A stretch of DNA of 37,748 bases from IMG/VR virus record IMGVR_UViG_3300026198_000003; one strand, written 5' to 3'. The DNA comes from a virus. A program made the translations under genes and the position numbers. Below the pieces are notes generated by a model that made no database searches, was not told where the DNA came from, and saw only the letters and a program-made list of their open reading frames with translations. Below, one piece after another: positions 1 through 37,748 of the stretch (positions are counted from its first letter, which is position 1; each line of letters begins with the position of its first letter).

Positions 1-127
1 CAGATCGATCACTCCCTCGACGGCGTCACCCACCTGAACCACGGCGCGAAGGCGGCGGCGACGGGCATGTTCATGACGTGGCTGCCCCTCTCGCGCACGA
101 AGATGCTCGAGAAGCTCACCTATCGCC
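1..127. repeat. Direct terminal repeat, copy 1 (identical to 37622..37748); closure overlap of a circular or terminally redundant genome
   Basis: Bases 1-127 recur exactly at 37622-37748 by direct reading. The repeat lies inside one continuous ORF, so it is a closure overlap rather than an LTR. Confidence 0.95.
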
Positions 128-1200
128 GGTGCACGGGCCGCCGGAGCTACCACCACACGTTCAACCTGAATCTCGAGGGCGGCGCGCAGGAGGGCGGCGA
201 GTTCCGGGACGTGCTCTTCGAAGGGTGCACGGCGCTCTCGCCCGGCTCCGGCTTCGAGCCGCAGGACCGGAGCAAGGGCCCGGCCGGCTCGCGCGACTGG
301 TCCTGCGGGTTTGACATCCCCGACGCCGGCGACATCACACGGCTCACCGTCCGCGACTGCTTCGTGGATGACGCCTGGCAGGACGGGTTCCACCTGGACG
401 GCTCGTGGTCCGGCCACCGGCAGAACCAGAAGGACGTCCTCTTCGAGCGGTGCACCGCCACGCGCTGCGGCCGGCGGACGAGCCCGGTGTCGGTCGAGAA
501 GTTCCGGTCCGGGTTCTACGTCCAGACGGGCCGGCTCATCGACTGCCACACCGAAGCGTGCGCCAACGCCGGGTTCGGCATCGTCAACGAGAAGGCGAAC
601 ACGCTCAATGTCATCAACTGCTCCGACGAGGGGTCGGCGTATGGCATGATCCTCAACTACGGCGCGCCGGGCGCGAAGATCCAGTTCACGAGCACGGGCG
701 CAAAGGTGCGCGCGTTCGTCGGGCAGGCCGGCTCCGGCGGCAGTCTCGACCTGACACTCGTGGACCCACCATCCCCCGCCGTCACCTTCGGCCGGGCCCT
801 CCGCATCGACTACCTCGGCTGCGACAACCACGCGGCACAGCAGCGCGACAAGTACGATAAGATCGGGTATTCGATTCAGGGGCCGGCCATCACCATCCGG
901 GCGGCGCAGAAGCCCGTGGTGGAGGTCTGGAAGACGTCCACGCTGAACGGCGCGATCGTGTACGACATTGGCCCCGACATGACCATCCCCGACGAGAAGC
1001 CCCCGGCCGTCGACACACCCGAAGTCCCGCCCATCGTCCTGCCCCCGGAGCCCGAGGCGTATATCCTGTCCGAAGACGGCTGCATCAAGACTGTCCTGCC
1101 AGACGGCACGAAGGTGATGCTTGTCGGCGGCGGGTTCATGGACGACGACGTGGCGGGGCATTTCCCGCACGGCTCGCGGTGGAAGAGGGTGGTCGAGTGA
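1..1200 (+). CDS. Parallel beta-helix (pectin-lyase-fold-like) protein, 3' part; continues the ORF that starts at ATG 37346 across the junction (full gene 1476 nt)
   Basis: Codon 1 (cag) is in frame with ATG 37346 through the 127-bp overlap. Recurrent turn motifs (RDCFVDDAWQDGFHLDG, FERCTATRCG, IDCHTEACANAGFGI, INCSDEGSAYGMI) fit a beta-helix depolymerase or tailspike-like fold. A P-rich linker and a small C-terminal domain follow. Confidence 0.7.
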   Translation, partial: QIDHSLDGVTHLNHGAKAAATGMFMTWLPLSRTKMLEKLTYRRCTGRRSYHHTFNLNLEGGAQEGGEFRDVLFEGCTALSPGSGFEPQDRSKGPAGSRDWSCGFDIPDAGDITRLTVRDCFVDDAWQDGFHLDGSWSGHRQNQKDVLFERCTATRCGRRTSPVSVEKFRSGFYVQTGRLIDCHTEACANAGFGIVNEKANTLNVINCSDEGSAYGMILNYGAPGAKIQFTSTGAKVRAFVGQAGSGGSLDLTLVDPPSPAVTFGRALRIDYLGCDNHAAQQRDKYDKIGYSIQGPAITIRAAQKPVVEVWKTSTLNGAIVYDIGPDMTIPDEKPPAVDTPEVPPIVLPPEPEAYILSEDGCIKTVLPDGTKVMLVGGGFMDDDVAGHFPHGSRWKRVVE

Positions 1201-1508
1201 CCCTCGGGGCGGGATCCCCCCGCCCGCCGCAGCAGGTCGACGACCTGATCCGGCAGTGGGGCGCCTATCGCCTCTGCCACGTCCACGACGCCCCCACCAC
1301 CGTCTCGCGCCGGCTCGACATGCTCAATCGCGTCTGGCGCGAGTGCGGCGAACAGGGGCTCTTCCTCGCCGACCCCGCCATCGTCGCGAACCACTTCTAC
1401 GCCCGCCGCGCGCGATCGGGCCGCACCACGCGCACCGCCCGCGCGATCGCCGCGACGCTCGAGGACTTCCGCGCGTGGTGCACCGTCACCGCCAACCCGG
1501 GCGAGTAG
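1197..1508 (+). CDS. Hypothetical helical R-rich protein (weak resemblance to the SAM-like N-terminal domain of tyrosine recombinases)
   Basis: GTG 1197 overlaps the upstream stop (GTGA); GTG 1179 is an alternative start. Third-position GC is high. No recombinase catalytic domain follows. Confidence 0.5.
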   Translation: MTLGAGSPRPPQQVDDLIRQWGAYRLCHVHDAPTTVSRRLDMLNRVWRECGEQGLFLADPAIVANHFYARRARSGRTTRTARAIAATLEDFRAWCTVTANPGE

Positions 1509-1563
1509 ATAACCGGCTCTCTTTTACATCATGTTTAAGTATACCTCATTTCTAACTATTATA
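1509..1563 (+). promoter_or_regulatory. AT-rich intergenic region with a TATA-like box (TTTAAGTATA, 1534-1543) about 25 nt upstream of ATG 1564; leaderless-type promoter
   Basis: There is a sharp GC drop, no SD before ATG 1564, and TATA-to-ATG spacing typical of archaeal leaderless mRNAs. Confidence 0.5.
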
Positions 1564-1812
1564 ATGTCCGACATCGTGCCGATCCTCGGCGGCGTCATCG
1601 CCGTTCTGGGACTGGCCGGCGGGTACATCGCCTCTCGCCGGGGCCGCGCGCTCGTCGCGTGCGTGCAGTCGTTCGCTCTCCTCGCATCCTGCTACTATGC
1701 CATGAAACCGGGCGGCTACACGGCCACCGAGAAGGACAAGCTCGCCGACGCCGCCATCGCGTTCCTCGATTCCGTCGAAGCGGCCGGCATCGAGATCGCG
1801 AGGCCGAAGTGA
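1564..1812 (+). CDS. Small membrane protein with two hydrophobic helices (holin-like candidate)
   Basis: The ATG is in frame within ORF 1531..1812. Hydrophobic segments are IVPILGGVIAVLGLAGGYIA and ALVACVQSFALLASCYYAM, followed by a charged C-terminus. Confidence 0.55.
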   Translation: MSDIVPILGGVIAVLGLAGGYIASRRGRALVACVQSFALLASCYYAMKPGGYTATEKDKLADAAIAFLDSVEAAGIEIARPK

Positions 1813-1955
1813 TGCCCGCCGACCCGTCCGCCGCGTGGGACTCGTCCAACATCGCGCGCTCCGAGGCCGAGCGCGGCCGGTACGCTCCCGAGTTCGAGCA
1901 GTCCGCCAGGAGATTCCCCGCGCCGGTGCGGGTCATCGTCGGCCTGTCTGACTGA
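1812..1955 (+). CDS. Hypothetical small protein (47 aa)
   Basis: ATG 1812 overlaps the upstream TGA. It fills the gap to the next gene. No recognisable motif. Confidence 0.35.
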   Translation: MPADPSAAWDSSNIARSEAERGRYAPEFEQSARRFPAPVRVIVGLSD

Positions 1956-1957
1956 CC

Positions 1958-2749
1958 ATGACCGAAAACCGCCTCTCCTCATACCTGTCGACGCTCGAAG
2001 TCGTGAAGCGCGACCCCGTCATCCTCCACCGCACCGGCGCCACCGCCGCCGGCGACCTCCTCGCCGCCCCGACCATCACGGCCGCGAAAGACGAAACCGT
2101 CGGCGTCATGGATGCGGCCGAGCACAACGTGGCCGTCGCCGTCGGCACCTGCTACGGATACAGCACCCGCTCCGACATCGTCGCGATCACCCCGGACGAA
2201 AACACGTCCGTCCTCGTCACCATCCCGCAGGTGGTCGGCGCCGAGTCGTACGTCGTGTTCTTCAGCACGGACGCGGCCCCCAAGAGGCTCTGCGAGATCA
2301 CCGAGGCACAGCGGGCCGCCGGGTGCGTCGTGACGGACGTCGAGACCGTGACCACGACCGGAGGGACGGCCGGCAAAGTCCTGGTCAAGCTCGTCGGCAC
2401 GGGCGCGGACACGGACGCCGCCCTGTACGCCACCAATTACGCGATCTCCCCCGGCCTCGTCGCCGTCGCCGGCACCGGGACGTCCGGCGCCATCGACTGC
2501 ACGGGCCGGCAGACGGCCTACGTCCGGGCCATCGCGAACCCCGTGGCCCTGACGGCCATGCCGGCGCTGACCGTCGTGCCGTTCGTGAAGACGGGCGACC
2601 AGTGGGCCCCCGGCAGTCCGGGCATCGTCACGGCCGGTGTGAGGAGCGAGACGTTCACGGTTGACGTGAAGGGCGCGTCCGAGTTCGTCGTGGCCGTGAA
2701 GACGATCACCGCAGGGGCAACGGCGGACGTCGCCGTGCAGCTCGTATGA
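1958..2749 (+). CDS. Hypothetical T/V/A/G-rich beta-type (structural-looking) protein
   Basis: A 263-aa ORF with coding-type GC3, translationally coupled to its neighbours. No motif recognised. Confidence 0.6.
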   Translation: MTENRLSSYLSTLEVVKRDPVILHRTGATAAGDLLAAPTITAAKDETVGVMDAAEHNVAVAVGTCYGYSTRSDIVAITPDENTSVLVTIPQVVGAESYVVFFSTDAAPKRLCEITEAQRAAGCVVTDVETVTTTGGTAGKVLVKLVGTGADTDAALYATNYAISPGLVAVAGTGTSGAIDCTGRQTAYVRAIANPVALTAMPALTVVPFVKTGDQWAPGSPGIVTAGVRSETFTVDVKGASEFVVAVKTITAGATADVAVQLV

Positions 2750-3504
2750 TCCCGTTCGGGCTGGAGTCGCTCATGACACTCTCTCTCCCCCTCGCCCGGC
2801 GCGCGACCAAGTGCTTCGTCCCCGGCGCCGCGGCCATCTACCTGTTCAACGAGGGCACGGGCACGACCCTCCGCGACTTCTCCGGCAACGCCTACGACGG
2901 CACGCTCGGGGCCGGTGCCGCCGCGCCGACCTGGACCCCGCAGGGCGTTTCGTACGACGGTGGCGACTGGATCAACCTCTCCTCGCTCGTCCCGGCCCTG
3001 AAGGGGCTGACCGAGTTCACGCTCCAGATCGTGTGCTCGACGACAACGAGCGCTCCGCACAAGGGCATCTTCGGGGCGGCGAAGTTAGACACCAACGCGA
3101 ACGCGATCCGCATCCGCGACTCGACGAACGGCAGCGCTGACGCCGATGCCGTCAGGGTGCAGGTGACCGATGGAACGGCCATCACGTCGCTCCAGCTCCC
3201 CGGCAGACTCACCGCAACGCCCGACCTCATCACCGTTCGATTCAGGGGAGGCGAGGTTCTCGAAGCCCGGAAGGGGCTATACGGCACATGGGCGCGTGAG
3301 ACGACGGGGGTCGTCGCCGCGACGAACGCGCTCGAAACCTTCACGTCGTTCTACCTCGGCAGGGCCGGCGACTTTTATTTCCGGGTCGGAGCGGATTCGT
3401 TCTTCACGGTCTACCCGACATTCCTCGCCGACGCGCAGGTCGACCAGAACTGCCGCGCCATTAACGCCATCATGGCGCCCCGGGGGATTGATATAAATTT
3501 ATGA
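2746..3504 (+). CDS. Concanavalin A-like lectin / LamG-domain protein
   Basis: ATGA overlap with the upstream gene (alternative ATG at 2773). The pattern LFNEGTGTTLRDFSGNAYDGTL...W...GVSYDGGDWINL is typical of Laminin_G_3-type domains. Confidence 0.6.
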   Translation: MIPFGLESLMTLSLPLARRATKCFVPGAAAIYLFNEGTGTTLRDFSGNAYDGTLGAGAAAPTWTPQGVSYDGGDWINLSSLVPALKGLTEFTLQIVCSTTTSAPHKGIFGAAKLDTNANAIRIRDSTNGSADADAVRVQVTDGTAITSLQLPGRLTATPDLITVRFRGGEVLEARKGLYGTWARETTGVVAATNALETFTSFYLGRAGDFYFRVGADSFFTVYPTFLADAQVDQNCRAINAIMAPRGIDINL

Positions 3505-4250
3505 CGCCGCCTCCCCCAGAACCTCCCGTTCTGCCCGAGGCCGTGCTGTTCACGTTCGACAATGCGTGGGATAGCGTGTACACCCACGCCTACCCGACCC
3601 TCGAAGCACAGGGCTTCAAGGGCACCGTCTACGCGACGAGCGGCACCATCGACAGCCACGAACCCTACATCACGCTCGCGCAGTACCAGGAGATGTACGC
3701 CGACGGGTGGGACGTGGGGAACCATTGCAGCGTCCACGTCTACCTCGCCGATAAGACGGAGGCGGAGCAAGAGGCATACCTGGAGAACTGCGCCCTCTAT
3801 CTCGAAGCGAACGGGATGCCCCGCGCCGCCCGGCACGTCGCCTATCCGAACGGGTCGTGGGACGAGGACACCTTCACGGCGATGGCCGCGACCGGGATGC
3901 TCACCGGCCGGACGTTTGCCCGGTCGGGCATGACGGAGCAGCTGACCCCGATAGTGAACCCGTACGAGATCAAAGGGGTGTACAACCTCTACAACAACTC
4001 GAACGTCCGCACCGTCGAGGCGGCGCAACAGATCCTCACCACGGGATCGCCCGGCCGGATCGTGACGTTCCTGGTCCACACCCTCGAACCGGCGGGCGCC
4101 GAATCTGGCGATCCGGGGTACGAGGACGGCACCGGGTGGACGCCGGAAGCGTTCGCCGAACTCGTCGCCTACGTGAAGGGGCTCGGCGTCCCGGTCGTGA
4201 CCATCAGCCAACTGTACGCCTACATCCAGGCGGGGTACGTATGGCCGTGA
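3501..4250 (+). CDS. Polysaccharide deacetylase (NodB homology, CE4-like)
   Basis: NodB-like motifs appear in the expected order: LFTFDNAW, GNHCSVH (HxxxH), HVAYPNGSW. Confidence 0.65.
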   Translation: MTPPPPEPPVLPEAVLFTFDNAWDSVYTHAYPTLEAQGFKGTVYATSGTIDSHEPYITLAQYQEMYADGWDVGNHCSVHVYLADKTEAEQEAYLENCALYLEANGMPRAARHVAYPNGSWDEDTFTAMAATGMLTGRTFARSGMTEQLTPIVNPYEIKGVYNLYNNSNVRTVEAAQQILTTGSPGRIVTFLVHTLEPAGAESGDPGYEDGTGWTPEAFAELVAYVKGLGVPVVTISQLYAYIQAGYVWP

Positions 4251-4268
4251 TCGCGGAGATCTGACCAC

Positions 4269-4754
4269 ATGGCACACGCCCCGGTCGACCCGAACTCGAC
4301 ATATACCGCGACCTTTGCGTTCGAGAAGGCCATGCTCGGCGCCTACGCCGGGCGCTGGCAATCGCTGGTGAACGACAACCTCGACCTCATCGACGCGGCG
4401 ATCGCCGGGAAGGCCGCGGCGAACCACCTCCACGCCGGGACGTACGAGCCGGCGATCGCGACCCTCGCCGTCGCGAAGGGCGGCACGGGGACCGGGACGG
4501 CGCCGACCTCGGGCCAGGTGCTCGTCGGCACGTCCGGGGGGATCTACGCCCCCCCGGCCCGCGCCGACCTCGACGCGATCACGGAGGCCGAGAACCGCCG
4601 CGACGCCGAAGTCAAGACGGCCCTGAGCCGGCTCGCGCTCGCACTGCTCAGGATCGAGGACAAGCTCGACGATCTGGCCGCCGAGACGCGCGCCCGCGAA
4701 CTCCGCACCGACTACCCGCACGAGGCGACGGACACGGATGATCGGTTCGTCTGA
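4269..4754 (+). CDS. Tail-fibre-like protein
   Basis: HLHAGTYEP and LAVAKGGTGTGT motifs are common in phage fibre proteins. The C-terminus is coiled-coil-like. Confidence 0.5.
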   Translation: MAHAPVDPNSTYTATFAFEKAMLGAYAGRWQSLVNDNLDLIDAAIAGKAAANHLHAGTYEPAIATLAVAKGGTGTGTAPTSGQVLVGTSGGIYAPPARADLDAITEAENRRDAEVKTALSRLALALLRIEDKLDDLAAETRARELRTDYPHEATDTDDRFV

Positions 4755-5316
4755 CCCCGACCCCGCCGCCATGCGGGCCGCCTACGAGGCCGGCGCGAGC
4801 ATCGAGAAAGTCCGGCAGCAGTTCGGCGTCTCGTATCCGCGGGCCCGGAAGCTCCTGCTCGAGGCCGGCACGGTCCTCCGCCCACCGAAGGGCGGCACGA
4901 CGGGGGCGATGCAGACGAACAGCGCCGAGCGGTCGCGCCGCGTGCTCGAAGTGCTGAAGCTCATGCTCAGGGGCATCGACCGCCACGCGATCCACAAACA
5001 CGGCAACGACGACCTCGGGTGGGGCGTCGACCTCGGGACCATCAACGCGTACATGATCGACGCCCGCACCGAACTCAAGGCCCGGTACGCCGACACCGTC
5101 GACGAACTCGCCGCGATGGCGGACGCCCGGGACGACTACGCCCGGCAGCGGGCCCTGGCCGTGGACGACGTCAAGACGTTTCACAGCATCAACACCGAAG
5201 CCAACAAGCGCCACGGGCTGTATCCCGCGCAGAAGATGGAGCACGCCGGGCCGGGCGGGACCGAACTCGTGATCCGGTTCGTCGACGCGCCGACGGGGGA
5301 TAATGCAGACGATTGA
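4738..5316 (+). CDS. terS: Terminase small subunit (HTH N-terminus)
   Basis: Sits immediately upstream of and overlapping TerL. N-terminal HTH (ASIEKVRQQFGVSYPRARKLLLEAG) followed by a helical oligomerisation-type region. Confidence 0.6.
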   Translation: MIGSSDPDPAAMRAAYEAGASIEKVRQQFGVSYPRARKLLLEAGTVLRPPKGGTTGAMQTNSAERSRRVLEVLKLMLRGIDRHAIHKHGNDDLGWGVDLGTINAYMIDARTELKARYADTVDELAAMADARDDYARQRALAVDDVKTFHSINTEANKRHGLYPAQKMEHAGPGGTELVIRFVDAPTGDNADD

Positions 5317-7471
5317 AAAACAGGTCGCCCGCATCCCCAAGTTCGGGCGGTGGCTGGACAGCAGGACCGAGCGGATCCTCGTCGTGTACGGCGGGGCAGG
5401 CTCGGGCAAGTCCTTCGCCGTCGCGCAGCACGTCTGCCATCTGCTCCTGACCGTGCCGGACATCCGGATCGCCGTGATCCGCAAGACCCTGCCGGCGCTC
5501 CGCATCACCGCCTATCGGCTCATCCTCGACACCCTGCGCGCGTGGGGCGTGCCGTTCGCGCACAACAAGTCCGAACTGCTGATCACGGTCAACGGCTCGG
5601 AGATCCTCTTCAAATCACTGGATGACCCGGAGAAGATCAAGAGCGCCGAGTTCAACCTCGTCTGGGTCGAAGAGGCGACCGACATCGAGCGCGAGGACTT
5701 CCTGCAGTTGAACCTCCGGCTCCGGCGGGCGGGCGCGCGGCCCAACCAGATCATTCTCACCTTCAACCCGATCGACGCCTACCACTGGGTGATAACCGAC
5801 CTCGTCCAACAGGAGCGGCCGGACGTGGCCGTCCTGCACTCGACCTACAAGGACAACCCGTATCTCGACGCCGACTACACGCGGCAACTCGAGGACCTGG
5901 TCAACCAGGACGAGAACTATTACCGCATCTACGTGCTCGGCGAGCCCGGCGTATTGCGGAACATCATCTACTCGAATTGGACCGTGGCGCCGGCGCCCGC
6001 GGCCCGGCCGACGGATCGGTATTACGGGCTCGACTTCGGCCACACCAACCCGTCCGCGCTCGTCGAGGTCTGCCTCCACGGCGAACAGACGTTCGTCTCG
6101 GAGCGGCTCTATCAGACCCACCTCACCAACGCCGACATCATCGGCCGGCTGAAGGAGCTGGTCGTGCCCGGCTCCATCATCTATGCCGACGCGGCCGAGC
6201 CGGCCCGGATCGAGGAGATCAAGCGGGCCGGGTTCCGGTGCCTCGCGGCGGACAAGAGCGTGAAGGACGGTATCGACTACGTCAAGCGGATCCGGCTGCA
6301 CATCGACCCGGCGTCGGCCAACCTCATCAGCGAGATCCGGGCGTACAAGTACCGCGAGGACCGCGGCGGGCGCGTCCTCGAGGAGCCCGTGAAGTTCAAC
6401 GACCACCTCTGCCTGACCGCCGACACGCTCATCGAAACGACCGAGGGCCAACTATGGATCAACCAGATCAAACCGGGAATGGAGGTGCTCACCTCCGATG
6501 GCTACCACGAGGTGCTCGCGGCGGGCAGAACCGGATATACACGAGACCTCCGATGGCTCTTCACCGATGACGGTTTCTGCCTCAAAGGGACGCCCGATCA
6601 CCCCGTTCTGACAGGAAACGGAACCTTTATGCCAATAGACGCCCTACGATATGGTGACTACGTATGGCGGTTGAAAGGGAATCCGTTGTGTTCAACGGCG
6701 TGGAGTTCCGGCGCTATCCCAACAGCAAGCGCCGGCCGGATCGCGTCTATTACCGACCCTCTGCAAACCACATCCGGGCGGGAGTCGGACACCTCCACGT
6801 CGAGATCTGGAAGGCCGCCCACGGGCCGATCCCCGACGGGCACCACATCCATCACATCGACGGCGACCCGCTCAACAATTCCGTCGATAATCTCGCGTGC
6901 CTTCCGGGGCACGACCATCTCTCCTGGCATCAACAGAACTCCGACCCCGCCCTCGCCGAATGGCGGCGCGGACACCTTGCAAATATCCGCCCGCTCACCG
7001 TCGGCTGGCACCGATCTGACGAGGGGCGGGAATGGCACCGCGAGCACGCCCGGCAGGTCGTGGACAACCTCGCTCCGGCGGATTTTGTCTGCGAGCATTG
7101 CGGGGCAACCTATCAACGGCTCCCCGTCGGGCAGCACCGCTTCTGCTCGAACGCGTGCAGGTCTGCGGCCCGCCGCGCCTCCGGTGTGGATAACGTCGTG
7201 CGGCGGTGTGACTGTTGCGGCGCCGGATTTGAGGTTAACCGATATTCCAAGGCCCGCTATTGCTCCAAGTCGTGTGGAATGCGTGCGTCTTGGGCGGCTC
7301 GAAAGGCCCGTCCCGGTCTATAACCTGACCGTCGACGGCGCTCACAACTTCTTCGCCAATTCTATTCTCGTACACAACTGCGACGCGACACGCTACGCGC
7401 TCTACACCCACGCCAAGCGCGGGAGCGGTGCCGGCCGGTTCGGCGTCGTCTCAGGAGTTCGATCATGGTAG
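5303..7471 (+). CDS. terL: Terminase large subunit precursor (PBSX/Terminase_3-like) interrupted by an intein
   Basis: Walker A VYGGAGSGKS, Walker B LVWVEEA, nuclease motifs GLDFG and DAAEP, and DHL|CDATRYA split by a 323-codon insert. Confidence 0.9.
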   Translation: MQTIEKQVARIPKFGRWLDSRTERILVVYGGAGSGKSFAVAQHVCHLLLTVPDIRIAVIRKTLPALRITAYRLILDTLRAWGVPFAHNKSELLITVNGSEILFKSLDDPEKIKSAEFNLVWVEEATDIEREDFLQLNLRLRRAGARPNQIILTFNPIDAYHWVITDLVQQERPDVAVLHSTYKDNPYLDADYTRQLEDLVNQDENYYRIYVLGEPGVLRNIIYSNWTVAPAPAARPTDRYYGLDFGHTNPSALVEVCLHGEQTFVSERLYQTHLTNADIIGRLKELVVPGSIIYADAAEPARIEEIKRAGFRCLAADKSVKDGIDYVKRIRLHIDPASANLISEIRAYKYREDRGGRVLEEPVKFNDHLCLTADTLIETTEGQLWINQIKPGMEVLTSDGYHEVLAAGRTGYTRDLRWLFTDDGFCLKGTPDHPVLTGNGTFMPIDALRYGDYVWRLKGNPLCSTAWSSGAIPTASAGRIASITDPLQTTSGRESDTSTSRSGRPPTGRSPTGTTSITSTATRSTIPSIISRAFRGTTISPGINRTPTPPSPNGGADTLQISARSPSAGTDLTRGGNGTASTPGRSWTTSLRRILSASIAGQPINGSPSGSTASARTRAGLRPAAPPVWITSCGGVTVAAPDLRLTDIPRPAIAPSRVECVRLGRLERPVPVYNLTVDGAHNFFANSILVHNCDATRYALYTHAKRGSGAGRFGVVSGVRSW
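6410..7378 (+). mobile_element. Intein (Hint domain halves) inserted in the TerL nuclease motif
   Basis: Starts CLTADTLIE (block A), has GTPDHPVLT (block B), and ends VYNLTVDGAHNFFANSILVHN followed by +1 Cys 7379-7381. It is in frame with TerL at 969 nt. Confidence 0.85.
6664..7323 (+). CDS. HNH endonuclease ORF nested inside the intein in a different reading frame
   Basis: HHIHHIDGDPLNNSVDNLACLPGHDHLSWH HNH motif, plus CEHCG..FCSNAC and CDCCG..YCSKSC zinc ribbons. Coding-type GC3. The ATG lies inside the Hint-N codons for GDYVW and the TAA lies inside the block F codons. Confidence 0.8.
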   Translation: MAVERESVVFNGVEFRRYPNSKRRPDRVYYRPSANHIRAGVGHLHVEIWKAAHGPIPDGHHIHHIDGDPLNNSVDNLACLPGHDHLSWHQQNSDPALAEWRRGHLANIRPLTVGWHRSDEGREWHREHARQVVDNLAPADFVCEHCGATYQRLPVGQHRFCSNACRSAARRASGVDNVVRRCDCCGAGFEVNRYSKARYCSKSCGMRASWAARKARPGL

Positions 7472-9441
7472 CACGAATCATACAGGGCGATTGCCTCGAC
7501 GTCATGCGCGAGATGGAGCCGGCGAGCGTCGACGCCATCGTGACCGATCCGCCGTACGGCCTCAACTTCATGGCCCGCGACTGGGACCACGGCGTGCCCG
7601 GCGAACGCTACTGGATCGAGGCGCTGCGAGTGGCGAAGCCCGGCGCCCATCTGCTCGCCTTCGGCGGGACGCGGACCTTTCACCGGCTGACCTGCGCGAT
7701 CGAAGATGCCGGATGGGAGATCCGCGACTGCCTCGGCTGGATCTATGGCTCGGGCTTCCCGAAGTCGCTCGACGTCTCGAAGGCTATCGATAAGGCAAAC
7801 GGGCGCCGATTTGAAGATCGGTACGCACTCGGGCGACATATCCGTCAGATGCGAGAGGCCGCCGGACTGTCCCGCACCGATGTCAATGCGTGGTTTGGGT
7901 ACGTCGATGGTTGCGAGCATTGGGAGCGGCAGGATCCCCACGGTGCCCGCGTTCCGACATCGAGCGATTGGGCGATCCTGAAGGGGCGTCTCGAGCTCTC
8001 TGACGAGTTCTCCCCGCTCGTCGAGCGCGCAGAAGCCGAGCGCGAGAAGATCGCATCTGTGAACGGATCGCGCCTCGCCGTTGCGCCCGGACAAGGGGCT
8101 GATCGGGGGGCGTGCGCTCTCGACATCACCGCCCCAGCGACCGACGCGGCCCGCGAGTGGTCGGGATGGGGCACGGCCCTGAAGCCGGCAGTCGAGTACG
8201 TCATCATGGCGCAGAAGCCGATTGGAGGTGAAAGGGAACAGTATATAACAGTTGGGAACCTATATAAAGTAGAGGTTCGGCTGTGGTTACTGTTACGTGC
8301 GAGTGTTGCGGGCGAGAGTTCGACGTTAAGCCCGGACGAGTACGGCGAGGCGTTCGCTTCTGCTCAATGGACTGCCTCAGAACTGCAAAGTACACTGGCA
8401 GATTTACGCGATCTGACGGATACGTCGCGGTTAGAGTCGGCGATACGTACGACCTTGAACACCGTGTCGTCATGGCGGAGCACTTGGGAAGAAGCCTTGA
8501 GCCGTGGGAGCAGGTTCATCACCGAAACGGCAACCGGGCCGATAATCGACTCGAAAACCTTGAACTCCTCAGCGTCGGCGCTCACACCGCAAGACATCAT
8601 CCGGGCCGCGATTCTTCGACCTGGCTCATGGTGGAGTGCCATACCTGCGGCAAACATTTTGAACGCCGCCGCCACGAGGATGCGCGGCACCCTCGACATT
8701 TCTGCTCTAGAGAGTGCTATCGAAAAGGGGCACATCTCACGCCCGGGCGGTCTCGACCCGACCGTCTCGTTTAGGCCGATCATCCTCGCCCGCGCACCGC
8801 TCGCCGGCACCGTCGCCGCGACCGTCTGCGAGCACGGGACAGGGGCGCTCAATATCGACGCCTGCCGGGTTGCATCGGACGATGACACAACGACACGTCA
8901 CAACTCCTCCTCCTCCTCCTATATGACGGGGCGGATCGGGGAGCGGCAACCGATCCAAGAGACGTATACGACGGGCAGCACGTTCGGCCGATGGCCCGCG
9001 AACCTGATCCACGACGGCAGCGACGAGGTTGTCGACATCTTCCCGATGCAGTCGGGCGGCGGGCAACCGAAGCGGCGCGGTGAGGCGGCGATGCAGAAAT
9101 CATATAGCGGGTTCGCCGGGGGGGATGCTACGCCCGGCGTCGGCCGTTCGTCCGGTTCGGCGGCCCGGTTCTTCTACTGCGCGAAGGCGTCGAGAGCGGA
9201 GCGCGGCGAGGGCAACGTTCACCCGACGGTCAAGCCGCTCGCGCTCATGCGCTACCTCTGCCGGCTCATCGCGCCGCCCGGCGGGCTCGTCCTCGACCCG
9301 TTCGCCGGCTCGGGCTCGACCCTGATCGCCGCCGTCGCCGAGGGCTTCGAGGCGGTCGGGATTGAGAGAGAGGCGGCATACGCTGAGATCGCCCGGCAAC
9401 GGTTCGGGCCGCTCGACCAATTCGCTGAGGCTACACCATGA
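7465..9441 (+). CDS. DNA methyltransferase (N6-A/N4-C, beta-class order), interrupted by a ~550 bp insert
   Basis: IVTDPPYG (motif IV) lies near the N-terminus, with NVHPTVKP and [10 protein letters not shown] (motif I) near the C-terminus. The ATG overlaps the end of TerL. Confidence 0.85.
8221..8775 (+). mobile_element. HNH-carrying insertion within the MTase gene (not an intein; host frame stays open)
   Basis: MTase-like sequence stops after EYVIMAQKP (8220) and resumes at [14 protein letters not shown] (8773). GC is locally lower (tatataaca, tatataaag). An HNH ORF sits in another frame. Confidence 0.6.
8283..8774 (+). CDS. HNH endonuclease ORF nested out of frame in the MTase gene
   Basis: GTG start with GAGG 7 nt upstream. 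[12 protein letters not shown]...[25 protein letters not shown] motif, with CECCG..FCSMDC and CHTCG..FCSREC ribbons. Confidence 0.8.
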
Positions 9442-10592
9442 AACTGAGAGACCGTATCAGACAACTCGTCGCGGGCCCCAAACCACAGCCCAAGGCGGCG
9501 GCATCGAGCGGCACCCGGCCGGACTACTTCCGAAAGTCGACGCGCGACACAGCGACGATGGCCCGGAACGCGGCGATCTACGAGTCCGGCGGGATCGTCA
9601 CGGCCGCCATCAAGGCGCCGGGGAGAACCGTCCTGTCGAACGGCTGGCGGCTCGACGGCGAAGAGGGCGCGGTCAAGCAGGTGCAGGCGGTCATCGACGC
9701 GATCGACTTCGAGACGCTGGTGTCCATGCTCGTCGATTACGCCTACGTCCACGGCAATGGGTTGGCCGAGATCGTCCCGTTGCGCGGCGGCGGGCTGACC
9801 GTCCAGCTCCGCGACCCGGCCCGGTTCCGGATCGAGCAGGACGCCTGGGGCAACATCGTCGGGTATCGGTTCGTGCAGGAAGACACGTTCGACGACTCCC
9901 GCGGCCCCCTGCTCCTGCCGGAGGAGATGATCGACCTCAACCTCGACCCGGTGCCGAACTCGCCCTACGGCCGCTCCCTCGTGTCCGTCTGCATCGACGA
10001 GATCCTGAGAGATGCCAAGACCAACGAAGGGCTCGCGAAGGCGATCGAGAGGCATGGATTCCCGAAGTACCATGTCGGCGTCGGGCAACCGGGCGAACAG
10101 GTGCCGGAGGCGGACCTGGAGGGGCTGCGGAAAGAGTTCGAGAACCTCAGCAGCAAGAACGAGTTCATCACGGGCCCCGACATCAAGATCTCGACAATCG
10201 ACGCGACGGGGATCAACAACTCGTCCCAACTCGACAACGTCTTTTCGTCCCGGCTCTGCGCCGCGCTCGGCGTGCCGCCCGAACAGATCGGGCTCGACGC
10301 GACGGGATCGACGGAGGCGACAGCGAACGTCCGGTTCAGGGCGTGGTACGACCGGATCGCGGCCCTCCAGCGCGTGATCGCGACGACCCTCAGCCGGCAA
10401 CTCTTCGACCGGATCACGGGCCGACCCGGCGCCTGCTGGATCGTCTTCGAGGACCCGTCGCCGGAGGACATGGCGAAGAAAGCCGAATGGATCGCGAAGA
10501 TCATGGCCGCGACGCCGATGGACCCGTTCGCCGTGCTGCCGCAGGAGTGGATTCAACAGCAGTTCGGCATCGACCCGACGGGGGCGGACTGA
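9438..10592 (+). CDS. Portal protein
   Basis: 384 aa. Positioned after the terminase/MTase genes and before the MuF-like gene. Composition and length are portal-like. ATGA coupling to the upstream gene. Confidence 0.75.
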   Translation: MKLRDRIRQLVAGPKPQPKAAASSGTRPDYFRKSTRDTATMARNAAIYESGGIVTAAIKAPGRTVLSNGWRLDGEEGAVKQVQAVIDAIDFETLVSMLVDYAYVHGNGLAEIVPLRGGGLTVQLRDPARFRIEQDAWGNIVGYRFVQEDTFDDSRGPLLLPEEMIDLNLDPVPNSPYGRSLVSVCIDEILRDAKTNEGLAKAIERHGFPKYHVGVGQPGEQVPEADLEGLRKEFENLSSKNEFITGPDIKISTIDATGINNSSQLDNVFSSRLCAALGVPPEQIGLDATGSTEATANVRFRAWYDRIAALQRVIATTLSRQLFDRITGRPGACWIVFEDPSPEDMAKKAEWIAKIMAATPMDPFAVLPQEWIQQQFGIDPTGAD

Positions 10593-10595
10593 CCC

Positions 10596-11357
10596 GTGTG
10601 CTCCCGCTGCCTCGCGGCATCCTTCCGGCCGAAGACGGACCCGACGATGAGCCGGAAGATCGAAGCCCGGTACGAACGGCTCTTGCTCCCGCTGTTCGAC
10701 ACCTTCGAGCGGAAGGCCGTCGCCGCGTTCGAGTCGCACGCCCGCGAACTGGCCGCACCCGTCGTCGGCATCGACCTCGAATGGCTGCGGGTGTGGCTGG
10801 ATAAGACGATCGAGGAGGTCGTCATCAAGCCGTCGCGGGAGAAGCAAGGGGAGATCGTCAAGCGGGCGTACCGGCAGGGCGTGACATGGGCCGACACCAA
10901 CCTCGCGGCGCTCACCACCGGCGCGAAGCTGACGCCGGGCCCCATCGACTGGCGGGCGCTCGACGTGCTGAAGGCCCGGAACGTCTCGGCGCTCAAGGGC
11001 GTCACCGACGAGATGGGCAAGCAGATCATCGCCTCCCTGACCGAGGGGCTGATGGGGGGCGAGGGCGTCCCGAAGCTGGCCCGGCGGATCGCCGAGCGGG
11101 TCGACGCCATCGGGCGGACGCGGGCCGAGACCATCGCGAGGACGGAAACGATGTACTGCGTGAACGAGGGCTCGAAGATCCGGTATGCACAGGCCGGCGT
11201 CTCGAAGATCCGCATTCTCGTGGGTCTTGATGAACGCACCTGCGGCGAGTGCGAGCCCCTGCACGGCAACGTCTACGAGATCGGGTCGGAGCCACAACTC
11301 CCCATACATCCCCGGTGCCGCTGTTGCTACTCGCCTGTTGTGGAGGTGCCGAAGTAA
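10596..11357 (+). CDS. Minor head protein (SPP1 gp7 / Mu F-like)
   Basis: The C-terminal pattern RTRAETIARTE...DERTCGECEPLHG...PIHPRCRC is typical of the Phage_Mu_F family. The start is GTG 10596 or ATG 10647. Confidence 0.8.
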   Translation: MCSRCLAASFRPKTDPTMSRKIEARYERLLLPLFDTFERKAVAAFESHARELAAPVVGIDLEWLRVWLDKTIEEVVIKPSREKQGEIVKRAYRQGVTWADTNLAALTTGAKLTPGPIDWRALDVLKARNVSALKGVTDEMGKQIIASLTEGLMGGEGVPKLARRIAERVDAIGRTRAETIARTETMYCVNEGSKIRYAQAGVSKIRILVGLDERTCGECEPLHGNVYEIGSEPQLPIHPRCRCCYSPVVEVPK

Positions 11358-11566
11358 TGGCATCCGGCAAACCGCTCCATGCGGTCGAGAAGCGCGTGAT
11401 TGAGCAGATGCAGGATGAGAAGTTCCCGGCCATCATCGCCCGGCACCTGACCATGAACTACTCGCAGTACAACGGGGGCAGCCGGGCCACGTCGACCGTG
11501 CAGGCGTATATCCGCACCCTCCGGCGCGCGGCCGAGAAGAAGGCTCAGGTTAAAAAGATTGCTTAA
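11357..11566 (+). CDS. Hypothetical small basic protein
   Basis: The ATG overlaps the upstream TAA. 69 aa. Last gene before an AT-rich terminator/promoter gap. Confidence 0.5.
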   Translation: MASGKPLHAVEKRVIEQMQDEKFPAIIARHLTMNYSQYNGGSRATSTVQAYIRTLRRAAEKKAQVKKIA

Positions 11567-11633
11567 ATATAGTTTTCATCTTTTCCTCTGAGTTAACCAA
11601 ACTCAATTATTAGCCAAAGAATCAAATATCTAC
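11567..11633 (+). promoter_or_regulatory. AT-rich gap with oligo-T tracts (terminator-like) and a TATA-like box AATTATTA (11605-11612) about 25 nt upstream of ATG 11634
   Basis: gttttcatcttttcc T-runs come first, then a TATA-like box. There is no SD before ATG 11634, which fits a leaderless-type late promoter. Confidence 0.5.
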
Positions 11634-12509
11634 ATGCCCGGCGACGAACCGTCACCCGATGACCGAACGTTCCGCCGCGAGCTCCTCTTCGAACTCCCTT
11701 CTTCTTCCAATCTCGAACGCTCCGGTGACGCCCTGATCGTTCGTTCGGTAAAGCTGCTGGCGGCCGGGACGTGGACCGACAGCGCGGCCAAGACGCCGTG
11801 CTCGTACGGCACCGACGCCCTCCGCGAGTACGCCGGGAATTGGGCCGACTCGTCCCTCTGGTCACGGCACGCGGGCGGACAGCCCCGGACCATCAACCAG
11901 AAGGTCGGCCGGATCGAGAGCCCGCGCTTCGAGGATGACGCCGTGGTCGGCGACCTCGTCCTGCACGGGCTCCCGGGCACGGATTCTCCCGGCGCCATCG
12001 CGATGATCGAGGCCGGCGAGGCGGACTACTTCTCCGCCGAACTGACCGGCACCGAGCGGTGGAACGCCGAGCGGAAGCTGTACGAGATGCAGTCGATCAC
12101 GTTCCTGGGCGGCGCGGTCGTGAACCGCGGCGCCTGCTCGACGTGCACCCTGCGCCACAATGAATCCGGAGAGGAGCCGGGCGAATCGCCCGCGGCATGT
12201 GCGACAGACGACCCCACAGAGGACACTATGACAGCAGAACTTGAGGCAAAGATTGCCGAACTCGAAACCGCCAACGCGGACCTGGTCCGCCAGCTTGGCG
12301 AGGCAACGGAGACGAACACGAAGATCGCGGCCGACGTGGACGCGCTCCGCGACGAGATGCGCGAGCTCGAGGGCATCAAGGCCCGCCTGCTCAAGATCGA
12401 GCAGACGCCGCTCCCGAAGGCCGGCGCCCCCGCCGAGCCGGCGCGTGAGCTCTCGGTCCCGTCCGGGCTCGTGATCACGAAGACCGAGATTTACCGGGAG
12501 GTCCAGTAA
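11634..12509 (+). CDS. Prohead protease (HK97/S78-like) fused to a coiled-coil scaffold region
   Basis: SRHAGG...VGRIES..FEDDAVVGDLVL...GEADYFSAEL resembles the S78 His/Ser blocks. The C-terminal half is a heptad-like E/L/A-rich coiled coil. It lies upstream of the MCP. Confidence 0.65.
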   Translation: MPGDEPSPDDRTFRRELLFELPSSSNLERSGDALIVRSVKLLAAGTWTDSAAKTPCSYGTDALREYAGNWADSSLWSRHAGGQPRTINQKVGRIESPRFEDDAVVGDLVLHGLPGTDSPGAIAMIEAGEADYFSAELTGTERWNAERKLYEMQSITFLGGAVVNRGACSTCTLRHNESGEEPGESPAACATDDPTEDTMTAELEAKIAELETANADLVRQLGEATETNTKIAADVDALRDEMRELEGIKARLLKIEQTPLPKAGAPAEPARELSVPSGLVITKTEIYREVQ

Positions 12510-12980
12510 ATGGCAAACACAATCCCGGTCGGATTCGACCCCAAGCCCCGGCGCATCGGCGTCACGGGCACGTACATCGCCGCGAGCACGATTCTCGCGG
12601 GGCAGATCGTCGCGTTCGCCGCGAGCGGTGTGAGCAGGACCGTGGCCCCCGCGACCTCGTCCCTCGGCTCGCCCGTCGGCGTGGCCGCCTACGGCGCTGC
12701 CGCGGGGGAGTCGTTCCTCGTCTACGGCAACGGCTGCGAGGTCAAGGTCGAGCTCTCCGCCGACAACGGCACCGCCGACGCGGGCGACTGGCTCGGCGTC
12801 TCGACCGTCGCCGGCTGCGCCATCGTCCAGGACGGCGCGATCGCCGCCCACAACAGCGAGGGCACCGGCCTCTTCCCGATCGGCCAGTGCCAGGAAGACA
12901 TCGCCGCCGGAGCCTCCACCGTTGGCGGGAAGGGCTACGTCCTGCTGAACATGTCGCCGATCTGGACGGCGGCAACGTAA
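12510..12980 (+). CDS. Head decoration-type protein (DUF2190-like)
   Basis: Lies between the scaffold and MCP genes. The patterns ILAGQIVAF..SPVGVAAYGAAAGESFLVYGNG are typical of this small beta-protein family. Confidence 0.55.
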   Translation: MANTIPVGFDPKPRRIGVTGTYIAASTILAGQIVAFAASGVSRTVAPATSSLGSPVGVAAYGAAAGESFLVYGNGCEVKVELSADNGTADAGDWLGVSTVAGCAIVQDGAIAAHNSEGTGLFPIGQCQEDIAAGASTVGGKGYVLLNMSPIWTAAT

Positions 12981-12991
12981 GGTGACATGAC

Positions 12992-13957
12992 ATGACACAA
13001 CTTTTCAAGACCTACGCGAAGATCGGCCTCGAAGAGCCGAACGGCCGCGCCCTGCAGCGCATCGTCGAAACCATCCCGCGCGAACTCGGCACCGTCTACG
13101 ACGGCAAAATCGAGCCCGTCCGCGAACTGCTCCTCTCGACCGCGATCGAGTCGACGACCCTGCTCCAGACCGAGATGCACGCGACCGTGCTCGAGGGCGC
13201 GGAGCCGTGGAAGTGCATGCGGCAGGCGTGCACCGTCCTGCCCATGAAGGCGAACACCCTGACGATCCCGGTCGGCGAGGTCGGATCGTACGCTCCGGAA
13301 GTCGCGGAGGGCGCCGAGATCCCGATCAGCGATCAGGATTACACCGCCGTGACGCTGACCGCGAAGAAGTACGGCGTCCGCCCGATGATCACGGACGAGA
13401 TGGTCGCGGACGCGCTCTATCCCGTGATGGAGATGGAGATCCGGAAGGCCGGGGCCAAGCTCGAGAACACCCTGAACCAGATCGCCCTGACCAACCTGAT
13501 CGACAACACGTCGGCGAACGAGCACGACGCCTCAGGCTCGAACCTCGGGATCAAGGCGATCGCCACGGCGATAAAGCTCGTCAAGGCCGACGGGTTCATT
13601 CCGGACCGGATCGTCCTGCACCCCGACGCCGAGGCGCTGATCATGGCCGACTACATCCCCACGGGATACGTCGGCGCCGAGGCCGCGCAGAGCGGCAAGC
13701 TGCCGAACCTGCTCGGTCTCTCGCCGTTCATCACGAACGTGGCCGACGCCTCCTCGCAGACGTGGGAGTACAACAGCGACGGCGACATCGGGATGGTCGT
13801 CTTCGACTCCGGCAACTCGACCGTCATCGGTGAGCGGCAGCCGATCACGATCAAGCGGTACGAGGACATCGTCCGCCAGCTCCAGGGCGGGACCGTCTCG
13901 GCCCGGTGGGCCGTCGGCACGCTCCAGGCGAACGCGGGCTCACGCATCGAGTACTGA
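12992..13957 (+). CDS. Major capsid protein (HK97 fold)
   Basis: 321 aa in the canonical position. The sequence pattern (LTAKKYGVRPMITDEM, IVLHPDAEALI) is typical of HK97-family capsid proteins. Confidence 0.85.
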   Translation: MTQLFKTYAKIGLEEPNGRALQRIVETIPRELGTVYDGKIEPVRELLLSTAIESTTLLQTEMHATVLEGAEPWKCMRQACTVLPMKANTLTIPVGEVGSYAPEVAEGAEIPISDQDYTAVTLTAKKYGVRPMITDEMVADALYPVMEMEIRKAGAKLENTLNQIALTNLIDNTSANEHDASGSNLGIKAIATAIKLVKADGFIPDRIVLHPDAEALIMADYIPTGYVGAEAAQSGKLPNLLGLSPFITNVADASSQTWEYNSDGDIGMVVFDSGNSTVIGERQPITIKRYEDIVRQLQGGTVSARWAVGTLQANAGSRIEY

Positions 13958-13966
13958 GGCGCCCGC

Positions 13967-14206
13967 ATGGTCATCAGCACCCAGGGCAGCGGGAAATACC
14001 TCTCCCGCACATGGGCCGCTGACCGAGCGGACGCCGCCGGGAACCCGGGCGCCTACACCGCCGCCGAACTCGCGTGGCTCGAGGTGCCGGCCGGGCTCGT
14101 CCCGTCCGAGTACTTCCTCTCCGAGACGACGCCGGTCGACCCCGCGGGCGTCCCGACCGAGTACGACATCCGCGATCCGCGATACCGGCCGGAGGTGGGG
14201 ACGTGA
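13967..14206 (+). CDS. Hypothetical small protein
   Basis: A 79-aa ORF between the MCP and connector genes, with coding GC3. Confidence 0.5.
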   Translation: MVISTQGSGKYLSRTWAADRADAAGNPGAYTAAELAWLEVPAGLVPSEYFLSETTPVDPAGVPTEYDIRDPRYRPEVGT

Positions 14207-14583
14207 CCTACTGCACGACGGCGGAGCTCACGAACCTCACCGGCTCGACGCTCTCGACGCCGATCCTCACGGCCATCATCGAGCAGGGCGACCGGGAGAT
14301 TGACACCTACCTCGCGCCGTACGGCGTCGGGGCGGACGCGTCGGCGTGCAAGTCGGCATCGCTCGAACTGGCGAAGGCCGGCATCCTCGACCGGATGCGG
14401 CTCGACGGCACGCAGCCCGACCAGTCGACCGAGGGCGACTACTCGCAGACGGTCCAAATCGAATCGGCCATCAAGCGCCACCGGGCCGCCGCATTCGACA
14501 TCCTCGACCGCTACGTGTCCGCCGCGTCGGCCGCGTCGGCGAGCATCTCGAAGTACCACATCGTGAAGGTGAACGGCCGGTGA
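14203..14583 (+). CDS. Head-tail connector (gp6-like)
   Basis: GTGA overlap with the upstream gene. The N-terminal YCTTAELTNLTG...LTAIIEQGDREIDTYL pattern matches the gp6-like connector family. Confidence 0.6.
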   Translation: MTYCTTAELTNLTGSTLSTPILTAIIEQGDREIDTYLAPYGVGADASACKSASLELAKAGILDRMRLDGTQPDQSTEGDYSQTVQIESAIKRHRAAAFDILDRYVSAASAASASISKYHIVKVNGR

Positions 14584-15398
14584 GACTGCCGCACGTCTGC
14601 ACGATCCAGGCGGCCACCGCCGGCAAGGCCGACGCGTACGGCGAGACGGCCCCCGAGTGGTACGCGGCCACGGCCCCGATCGCGTGCCGGTTCTACTACT
14701 CGTCTCCGGGCGAGCAGTTCGGCCGGGACGTGTCGGGCACCGTGTTGAAGGACGCGCTCTCGCTCATGCTCCCGCCGTCGGCCGTGGCGTTGCTCGGCGG
14801 AGACCTCGCGCTCTCGTCCTGGCCCGCCTACGAGGCGACGGCCGCCGACGGTCTCGTGCTCGAGACCACTGCGACGGCCCCGCATTTCGTGGACCGGGAG
14901 CTCGCGGTCACGGCCGGGACGGACTACACCCTCTCGGCCCTCCTCGCGGCGCAGGAGCGGACCTACGCCTGCCTCCACGCCCTCGGGGAGACCGTCACCG
15001 CGTGGGCGTACTTCGACCTCACGGCCGGCACGGTCGGCGCTCATTCGGCCGACGCGACCGACCCGCAGTGCACCCCCGTCGACGGGGGGTTCCGGTGCTC
15101 GTTCGGCGTCAACAGTGGCGCGGACACGACCCTCGGGATCGGTGTCGCCCCGGCAACGGATGACGCCGACTGCTGGTCCGATGAGTACGCCGGGGACATC
15201 ACGAAGGGCATCTACTCATCGATCCCCGTGCTCGAGATCGGCGCATCGACCTTCCCGGCGGCCGGCGGCGAGTACCGGGTTGTGACCACGCAGAGCGGGT
15301 ATTCCGGTACGTACGCCGTCGACGCGATCCGCGTGCGGACGAACGGCCCCGGCGCGATCCACCACTACGAGGTAGCCCTCCGTGAGGTGCCGGCATGA
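14580..15398 (+). CDS. Head-tail adaptor/closure protein carrying an inserted ~140-aa jelly-roll-like module
   Basis: GTGA overlap with the upstream gene. The ends look adaptor-like (CTIQAA..KADAYGE..W...IACRFY at the start; GGEYRVVTT...HHYEVALREV at the end). The middle part is homologous to the N-terminus of the tail fibre 21914..25228. Confidence 0.6.
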   Translation: MRLPHVCTIQAATAGKADAYGETAPEWYAATAPIACRFYYSSPGEQFGRDVSGTVLKDALSLMLPPSAVALLGGDLALSSWPAYEATAADGLVLETTATAPHFVDRELAVTAGTDYTLSALLAAQERTYACLHALGETVTAWAYFDLTAGTVGAHSADATDPQCTPVDGGFRCSFGVNSGADTTLGIGVAPATDDADCWSDEYAGDITKGIYSSIPVLEIGASTFPAAGGEYRVVTTQSGYSGTYAVDAIRVRTNGPGAIHHYEVALREVPA

Positions 15399-15679
15399 CC
15401 GACGAGGACCTGCCCGTGACGCACCGAGAATGCGCCATGCGGCACCAGCTCGTCGAGCAGCGGTTCGGGACGCTCGAACGAGACATGAGCGACGTGAAGC
15501 GCGATGTCTCCGAGATCCGGGTGCAGCTCGGCGACATGCAGCGGGACTCCGTGGCGTTCTACACCGACGCCCGGCAGGCGCTCGTCTGGACGCTCCGCAT
15601 CACGGCGATCGTCCTGGTGCTCGTCGCGGCCGGCCGGGGGCTCGACCTCTCGTCGATCCTCACCGGGGGGATCATCTGA
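15395..15679 (+). CDS. Membrane-anchored coiled-coil protein
   Basis: Charged helical N-terminus followed by a TM helix (LVWTLRITAIVLVLVAAG). ATGA coupling on both sides. Confidence 0.55.
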   Translation: MTDEDLPVTHRECAMRHQLVEQRFGTLERDMSDVKRDVSEIRVQLGDMQRDSVAFYTDARQALVWTLRITAIVLVLVAAGRGLDLSSILTGGII

Positions 15680-16065
15680 TGGCCCGGATGACGCCGGAGC
15701 AGTTGAAGGCCCGGCTCGACAACCTCGCGATCAAGATCGTCCCGGCGGTCGCGGAGGGCATGAAGCTCGCCGCGGCCAACGTCGAAGGGCGGGCCAAGCT
15801 GAACTGCTCCCCGGGCTCGTCGCCGTACTACCGGGCCCCGTTCCAGACCGGGCACCTGCGGGCGAACATCAAGCACGACACCCAGATCACCGGCCGCACC
15901 GTCACCGGGCTCGTCGGCGACCCCGTCGAGTACGCCGAGGCCGTCCACGAGGGTACCTCGCGGATGCAGGGCCGGCCGTTCATTCTCGACGCGATCGTCT
16001 CGGAGCGCGAGACGACGGCGGCGATCCTCTCCGAGGCGCTCGGCGACGCGCTGGAGGACACGTGA
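15679..16065 (+). CDS. HK97 gp10-like tail/neck component
   Basis: FQTGHLRANI...VEYAEAVHEGT...GRPFILDA matches the gp10-family signature. Confidence 0.7.
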   Translation: MARMTPEQLKARLDNLAIKIVPAVAEGMKLAAANVEGRAKLNCSPGSSPYYRAPFQTGHLRANIKHDTQITGRTVTGLVGDPVEYAEAVHEGTSRMQGRPFILDAIVSERETTAAILSEALGDALEDT

Positions 16066-16466
16066 CCGTCGCCGTCACGGGCGCCATCATCACGGCGCTC
16101 AAGGCCAGTACGGCGCTCACGACGCTGCTCGGCGGGGAGTACGTCTACCCCCGGAGCCGGGAAGCCGTCGCGCAGGTGCCGGGCATCTACCTCACGACAA
16201 ACACGGAGACGTCCGCCACGCGCCCCGGCCATCTGGCATACGGCCACCGGGACAGCCGGCAGATCCTCCAGGTCGATTGCTTCGACGACGGCACGGCCGC
16301 ACAGGTCGATGCGATCGCCGACGCGGTCGATTCGGCCCTCTTCGCCTCGCCCGTCGCGAATACGCGCGGCTGGTCGAGGGTATCGCGATCCGAACAATTC
16401 GAGGAGGACACGGGCCGGCACCATGTCGCGCTCCGGTATGCGTTCTCCTACTCTCTTCAGGACTGA
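16062..16466 (+). CDS. Tail completion/terminator-type protein (DUF3168-like)
   Basis: GTGA overlap with the upstream gene. N-terminal ALKASTALTTLLGG..VYP pattern. Position just upstream of the tail tube gene. Confidence 0.5.
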   Translation: MTVAVTGAIITALKASTALTTLLGGEYVYPRSREAVAQVPGIYLTTNTETSATRPGHLAYGHRDSRQILQVDCFDDGTAAQVDAIADAVDSALFASPVANTRGWSRVSRSEQFEEDTGRHHVALRYAFSYSLQD

Positions 16467-16472
16467 TCTAAC

Positions 16473-17240
16473 ATGACAACTGTTGCCGATTTCGGCGAAT
16501 ACACGGGCATCATGGGAACCGTCACCGTTGGCGGCGTGCCCCTCGCGGATGTCGAGTACGACCTCAAGTGGGAGCGGACCACCGTCTCGCACCAGAGATC
16601 CGGGAAGCGCAGCGCGATCAACATCCCCGGGAGCCTGAAGGTCTCGACGACCATCAAGAAGGCGCTCGTCCGAACGGATGCGCCGACCGTGATCGGCTCG
16701 ACCCTGACGGACGTTCCGGCGACCGGCACGGCCGGGAACATCAAGACGGGTGTGACCCTCACGGCCGACGGCCGCACGGCATCGACCTCGCCGACCATCG
16801 CCACGCCGTCGCGGGTCCGGGCGACCGTCGTGACCGCGAACATCACGACCGAAGGGACGCTGACCATCATCGGCGAGGACGCGAACGGCGTCGTGATCAC
16901 CGACCCGATCCCGGTCGGACTGCTGACCGTGGGTCAGTACGTCACCTCGTCGAAGGTCTTCAAGAAGGTCTACGGCGTCGACGTCGACGGCATCCGGTCG
17001 ACGACCGGCACGCTGACCATCGCGTCGCTCGCCGGGAACGCGAGCTACACGGTCGGCGACCCGAAGATCTTCGACCTCGTCGGCACGCTGACGAAGGGGG
17101 TGCACACGCTGGTCTTCACGCAGCCCGACTGCTGGTTCGCCAACGGCGGGATCAACTGGACGAACGGCGATGAGATCGTTGAGGTTAACCTCAACGTCGA
17201 GATGCACGACCCCGACCTCCTGACGGTCGCGGAGACGTAA
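16473..17240 (+). CDS. Major tail (tube) protein
   Basis: A 255-aa T/V/G-rich beta protein directly upstream of the chaperone and tape measure genes. The call rests on synteny. Confidence 0.6.
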   Translation: MTTVADFGEYTGIMGTVTVGGVPLADVEYDLKWERTTVSHQRSGKRSAINIPGSLKVSTTIKKALVRTDAPTVIGSTLTDVPATGTAGNIKTGVTLTADGRTASTSPTIATPSRVRATVVTANITTEGTLTIIGEDANGVVITDPIPVGLLTVGQYVTSSKVFKKVYGVDVDGIRSTTGTLTIASLAGNASYTVGDPKIFDLVGTLTKGVHTLVFTQPDCWFANGGINWTNGDEIVEVNLNVEMHDPDLLTVAET

Positions 17241-17716
17241 TGGCGGCGAAGAGGGCCCCCCCCTCGCCCCTCGCCGACCCGGAGCACCAGGAGGCCGTCG
17301 AGAAGTTCAAGGCGGTCGAGCGGCGGGCGGCAGCGGACGCGAACGACGCGATCGCCATCCTCGAGCGGCGTGCCCGGCAGGCGACGCACGATGTCGAGCT
17401 GCCCGGCGGCGACGTGGTCCCGATCCGGGCGCGGCTCAGCAAGTACGCGATGCAGGAGTGTGGAAAACTCTTTTCGGCGATCTCCGAGGCCCACGCGGCC
17501 GGCGACGTCGCGAAGAGCGAGGACGCGTCGAACCGGCTGATCGGCCACCTGCTCTATGTCGAGGGCATGGAACCCGACGAGATCGCGGCATGGCTCACCG
17601 AGAACCCGGACAAGTTCAGCGACCTCGACGCCGCCGAGATCGTGATCGCGTTCGGCAGGATGCTCGCCGACGAGCAGGAGCGGCACAGCAAGCTCCAGAC
17701 CTTTCGCGCGGACTGA
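17240..17716 (+). CDS. Tail assembly chaperone (G-like)
   Basis: An acidic helical 158-aa protein between the tube and tape measure genes, with an overlapping downstream start-less ORF. Confidence 0.6.
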   Translation: MAAKRAPPSPLADPEHQEAVEKFKAVERRAAADANDAIAILERRARQATHDVELPGGDVVPIRARLSKYAMQECGKLFSAISEAHAAGDVAKSEDASNRLIGHLLYVEGMEPDEIAAWLTENPDKFSDLDAAEIVIAFGRMLADEQERHSKLQTFRAD

Positions 17717-17849
17717 CGCGGGGCAGAACTACGGGGCGTTCCTCCGGTTCCTGGGGTTCGTCGACCCCGCCGAATGGGCCGCGCTCGACGACGAGGTCCA
17801 GACCTACTGGGTAGCGTGGTATAATGAACAGGTCAAACGGCAGGGATAG
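17646..17849 (+). CDS. Tail assembly chaperone frameshift extension (T-like) in the +1 frame, with no start codon
   Basis: Open from 17646 to TAG 17847-17849. Coding GC3 and a natural-looking peptide (QNYGAFLRFLGFVDPAEWAALDDEVQTYWVAWYNEQVKRQG). No in-frame ATG, GTG or TTG. It overlaps the last 70 nt of the chaperone ORF. Confidence 0.5.
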   Translation, partial: SRSAGCSPTSRSGTASSRPFARTDAGQNYGAFLRFLGFVDPAEWAALDDEVQTYWVAWYNEQVKRQG

Positions 17850-17852
17850 CGG

Positions 17853-20800
17853 ATGGTCAACCTAGGCGAACTCGTTTTCTCAATCGTAGCCGAAGACAAG
17901 GCCAGCACGACCGTCGGCACCGCCGCCGCGAACATCGGCAAGGCCGGGCAGACGGCCGGGCTGGCCATGACCGGCATCGGCGTCGGCGCGAAGGTCATGG
18001 CCGACAACATCAACGGGACGTACGTCCCGTTCGATAAGGCGCTCCAGGGCATCCGGTCGATCGGCGCGTCGGCGGCCGACGTGGACAAGATCAAAGAGGC
18101 ATCCCTCGGCATCTCGTCGACGATGCCGGTCGCCGCGCAGGATCTCGTCGACTCGGCATACCTGATCCGGTCGGCCGGGTTCGAGTCGCTCGACCTCACG
18201 TCCTCGTTCGGCTCCGGTAAGAACTCTCTCGAGGCCCTGGCGCAGGTGGCCGTCGCCGGCGGCGAGGACATCACGGGCGTAACGCAGACCGTGATCACCG
18301 CGATGGGCGCCTATGGTGAGACGGCCTACTCGACCGCCGATATCGCGGCCGTCCTCGCGAACGGCGTGAAGCTCGGCAAGTTCGAGATGGGCGCGTTTGG
18401 GGCCGAGTTGCAGAAGAACATCGGCACCGCCGCCGGGCTCGGGATGTCACTCGAGACGACGGCGGCGGCGAACGTTATTCTCCAGAACTCGTTCTCCTCG
18501 GCCGAAGAGGCCGGCACCGGGCTCAAGTCCATGCTCGCCGCGCTCGTCGACCCCAAGAAGGTCGGCGACCTCGAAGAGATGGGCGTCAAAGTCAAGGACG
18601 CCGACGGCAACTTCGTCGGGCTGCAGTCCGTGCTCGAGCAGCTGGGGCCGGCGCTCGAGGGGATGACCGGGGGCACCTCTGAGACCGCGGCCGATCTGCA
18701 GGCGATGGGCATATCGGCGTTCGACTCGCAGGGAAAATTCATCGGGATGGACGCCGTCCTAAAGGGTCTGAATAAGACGTTTGCGAACCCGTCGGTGAAG
18801 TCCATGCAGTCGGCCATCACGGCCGCGGGCATGTCGGTCAAGGACGCCTCGGGCGCGTTCCTCGAGGGCGATGCCCTGACCGCGCAGTACGGCGACGCGA
18901 TGAAGAAGCTCGGCATCGTGGTCAACGAGAACACGGGCACGCTCGAACTCACGGGCAAGGCGTACGAGAAGTTCAACACCGAGCTCTCGGCGACCGGCGG
19001 CAGCGTCGAGCAGCAGGGCGCGCTCTTCGAGATCTTCGGCTCCTACGGCGTCCGGGCGGCGCAGGGGCTCCTGCAGAACGTCGACGCCCTCGGCGAGTAC
19101 ACCGCCACGATGGGCGACACGGGCGCGGTGCAGGAGATGATGAACGCGAACCTCGAGTCAACGTCTGCCCAGCTCGAGATCGCGAACAACAAGGCCGAAA
19201 ACGCAAAGATCTCCCTCGGTACCGCGATGGCCCCGGCAACGATCGCTGCAGCCGGCGCGATGGGCGGACTCGCGGACATCATCAGCGGGCTCCCCGGCCC
19301 CCTCCAGACGGCCGCGGGCGCGGCCCTGATGGGCGCGCAGTCGTTCCTCGGGATCGGTCCTGCCGTCGCAGGAGCCGGGACGATCATGACGACGTTCAGC
19401 AACCAGACGGTTCAGAAGATGATCCCCGGGCTCGGCAAGGTCGTGACGGGGATCACGGGCGCGGGCGGACTCATCCCGGCGTTCATGGCGATTGCCACGG
19501 GGCCGGTCGGGATCGCCATCGCGGCGATCGTTGCCATCGGTGCGGCGATCATCCTCCTCGACAAACAGTTTCACTTCATCGGCCCGACGATCGAATGGTT
19601 CGGCGAGGTCTTCAAGGGGATCGGCGACTGGCTCGGCAAGACGTTCGGGCCGATCATCGACGGCGTGATCGGGTTCTTCGGCGAACTCTTCGGCACGGTT
19701 GATTCCGGCAAAGGCCCGATCGAGACGATCATCGGGCTCTTCGCCTCGCTCGGCAAATGGGCCGCCGAGGTCGGGTCCGCGATCGGGGAGTACCTGACGC
19801 CGATCATCCAGGGCTTCGCGACGTGGATCGGCCAGACCCTCGGGCCCGCCATCAAGGGTGTGATCGGGTTCTTCGGCGAACTCTGGGAGGAGCTGAACAA
19901 GGCCGGCGGGGTCTTCGAGCGGGCCCGGGACGTCATCGTGGCCGCATGGAACGTGATCGCCAGTCTGTTCGGGGGCGGCGACGGGAACGGCGTGGTCGCG
20001 GCCATCAAGGGGCTGTGGGACGCCGTCCTCGCCTACGTGCCCGTGGCGTGGGGGTTCATCATCCAGGCCGTCGGCTCGGCGCTCGTCGCGCTCGGGACGT
20101 GGATCCTGACCAACGGCCCGCCGCTCGTCGTCGCGGCGATGCAGGCGATATGGACCGCGATCACGGTCACGATCCCGGCGGCATGGGAGCTGATCAAGTC
20201 GGCCGTGATTGAGGCCGCCGGGCTGATCTGGACCTGGCTCTCGACCGAGGGCGTACGGCTCGCGGGGGCGGCGGTCCTCTCGATCTGGACGTGGATCCAG
20301 AACGCTATCCCGGCTGCGTGGGCCGCGATACAGGCGGCAGTGGTCGCGGCGGCAAACGCGATCTGGGCATGGCTCACGGGCGAAGGGAAGGCCGGCGCGG
20401 ACACGGCCGTCAAGTCGATCTGGTCAACCATCGCGGGGGCCGTCCCGGACGCGTGGAAGGCGATCATGGCCGCCGTGCTCGCGGCAGCGCGGGCGATCTG
20501 GTCGTGGCTCTCCGGCGACGGTGCGGCAGAAGCGAAGAGCGCGATCGGTTCGGCATGGTCGGCCATCGCGAAAGCCGTGCCCGATGCGTGGAAGGCGATC
20601 ACGACCGCCGTGAAGAAGGCCGCCCAGGACGCCTGGGACGCTGCGCAGCGCATCCTGAAACAGCCTTTCACCTTCGAACTCCCCGACATCGTCGGCGCGG
20701 CCCGGCGGGCATACGACGCGGCGGCGTCGATCCTGTCGGACACGCTCCCAACTCCGAGCCCGTCGTACTCCCCGAGCAACGTCGTTTCCGACGAGAAGCG

Positions 20801-21194
20801 GTACGACAGCGACGGCGTCCAGGTCGGGGGGAACTCGCCGGGGAGCTATTACGGCGATTACATCTACAGCCCGGACGGCCACAAGATCGGCCGGTACATC
20901 GGCGGCAAGGCGACGTACTACCACTCGGGGGGCATCGCCGAGAATGAGCAGCTTGCAGTCCTCCTCAAGAACGAGCGCGTTCTGTCGCCGGCACAGACGA
21001 AGGAGTACGACGCCGGGCTGCTGTCGGCCGTGCAGGCGCTCGCGGCGAAGATCGACCAGCTCGGCGGTTCGGGCGGCGGCGACGTGATCGTTCACGGCGA
21101 CGTGAAGCTCAGTGAGGACTACTCATACGACCGCTTCCGGGAGGACGTCGGGCGCTGGAAGTCGAGCCGGATCGCGAAGGGGATGCTGTCATGA
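17853..21194 (+). CDS. Tape measure protein
   Basis: 1113 aa, helical and A/G-rich with hydrophobic segments. Internal tandem repeats (135-nt units at 20136-20650). Canonical position. Confidence 0.85.
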   Translation: MVNLGELVFSIVAEDKASTTVGTAAANIGKAGQTAGLAMTGIGVGAKVMADNINGTYVPFDKALQGIRSIGASAADVDKIKEASLGISSTMPVAAQDLVDSAYLIRSAGFESLDLTSSFGSGKNSLEALAQVAVAGGEDITGVTQTVITAMGAYGETAYSTADIAAVLANGVKLGKFEMGAFGAELQKNIGTAAGLGMSLETTAAANVILQNSFSSAEEAGTGLKSMLAALVDPKKVGDLEEMGVKVKDADGNFVGLQSVLEQLGPALEGMTGGTSETAADLQAMGISAFDSQGKFIGMDAVLKGLNKTFANPSVKSMQSAITAAGMSVKDASGAFLEGDALTAQYGDAMKKLGIVVNENTGTLELTGKAYEKFNTELSATGGSVEQQGALFEIFGSYGVRAAQGLLQNVDALGEYTATMGDTGAVQEMMNANLESTSAQLEIANNKAENAKISLGTAMAPATIAAAGAMGGLADIISGLPGPLQTAAGAALMGAQSFLGIGPAVAGAGTIMTTFSNQTVQKMIPGLGKVVTGITGAGGLIPAFMAIATGPVGIAIAAIVAIGAAIILLDKQFHFIGPTIEWFGEVFKGIGDWLGKTFGPIIDGVIGFFGELFGTVDSGKGPIETIIGLFASLGKWAAEVGSAIGEYLTPIIQGFATWIGQTLGPAIKGVIGFFGELWEELNKAGGVFERARDVIVAAWNVIASLFGGGDGNGVVAAIKGLWDAVLAYVPVAWGFIIQAVGSALVALGTWILTNGPPLVVAAMQAIWTAITVTIPAAWELIKSAVIEAAGLIWTWLSTEGVRLAGAAVLSIWTWIQNAIPAAWAAIQAAVVAAANAIWAWLTGEGKAGADTAVKSIWSTIAGAVPDAWKAIMAAVLAAARAIWSWLSGDGAAEAKSAIGSAWSAIAKAVPDAWKAITTAVKKAAQDAWDAAQRILKQPFTFELPDIVGAARRAYDAAASILSDTLPTPSPSYSPSNVVSDEKRYDSDGVQVGGNSPGSYYGDYIYSPDGHKIGRYIGGKATYYHSGGIAENEQLAVLLKNERVLSPAQTKEYDAGLLSAVQALAAKIDQLGGSGGGDVIVHGDVKLSEDYSYDRFREDVGRWKSSRIAKGMLS

Positions 21195-21529
21195 CGACGA
21201 CCATATCCTACGCCACCGTGACGCTCTCCCACCCGAATCTCGCGCCGATCGACCACGACCCCGTCTGCAACCAGACCGACCTGCACGGCGGCGGGGTGGG
21301 GCTCCAGGGCAGCACCCGCTCCAAACGGCAATGGACGGTCACCTGCCTCGTGGACAGCCATGACGAGATCGACGCGCTCGACGCCTTGAAGGGCACCTTG
21401 CAGACGCTCAACATCGACGGCGTGCTCTACCACGGTGTGATGATCTGCAAGCCGTTCATCGAGACGCAACTAACGCCGAGCGCGTGGAGCTACACAATCG
21501 GATTTATCCAGGAGACACCATCATCATGA
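21191..21529 (+). CDS. Hypothetical tail-tip associated protein
   Basis: ATGA overlap with the tape measure gene. 112 aa. The call rests on position only. Confidence 0.45.
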   Translation: MTTTISYATVTLSHPNLAPIDHDPVCNQTDLHGGGVGLQGSTRSKRQWTVTCLVDSHDEIDALDALKGTLQTLNIDGVLYHGVMICKPFIETQLTPSAWSYTIGFIQETPSS

Positions 21530-21903
21530 CACTCAGCATCTCACCGGTAACCATCGTCACGAACAAGACAGCGGCGGCGAACGGTGCCACGGCCATCGCC
21601 GACTGTGCGTCGGTCGACGGCTCGGCCGTGGTCGCCCTCGGCATCCTCGCGCAGTGCACATATCACGCCGACGCGACGGCAGGTTGTTCGGTGTACGTGT
21701 ACGCATCGACGGACAACGTCGGCTACGTCGGCTGGTTCGAGATCCAGGTCGTCGATATTCCGCTCGTGGCCGGCACGACGAAGGGCGTTGCGTTCTCGGT
21801 CCTGCCGGGGCACAAGTACTATCGGGTGCGCATCCGCAACTTCGACGCGGCGGTGGCTGCGACGGGCATCTATGTCTATGCCGAGCCGCAGGTACTGAGC
21901 TAA
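21526..21903 (+). CDS. Hypothetical beta-rich structural protein
   Basis: ATGA overlap with the upstream gene. 125 aa. Lies between the tape measure and fibre genes. Confidence 0.45.
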   Translation: MTLSISPVTIVTNKTAAANGATAIADCASVDGSAVVALGILAQCTYHADATAGCSVYVYASTDNVGYVGWFEIQVVDIPLVAGTTKGVAFSVLPGHKYYRVRIRNFDAAVAATGIYVYAEPQVLS

Positions 21904-21913
21904 GGAGCGGGCC

Positions 21914-24900
21914 ATGACCCGCGAGACCTATTTTCAGTGGCCTTACTCCCTTGAGTACGCCGTCGCCGACGCGCCGCCGACCGTCAACCTCCTGCACGAC
22001 GCGGCCGACCTGTCCGCGTGGGGCGCCTACGAGGCGACGGTCACACCGGACGCGCTCGCGGCACCGGGCGGCGACGTCTCCGCCGATCTGATCCTCGAGA
22101 CGACGGCGGCCTCGCCCCACTTCATCGACAAGCCCGTGACGGTCCTGCCGAACACGGACTATACTCTATCGTTCTACCTGCACGCGCAGGATCGGACGTA
22201 TGCCTGCCTGCACGCGCTCGGCGACGAGACGACGGCGTGGGCCTACTTTGATTTGTCCGTCGGCGGATGGGGTGCGGCGTCCGGCGTTGATGCGACCTGC
22301 GTATCGGACGAGGGCGACGGCTGGTTCCGGTGCTCGTTCACCTTCAACACCGGCGCGGACACCCTGATCGGCGTGGGCGTGGCGCCGTCGACTGCCGGCT
22401 CGTCCTGCTGGTCCGACGAGTACGCGGGTGATGCGGCAAAGGGGATTTACGCGACCCTGCCGCAGCTCGAGCCCGGCACGACGACGACGGACGCGATCCC
22501 CTGCTACGTGGTGCCGATCACGATCGCCTGGAAGCCCGGGATGCGGCAGGACTTCCGCGACCTCCGGTTTCGCGACGAGGGGATGGAGCCCTGCACGCAC
22601 CGGCTGGAGTCCTACACGGCCGGCACAACGGCGACGTTCCTGCTGGAGATCCGGCCCGGGCAGGAGCGGCTCTCCGTCCTCTACGGGAATGGCGCGGCCG
22701 TCTCGGCGTCGGACGACACGTTCTGCCCGGTGCTCGATGCGTTCAGCGGTGCCGCCGTCGATACCGGCATCTGGACGGACCTCGGCGGCACGGCCGTCTC
22801 TGGCGGCACCCTGACGATCACGGGGGGGGTTGGCGAGTTCGGCGTCTTGTCGATCGCCGCGCTCGGCATCGGGACGGAGCTCCGCGCCCGCCTCACCTAC
22901 ACGCCGGGCTCGGCCTCCTACACGGAGATCGGGTACGGGGGCGACGGGTCGGACTATGCCCTTCTCGTGTACGGCACCACCCTGGCCACATACACCCGGA
23001 ACGACGCCATGGGGGAGAGCACGGCGCTCGCGCTGCCGGCGGGCTATCACACCCTGGCGATCCGGCGGGCGTCGGCGTCGGCGGTCGTGTTCCTGATCGA
23101 CGGGGTGGCGGTCGCGACACACGATGAGCAGATCCCCGACGCCGCCGTTCCGATCCACATCGTCTCGACCTACAACATCGGCGCGAGCATGGCTCTCGAC
23201 TGGATCACCGTCCGCCCCTGCCTCGCCATCGAGCCGACGATCACGTACCTGAGCGCCGACTGCAACCCATGGTCGCCGCTCGTCAACCGCTCGAGCGCGC
23301 TCTTTGACGTGCCGTTCGACTGGTCGGACTTCGACGCCGTCAAGGAGCGGGCGCTCGTCTCCTACACGGTCCGGCGCTCGGCGTCCGACGTGATGTACTC
23401 CGCCGACGTGACGATCCACGACCTGGTCCCGCAGGGGACGAACTTCACCCGCGTCAAGCTCGTCGAGCCCGACCACAACGGCGTCGACCGGCTGATCTTC
23501 TTCGGCTTTCTGCCCGCGCAGACCTCGACGATCCAGGCGGCGAAGAACAGCACGAACTACAAGGGATGGGATTATGGGTACTACATCGCGTCGGCATACA
23601 TGCCCATCTCCTGGTGCACCCTGCCGAGCACGACGGCGAGTCCGGGGCAGTGGATCTATGACCGGATGTCCTACCCGACCCACTGGACCGATATTACCGA
23701 CCCGACGCGCGACCTCTTCGATCTGTCGAACGTGGACGTCGACGCGCCCGCCGCGTGGGGGACGGACGCCCTGCCCGTCCGCGACATCGTCTGCCCGACC
23801 ACCTCGTCTCACATGGCGGTCTATCAGGCGGTCGCGGCCAGGCTCGGCTGCATCTTCTATCCGCGCTGGATCGACGTGGGGAAGACGCCGACCATCGGCC
23901 ACCAGGACCCGGCGTACCGGATCATCCGCAAGGAGGCTGAGGACTACGATGCGGGCGGCGAGGGCGTCGGGTATCACGACACGACCGCGGCGAACCTCGG
24001 CGGGGCCTACCGAAAGGACGGCGTTGATATCGAGTACTTTGCGAGCGAAGCCGGGTACAACGTCGGGTGGATCCGTGACGGCGAATGGCTCAAATATACC
24101 GTGACGTTCCCGGTCACCGACACCTATGTCGCCCGGTTCAGGACGGCGAGCGCGGCGGCGGACGGGGTTCGGAAGTTCAAAGTCTACCTCGACGATGACG
24201 GCACGTTCGACGCCGGGAACCTCGTGAAAGAGATCGCCGTCGATGGGACGGGGTCGTATTCGGCGTTCGACTGGAACACCGACACCTGCGACGTGGTGAT
24301 CGGGACGGCCGGCGACCACACGATCACCCTGCTCTTCAACGACGCCGGCGACGACGTGAGCGACCTCCTGCACATGAACCTCGCGGCGATGGAGTTCACG
24401 CCGACCCCGCCCGACGACGGGACCGTTCCCCCGACCATCGTGCCGGCCCTCTACTGGTGCGACGAGGCCGACCTCGACACCGCGCTCGGGCTGCCCGTGA
24501 TCGAGATCCCGCCGTATGATCCGACCCTCGCGGGCGCGGTGAAGTACGCGGATGACATGAGCGACGTGGCCAACGCCGTGGTGGTCCGGTATCATCTCGG
24601 CACCGGCGCGACCCCCGACGAGATCCTCGAAACGACGGGCTGGATCGCGGACCGCAACGGGCTCGAGCACTGGATCGAGCACGTCGAGACGGTCGAGGCG
24701 CCCATATCCACGGCGACGGCGGTGGCGCTCCGCGACGCCCTGCTCGCCTACTTCGCCGAGGACTGGGGCACGGTCACGGCGAACTTCACGCGGCGCCCGG
24801 ACTTGCAGCTCTTCCAGCGGCTCTGGTTCCGGGGGCACGCGCAGATCCCGGAGTACGAGGACGACGGGACGACGCCGGTCCTGTTCCGCATCGTCGACAT

Positions 24901-25228
24901 CTCATACTCGGTCGGGCTCGCGAAGTGCGACGTGAGCATCACCGCCGTCCCGGTGCGGAAGTTTTCGATCGAACGGCAGATCGCCCGGACGCGGGCCCCC
25001 GACCCGGCGACGGAGATCGAGGCCGTCGCGCGGTCGGTCCTGAAGACGCTGCCGCCGGCCCTCACCGGGACTGCCGGGTCTGCGGTCGGGACGGGGTCGG
25101 TCGCGGTTGCCCTGGACCGTGGCGGCACCATCACGGCCCGGGGCGTGGCGGCGTCCGGCTCGCGGGTGATCTGTGTCTGGGCCGAGGGGATCGGGTACGT
25201 CGCGAGCGTGATCGCGGCGGCGGCCTGA
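21914..25228 (+). CDS. Large tail fibre / receptor-binding protein with several glycan-binding-type domains
   Basis: The N-terminal jelly-roll module is shared with 14580..15398. A DUF2341-like segment (DFRDLRFRDEGMEP...LSVLYGNG) is followed by a ConA-like segment. A CBM6-like segment is also present (EAEDYDAGGEGVGYHD...GWIRDGEWLKYTV...). Confidence 0.75.
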   Translation: MTRETYFQWPYSLEYAVADAPPTVNLLHDAADLSAWGAYEATVTPDALAAPGGDVSADLILETTAASPHFIDKPVTVLPNTDYTLSFYLHAQDRTYACLHALGDETTAWAYFDLSVGGWGAASGVDATCVSDEGDGWFRCSFTFNTGADTLIGVGVAPSTAGSSCWSDEYAGDAAKGIYATLPQLEPGTTTTDAIPCYVVPITIAWKPGMRQDFRDLRFRDEGMEPCTHRLESYTAGTTATFLLEIRPGQERLSVLYGNGAAVSASDDTFCPVLDAFSGAAVDTGIWTDLGGTAVSGGTLTITGGVGEFGVLSIAALGIGTELRARLTYTPGSASYTEIGYGGDGSDYALLVYGTTLATYTRNDAMGESTALALPAGYHTLAIRRASASAVVFLIDGVAVATHDEQIPDAAVPIHIVSTYNIGASMALDWITVRPCLAIEPTITYLSADCNPWSPLVNRSSALFDVPFDWSDFDAVKERALVSYTVRRSASDVMYSADVTIHDLVPQGTNFTRVKLVEPDHNGVDRLIFFGFLPAQTSTIQAAKNSTNYKGWDYGYYIASAYMPISWCTLPSTTASPGQWIYDRMSYPTHWTDITDPTRDLFDLSNVDVDAPAAWGTDALPVRDIVCPTTSSHMAVYQAVAARLGCIFYPRWIDVGKTPTIGHQDPAYRIIRKEAEDYDAGGEGVGYHDTTAANLGGAYRKDGVDIEYFASEAGYNVGWIRDGEWLKYTVTFPVTDTYVARFRTASAAADGVRKFKVYLDDDGTFDAGNLVKEIAVDGTGSYSAFDWNTDTCDVVIGTAGDHTITLLFNDAGDDVSDLLHMNLAAMEFTPTPPDDGTVPPTIVPALYWCDEADLDTALGLPVIEIPPYDPTLAGAVKYADDMSDVANAVVVRYHLGTGATPDEILETTGWIADRNGLEHWIEHVETVEAPISTATAVALRDALLAYFAEDWGTVTANFTRRPDLQLFQRLWFRGHAQIPEYEDDGTTPVLFRIVDISYSVGLAKCDVSITAVPVRKFSIERQIARTRAPDPATEIEAVARSVLKTLPPALTGTAGSAVGTGSVAVALDRGGTITARGVAASGSRVICVWAEGIGYVASVIAAAA

Positions 25229-25230
25229 CC

Positions 25231-25238
25231 TTTTTTTT
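25231..25238 (+). terminator. Oligo-T tract (T8) right after the fibre gene stop
   Basis: tgaccTTTTTTTTc with no obvious upstream hairpin. This is archaeal-type termination at the end of the late operon. Confidence 0.5.
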
Positions 25239-25299
25239 CACCGGTTGACCGATAGTTATTTATACTTACGGAGACTATAGTAGTATAGAGGAACACAAA

Positions 25300-25452
25300 A
25301 TGGAGAACAACAATTCGAACAACGACTGCGCCGGATGCGTCCACGTCTACCCCCTGAGCAAGAACGCAGACGTCGGAAATTTCTGCAAGTTCTGGAAAAC
25401 CTGCTGCGTCCGTGGCGGGTGCGGGAAATTCTATTCGAAACAGGAGGCGTGA
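25300..25452 (+). CDS. Small Cys-rich protein (50 aa)
   Basis: ATG preceded by agagga. CAGC...C..W..CC...GC pattern. First gene after the AT-rich promoter region 25239-25299 (tttatac, tatagtagtata). Confidence 0.5.
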   Translation: MENNNSNNDCAGCVHVYPLSKNADVGNFCKFWKTCCVRGGCGKFYSKQEA

Positions 25453-25455
25453 GTA

Positions 25456-25704
25456 ATGGAGTTCACGACGGTCACCGACGCCGGGACCTGGTACGACAAT
25501 TCCGGACTGCCTGGGTGGGAATGGTTCGAGGGGTTCTCGCGCGAGGACCTGGTCCAGTGGATCTGGCGCCGGTTCGATGGAATTGAGCGGGACTCTGACG
25601 AGGTCGCGTATTTCCACAGAGGCGACGAGCGCGTATCCGAGGACGACGCGATCGCACAGTACCTCCACGAGCACGGCGAAAACCCGGCGGACTACGGCCT
25701 ATGA
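25456..25704 (+). CDS. Hypothetical acidic W-rich protein
   Basis: An 82-aa ORF with an SD-like caggagg upstream, coupled by ATGA to the downstream radical SAM gene. Confidence 0.55.
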   Translation: MEFTTVTDAGTWYDNSGLPGWEWFEGFSREDLVQWIWRRFDGIERDSDEVAYFHRGDERVSEDDAIAQYLHEHGENPADYGL

Positions 25705-26438
25705 CCTCGATTATCTACGAACCCGCCGGACGCGCCAGAGAGTACTCGGAACTCGCCGCGAACCTCTATCGCGGCTGCGACCACGGGTGCGTCTACTGCT
25801 ACGCCCCGGCCGCGACCCGTCGATCTGTCGAGGCGTTCGCGAAAGCCGAACCGCGCGCCGGGATTCTCATCAAGCTCCTGAAGGACTGCGAGGAGATGCA
25901 GGAGAAGAACGACCGGCGGAACGTCCTGCTCTGTTTCACCTGCGACCCCTACCAGTCGATCGATGCGCGCTACGGGTGCACCCGGCAGGCGATCCAGATG
26001 TTCAACCGACACGACGTCCGCTACACGGTGTTGACCAAGGGCGGCGCGCGTTCGGAGCGCGACCTCGACCTCCTCGCGGCCCGCCCCGACCTGTCGACCT
26101 ACGCGGCGACGCTCGTGTTCACTGACGAGGAGCAGCGCCGACAGTACGAGACCGGCACGGCCGCCCCGACCCCCGAGCGGATCGCCATGTTGGAGAAGGC
26201 GCACGCGCTCGGTATTCGGACCTGGGTCTCCTGCGAGCCCGTGTTCGACCCGGCGCAGACGCTCGACCTGATCCGGCAGACCCACGAGTTCGTCGACCTG
26301 TTCAAGGTCGGAAAGCTGAACTATATGCCTGAGGCAAAGTCGGTCGACTGGGGCGCGTTCGCCCGCGACGCTGTCACCCTCCTCGAAGGCCTCGGGGCGG
26401 CCTATTACCTGAAAGACGACCTCACGAAATTTCTCTAA
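25701..26438 (+). CDS. Radical SAM protein (SplB / DNA-photolyase-like COG1533 type)
   Basis: NLYRGCDHGCVYCYA CX3CX2C cluster near the N-terminus, in the context typical of SplB-like enzymes. About 245 aa with no SPASM-type C-terminal Cys cluster. Confidence 0.7.
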   Translation: MTSIIYEPAGRAREYSELAANLYRGCDHGCVYCYAPAATRRSVEAFAKAEPRAGILIKLLKDCEEMQEKNDRRNVLLCFTCDPYQSIDARYGCTRQAIQMFNRHDVRYTVLTKGGARSERDLDLLAARPDLSTYAATLVFTDEEQRRQYETGTAAPTPERIAMLEKAHALGIRTWVSCEPVFDPAQTLDLIRQTHEFVDLFKVGKLNYMPEAKSVDWGAFARDAVTLLEGLGAAYYLKDDLTKFL

Positions 26439-26462
26439 TTTTTTACCACTTCGAGGACACAC

Positions 26463-27599
26463 ATGACAGACTGGCAAAACCGCATCGTCGAGACGGCCGA
26501 GATGGCCGTGAAAGACCTGAAGGCCAACCCGAAGAACTGGAGAAAGCACCCCCAGGCGCAACAGAACGCCCTCACCGGCGTGCTGGATACCGTCGGGTGG
26601 GTGCAGCAGGTGATCTGGAACCGGCAGACGGGGCACCTCGTCGACGGGCACCTCCGCGTCGAGCTCGCGGCCAAACGGAAAGAGAAGACGATCCCCGTCA
26701 ACGTCGTGGACCTCTCACCCGAGGAAGAGGCGATGATCCTGGCGACGTTCGACCCGATCGCCGCGATGGCGGAGGCGGACCGCCAGATGCTCGCCGGCCT
26801 GATTCAGTCCATCGAGACGGATGACGAGGCGATCCGGCAACTCCTGAAAGACATGGCCCCCCCGGTTGTCTTAGAGGAGCCCGAGCCCATACCGGCCGGC
26901 GAGCCGCCGGTGATCACGATCCCGATCGGGGAGGTGATCGAACTCGGCCGGCACCGCCTGATCTGCGGGGACTCGACCGACCCCGAGATCGTCGCGGCGG
27001 TACTTGGCGGCGCGCCGGCCGACCTGCTCTATTACGATCCTCCGTACGAAGACGCGGCCCTGTGGCGGATCGATGTACCCTCGGCGAAGGCCCTCGTATT
27101 CAGCGACGCCCGGCACATCCGCGATGCGATGTACCAGGCACTCAAGTTCGAGTATGTCTACGAGTTCGTGTGGGATACTGTGATCTCCTGGTACATCGAC
27201 AACCGCCCCCTCTGCCGGCACAGGTCGGCGTATCTCTGTCAGAACGTTCCCGACTACGACGCGGGCGCCGGGGTCCGCAACGACGGCAAACCGCGCAAGG
27301 CATCCCGCCGGACATCGAACCTTGGCGAGTACACCTACGAGCCGCTCGGCGACGGGCAGGTCAGGCTGACCACAGTGTACCAGAAGTCGAAGGCCGACCT
27401 CCCCGCCGAGCACGGGAAGCCCGTCGAATGGATCGGGCCGATCATTGCCGGGTGCGGCGCACGAAACGTTCTCGACCTGTTCGGCGGCTCCGGCTCGACG
27501 CTCGCGGCATGTGAGCAACTCAGGATCCCTTGTTTCATTGTGGAGAAAGACCCGGCAAAATGCCAGCGGATCGCGGATCTCGCGGGGTGGGCCGCGTGA
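26463..27599 (+). CDS. ParB-like nuclease domain fused to a DNA methyltransferase
   Basis: N-terminal ParB-N pattern (KANPKNWRKHP...VIWNRQTGHLVDGHLR). C-terminal half has YYDPPY and LDLFGGSGST. Confidence 0.8.
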   Translation: MTDWQNRIVETAEMAVKDLKANPKNWRKHPQAQQNALTGVLDTVGWVQQVIWNRQTGHLVDGHLRVELAAKRKEKTIPVNVVDLSPEEEAMILATFDPIAAMAEADRQMLAGLIQSIETDDEAIRQLLKDMAPPVVLEEPEPIPAGEPPVITIPIGEVIELGRHRLICGDSTDPEIVAAVLGGAPADLLYYDPPYEDAALWRIDVPSAKALVFSDARHIRDAMYQALKFEYVYEFVWDTVISWYIDNRPLCRHRSAYLCQNVPDYDAGAGVRNDGKPRKASRRTSNLGEYTYEPLGDGQVRLTTVYQKSKADLPAEHGKPVEWIGPIIAGCGARNVLDLFGGSGSTLAACEQLRIPCFIVEKDPAKCQRIADLAGWAA

Positions 27600-27841
27600 T
27601 CACCTGCCCGAAGTGCGGCTATGAGTGGGACACCCGCTCGAAGATGGCCCGGATCACCTGTCCCTGCTGCCACCGGAAGGTGCCGCGGCCCGCGCCAGTG
27701 ATCGAGGTGCTCGGCCGAAAGGTGCCGCTCAAATCGAAATGTGACGTCTGCGGCTACCCGTACGCCGAGCTGAACGTCTGCCGCGTTGACGACGAGGCGG
27801 CGTTCATCTGCAACCGCTGCACGAAGGACCTGCTCGAATGA
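27596..27841 (+). CDS. Zinc-ribbon protein
   Basis: GTGA overlap with the upstream gene. CPKCG...CPCC and CDVCG...CNRC pairs. Confidence 0.6.
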   Translation: MITCPKCGYEWDTRSKMARITCPCCHRKVPRPAPVIEVLGRKVPLKSKCDVCGYPYAELNVCRVDDEAAFICNRCTKDLLE

Positions 27842-27909
27842 AGGCGGTTCAGCGCGAGCTCTTCGAGTTCCATCGCGCCTGGATGGAGTCGGTTCTCCCG
27901 GCCGCCTAA
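27838..27909 (+). CDS. Possible micro-ORF (23 aa)
   Basis: ATGA overlap with the upstream gene. Too short to judge. Confidence 0.3.
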   Translation: MKAVQRELFEFHRAWMESVLPAA

Positions 27910-28039
27910 CCCCCTCTTTTTCTTTCGCGGACGCTTCCGCTTAGTTTATATTCTGTACCACCAAAAGGTAAATTAGAAATTGTTAAATAGTAATACGGCG
28001 TATTAATTATTGGTAAAAAACGGAGGTAAAACGAAACCC
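27910..28039 (+). promoter_or_regulatory. AT-rich control region with a T-rich terminator-like tract, a TATA-like TTTATATT (27945-27952), a 15-bp palindrome TAATACGGCGTATTA (27991-28005) and SD GGAGGT (28022-28027)
   Basis: Read directly from the sequence. The palindrome lies just upstream of an RHH gene and is a candidate operator. Confidence 0.5.
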
Positions 28040-28189
28040 ATGAAACGGTTTAATTTCGCACTGCCGGACGACCTCTATGACGCGGTCCTGGTGGCGGTTG
28101 AATCAGACGACGAAAAGAATGTTTCGCGGTTCCTGCGGGCCGCGGTCCGGGCCGAACTAGCCCGGCGGAAGAAGGGGAAGAAAGCATGA
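28040..28189 (+). CDS. Ribbon-helix-helix (CopG/Arc-like) DNA-binding protein
   Basis: MKRFNFALPDDLYDAVLVAV....SRFLRAAVRAEL fits the beta-strand/helix/helix pattern. Strong SD. 49 aa, so below the ORF-track cutoff. Confidence 0.65.
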   Translation: MKRFNFALPDDLYDAVLVAVESDDEKNVSRFLRAAVRAELARRKKGKKA

Positions 28190-28356
28190 GCGAAAAAGCG
28201 AGGAATGGCGGCGCCCCCCTGCAGACCATCACGCCGGGAGGGAACGCCGAGTACAGAATAGTCGACCTCTATCATGGAACTATCGGTCCCGAGCTGCTCT
28301 GCCGGACCATCGCCAACGCGCCCTCGAACGAGCGCCGGCTCAGGGGGATGGTATGA
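28186..28356 (+). CDS. Hypothetical small protein (56 aa)
   Basis: ATGA coupling at both ends. Coding GC3. Confidence 0.45.
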   Translation: MSEKARNGGAPLQTITPGGNAEYRIVDLYHGTIGPELLCRTIANAPSNERRLRGMV

Positions 28357-28526
28357 GCGACTGCAAGACCTGTCTGTTCCACCAGACGATCGCGCCGAGC
28401 CCGCACTGCGAGTCTGGCGAGTGGTGCCGGATGACCTGCCGACCGGCCGATGGTGCCGGGTGTGGATGGCACCGAACGGAAGCATGGCGGAACGAGACGC
28501 TGGCCGCGCTCAGGGAGATGCCATGA
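28353..28526 (+). CDS. Hypothetical small Cys-rich protein (57 aa)
   Basis: ATGA coupling at both ends. CKTC...HC...C..C...GC pattern. Confidence 0.45.
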   Translation: MSDCKTCLFHQTIAPSPHCESGEWCRMTCRPADGAGCGWHRTEAWRNETLAALREMP

Positions 28527-28678
28527 GCCTCTGGCGACGGGCGATGGGGATCGACTGGATGTCGAAGCAGCGGCTCTGCCAGGCTGTTCCCCCCGACTAC
28601 TCCGAATACATCGCGCGGGCCTTCCTGCGCTGCACCACCGCCCCGGCGACGGGTAACGCCGGACCCCTCCACGCATGA
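28523..28678 (+). CDS. Hypothetical small protein (51 aa)
   Basis: ATGA coupling at both ends. In frame with the end of ORF 28274..28678. Confidence 0.45.
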   Translation: MSLWRRAMGIDWMSKQRLCQAVPPDYSEYIARAFLRCTTAPATGNAGPLHA

Positions 28679-29604
28679 ACGAAATTGCAGAGTATCAGGG
28701 CGGCGCCGTTGCCGCCCCCGAATGGGAACGGAAGCTGGCCCTTGTGAAGAGCATGGTCGCAAAGGGATGCACGGACGACGAGTTCGCGCTCCTCTGTCAC
28801 CTCGCGAAGACCTACCAGCTCGACCCGCTCGCTAAGGAGATCTGGTCGATCAAGTACGGCAACAACCCCGCGACCATCTTCGTCGGGCACGCCGGGCTCA
28901 TCAACCTCGCGCTCCGGTCGGGGAAGCTCGACGGGCTCCAGTGCGAGATCATCGACCAGAACGGCGATGACCCGGTGGCCCGCGCGACGGTCTGGCGCAA
29001 CGACATGACCCACCCGATCGTGGCGGAGGTCTACTGGTCCGAGTACGGGAAGGACGCGCGGAACCCGCTCTGGAAATCGAAGCCCCGGACCATGCTCCGC
29101 AAGACGGCCGAGGTCCACGCTCTCCGCCGGGCGTTCGCGCTCTCGGGACTCTACACCGAAGAGGAGATGGACCACGTCCCGCGCGAGATCCCCGACACGT
29201 CCCGGCCGGTATCGGCAATCGTCGAACCCAAGCCGGCACCAGGCCCGGACGCCGGCCCCGTCCTCCGGTGCGATGTCTGCGGTCGGGGCAACGACGAATA
29301 CCCCGCGCTGCCGATCCGCGATCGCGACGGTACGATGATCTGCGGCCCGTGCCAGCGGAAGGCGGAGAAGGAAATGCACGTCCCCTCTTCCGCCGACCAG
29401 GCACCGGCGCCCGCCAAAGCCGTGCCGAAGCCGCCGGCGAAGGTACCGGCCCCCGTCGCGTCCGGCGCCGTCTGCGAGGAGTGCGGCGCGCCCGTGACCG
29501 GGCCGGAGGAGAAGACGAGTCGGCTGATGCTCTCGCGGATCCTCTGCAAGAAGTGTTTCCAGAGCTACACCGGCCCGCAGCCCGGCGAGGTGGGGCCGGC
29601 ATGA
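28675..29604 (+). CDS. RecT/Bet-type single-strand annealing protein with C-terminal zinc ribbons
   Basis: LCHLAKTYQLDPLAKEIWSIKY...IFVGHAGLINLALRSG...MLRKTAEVHALRRAF resembles the RecT family. The C-terminus has CDVCG..CGPC and CEECG..CKKC. Confidence 0.65.
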   Translation: MNEIAEYQGGAVAAPEWERKLALVKSMVAKGCTDDEFALLCHLAKTYQLDPLAKEIWSIKYGNNPATIFVGHAGLINLALRSGKLDGLQCEIIDQNGDDPVARATVWRNDMTHPIVAEVYWSEYGKDARNPLWKSKPRTMLRKTAEVHALRRAFALSGLYTEEEMDHVPREIPDTSRPVSAIVEPKPAPGPDAGPVLRCDVCGRGNDEYPALPIRDRDGTMICGPCQRKAEKEMHVPSSADQAPAPAKAVPKPPAKVPAPVASGAVCEECGAPVTGPEEKTSRLMLSRILCKKCFQSYTGPQPGEVGPA

Positions 29605-29900
29605 GCGTCATCGAACTCAAATTTTCGCCCGAGATGGCATATGCCGCGATCGCCGGGCGGAAGTGCTGCACGACACGAGACGAGATCAAAGGCCGGGCGG
29701 GCGACGAGTTCGAGATCGGCGGTATGCCGTTCCGCGTGCTCGGCGTTCTGGCCATGCGGGCGGGCGACATCGCCCGAGAGTTGCACGGCCCGGAGGGGTT
29801 CGATGATGTCGCGTCGTGCTCGGCGGCGCTCCAGACGATCTACCCCGAAGTTGCCGAAGGGGATTTTCTCTTCGTTCACTTCTTCGCGAGGTGCCCATGA
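29601..29900 (+). CDS. ASCH-domain-like protein
   Basis: ELKFSPEMAYAAIAGRKCCTTR...GDEFEIGGMPFRVLGV fits the ASCH beta-barrel pattern. ATGA coupling. Confidence 0.5.
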   Translation: MSVIELKFSPEMAYAAIAGRKCCTTRDEIKGRAGDEFEIGGMPFRVLGVLAMRAGDIARELHGPEGFDDVASCSAALQTIYPEVAEGDFLFVHFFARCP

Positions 29901-30031
29901 GCGACGACTGCCCCCACCGCTGCCCGACGCCGAACGGGATCGGAACCATTTGCCGCAAGACGCTCGACCTGCTGCCGGCGGGACCATGCCCGAAGAACTG
30001 CGAACACCGCGTGCCGGCGAGGCGGACATGA
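29897..30031 (+). CDS. Hypothetical small Cys-rich protein (44 aa)
   Basis: ATGA coupling at both ends. Confidence 0.4.
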   Translation: MSDDCPHRCPTPNGIGTICRKTLDLLPAGPCPKNCEHRVPARRT

Positions 30032-30177
30032 GTCTCTGTGCACTCTGCATCCACGGCCTATACTCGTGGGGCAACTGGTACTGCACCAGTGACGGGGGGC
30101 TGGACCCGATGACACACGAATATGTCCACGGGCTCGAATCGTGCAAGGATCGCAAACTACCCGAGGTTCGCGCATGA
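30028..30177 (+). CDS. Hypothetical small Cys-rich protein (49 aa)
   Basis: ATGA coupling at both ends. CALC...C...C pattern. Confidence 0.4.
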   Translation: MSLCALCIHGLYSWGNWYCTSDGGLDPMTHEYVHGLESCKDRKLPEVRA

Positions 30178-30269
30178 GCCCGGGGGAAATCGGCGTGGCC
30201 GCGATGATGGCCGTGATCGTCTTCGGCGTGCTCGGGCTGCTGCTCGTCGGGTGGAGGATGCGCGGATGA
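30174..30269 (+). CDS. Tiny single-TM peptide (31 aa)
   Basis: ATGA coupling. Hydrophobic core IGVAAMMAVIVFGVLGLLLVGW. Confidence 0.4.
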   Translation: MSPGEIGVAAMMAVIVFGVLGLLLVGWRMRG

Positions 30270-30388
30270 TCGCCGCCCTCTTTTCGACTGTCGCCGGCGC
30301 GTCGTTCGTCCTGGTCGGGCTCGCCGCCGTGCACCTGCGGCTGTTCCCGCCGAAGCTCGGACACCTCGCGCGGATGGGATGGGCATGA
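30266..30388 (+). CDS. Tiny single-TM peptide (40 aa)
   Basis: ATGA coupling. Hydrophobic core IAALFSTVAGASFVLVGLAAV. Confidence 0.4.
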   Translation: MIAALFSTVAGASFVLVGLAAVHLRLFPPKLGHLARMGWA

Positions 30389-30534
30389 CGGACACAACCC
30401 CGTGCGGCATCGTCTGCAACGGGCCGACGCCGGCGGACATCTGCGCGGCGTGTGTCATGGACTGTCCGGCGCGCGGACATGAGCGCACCTGCCGCGGCGG
30501 CTGCTCGCCCTGCACCTGCGGGGGGCACGAATGA
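30385..30534 (+). CDS. Hypothetical small Cys-rich protein (49 aa)
   Basis: ATGA coupling. Ten Cys residues, including CAAC and CSPCTC. Confidence 0.4.
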   Translation: MTDTTPCGIVCNGPTPADICAACVMDCPARGHERTCRGGCSPCTCGGHE

Positions 30535-30842
30535 ACCCGACCGTCTCCCGCGACGGCCCCGGGCTGCTCATCGACGGGCTCTTCAACAGCCCGCTCGGCA
30601 TCGGCCCCGGCGCGGCGCGGGTGCTCCTGCGCGGCCGGCAGTTCGCGCACCTGCTGACGCCCGACGCGGACGGCAACGGGGTCCCCGGCGGGCTCGCGTA
30701 CGCGATGGCGGACGATCAGGTCCGGTTCCGGCCGGGGCTGACCCTCGAGCACGGCGTCTACGAGGCGCCGCTCACGGCCCTCTGGCGGCTCTTCGCGGGG
30801 CTCGACGTGTTTCCGGTCGAGTTGGTCGAGGTGACGGCGTGA
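30531..30842 (+). CDS. Hypothetical protein
   Basis: A 103-aa ORF, coupled at both ends, with coding GC3. Confidence 0.55.
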   Translation: MNPTVSRDGPGLLIDGLFNSPLGIGPGAARVLLRGRQFAHLLTPDADGNGVPGGLAYAMADDQVRFRPGLTLEHGVYEAPLTALWRLFAGLDVFPVELVEVTA

Positions 30843-31198
30843 CGGTCATCTCAACGGGGTGGGCCGACGTGGAGGCGTCGATCCTGGCCGACTCGGCGGC
30901 CGGGTTCACGGTCCGGCAGATCGCGGCCCGGTGCGGTTGGGGCCGGCAGGTGGTCGCCGGCGTCCTCGCTCGCCACGAGATGCCCGTCTACTCGGTGGGC
31001 GGGGCGTTCGTCCGGGGCCGGCACACGAAAGCCCCGCAGTCGCGCTTCGTGCGGTGGACGGATGAGGAGAAGGCAGTCGTGCGCACGGCGACCTCGCGCG
31101 CCGATGCACAGCGCCTCTATCGCGATGCGTTCCCGGACTCGAAGCGCGGGCCCGGTGCCGCCGCGAGAATGTGGTACACGCTCCGAGGGACGACATGA
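30839..31198 (+). CDS. HTH protein, paralog A
   Basis: GTGA overlap with the upstream gene. ISTGWADVEASILAD..FTVRQIAARCGWGRQVVAGVLARH. Clearly similar to 31195..31560. Confidence 0.55.
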   Translation: MTVISTGWADVEASILADSAAGFTVRQIAARCGWGRQVVAGVLARHEMPVYSVGGAFVRGRHTKAPQSRFVRWTDEEKAVVRTATSRADAQRLYRDAFPDSKRGPGAAARMWYTLRGTT

Positions 31199-31560
31199 TA
31201 GACACGAGCTGGTCCGAGGTGAAGACCGCCATGATCGCCGACTGGCACGCCGGGTTCAAGCTCGGCGAGATCGCGGCGCGGGTGGGGTGGAGTCCCACCG
31301 TCGTCTCTCGTGTGCTGCGGGAGCACGGCATCAACCCGCGCGTACGGCCGAGAGCGCATGGAAAAGCGCCCACGTGGTCCGACGCCGAGCTCGTGGCGGT
31401 GGTGTTCGCACGGGACCAGGGCGACGCCCGGCAACGGTACCGGGCGCGGTTCCCCGAGTCGGGGCGAACCGACGACGCGGTCCACCGGATGTTTCACGAG
31501 GCGAAACGGCAGGGCTCGGCGTTCCACGGCTGGCGGCGGTTGCGGGAGGGCGCGGCGTGA
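31195..31560 (+). CDS. HTH protein, paralog B
   Basis: ATGA overlap with the upstream gene. IDTSWSEVKTAMIAD..FKLGEIAARVGWSPTVVSRVLREH. Same architecture as paralog A. Confidence 0.6.
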   Translation: MIDTSWSEVKTAMIADWHAGFKLGEIAARVGWSPTVVSRVLREHGINPRVRPRAHGKAPTWSDAELVAVVFARDQGDARQRYRARFPESGRTDDAVHRMFHEAKRQGSAFHGWRRLREGAA

Positions 31561-31698
31561 CCTGCCCCTTTTACGTCGCCAGTCGGCACCCGTGTGCCCT
31601 CGGCGAACCGGACGGCGACGGCGATCCGGAAGATGTACAACAAGGCGAAGAGGGAGGGCGCGACGTTCCACGGGCTCGCGCAGGAGGGGCTGGTATGA
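31557..31698 (+). pseudogene. Chimeric remnant: a truncated copy of the TCPFY gene N-terminus joined out of frame to the C-terminal end of a third HTH paralog
   Basis: 31561-31620 reads TCPFYVASRHPCALGEPDG in one frame. 31626-31698 reads RKMYNKAKREGATFHGLAQEGLV* in another frame, parallel to RMFHEAKRQGSAFHGWRRL...* of paralog B. The best-GC3 frame switches mid-segment. Confidence 0.4.
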
Positions 31699-31961
31699 CC
31701 TGTCCTTTTTACCGCTGCGACGGTCGGCCCGAGTGCATCCTCGGCGACGACCGCGCGGAACGGCACTGCGGCCCGCGGACGTACCCGGCGCACTCGTGCG
31801 CCCTGGACGCGATCGGCCCGTGGGGCGCGTGGCGGTCGTTTGTGGGACAGATCAGGAATTTCGACAACGGGTACGCGTATGTCGCCGGGCCCGCGTGGTG
31901 GAGCGATGAGGTGTGGTTCATGCCGGGGAAGACGATCTGTGCCTCTGGGTGGTCGCCATGA
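31695..31961 (+). CDS. Cys/Trp-rich hypothetical protein (TCPFY motif)
   Basis: ATG 31695 with aggagggg upstream. An in-frame GTG 31557 is possible, but the intervening codons have poor GC3. Confidence 0.55.
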   Translation: MTCPFYRCDGRPECILGDDRAERHCGPRTYPAHSCALDAIGPWGAWRSFVGQIRNFDNGYAYVAGPAWWSDEVWFMPGKTICASGWSP

Positions 31962-32098
31962 TGTGTCCGCCTCCGAGATCCTGTGGTCGCTGTGATCACT
32001 GGATCGGGAGCGAGTCGGGATTGGGTTGGTGCCCGAAAACAGACACGTCGCGGTATGATTTCGAGTCGTGCACGCAGTTTTCAGGAGGGTCGCCGTGA
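31958..32098 (+). CDS. Hypothetical small Cys-rich protein (46 aa)
   Basis: ATGA overlap with the upstream gene. CPPPRSCGRCDHW...C...C pattern. Confidence 0.45.
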   Translation: MMCPPPRSCGRCDHWIGSESGLGWCPKTDTSRYDFESCTQFSGGSP

Positions 32099-32113
32099 GC
32101 ACGGCCGCGCGGC
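32091..32113 (+). repeat. 23-bp direct repeat, copy 1 (CGCCGTGAGCACGGCCGCGCGGC)
   Basis: Perfect match to 33013-33035. It contains the stop of the upstream gene and a GTG. Confidence 0.9.
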
Positions 32114-32135
32114 AGTGGCGGACGAAGGGGGAGAT

Positions 32136-33020
32136 ATGAACGTCCGTCTCGTCGACATCGACAGCCGGATCCCGAACCTCGCCCTGATGCAGGTCAGCGC
32201 CTACCACAAGGCGCAGGGCGACGAGGTCGGCTTCGATGTGAATGACCCCGATCGGGTCTACATCTCCTGTATCTTCTCGAAGAACGCGGCAAACGCGCGC
32301 GGGGTGGCGACGATGTTCCCCGGCGCCGACGTAACCCTCGGGGGCTCGGGGCTCGGCTATTCGTGGCTCCCCGAAGCGATGCAGAAGGTCCGGCCGGATT
32401 ACGACCTCTACCCGTCCGAATATTCGCTCGGGTTCACCTCGCGGGGCTGCATCCGGCGCTGCCCGTTCTGCATAGTGCCGGCAAAGGAGGGGCGGCTGCG
32501 GCGGTGGCAGCACCCGCGCGAGTTCCACGATCCCCGGTTCGCCACCATCGCGTTCCTCGACAACAACATACTGGGGTTGAGGTCGTGGTTTTTCAAGGTC
32601 ACCGATTGGTGCCTCGACCGCCGCCTGAAAGTCGATTTCATGCAGGGACTCGACGTGCGGCTCCTGGACGAGGAGATCGCCGAACGGCTCAAGTCCCTGC
32701 GATGGGCCGCGAACATCCGGTTCGCCTTCGACTCCATTAGCGACGAGCCGGCTGTCATGCGTGGGATCTCCCTGCTCAAGCGGGCCGGGATCAATCTGAA
32801 AAATGACGTTTCGTTCTTCGTTCTGGCTGGATTCGGCGGCTCGACCTTCGAGGATGCGTTATATCGGTGCCGCCGGCTCAAGGGGGCCGGCACGAATGCC
32901 TATGTAATGCGGTTCTCACGGTCACCCAGGCTGAACGCCCTGGCGCGGTGGGCGAATGTCCGCCGGCTCTACTGGACGATGGACTTTGCCGACTACACCC
33001 GCAAGGCGGTGGCGCCGTGA
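32136..33020 (+). CDS. Radical SAM protein (N-terminal B12-binding-like region plus CX3CX2C core)
   Basis: GFTSRGCIRRCPFCIVP cluster. The ATG is preceded by gggggag. 294 aa. Confidence 0.7.
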   Translation: MNVRLVDIDSRIPNLALMQVSAYHKAQGDEVGFDVNDPDRVYISCIFSKNAANARGVATMFPGADVTLGGSGLGYSWLPEAMQKVRPDYDLYPSEYSLGFTSRGCIRRCPFCIVPAKEGRLRRWQHPREFHDPRFATIAFLDNNILGLRSWFFKVTDWCLDRRLKVDFMQGLDVRLLDEEIAERLKSLRWAANIRFAFDSISDEPAVMRGISLLKRAGINLKNDVSFFVLAGFGGSTFEDALYRCRRLKGAGTNAYVMRFSRSPRLNALARWANVRRLYWTMDFADYTRKAVAP

Positions 33021-33035
33021 GCACGGCCGCGCGGC
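33013..33035 (+). repeat. 23-bp direct repeat, copy 2
   Basis: Perfect match to 32091-32113. It spans the stop of the radical SAM gene and GTG 33017. Confidence 0.9.
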
Positions 33036-33427
33036 GCGGGATCCCCCCGATGCCGATCACGCAACCGAAGCAGAAGTACGCGGCGCGGCGGTGCGAGGTC
33101 GACGGGATCGCGTTCGCCTCGAAGATGGAGGCCGAGTACTACCGGCACCTATGCGTCCTGCGCGACCTGGGCGAGGTCCGGTCGTTCGTCCTGCAGCCAC
33201 GGTTCGTCCTGCAGGCCGCGTTCACGAAGCATGGGCGGGCGTTTCGGTCGGTCACCTACGTCGCGGACTTCGGGGTCGTCTACAAGGACGGTTCCAAAAA
33301 GGTGATCGACGTGAAGGGGATGCCGACGCCGGTGTTCAAGTTAAAGCAAAAGTGGTATGCCCGGCTCTACGACGAGCCGCTCGTCTGCGTGACGAAGACG
33401 CGGAACGGCTGGAGGGAGTGGACGTGA
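33017..33427 (+). CDS. DUF1064-like protein (PD-(D/E)XK-type nuclease family common in phages)
   Basis: KYAARRCEVDGIAFASKMEAEYYRHL...LQPRFVL......RSVTYVADFGVVYKDGSKKVIDVKG matches the DUF1064 pattern. The start is GTG 33017 or ATG 33050. Confidence 0.65.
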   Translation: MSTAARRGIPPMPITQPKQKYAARRCEVDGIAFASKMEAEYYRHLCVLRDLGEVRSFVLQPRFVLQAAFTKHGRAFRSVTYVADFGVVYKDGSKKVIDVKGMPTPVFKLKQKWYARLYDEPLVCVTKTRNGWREWT

Positions 33428-33636
33428 ACGTCGTCTCCACGGGCTGGACCGCGTTCGAGGCCGAGGTCGTGGCCGCGTGCGACCTCATGAACGGCGAGAT
33501 CAAGGAGGCGATGGCGACGCTGGATCCGCAGAAAGGACCGCCGAAGCCGGCGCCGGGAGCACTCGTCGAACGCGAGGCTATGCCGGAGCGTCGGGACTGG
33601 TGGGGAGAGGAGTGTCCGGATCGTCGAGGAGAATGA
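33424..33636 (+). CDS. Hypothetical protein sharing the N-terminal STGW..E motif of the HTH paralogs
   Basis: GTGA overlap with the upstream gene. VNVVSTGWTAFEAEVVAA. 70 aa. Confidence 0.45.
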   Translation: MNVVSTGWTAFEAEVVAACDLMNGEIKEAMATLDPQKGPPKPAPGALVEREAMPERRDWWGEECPDRRGE

Positions 33637-33757
33637 CCATGCATCGGCGGCCGACCCAATCGACCGGGACGTTCACGCGGGCGCTATTGCCGCCTTCTCG
33701 AACGATCCGCTCGATTATTGAGAACCCTTCGACCTTCACCTCTATCGGCGTCGCCAT
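33578..33757 (-). CDS. AbrB/SpoVT-type (DUF2080-like) small DNA-binding protein; the only convincing minus-strand gene
   Basis: MATPIEVKVEGFSIIERIVREGGNSARVNVPVDWVGRRCMVILL matches the ..GNSxRVxVPxxWxG..V.V.. swapped-hairpin pattern. The TATA box centre lies about 26 nt upstream of the ATG with no SD, indicating a leaderless mRNA. Confidence 0.6.
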   Translation of the reverse strand: MATPIEVKVEGFSIIERIVREGGNSARVNVPVDWVGRRCMVILLDDPDTPLPTSPDAPA

Positions 33758-33830
33758 GTATGCACAATGTGTGCACCAATTATATATAGTCTTAACGTGC
33801 ATATTAGGTATGCACAGTGTGTGCACAGGA
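33758..33830. promoter_or_regulatory. Back-to-back promoter region with two copies of the palindrome TGCACA-NNN-TGTGCA flanking AT-rich boxes
   Basis: GTATGCACAATGTGTGCAC (33758-33776) and GTATGCACAGTGTGTGCAC (33808-33826) match at 18 of 19 positions. AATTATATATAG lies at 33778-33789 and ATATTA at 33801-33806. Confidence 0.6.
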
Positions 33831-33897
33831 GGTGACGGGATAGAGACTTATTACTCCGTCGACAGGCGGGGGCGCGGAAACGCGTTTGACGTGGTTA

Positions 33898-34197
33898 GGC
33901 AGTCTTGGTATGGCGGGGCGAGGCTGGGTTGGGTTTGGCACGGCGAGGCAGTCCTGGTTGGGCGAGGCTTGGCATGGTGCGGCCCGGCACGGCTCGGCAG
34001 TCGTGGCAGGGCACGGCGCGGTGCGGCGCGGCGTGGATCGGCGTGGATCGGCAGTCGTGGCGAGGCACGGCGTGGACCGGCACGGTTTGGTACGGCGCGG
34101 CAGCCTTGGTTTGGTTGGGCGCGGCACGGCATGGTCCGGCACGGCGAGGCAGGGCGCGGTTCGGCATGGCGAGGCCCGGTTGGGTACGGCGCGGCAG
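33898..34197 (+). repeat. G-rich degenerate tandem repeat tract, six units of about 49 bp
   Basis: The anchor GGCAG recurs at 33898, 33947, 33996, 34050, 34099, 34148 and 34193. Junction consensus is GG(C/T)ACGGCG(A/C)GGCAG(T/C)CNTGG. The ORF track shows open frames in all six frames across 33905-34209. Confidence 0.85.
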
Positions 34198-34232
34198 ACA
34201 TGGGAACACAAAATCTAAAGGAGTGATTAAAA

Positions 34233-34853
34233 ATGGCAGTAGCTAGGAAGGCGGGGGGTCCGGTCGAACTGACTCCCCTGAAGATCAGCACGGTCAAGAT
34301 ACCGATTATCGGTGTGACGCCGCTGATAACGCACAACTGGTCAGAGAAGGCCAAGAAACAGATGGCCGACAAGCAGGCCGGCAAGGCCGTCGCGAAGAAG
34401 GCGCCGAAGATCCCCGAAGAGGACTATGAGGGTGCGTTCTATCGCTTCGCTGACGGTCGGCCGGGGTTCCCGGCGTCCGGCTTCAAGGCCGCGATTGTCG
34501 GCGGCGCCAGGATGTTCGACGGCATCCCCATGACGAAACTCAAAGTGGCCGTGCGCGTCGAAGCAGAGGACGAAAGCGGGCTCGTCGAGATCAAGGGGTC
34601 GGCGCCGAAGATGCGCGAGGATATGGTCCGTCTCGAGACAGGCGTGGCCGACATCCGATACCGCCCCGAGTTCACCGAATGGCACGCGACTCTGACGATC
34701 ACGTTCAACGAGTCCATGCTATCCCAAGAGCAGCTCGTGAACCTCGTCAACGCGGCCGGCTTCGGCGGAGTCGGCGAATGGCGCCCGAGTGCGCCCAAGT
34801 CGGCGAGCGGTTCGTACGGATGCTTCCGCGTCAAGACGGAGGCGGACGAATGA
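34233..34853 (+). CDS. Hypothetical conserved-looking protein with a glycine-rich C-terminal loop
   Basis: Strong SD aaggag 12 nt upstream. 206 aa. GVTPLITHNW and AGFGGVGEWRP....GSYGCFRV motifs. No confident family assignment. Confidence 0.7.
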   Translation: MAVARKAGGPVELTPLKISTVKIPIIGVTPLITHNWSEKAKKQMADKQAGKAVAKKAPKIPEEDYEGAFYRFADGRPGFPASGFKAAIVGGARMFDGIPMTKLKVAVRVEAEDESGLVEIKGSAPKMREDMVRLETGVADIRYRPEFTEWHATLTITFNESMLSQEQLVNLVNAAGFGGVGEWRPSAPKSASGSYGCFRVKTEADE

Positions 34854-35359
34854 CCGACTATGCCTGGAAGACCCCACGGGTCTTCGGTCACGTCGACCCA
34901 AACGCGGCGGGAGGGTTCGTCGAGTCGCTGATTGAGAAACACGGATCGGTTCGTCCGATGACACTGGTCAACGAGAGCCGGCCAGCCGATGCCGTGCTCC
35001 ATCCCGTTTTCGAGTGGGACGACACGATCGCCGCCGAGCGGTTCCGCGAGGAGCAGGGGCGCGGAGTTCTGAAAAACCTCGTCGTGATCTCGCCGGCAAC
35101 CGAGGCGCGCCCCGACCCGGTCGAACTGCGGGCCTTCGTCCCGGTGACGATCAAGAAGGACGAGGACCGCGGCTACGTGACGATCAAGGAGGTCTTGCAC
35201 ACTCCAGACTACCTGGAGGAGATGCTCGACCGGGCCCGGCGCGATCTGCTCTCATTTGAGCGGAAGTACGAGATGCTGAAGGACGAGGACGACCTCGCAG
35301 CGGTCTTCACGGCGATCGAATCCCTGAAGAAATCTGCCGACGAGGTGGGTGCGGCATGA
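34850..35359 (+). CDS. Hypothetical phage-type protein (LHPVFEWDDTIAAERFREEQGR motif)
   Basis: ATGA overlap with the upstream gene. 169 aa. I recall the xLHxxFEWDDxxAAxxxR motif from uncharacterised phage proteins, but I cannot name the family. Confidence 0.65.
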   Translation: MTDYAWKTPRVFGHVDPNAAGGFVESLIEKHGSVRPMTLVNESRPADAVLHPVFEWDDTIAAERFREEQGRGVLKNLVVISPATEARPDPVELRAFVPVTIKKDEDRGYVTIKEVLHTPDYLEEMLDRARRDLLSFERKYEMLKDEDDLAAVFTAIESLKKSADEVGAA

Positions 35360-35686
35360 CATTTGCCCCTCTTCTCAAAAGCATAAACATATTCCACTCA
35401 AATATGTTTTTCAAAACCCGGTCAACGGCTGTAACCGTTTCAACTTTTCTCAAAAGAATAAACATATTTCACTTCAGTTTTTCTGCCGCCTTCGAGAGTG
35501 CGGCGTCGTCTCAGAAGGGGGTTTATAAACAAACACCAATCGGTAGAAGAAGGGCGTTGTATAGGTGGGCTTTCAAAACTATAAATAACTTAGTACGAAT
35601 GTCGGGGCATGGAGGGAGGAGCGGGACGTCCCGGACGGATCGAAAACTGAAGTCAAATATACTTATTCTTTTGACCGGAGGCCGGC
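35360..35686. promoter_or_regulatory. 327-bp AT-rich non-coding region with direct and inverted repeats (candidate origin and/or promoter-operator region)
   Basis: A ~29-nt direct repeat at 35372-35400 and 35447-35476. A 9-bp inverted repeat AAACATATT/AATATGTTT within 35385-35409. The palindrome CGGGACGTCCCG at 35622-35633. TATA-like boxes near 35521, 35579 and 35654. SD ggagg before ATG 35687. Confidence 0.5.
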
Positions 35687-36223
35687 ATGGGACAGTCGAC
35701 AGTGCACTTTGACGAGGACTTGAAGGAGGCCGCAAAGATGATCGGGGGACACGGGATCGTCTCAGAGGTCTGCAACGAAGCCCTTCGGGAGTTCGTCACG
35801 CACAAGAGCGCCCCCGACACCCTTCCACTCGCGGCCCGTGAGAAGATCGCCCTGGTCCGCGAACGGATCGAACTCGCCCGGAACGAAGAGCGGATCATTC
35901 ACGACTGTTGGGAGGAACTCGTCAAGGCCAGAATGTCGCCCATCATCGCGCGGTACGGCGTCCGCAAGAAGACGCTCGAACCCGTGATCGAGGAGGCCAA
36001 AATGTGGATCTTCGAGAAGTACGGCCGACTCCCGCCAGACGACGAGATCGCGACCCGGTTCAGGGAATACTATGCCGGCGAGTCCCTGTATTGGGGATCC
36101 CTTCGGGCCGATGTCTTCCGCATTGCACTGCTCAAGGATCAGCGCCTGAAGGAAGAGTGCCACGAGATGGGAAAGCAGATCGCGGCAACGGCCGGCGCCA
36201 TGTTGGAGAACACCCATGTCTGA
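35687..36223 (+). CDS. RHH-like N-terminal domain protein (putative regulator)
   Basis: STVHFDEDLKEAAKMIG...SEVCNEALREFV fits a CopG-type RHH. The helical C-terminal part has unknown function. Confidence 0.55.
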   Translation: MGQSTVHFDEDLKEAAKMIGGHGIVSEVCNEALREFVTHKSAPDTLPLAAREKIALVRERIELARNEERIIHDCWEELVKARMSPIIARYGVRKKTLEPVIEEAKMWIFEKYGRLPPDDEIATRFREYYAGESLYWGSLRADVFRIALLKDQRLKEECHEMGKQIAATAGAMLENTHV

Positions 36224-36548
36224 AATCCTCGACACCCTCATGCTCTCGCTCTCAACCGAGCGCGACGCGGCCGGCCTGACCCGGCTCGACCCGGCGATCA
36301 TCACTGACGCCACCGCACGAATGGACGAACTCACCGAAAAGGTCCGGCTCGGTAACGCCGACGGCATCGACGAGTATGACGCGCTGGCCGACATGCTCGA
36401 GACGCTCGCACAATTCCGCCGGCAGAAGGTCGCCTCGTTCGTTGGCCGCGACCGACCGCCGAACATGCTCCCGGCAGAAGCGGCATACCTGGACGGGCTG
36501 ACCGCGCTCACCGTCACCCTCGAAGACGCCTGGGGGCTGAAGGCATGA
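36216..36548 (+). CDS. Hypothetical helical protein (faint GINS A-domain-like pattern)
   Basis: Overlaps the upstream gene by 8 nt. FRRQKVASFVGRDRPPNMLPAEAAYLDGL resembles the R..K(I/V)......nL..eE..y motif of archaeal GINS. This is pattern recognition only. Confidence 0.5.
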   Translation: MSEILDTLMLSLSTERDAAGLTRLDPAIITDATARMDELTEKVRLGNADGIDEYDALADMLETLAQFRRQKVASFVGRDRPPNMLPAEAAYLDGLTALTVTLEDAWGLKA

Positions 36549-36913
36549 GCCCCTGCCACTGGGGGAAAAGCGCCGTTGACGATGTAACGGCTGACCGGAT
36601 CTGCCGCGACTACCTGGAGGGGGCGACGATCAAGGCCCTCCACAAAACCCACCATGTAAACCCGAAACGGATATCGGCGACGTTGCGGCGGCGCGGGATA
36701 GAGATCCGCGGGTCGCAGCACGAGCGCCGCGAGATCCCAGCCGAGGCGCGCATACTGATCCTCCAAATGTGGGGGGAGGGGCTCGGTCACCACCGCATCG
36801 CAGACGCCATGCCCGGCACCTCGGTACGCACCGTGAGGCGGGTACTGAAGGACGCCGGGATTCGGATCGGCCCCGGGCGGTTTTGGGGAGCGGCCGGACT
36901 CGAAGACCGTTGA
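36545..36913 (+). CDS. Double-HTH DNA-binding protein
   Basis: ATGA overlap with the upstream gene. Two HTH-like units: ATIKALHKTHHVNPKRISATLRRRG and LGHHRIADAMPGTSVRTVRRVLKDAG. Confidence 0.6.
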   Translation: MSPCHWGKSAVDDVTADRICRDYLEGATIKALHKTHHVNPKRISATLRRRGIEIRGSQHERREIPAEARILILQMWGEGLGHHRIADAMPGTSVRTVRRVLKDAGIRIGPGRFWGAAGLEDR

Positions 36914-36921
36914 AAATCGTA

Positions 36922-36982
36922 GTTAACACCGTTAACACATATGAAGGAGTTTAACACATGACACAAGTTAACACCGTGAACA
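36922..36982 (+). repeat. Cluster of TTAACAC heptamers (iteron/operator-like)
   Basis: GTTAACAC at 36922, 36931 and 36967. TTAACAC at 36951. The variant GTGAACA at 36976. The cluster surrounds the SD (gaaggag) and ATG 36958. Confidence 0.6.
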
Positions 36983-37083
36983 AGGCCGGCAACGACTCGC
37001 CCGCCGACGTCCTCGAGCACTTCCTCGCGGGGCGCATCGTCGAACGTCTGACCACTGAGAACAAGGAGGAATACTACCCATGA
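36958..37083 (+). CDS. Hypothetical small protein (41 aa)
   Basis: Strong SD gaaggag 8 nt upstream. ATGA coupling to the next gene. Confidence 0.45.
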   Translation: MTQVNTVNKAGNDSPADVLEHFLAGRIVERLTTENKEEYYP

Positions 37084-37349
37084 ACACTACGGTATCAGTC
37101 AAGCGCGTGCCGCCCGCGGCATACGAACAGGCAATCGAAGACGCCCAGGTCGAGGGCTGGAGCATCGACACCCGCGGCGACCGCGTGGCCGTCCTCTCGC
37201 AGGCCGGCGGCTGGGGCTCGCTCTTCGGGCACCTGATCGTCCTCTTCCTCACCGGCTGGTGGACGCTGGGGCTCGGCAATCTCGCGTATGCCCTCTTCCG
37301 CCACTACGCCGGACGGCGCGAGCTGCATATCAAGGTGGCGGACGCATGA
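37080..37349 (+). CDS. Small membrane protein
   Basis: An 89-aa ORF with aaggagga upstream. Hydrophobic segment WGSLFGHLIVLFLTGWWTLGLGNLAYALF. Confidence 0.55.
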   Translation: MNTTVSVKRVPPAAYEQAIEDAQVEGWSIDTRGDRVAVLSQAGGWGSLFGHLIVLFLTGWWTLGLGNLAYALFRHYAGRRELHIKVADA

Positions 37350-37748
37350 CCTACAAACCAGCCGACATCGCCGCCGCCCTCGCCGAGCTCAAGCGCGACG
37401 GCACCACCGTCGACCTGATCGGCGGCGAGACGTACAAACTCCCGTCCGGATTGCAACAGGTCGGCGAGGGCTCGACGCTCGACGGCCACGGTGCGCACCT
37501 GATCGCACCGAACCCGATGCGGATCGTCTCCCGCGCGCCCGGCGTCACCCTGCGGAACTTCAGCGCCAACGGGTACATCACGCTCTACAACTACGCCTCC
37601 CGGTACACCGTCGAGGACGTCCAGATCGATCACTCCCTCGACGGCGTCACCCACCTGAACCACGGCGCGAAGGCGGCGGCGACGGGCATGTTCATGACGT
37701 GGCTGCCCCTCTCGCGCACGAAGATGCTCGAGAAGCTCACCTATCGCC
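37346..37748 (+). CDS. Parallel beta-helix protein, 5' part (continues at position 128 of the window via the terminal overlap)
   Basis: ATGA overlap with the upstream gene. The frame runs without a stop to the window end, and 37622 is in frame with position 1. Confidence 0.7.
   Translation, partial: MTYKPADIAAALAELKRDGTTVDLIGGETYKLPSGLQQVGEGSTLDGHGAHLIAPNPMRIVSRAPGVTLRNFSANGYITLYNYASRYTVEDVQIDHSLDGVTHLNHGAKAAATGMFMTWLPLSRTKMLEKLTYR
37622..37748. repeat. Direct terminal repeat, copy 2
   Basis: Identical to 1-127. Confidence 0.95.

Follow-up and report, generated by a model that had tools for sequence, protein, structure and literature searches.

The large terminase subunit gene (terL) in the window, by which we mean the whole stretch of 37,748 nucleotides analysed here, is interrupted by an intein, and inside this intein, on the same strand and in a different reading frame, lies a complete HNH homing-endonuclease-type gene. 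We consider it very probable that the two together make up a bipartite selfish element, in which a splicing-competent Hint scaffold (a mini-intein) carries a separate HNH gene laid over its linker. The coordinates of all parts are given in Table 1.

Table 1. Features of the terL locus in the window; aa, residues of the terL frame unless the HNH product is named.
Feature	Position	Strand	Details
terL precursor ORF	5303..7471	+	722 codons plus stop; Terminase_3 family; spans the intein and the overlapped HNH gene
N-extein	5303..6409	+	aa 1-369; ATPase domain and most of the RNase-H-like nuclease domain; ends ...KFNDHL
Intein	6410..7378	+	aa 370-692, 323 codons; Cys1, block B TxxH, blocks F and G, terminal HN
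Hint N-terminal half	6410..6679	+	aa 370-459; carries blocks A and B
Block A CLTADT	6410-6427	+	within CLTADTLIE; C370 is intein position 1, directly after KFNDHL
Block B GTPDHP (TxxH)	6587-6604	+	T430-P-D-H433; kept in relatives
HNH start context	6653..6666	+	weak SD-like GGTGA at 6653-6657, then ATG at 6664-6666
HNH homing-endonuclease-type gene	6664..7323	+	219 aa plus TAA; frame 3 (-1) relative to terL; wholly inside the intein
terL-frame linker	6680..7252	+	aa 460-650; stop-free, predicted disordered
HNH catalytic core	6796..6930	+	H45, H63, H64, D66, N71, N72, N76 and H85 of the HNH product invariant, H89 nearly so
HNH motif HIHHIDGDPLNNSVDNL	6844-6894	+	
Two HNH zinc ribbons	7090..7275	+	CxxC...CxxxC at 7090-7158 and 7207-7275; all Cys invariant
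Hint C-terminal half	7253..7378	+	aa 651-692; blocks F and G
Block F VYNLTVDGAHNFFAN	7316-7360	+	
HNH stop TAA	7321-7323	+	from terL block F codons TAT AAC (Y-N)
Block G ILVHN	7364-7378	+	7364-7381 with the following Cys+1 (C693)
C-extein	7379..7471	+	aa 693-722 plus stop

Translation of the terL ORF gives 722 residues with no internal stop, and Pfam recognises Terminase_3 (residues 24-214) and Terminase_3C (residues 244-370) in the product. The first-pass annotation had placed an insert of 323 codons after KFNDHL, with blocks A, B, F and G and a cysteine following it; all of these are found, and judged by its motifs the insert is a class-1-type intein sitting in the nuclease motif of TerL, as had been proposed. 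It has the N-terminal nucleophile, the TxxH of block B, the terminal His-Asn, the Cys+1 (codon TGC, 7379-7381) and a precise empty site. The latter is provided by an intein-less allele (P0001/L012) whose TerL is 96% identical to that of the window in amino acids and 93.9% in nucleotides: it lacks exactly codons 370-692, joins KFNDHL directly to LDAARYA at the junction and has a leucine in the position of Cys+1. In the TerL alignment the insertion falls in a conserved motif, between DH (of which D367 is invariant and H368 nearly invariant) and xDAxRY, and after splicing the C-extein sequence CDATRYALYT would restore the conserved DAxRY motif.

Pfam scores of the full precursor against Hint and intein families all stay under the curated cut-offs, the Intein_splicing match (residues 374-692) reaching 30.9 bits against a cut-off of 35.8. 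With the linker removed, the Hint sequence aligns over its full length with solved inteins and an intein-like domain (2lwy with an E-value of 2e-5, and the gp41-1, NrdJ-1 and DnaB inteins), which answers the question of Hint homology raised in the earlier reading of this DNA. The AF2 model of the precursor shows both Hint halves as beta-rich, with pLDDT values of 72-86 in the N-terminal and 73-84 in the C-terminal half. GC3 falls inside the intein relative to the extein, from about 0.9 in the N-extein to 0.57-0.85 in the N-terminal Hint half. Given that TerL is essential for the phage and that sequenced phages have the same layout, the terL precursor is predicted to be spliced at the protein level.

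A complete HNH protein in another frame, with its motif and two ribbons, had likewise been noticed and is present. Its frame runs one base behind terL (that is, terL + 2), and it lies between blocks B and F. The only Pfam match of this ORF is HNH_3 (PF13392; E-value 1.7e-14, with a score of 53.6 bits where the cut-off is 24.8), the family used for phage homing endonucleases such as I-HmuI. The family comprises 227 homologues and has 24 invariant columns, including the catalytic H, D and N residues and the eight ribbon cysteines (C143/C146/C161/C165 and C182/C185/C200/C204), and the ORF in the window is intact and carries all 24; H63, H64, D66, N71, N72, N76 and H85 are invariant in a set of 33 homologues. 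AF2 models the product of the HNH frame with a pLDDT of 93.6. A Foldseek search with the whole model gave no significant neighbour, the best relevant match being I-HmuI at an E-value of 0.43, and the ribbons show a weak similarity to YacG-type ribbons.

With an HNH_3 gene in its interior, the insert could also be read as a group I or II intron that is removed from the RNA, its intein-like motifs being incidental, but we give this reading almost no probability. HNH_3 genes are commonly borne by introns, and in Exiguobacterium phage EauM-23 terL is broken at this very site by a gene of this HNH family without a recognisable Hint. However, the terL frame is open across the whole insert, which introns do not require, and the complete set of blocks A, B, F and G with Cys1, His-Asn and Cys+1 matches solved inteins. 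Neither the window nor any of 11 related loci gave an Rfam match at the gathering threshold, a test that is weak by itself; large ORF-bearing introns can escape covariance models.

Both ends of the HNH gene are embedded in codons that the Hint halves use, as had been described for the window. The ATG spans the terL codons GTA TGG (V-W) and so overlaps the GDYVW codons (6653-6667), and the TAA lies within block F codons in the window as in all eight copies compared. A stop codon in the HNH frame, TGA at 6655-6657, falls within the GGTGA of the start context, two codons ahead of the ATG. The family repeats this arrangement: the start is ATG in 53 and GTG in six of 59 copies, an in-frame stop lies upstream at a median distance of 12 nt (at most 60 nt in 49 of 59 relatives), and SD-like cores precede the start in 58% of copies against a background of 21%. 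Strong Shine-Dalgarno sequences stand before the gene in Clostridium phage phiCDHM19 (AAAGGAG) and in Rhodobacteraceae phage LS06-2018-MD07 (GGAGGG). These starts, upstream stops and SD-like sequences suggest that the HNH gene is independently initiated; the weak GGTGA of the window, where a search of 6300-7500 found no promoter-like site, speaks against it.

The start region also bears on programmed ribosomal frameshifting, in which ribosomes would leave the terL frame for that of the HNH, perhaps to return later, and a Hint-HNH fusion would arise. In favour of it, the HNH frame is offset from terL by -1, which is the direction that programmed slippage usually takes, and in Tetrasphaera phage TJE1 about 90 codons ahead of the ATG are free of stops in this frame. 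Only 6 nt (CTACGT) separate the TGA from the ATG in the window, though, and they hold no slippery heptamer; the close upstream stops, the conserved ATG or GTG and the enrichment of SD-like cores in the family speak against a frameshift as well. Its product would moreover terminate at the HNH stop in block F and never give a spliced TerL, and we regard this explanation as highly improbable.

Over the HNH gene the terL frame encodes a linker in which S, T, P, G, R and A make up 75% of residues 460-650, compared with 36% in the N-extein, and which the AF2 precursor model leaves at a pLDDT of about 25; the earlier description of a stop-free, S/T/P/G/R-rich stretch with no recognisable fold thus stands. 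The sequence of this linker is dictated by the overlapping HNH gene. Between 6680 and 7280 the coding signal belongs to the HNH frame (GC3 0.75-0.85, low GC2). Differences between relatives amount to 0.47-0.77 at the third position of HNH codons as against 0.25-0.56 at the first and second, and their amino acid identity is 29-62% in the HNH frame and 12-42% in the host frame. Compared with its closest relative (L001), the window differs by 0.29, 0.25 and 0.47 at HNH positions 1, 2 and 3, a pattern that implies purifying selection in the HNH frame.

The second signature is a terL frame devoid of stops. In the window alone, at 66% GC, resampling of synonymous HNH codons leaves the terL frame without a stop with a probability of 0.10-0.30, which is weakly improbable and not statistically remarkable; the significance comes from the relatives. 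None of the eight embedded copies studied first has a terL-frame stop, compared with 8-12 in free-standing homologues, and in each of four AT-rich relatives (L002, L003, L005 and L008) the probability of a stop-free frame is 0.0003 or less. Across 60 distinct embedded copies, with GC contents from 0.28 to 0.66, there are no terL-frame stops in 12,217 codons where about 368 would be expected, and the third frame of the same copies holds 942. The HNH frame is the coding frame, and the host frame is only held free of stops by selection. The proposal that the HNH gene is overprinted inside a mini-intein whose host frame serves merely as a linker is supported by the conserved layout, the substitutions, the stops and the predicted folds.

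The same layout with the same frame offset is found in all seven relatives studied in detail, among them four sequenced phages: Tetrasphaera phage TJE1, Clostridium phage phiCDHM19, Acinetobacter phage Highwayman and Rhodobacteraceae phage LS06-2018-MD07. In each of these genomes, which we take to be those of isolates, the region is annotated as one TerL gene. At least 419 relatives of the HNH family are present in IMG/VR, and it is carried by phages of Actinobacteria, Clostridia, Acinetobacter and Rhodobacteraceae. Of the 80 IMG/VR loci that encode its best matches, which come from unrelated samples and sequencing projects, 64 have the embedded layout. An HNH gene in frame with both Hint halves, which the first-pass annotation had suggested looking for in homologous TerL inteins, was not found among these 80 loci. 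That annotation had offered two compensating sequencing or assembly indels, hiding a canonical HNH intein with its endonuclease in frame, as an alternative. Taken alone the window would be compatible with such errors, the stop-free terL frame being unremarkable in GC-rich sequence, but they would have to recur in the same way in all these loci and phages, in none of which the in-frame form is seen. The stop two codons before the HNH ATG and the HNH stop within block F codons that terL itself requires also argue against indels; we reject this alternative and leave it next to no credence.

Other arrangements of the same parts occur at or beside this site. One TerL (P0100) has a mini-intein without HNH at the same position, and free-standing homologues of the HNH gene adjoin terS or terL in Acinetobacter phage BP10, Lactobacillus phage CL2 and EauM-23. 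A split-intein form with the HNH gene between the halves is present in CL2 and in several IMG/VR loci (L052, L067, L085/87 and L092); in two further loci of this form only the Hint C-terminal half is seen (L065 and L076, the latter beginning within the HNH gene). TerL relatives at 96%, 81% and 75% identity are intein-less, and the nearest intein-bearing TerL has an extein identity of 56%. These alleles, together with the drop of GC3 inside the intein, speak for a mobile element. A search for close copies of the intein in divergent exteins found none, so that recent transfer is suggested only by the disjunct presence and absence.

The vicinity of the free-standing homologues to terS and terL would also fit a nuclease or nickase that takes part in packaging and has become tucked into terL, rather than a homing enzyme. 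The terminase neighbourhood is also the usual place of packaging-associated HNH proteins, and one report describes zinc-ribbon HNH endonucleases adjoining cos and terminase genes in many phages (PMC3592412). We think this unlikely. The intein-less relatives at 96%, 81% and 75% identity lack the HNH gene too, so it is dispensable, and in two loci (L012 and L013) the portal gene directly follows terL and no HNH gene is found in the available sequence. Furthermore, the HNH gene always lies in or between intein halves or interrupts terL, at one conserved site, which is a signature of homing. The Pfam assignment to HNH_3 points the same way, with a structural match to I-HmuI that is weak.

Somewhat more weight, though still little, goes to the possibility that the HNH ORF of the window copy is an inactive relic and that the element is now a splicing mini-intein with a long loop that no longer homes. 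According to homing-cycle theory an endonuclease decays after fixation, and the weak GGTGA start context, the absence of a predicted promoter and of a near-identical intein copy in another extein would agree with such decay. Against this stand the intact ORF with every family-invariant residue and the purifying selection seen in the comparison with L001; the 96%-identical intein-less allele, which coexists in metagenomes, fits an ongoing cycle of gain and loss.

The mechanism that we propose for the overprinted intein is as follows. Ribosomes reading the terL frame from 5303 to 7471 would produce the 722-residue precursor, in which the two Hint halves would come together in one fold, separated by a disordered loop of about 190 residues whose sole requirement would be the lack of a stop codon. 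Class-1 splicing, using Cys370, the TxxH motif, the terminal His-Asn and Cys693, would excise the insert of 323 residues and join KFNDHL to CDATRYA, thereby restoring the nuclease motif of the terminase. Separate initiation at the ATG at 6664 would yield the 219-residue HNH_3 nuclease with its two zinc ribbons, and this protein most likely cuts or nicks an intein-less terL at or near the junction of AACGACCACCTG and CTGGACGCG, the empty site of L012 and our candidate substrate. Repair from the occupied allele would then copy intein and HNH gene together, which would constitute homing; nuclease activity, target site and homing of the HNH protein are here predicted from sequence. As terL is essential, a terL-frame stop anywhere across the HNH gene would be lethal, and two layers of selection would follow from this, one on the amino acids of the HNH frame and one on the absence of stops in the terL frame. 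In origin, a free-standing HNH gene resident beside terL probably invaded a mini-intein at the same site.

The first-pass annotation had taken the arrangement to be undescribed, but inteins with a frame-3 endonuclease were published in 2025 by Gosselin, Arsenault and Gogarten (bioRxiv 10.1101/2025.01.02.630785), who described inteins of actinophages such as Keitabear, Sedona and Affeca in which frame 3 holds an endonuclease VII-like gene; translation of their supplementary Keitabear sequence shows the layout directly. That non-canonical inteins may have their endonuclease in a different frame or on the other strand is an older idea, for which that preprint and bioRxiv 10.64898/2026.09.14.751524 cite Gorbalenya (1998). 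The actinophage inteins share with the window a linker that is stop-free, S/T/P/R-rich and structureless, an entire frame-3 nuclease ORF on the same strand, and a proposed origin from a free-standing endonuclease gene that invaded an intein. Their nuclease, however, is of the Endonuclease_7 type (IPR004211; CxxC...VDHDH...) with about 135 residues, in contrast to the 219-residue HNH_3 protein with two zinc ribbons of the window, and the Hint sequences differ; the window element is the same architecture in a different lineage. That survey covered PhagesDB actinophages only and called the architecture "rare", whereas in the HNH family studied here the embedded state is the majority. The window is a further example of a published architecture, with a different nuclease family and a spread far wider than "rare".

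Two other overlapping systems come close. The ShiLan domain, known from a phage DNA methylase, hides an HNH in frame 3 (Arsenault, Gosselin and Gogarten, Genes 2025, PMC11855218); it too is an HNH_3 protein with zinc ribbons in the third frame of a stop-free host gene, and its separate start codon lies only a few codons inside the insert. Splicing domains are absent from the ShiLan insert, which is presumed to be retained as a loop of the methylase, unlike the terL element, whose complete Hint halves lead one to expect excision. A homologue of the ShiLan HNH is itself present in the window, at 8283..8774 inside the methylase gene 7465..9441, with 51% identity to the hidden HNH of ShiLan gp65; this insert fits the ShiLan description, having no splicing blocks and being predicted to stay in the host protein. 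The second is the DnaX intein of cyanobacteria, whose LAGLIDADG endonuclease is read in a different frame (Gorbalenya 1998, as cited, and Phillips et al., bioRxiv 10.64898/2026.09.14.751524). It is also widely distributed, with purifying selection on the endonuclease in the overlapping frame and a relaxed host-frame linker, and a secondary invasion of a mini-intein has been proposed for it as well; it differs in its cellular host gene, dnaX, and its LAGLIDADG nuclease, where the terL intein belongs to phages and carries an HNH.

Fractured genes, in which a free-standing homing endonuclease gene lies between the N- and C-terminal splicing parts of a split intein (Dassa et al. 2009, PMC2677866), have the same components as the window, and their layout is met in the relatives with split terL described above, but the terL of the window is unbroken and forms a single ORF. 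Dassa et al. found GIY-YIG and Vsr-like genes in this position, and an HNH in such a role was merely predicted (PMC2677866). Canonical HNH inteins likewise join an HNH nuclease to a Hint scaffold and sit in a conserved catalytic motif of their host protein; the HNH of the window, by contrast, is predicted to be a separate product in an offset frame, which has stops of its own on either side, at 6655-6657 and 7321-7323. With the I-HmuI-type enzymes of phage group I introns it shares the HNH_3 family and an expected site-specific nicking or cleavage of the uninterrupted allele, but its carrier is an intein and its C-terminal DNA-binding modules would be the two zinc ribbons, and the Foldseek similarity is not significant.

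We see roughly even chances that the HNH_3/zinc-ribbon family represents a very widespread lineage of TerL inteins, undescribed in the searchable literature, in which frame-3 overprinting is the dominant and selected state. The mini-intein, the HNH gene as a neighbour of terL, its Hint-less insertion into terL, the split intein and the contiguous overprinted intein are all found at one terL site, which may display every proposed stage on the way from a free-standing gene to an intein endonuclease.

The terL gene of the window carries an intein, and within that intein a second gene, coding for an HNH protein, is overprinted in frame 3, one base behind the frame of its host. The intein blocks A, B, F and G listed in the first-pass annotation are all found in the sequence, and the borders that it had proposed match those obtained by comparing the empty with the occupied site, from which the insert is exactly codons 370-692. 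In a search of 5.8 billion proteins, a 399-aa TerL without an intein (P0001) proved to be 96% identical to the window TerL; on its contig (L012), with extein DNA 93.9% identical to the window, the empty site reads AACGACCACCTG/CTGGACGCGGCA, and the occupied site of the window reads CACCTC/969 nt/TGCGACGCGACA. The empty terL site of L012, GTGAAGTTCAACGACCACCTGCTGGACGCGGCACGCTACGCG, is a candidate substrate for the HNH protein.

Features of the terL intein, the overprinted HNH gene and the neighbouring methylase gene in the window
Feature	Position	Strand	Remarks
terL	5303..7471	(+)	single ORF, 722 codons
Terminase_3	terL aa 24-214		Pfam
Terminase_3C	terL aa 244-370		Pfam
Intein_splicing	terL aa 374-692		Pfam, sub-threshold
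Intein insert	6410..7378		codons 370-692, 969 nt
Block A			CLTADT
Block B			GTPDHP (TxxH)
Block F			VYNLTVDGAHNFFAN
Block G			ILVHN, then Cys+1
HNH ORF	6664..7323	(+)	219 aa, one base behind the terL frame
N6_N4 DNA methylase ORF	7465..9441		adjoins terL; read through an HNH ORF
Second HNH_3/zinc-ribbon ORF	8283..8774		frame 3 of the methylase; GTG start, GAGG 8-9 nt upstream

Once the linker is removed, the two halves of the splicing domain, Hint-N and Hint-C, can be aligned along their entire length with inteins of solved structure and with an intein-like domain (2lwy, E 2e-5; gp41-1, NrdJ-1). When the full 722-aa precursor is modelled, pLDDT is 72-90, a confident prediction, for the terminase domains and for each Hint half, and about 25 for residues 460-650. 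In the terL frame these same residues consist to 75% of S, T, P, G, R and A, compared with 36% in the N-extein. The HNH gene itself occupies the place first assigned to it, its ATG overlapping the terL codons for GDYVW and its TAA being made from the block F codons TAT AAC. Its product scores 53.6 bits against Pfam HNH_3 (cut-off 24.8), and the AlphaFold2 model, built with 33 homologues, reaches a mean pLDDT of 93.6. A phmmer search with the protein against PDB sequences gave no meaningful match, and Foldseek gave no significant global match for this confident model (I-HmuI at E 0.43, and YacG ribbons), the elongated, multi-module form of the protein being the probable reason.

As the window has a G+C content of 66% and many long spurious ORFs, an open frame alone is weak evidence here. 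In the terL frame, third-position GC is about 0.9 until 6440 and then 0.57-0.85 across the N-half of the Hint domain, while from about 6680 to 7280 it is the HNH frame that has the highest third-position GC (0.75-0.85), together with low second-position GC. Between relatives, substitutions are most frequent at codon position 3 of the HNH frame, and identity is 29-62% in that frame compared to 12-42% in the host frame. These sequence patterns indicate that the HNH frame is under selection at the protein level; selection on the terL frame across the HNH gene is against stops, the one constraint visible there.

Whether the displaced frame is biology or error is decided by the relatives. Judged from the window alone, it is unremarkable that the terL frame has no stop over the length of the HNH gene (P = 0.30 by synonymous permutation, P = 0.10 with the codon usage of the window). 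At the corresponding site, nine TerL homologues with lengths of about 700-740 aa contain an equally large insert that lacks an in-frame HNH domain, and the three of them whose contigs were examined (GC 0.61, 0.34 and 0.46) each have a complete homologous HNH ORF, out of frame and in the same relative frame, with terL open all the way through it. The same layout was found by tblastn in four GenBank phages, Tetrasphaera TJE1, Clostridium phiCDHM19, Acinetobacter Highwayman and Rhodobacteraceae phage LS06-2018-MD07, in all of which the gene is annotated just as "terminase large subunit". The terL frame has no stop in any of the eight embedded copies studied first, compared with 8-12 in three free-standing homologues; for each of the AT-rich copies (L002, L003, L005, L008) the probability of no stop is at most 0.0003. 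A scan with the HNH alignment retrieved at least 419 relatives of the family from IMG/VR, and in 64 of the 80 best loci among these the HNH+1 frame is open. In nearly all of the 64 it forms a long ORF, typically of 720-860 aa on complete contigs, which ends in block G, ...HN/C(x)DAxRY (a strict form of this pattern matched in 52, and it is seen in most of the other tails). Removal of near-duplicates left 60 distinct embedded copies with a GC of 0.28 to 0.66: their 12,217 codons contain no stop in the host frame, where about 368 would be expected from the non-embedded relatives, and 942 in the remaining frame. Two compensating indels, the alternative put forward in the first-pass annotation, are contradicted by the layout, the stop counts and the substitution pattern of the relatives and are excluded; its preferred reading, an HNH gene overprinted in a mini-intein with the host frame serving as linker, is right.

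The overprinted nuclease is always in frame 3, the host frame being the nuclease frame + 1, and never in frame 2, in the window, in the seven relatives studied alongside it (L001-L005, L008, L009) and in the 64 IMG/VR loci; frame 3 is likewise used in the phages ShiLan and Cr-LKS3 and in the published Keitabear intein. Free-standing relatives from three isolates have 8-12 stops in the +1 frame compared to 13-37 in the +2 frame, and the totals for 14 non-embedded IMG/VR relatives are 80 and 267, respectively. Judging by these counts, frame 3 may just be the less costly one to open.

Among 59 embedded relatives, the HNH gene starts with ATG in 53 and with GTG in 6; the next HNH-frame stop upstream lies at a median distance of 12 nt, and 49 of the 59 have it no more than 60 nt away. 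Shine-Dalgarno-like cores precede 58% of the starts compared with 21% of background windows, with strong sites in phiCDHM19 (AAAGGAG) and the Rhodobacteraceae phage (GGAGGG) and only GGTGA in the window. There, a TGA (6655-6657) precedes the ATG by 6 nt without a slippery sequence, and -1 frameshifting into the HNH frame was rejected on account of this stop two codons upstream and the missing slippery site. Because of the starts, the upstream stops, the enrichment of Shine-Dalgarno-like cores and the lack of a slippery sequence, we infer that independent internal initiation of the HNH gene fits better than frameshifting. A scan for sigma-70 promoters across 6300-7500 of the window found no site. 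In several AT-rich relatives TGATATAAT or a similar sequence, resembling an extended -10 element, ends 3 nt before the HNH start; such sequences, about 15 nt before the ATG, occur in L030, L050, L051, L069, L033, L044 and L016. The motif coincides with the terL codons G-D-I-I, from which it follows, and contains the HNH-frame stop TGA. We considered whether it could act as a promoter within terL that yields a leaderless HNH mRNA, and rejected this, as the 3-nt spacing to the ATG seems too short.

TerL alleles without an intein are 96%, 81% and 75% identical to the window TerL, and the closest intein-bearing TerL has an extein identity of only 56%. In the nearest intein-bearing relative, intein and extein have diverged about equally, and between the window and its relatives we found no sign of recent transfer, which would leave the inteins more alike than the exteins. 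A blastn search (distant mode) with terL and 9438-13957 against 50,697 phage records gave no match, and a scan of genome contigs with the N-extein gave only relatives at 50% identity or less.

Other forms occupy the same terL site. The TerL P0100 has a mini-intein there without an HNH gene, and free-standing HNH homologues adjoin terminase genes, for instance in Acinetobacter phage BP10. In Lactobacillus phage CL2 (L007, 506-2750) and several IMG/VR contigs, an ORF of TerL-N and Hint-N (CLTGDT...) closes with a stop, the HNH gene comes next in a varying relative frame, and a short ORF of Hint-C (...NGGFIVHN/C) and C-extein, unannotated in CL2, begins at, or within, the 3' end of the HNH gene. 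This arrangement recurs in L007, L052, L065, L067, L076, L085/L087, L090 and L092; from their sequence these loci look like natural split inteins with the HNH gene between the halves, which is the "fractured gene" layout of Dassa et al. 2009. In Exiguobacterium phage vB_EauM-23 (L010, 1026-3210) terL is broken by the HNH gene at this position too, and no Hint domain is recognisable: terL stops directly after the conserved ...NNH motif, a free-standing HNH homologue lies about 210 nt downstream, and the missing C-extein (CDATRYAME...) follows in another frame. An intron, a fragmented gene, or a fault in annotation or sequence could each account for this; the intron reading is unsupported because Rfam found nothing at the gathering threshold in the window and 11 loci, nor at a relaxed threshold in the EauM-23 insert. 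In the 2005 sequence of Clostridium phage phi CD119 (L011, 1500-2700), a close relative of phiCDHM19, both the terL and the HNH frame contain stops across the intein, unlike in phiCDHM19, which is why a truncated terminase and a hypothetical ORF are annotated; the intein is either a decayed copy or carries old sequencing errors.

The mini-intein, free-standing, split and EauM-23 forms fit a model in which a free-standing endonuclease gene would invade a mini-intein or the bare terL site. TerL function could then be kept by one of two routes, a split intein or an open host frame.

The methylase gene next to terL harbours a second HNH ORF, which shares 51% identity with the HNH hidden in gp65 of Mycobacterium phage ShiLan (L099) and 65% with the HNH within the methylase of Cylindrospermopsis phage Cr-LKS3 (g59, L098). 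The three methylases are homologous, with the insert at the same place, and the window insert is of the same kind as the published ShiLan domain, where the HNH lies concealed in the third frame of a phage methylase (Arsenault et al., PMC11855218). A conserved methylase motif stands twice in the window, at about 8185..8235 and about 8800..8850, one copy per insert border (15 residues before the insert and 17 after); it is duplicated in ShiLan gp65 (KPSYEPVCVAVKP...AFEPIVVARKPLAGTVA) and in Cr-LKS3 g59 as well. By sequence, these border repeats resemble a diverged duplication, either of the target site or of part of the gene, that travels with the element. The closest relatives (L012, L013, L014) lack the methylase gene entirely: in the first two, a portal-like gene, the homologue of window 9438.., directly follows terL with the same 7-nt overlap, and L014 has a ParB-like gene at this position. 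The terL-portal junction looks like a hot spot for the insertion of cassettes.

The arrangement is not without precedent, as the first-pass annotation had supposed. Gosselin, Arsenault and Gogarten (bioRxiv 10.1101/2025.01.02.630785) described actinophage inteins, in TerL and other host proteins, with the endonuclease encoded either antisense or in a different frame, among them a type that has an endonuclease VII-like gene "in frame 3 relative to the intein", and proposed the same invasion model. In our translation of their supplementary Keitabear sequence, a linker rich in S, T, P and R joins the Hint halves, and frame 3 holds an ORF of about 135 aa of the Endonuclease_7 type. The window element shares this architecture but differs in nuclease and in Hint lineage. 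The cyanobacterial DnaX intein was treated likewise by Phillips et al. (bioRxiv 2026, 10.64898/2026.09.14.751524), who credit the original idea to Gorbalenya 1998. The Gosselin, Arsenault and Phillips papers all come from one laboratory. The idea of an overprinted intein endonuclease was already published in 2025-2026 for other nuclease families, and the window element belongs to this recently described kind, with a different nuclease family. No link of the TJE1, phiCDHM19 or Highwayman TerL to inteins was found in the full-text literature searched. What our survey adds is that the constraint on the host frame can be demonstrated statistically; it also reveals the arrangement to be common and phylogenetically broad, not rare.

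According to the "splicing first" model, inteins gained their homing endonucleases through free-standing genes that invaded mini-inteins. The terL family offers unusually complete material for this model, with the mini-intein, the free-standing gene, the split-intein form and the overprinted form all at one conserved site. The family also demonstrates that the reading of an essential gene can continue for about 200 codons across a foreign gene that uses another frame. The nuclease gene within the TerL of TJE1, phiCDHM19 and Highwayman is unannotated, with TerL entered as a single long protein; gene callers and intein surveys limited to in-frame searches will systematically miss such nucleases and class the inteins as endonuclease-less.

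Follow-up and report, generated by a model that had tools for sequence, protein, structure and literature searches.

The window analysed here, the whole 37,748-nt stretch of the IMG/VR virus record IMGVR_UViG_3300026198_000003, contains a DNA methyltransferase (methylase) gene whose ATG overlaps the stop codon of the terminase gene and whose own stop codon overlaps the ATG of the portal gene. Its product matches PF01555 (Pfam E 7e-25). As described in a first-pass annotation made from the sequence alone, it carries DPPY (motif IV) near the N-terminus (7546-7557) and FAGSGS (motif I) near the C-terminus (9301-9318). The order DPPY then FxGxG is that of a beta-class N6-adenine/N4-cytosine DNA methyltransferase, and the top Foldseek matches, CcrM, M.BceJIV, TTHA0409 and M.RsrI, place the fold in the same class. 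With a later predicted start (645 aa), the protein is also recorded from 2 contigs and 6 member sequences and is therefore not a one-off assembly error. Inside this gene lies a cassette which includes an HNH endonuclease ORF in another reading frame. The features of the locus are listed in Table 1.

Table 1. Features of the interrupted methylase gene (positions are those of the window).
Feature	Coordinates	Strand	Remarks
Read-through DNA methyltransferase ORF, PF01555, 658 aa	7465..9441	+	beta-class N6/N4; includes the 193-codon insert
Last host codons before the insert, LKPAVE	8179..8196	+	uninterrupted relatives have LKPAWE, then directly PIILARAPL
Inserted cassette, 579 nt, 193 codons in the methylase frame	8197..8775	+	ends in TAGG
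YVIMAQKPI, surrogate for the displaced strand motif, carried by the element	8197..8223	+	inside the insert borders
-10-like hexamer TATAAC	8244..8249	+	39 nt before the HNH start
Shine-Dalgarno-like AGAGG (GAGG 8272-8275)	8271..8275	+	7 nt before GTG
HNH_3 endonuclease ORF, GTG start, 163 aa plus TAG	8283..8774	+	methylase frame is HNH frame +1
Host's own motif copy, PIILARAPL	8776..8802	+	nucleotides identical to uninterrupted relative L084

The borders of the cassette were obtained by aligning the nucleotides of the gene with those of L083 and L084, two close homologs which are uninterrupted. At the junction MAFFT shifted the short homologs to one side and the borders were read by eye from the printed flanks. 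In the insert-free L084 the junction reads GCATGGGAG|CCGATCATC. The cassette is located between methylase codons E244 and P438, and its last codon, R437 (AGG), overlaps the HNH TAG. The first-pass annotation had proposed an insertion of about 184 codons with borders at 8221 and 8772: the insertion is real, but the borders are 8197 and 8775, giving 193 codons. Its suggestion that two diverged copies of one motif are present is confirmed by the alignment, which places the upstream copy, YVIMAQKPI, within the insert. The two copies have 3/9 identical and 7/9 positive residues (the family mean is 49% identity) and are 49% identical at the nucleotide level. Since the surrogate copy lies inside the insert borders and travels with the element, staying with it across diverged relatives, the accompanying idea that the element brought a copy of its target is also supported. 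The insertion site, after LKPxxE and before PIIxARKP, is common to 77 interrupted homologs, and the insert length is a multiple of 3 in 20/20 measured relatives. Mimicry of the upstream host sequence is also seen at the 3′ end of the insert in many relatives (e.g. KPNLD or PNWE before PII). This 3′ mimicry is missing in the window's own subclade (TVSFR), and the residue preceding the 3′ junction is mostly set by the choice of HNH stop codon. The lower GC content noted earlier is borne out (0.565 for the insert compared with 0.66-0.685 for its flanks), and GC3 is 0.595 in the HNH ORF compared with 0.78-0.84 in the host parts.

The nested ORF matches HNH_3 (PF13392) with E 1.8e-11 and 44.0 bits, the curated cut-off being 24.8. 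It is complete, as had been proposed, with CxxC...FCSxxC zinc ribbons at both ends (residues 6-31 and 119-145) in which four CxxC-type pairs are intact, and an HNH core (residues ~58-105) carrying the H-N-H motif. Its TAG (8772-8774) adjoins the point where methylase homology resumes, again as first described, and forms part of the terminal TAGG (8772-8775). A TAA in the HNH frame (8265-8267) closes off earlier starts, so that translation must start at the GTG, 86 nt into the insert. This 86-nt leader is the only part of the insert free of HNH coding and includes the previously noted GAGG. A consensus promoter scanner reported no promoter on the + strand of the leader; the window has TATAAC and no -35 was established. 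The promoter is proposed from conservation in relatives: TATAAT is found at -39 from the HNH start in 10/22 loci and at -36 in 2 more, and two further loci, window included, match it at 5/6 positions at -39. A GGAGG-like site occurs near -12 in 17/22 loci, and GGAGG followed by GTG is found at the homologous position in phages Totinger and ShiLan. Differences in the HNH frame follow the order position 3 > position 1 > position 2 at every divergence level, indicating that this is the primary coding frame.

The arrangement, considered possibly uncharacterised in the first-pass annotation, has in fact been described. A hidden out-of-frame HNH, the ShiLan domain, has been published for mycobacteriophage methylases, together with the open host frame, the location of the HNH in the third frame, a stop codon in the last four bases, an 11-residue mimicry and a disjunct distribution (Gosselin 2023, PMC9957025; Arsenault 2025, PMC11855218). 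Sequence comparison indicates that the window cassette is a homolog of this hidden HNH. Like the ShiLan domain, it is found in a PF01555 host, after LKPxxE and before PIIxARKPL, and leaves the host frame free of stop codons; its HNH is in the third frame between two zinc ribbons, its start mimics the residues which follow the site, and it carries no intron or intein signature. The HNH proteins are 48-51% identical: in a tblastn search the window HNH aligned over 96% of its length within ShiLan gp65, with 50.9% identity (E 5e-37), and the identity with the nested HNH of Totinger is 49%. In contrast to ShiLan, the window copy is carried by an uncultured 66% GC phage, in a methylase located between the terminase and portal genes, and the insert is of 193 rather than 202 codons. 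The proposed start also differs. The window GTG is preceded by a Shine-Dalgarno sequence and a -10-like box, whereas the ShiLan study proposed a GTG near the insert start, with leaderless translation and no RBS; the GGAGG-GTG of ShiLan and Totinger noted above is located as in the window.

The nested arrangement is not limited to mycobacteriophages and is widespread in uncultured phages. About 30 close full-length HNH relatives from viral contigs, MAG contigs and cultured phages were checked and all are nested alike. The cyanophage Cr-LKS3 and four contigs of bacterial MAGs (proteobacterial and Cloacimonadota by assignment) have the same arrangement; cultured carriers are ShiLan, Totinger, Mantra, Filuzino and Cr-LKS3. 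This recurrence in about 30 independent loci led us to reject a frame error fusing two genes, and sequencing errors that break or restore frames, which the first-pass annotation had named as a possible refutation, do not explain the architecture. The HNH identities of 42-69% among relatives indicate that the arrangement is old. In the tblastn search 15 other phage records matched the window HNH, all under CDSs called DNA methylase or methyltransferase with the exception of a duplicate Mantra record labelled 'hypothetical protein'. The nested cassette is regularly mis-annotated as plain 'DNA methylase', and long 'methylase' ORFs with an unalignable middle deserve to be checked in all frames. 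Distribution among close methylases is disjunct: the nearest (74-78% identity) are without the insert and the carriers are at most 59% identical. The insert is present in 77 of the 115 best methylase homologs, a count inflated by the use of an insert-bearing query. Two loci (L022 and L033) have the same HNH family at another methylase site. In Mycobacterium phage Bhagsy the DNA match runs beyond the methylase gene over two small ORFs, with no sign of a nested HNH.

Across the insert there are no stop codons in the methylase frame and nine in the third frame. When the HNH protein and codon pool were kept fixed, the methylase frame of this window was open in 9% of 2000 synonymous shuffles, and the shuffle probabilities multiplied over 26 related loci, which are partly non-independent, give ~1e-24.5. 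Among 25 close HNH relatives from viral contigs, a sample chosen by HNH similarity, the HNH is in every case inside a methylase ORF which is in frame +1 and open across it (HNH identity 42-69%). The leader of one relative (L009) contains a single in-frame TAG. All close relatives have frame +2 closed, and both alternative frames are closed in distant free-standing HNH relatives. These observations indicate that the openness of the methylase frame, already remarked on in the first-pass annotation, is under selection which keeps it stop-free.

The host-frame peptide may itself be under a degree of selective constraint. Divergence at 4-fold sites in the HNH is.455 compared with.68-.73, lower than expected, which hints at dual coding. 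The identity of the host-frame peptide is.381 against a null of.290, and HNH codons 89 and 93 are conserved rare codons. That the low synonymous divergence simply reflects a young element is less likely: the element's single-coding codons for Ala and Pro, in the surrogate copy, have almost reached saturation (~0.65, by hand from codon counts), which makes constraint the likelier cause, two codons only being concerned. Together with four host-frame helices predicted by AlphaFold in the insert with pLDDT ~90, the reduced synonymous divergence suggests a role for the host-frame peptide beyond that of a passive linker, something which the simple picture of a tolerated loop leaves unexplained.

Ala, Lys and Pro of the surrogate copy are invariant or nearly so while using all their synonymous codons, and its positional differences in the methylase frame are.38/.34/.68, indicating that the element-borne strand copy is under selection at the protein level. 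Similar values (.33/.28/.68, 18 insert-bearing loci) in the motif X-I block 3′ of the insert indicate that this catalytic block is under purifying selection in the same frame as the upstream part of the gene. DPPY and FxGSG are invariant in an 18-sequence alignment which includes 12 interrupted proteins. The native state of the host's own motif copy is explained by recent invasion as well as by function. In the AlphaFold model of the interrupted protein, a strand at 242-250 contains the surrogate copy in the native strand position and corresponds to strand 197-206 (pLDDT 95) of an uninterrupted homolog (P0021); the host copy PIILARAPL is modelled as coil (block-mean pLDDT 47-69). This preference for the upstream copy could be an alignment artefact, and the harmlessness of the insert loop is beyond what such a model can show. 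In a sequence search of solved structures only DPPY and motif X-I were aligned and not the LKPxxEPI strand, so that the identity of this strand derives entirely from the AlphaFold models.

The first-pass annotation had noted the lack of Hint blocks and too little non-coding sequence for a group I core, and the Pfam and Rfam scans agree with this. The host-frame insert gave no match to any Pfam family, Hint/intein families included, at E <= 0.01, and the intein candidate was dropped. Its first residue is Y, its last R and the +1 residue P, unlike inteins, which have splicing blocks A, B, F and G, Cys/Ser/Thr at 1 and +1 and a terminal Asn. By these features the cassette does not qualify as a Hint-domain intein. 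A permissive Rfam scan of 5000-10000 returned no intron or ribozyme family at E <= 10, the two snoRNA-like matches being due to chance, and an intron or ribozyme was dropped as well. For the ShiLan-type insert, published RNAweasel and structure tests were negative; a similarity between its 5′ end and the 3′ flank, of a kind known from some group I introns, has been noted (PMC11855218). A signature of ribosomal bypassing was not found either: the GAG before the insert and its last codon, AGG, are unmatched and no in-frame stop follows the would-be take-off.

Homing endonucleases prefer highly conserved targets, and insertion into these is normally lethal without intron or intein splicing. The present cassette family apparently dispenses with splicing by means of an open host frame and a spare copy of the split motif. 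On the basis of the sequence comparisons and models, we consider it probable that it is a ShiLan-type hidden HNH homing cassette lodged in a conserved methylase motif and tolerated, unspliced, as a read-through loop. The HNH would be expressed independently from the -10-like box and the Shine-Dalgarno/GTG (8271-8285) which follow it in the leader, and, on co-infection, would cleave the insert-free methylase alleles of other phages close to the GAG|CCG junction. These alleles would then acquire a copy of the cassette through recombinational repair. The methylase would be translated straight through the insert, with AVEYVIMAQ replacing the native beta-strand, and the displaced native copy, with the remainder of the insert, would protrude between this strand and the next helix as a loop, helical or in part disordered, a placement which would leave the methylase functional. 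We infer active homing from distribution and composition. The first-pass annotation had likewise envisaged a homing-type HNH gene living unspliced in a methylase with a read-through linker, and selection on the open frame and on the downstream block supports this.

Other readings have to be weighed against the read-through loop. The insert might be removed after translation by non-Hint excision or loop cleavage which uses the junction mimicry and yields a native-like mature methylase. Such removal would equally require the host frame to be open and the element-borne copy to be selected as a peptide, and would fit both the KPNLD- and PNWE-type 3′ ends and a host-frame peptide more conserved than the null. 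We nevertheless regard it as quite unlikely: there are no Hint blocks and no host-frame Pfam match, the residues at the borders are unsuited to known splicing chemistry, and the 3′ mimicry is missing in the window's subclade and the HNH stop codon leaves little choice of residue before the junction. We give a similarly small chance to a more elaborate version, drawn from the open frame, selection on the 5′ junction peptide, low synonymous divergence and the pLDDT ~90 helices, in which the host-frame reading would specify a folded helical module, maintained by selection and overprinted on the HNH gene, with the junction mimicry serving non-Hint post-translational excision or processing. If true, this self-processing module would represent a third kind of self-removing element beside introns and inteins.

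It is very unlikely that a methylase subfamily has inherited the segment vertically as a native domain, with the HNH possibly a domesticated partner and with no mobile insertion. Conservation of the segment, which the first-pass annotation had listed as a finding that would speak for a native domain, is formally observed (77/115), as are the four confidently predicted helices, the excess host-frame identity and the conserved rare codons at HNH codons 89 and 93. However, the coding signature and most of this conservation are in the HNH frame and not in the host frame, the nearest relatives lack the segment exactly from codon to codon, its composition is foreign, L022 and L033 carry the same HNH family elsewhere in the methylase, a disjunct distribution has been published (PMC9957025, PMC11855218) and the proportion of carriers is inflated by the insert-bearing query.

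Just as improbable is an inactivated methylase, also raised in the first-pass annotation, in which the cassette would be a pure parasite of a dispensable gene and the open frame incidental or transient. Phage methylase is indeed non-essential (PMC11855218) and L009 carries its leader TAG. However, in none of the 25 close relatives, divergent as they are, does a stop interrupt this frame across the HNH, an outcome hardly expected from the shuffles, and the downstream catalytic motifs are intact, invariant at DPPY and FxGSG, and under purifying selection in the 18 insert-bearing loci. Least probable of all is removal at the RNA level (a cryptic intron) or ribosomal bypassing, with the duplicated motif as exon-like guide or as take-off and landing sites: the resemblance of the 5′ end to the 3′ flank and the HNH-free leader would suit it, but neither process would select an open host frame, multiple-of-3 lengths or a protein-level signature on the upstream copy, the two motif copies are too diverged in nucleotides, the RNA family searches were negative, and for bypassing the codons are unmatched, the stop is missing and the distance is too great.

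Mobile elements with comparable features are known. Like HNH genes that are borne by group I introns or free-standing (e.g. I-HmuI), and like those of T4 intronless homing, the cassette encodes an HNH (His-Me finger) protein with DNA-binding extensions, has a selfish, disjunct distribution and carries its own expression signals, predicted in the present case. Intron-borne HNH genes need RNA splicing and free-standing ones sit between genes, whereas the cassette lies within coding sequence, would be read through by ribosomes in a different frame and supplies a substitute for the motif which it interrupts. A further mobile element located within a gene, neither intron nor intein, and linked to an HNH-type endonuclease is the bypass element of T4 gene 60 with mobA. 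In gene 60 ribosomes hop over 50 nt between matched GGA codons, with a stop after take-off. In contrast, the cassette has unmatched codons, no stop and an open frame over 579 nt, which argues for translation through the insert; to our knowledge, a hop of 579 nt would be more than 10 times longer than any known bypass.

To the published picture of the ShiLan domain, our analysis adds the nesting in all of the approximately 30 close loci, selection for frame openness, the coding signature of the HNH frame, a surrogate strand under selection with its placement by AlphaFold, the -10-like and GGAGG signals and a hint of dual coding. The cultured carriers make the questions of splicing, of the surrogate strand and of the predicted internal promoter and RBS directly testable.

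Inteins with an out-of-frame endonuclease (bioRxiv 10.1101/2025.01.02.630785) also have the endonuclease ORF in frame 3 and an open host frame. In these, Hint blocks flank the ORF and the junk peptide is spliced out, while the methylase cassette is without Hint blocks. The terminase gene of the same window contains an intein (6410-7378) with an HNH ORF (6664-7323) in which the endonuclease is in frame 3, and both this arrangement and the frame offset are the same in 22/24 related loci.

The phage contig has a GC content of 66% and carries a DNA methylase gene whose ATG overlaps the terminase stop (ATGGTAG, 7465-7471) and whose stop overlaps the ATG of the following ORF (ATGA, 9438-9441), which we take, from its position and our own reading, to encode the portal. 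These overlaps suggest that the methylase is embedded between two late structural genes, an unusual position for a methylase, and is probably translationally coupled to them. The ORF nested within it scores well above the HNH_3 cut-off (E 1.8e-11, 44 bits against 24.8), includes the HNH core (...AH) and has cysteine pairs of zinc ribbons at both ends. A GAGG lies 7 nt upstream of its GTG, and a TAA (8265-8267) shuts its frame just 5' of the start. The first-pass annotation had described this nested gene, and had noted no Hint blocks and too little non-coding sequence for a group I core; both observations stand, since the insert read in the methylase frame matched no Pfam family and a permissive Rfam scan of 5000-10000 found neither intron nor ribozyme.

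Coordinates of the methylase, its neighbours and the nested ORF in the window
Feature	Position	Pfam match
Large terminase with Hint intein	5303-7471	
DNA methylase, 658 aa	7465-9441	PF01555, E 7e-25
DPPY motif of the methylase	7546-7557	
HNH ORF, GTG start, 163 aa, nested in the methylase, offset by one base	8283-8774	HNH_3
FAGSGS motif of the methylase	9301-9318	
Portal-like ORF	starts 9438	

The borders of the insert were set against two uninterrupted methylases, P0021 (locus L083) and P0007 (locus L084), which are 74-78% identical to that of the window. Nucleotide homology extends on the left to GAG 8194-8196 and restarts at CCG 8776, from where more than 50 nt are identical to L084; the insert is thus 8197-8775 (579 nt, 193 codons). 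Read in the methylase frame, it has YVIMAQKPI as its first residues and TVSFR as its last; its final four bases, TAGG, include the HNH stop. Both borders given earlier move, from 8221 to 8197 at the 5' end and from 8772 to 8775 at the 3' end. It follows that the upstream motif copy is part of the insert and the downstream one, PIILARAPL (8776-8802), is the host's own: with the insertion point fixed at 8196/8776, the suspected duplication is real, and the idea that the element brought a copy of its target is supported. The GC content of the insert (0.565, flanks 0.66-0.685) and the GC3 of the HNH gene (0.595; host parts, 0.78-0.84) fit a fairly recent arrival from a lower-GC donor.

An arrangement of this type has been published. 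A 202-aa insertion in mycobacteriophage methylases was named the "ShiLan domain" and left unexplained (Gosselin et al. 2023, PMC9957025), and Arsenault, Gosselin and Gogarten (2025, PMC11855218) then showed that it contains a hidden HNH gene in the third frame, that the methylase frame is stop-free, that the HNH stop falls in the final four bases of the insert, that insert residues 1-11 mimic the 11 residues 3' of the site, that no intron or intein is detectable and that the distribution is disjunct. All these features are found in the window's insert, which almost certainly belongs to this family. In tblastn the window's HNH matches best to cyanophage Cr-LKS3 g59 (64.6%) and also inside ShiLan gp65 (50.9% identity, E 5e-37) and the methylase genes of Bipolar, Filuzino, Pollywog, MISSy, Murica, OwlsT2W, Starcevich, Mantra and Totinger. 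Across 16 records the match site is annotated as methylase or methyltransferase, except in one Mantra record ("hypothetical protein"), and never as HNH. The nested ORF is also present in Totinger gp66, there with the duplication LKPSHEPVVVARKPH ... SAFEPIVVARKPL. The earlier reading, a homing HNH gene living unspliced within a read-through methylase, was essentially right, but the arrangement is not uncharacterised (PMC9957025, PMC11855218): the window adds a member, from an uncultured high-GC phage, to a recently published kind.

IMG/VR relatives were sampled by HNH protein similarity so as not to favour long ORFs. Each of the 25 close relatives (L003-L026 and L033; 42-69% HNH identity, matches mostly full-length) lies inside a methylase ORF, always with the methylase in HNH frame +1 and open over the entire HNH; the sole defect is one leader TAG in L009. 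Frame +2 is broken in all 25, and both alternative frames are broken in the free-standing, more distant relatives (L027-L050). Four bacterial MAG contigs, assigned to Betaproteobacteria, Pseudolabrys, Deltaproteobacteria and Cloacimonadota, have the same pattern. When synonymous codons were permuted, holding the HNH protein and codon pool of each locus, between 0.15% and 75% of the permuted sequences of a locus kept frame +1 open (for the window, 9%). Multiplied over 26 loci, these fractions give about 1e-24.5, an exponent that is effectively smaller given near-duplicates among them; even so, the test is decisive that the open methylase frame, already noted in the first pass, is selected. All 20 insert lengths measured, ranging from 531 to 681 nt, are multiples of three.

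The L009 TAG (about 2972-2974), where the close relative L010 has TCG, is due either to recent breakage of the allele or to an error in sequencing. Two loci, L022 (about 2986-3492) and L033 (about 509-916), carry the same HNH family in shorter methylases at a different site, 3' of GFPK.LN and 5' of G..LKPA.EPI, the host frame again being HNH +1 and open; the flanks GFPKGLNV and KFKGFNV in L022 may also be a duplicated motif. In L121, an Alphaproteobacteria MAG contig, a more distant HNH relative (match 1368-1757, 40% identity) is enclosed by a 638-aa open stretch, here in frame +2, not +1.

Inactivation of the methylase, which had been kept as an option, is argued against by the motif X-I block 3' of the insert (HPTVKP...DPFxGSGST), which is intact and, over 18 insert-bearing loci, differs by.33/.28/.68 across the codon positions of the methylase frame. 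By this pattern interrupted methylases are still under purifying selection as single polypeptides, which also argues against removal of the insert by RNA splicing and against ribosomal bypass.

In 77 interrupted homologs the insert opens with x-h-h-x-A-x-K-P-h directly 3' of LKPxxE, and the host copy, P-I-I-x-A-R-K-P-L, follows directly 3' of the insert. Among 21 loci with DNA, Ala and Lys of the element-borne copy are invariant and Pro is present in 20, with every synonymous codon in use. Since this stretch is outside HNH coding in this clade and differs by.38/.34/.68 over methylase codon positions, it is under protein-level selection as a translated peptide, which is difficult to square with removal of the insert ahead of translation. 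In nucleotides the two copies share only 49% identity, which should limit self-cleavage and deletion by recombination between repeats.

AlphaFold2, applied to the full interrupted protein (115-sequence alignment, mean pLDDT 74.5), places residues 242-250 (AVEYVIMAQ) in a beta-strand and the host copy (438-446) in coil (block-mean pLDDT 47-69). The corresponding strand of uninterrupted P0021 spans 197-206 (PAWEPIILAR, pLDDT 95), and behind it come six loop residues and then a helix. For the remainder of the insert the prediction is four helices (255-346, pLDDT around 90), then helices of lower confidence and a disordered tail (411-437). The model suggests that the cassette provides a surrogate strand, which would in effect shift the insertion from within a conserved strand to the loop behind it. 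A splicing-independent homing cassette, tolerated as a read-through loop with the help of this strand, is probably the mechanism.

In many relatives (P0010, P0025, P0047, P0058, L017 and L018 among them) the insert ends, in the host frame, with residues such as RPNWE, SPAWE, KPNLD or EPAHE, mimicking the KPAWE that precedes the site, and both junctions then look like an intact target; this is absent in the window's subclade (TVSFR). The final insert residue depends on the HNH stop codon (TGA gives D/E, TAA gives N and TAG gives R).

Within the HNH frame, differences follow pos3 > pos1 > pos2 at all divergence levels, so that conserved host-frame strings (VSSWR, for example) are shadows of HNH motifs like HRVVMAE. 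Some observations hint at more. Over the same 15 loci, pairwise difference at four-fold sites is.455 for the HNH and.68 and.73 for the methylase N and C blocks; the HNH is more diverged as protein, yet has fewer four-fold differences. Host-frame peptide identity is.381, against.290 +/-.004 in synonymous shuffles. Rare codons are retained at HNH codons 89 (CGA in 15/16 loci; window 8547-8549) and 93 (CTT in 16/16; 8559-8561), where synonymous alternatives would make no host-frame stop. Together these are suggestive of constraint on the host-frame peptide itself, that is true dual coding, with shared ancestry of the mobile element as a confounder. Both codons lie within the HNH motif DNRLENL and, in the host frame, underlie the D and the L of a conserved D..TL string.

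Leaderless translation was proposed for the hidden HNH, no RBS having been seen (PMC11855218). In contrast, we find a GGAGG-like site and a -10-like box before the GTG. The leader (86 nt) is nearly fixed in length in the clade, LKP lying 104 nt upstream of the start in 14 of 22 loci examined. TATAAT occurs at -39 in 10 of the 22 and at -36 in 2 more, and two others, including the window (TATAAC, 8244-8249), match 5 of 6 bases at -39. A GGAGG-like site (at least 4 of 5) is near -12 in 17/22; at exactly -12 it is perfect in 9 loci and 4 of 5 in 6, including the window's AGAGG. These signals and the start explain the conserved host-frame leader string, roughly ER-DII-NL-LEA-LW: GATATAAT gives DII, TTGGAGGC gives LEA and the start codon falls within LW. 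GGAGG also stands four bases 5' of a GTG at the homologous position in Totinger (L002:1934) and ShiLan (L197:401 = NC_041988.1:44593), where the tblastn match starts exactly at that GTG. A consensus promoter scanner called no promoter in the window's leader, and no -35 element was established. From the conserved signals we infer that the HNH is expressed independently from the cassette's own predicted signals.

Methylase residues 121-146 (about 7825-7902) weakly match a helix-turn-helix (PF13560, E 8e-4, under cut-off); this variable middle segment, present in some homologs and absent from others, suggests a further optional module of the methylase family. Totinger gp66, a 775-aa "DNA methyltransferase" (L002 858-3182), has an extra in-frame LAGLIDADG-like insertion near its N-terminus, YWLAGLIDGEGCF, without Hint blocks, the "lone LAGLIDADG" of PMC11855218. 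Out-of-frame endonucleases, called endonuclease VII-like, have been reported in terminase inteins (bioRxiv 10.1101/2025.01.02.630785). The window's terminase has a Hint intein at 6410-7378 (CLTADT...VHN/C) with its endonuclease encoded by a second HNH_3 ORF (6664-7323) in another frame, the intein frame being open throughout; of 24 related IMG/VR loci, 22 share both this arrangement and the offset (host frame = HNH frame +1).
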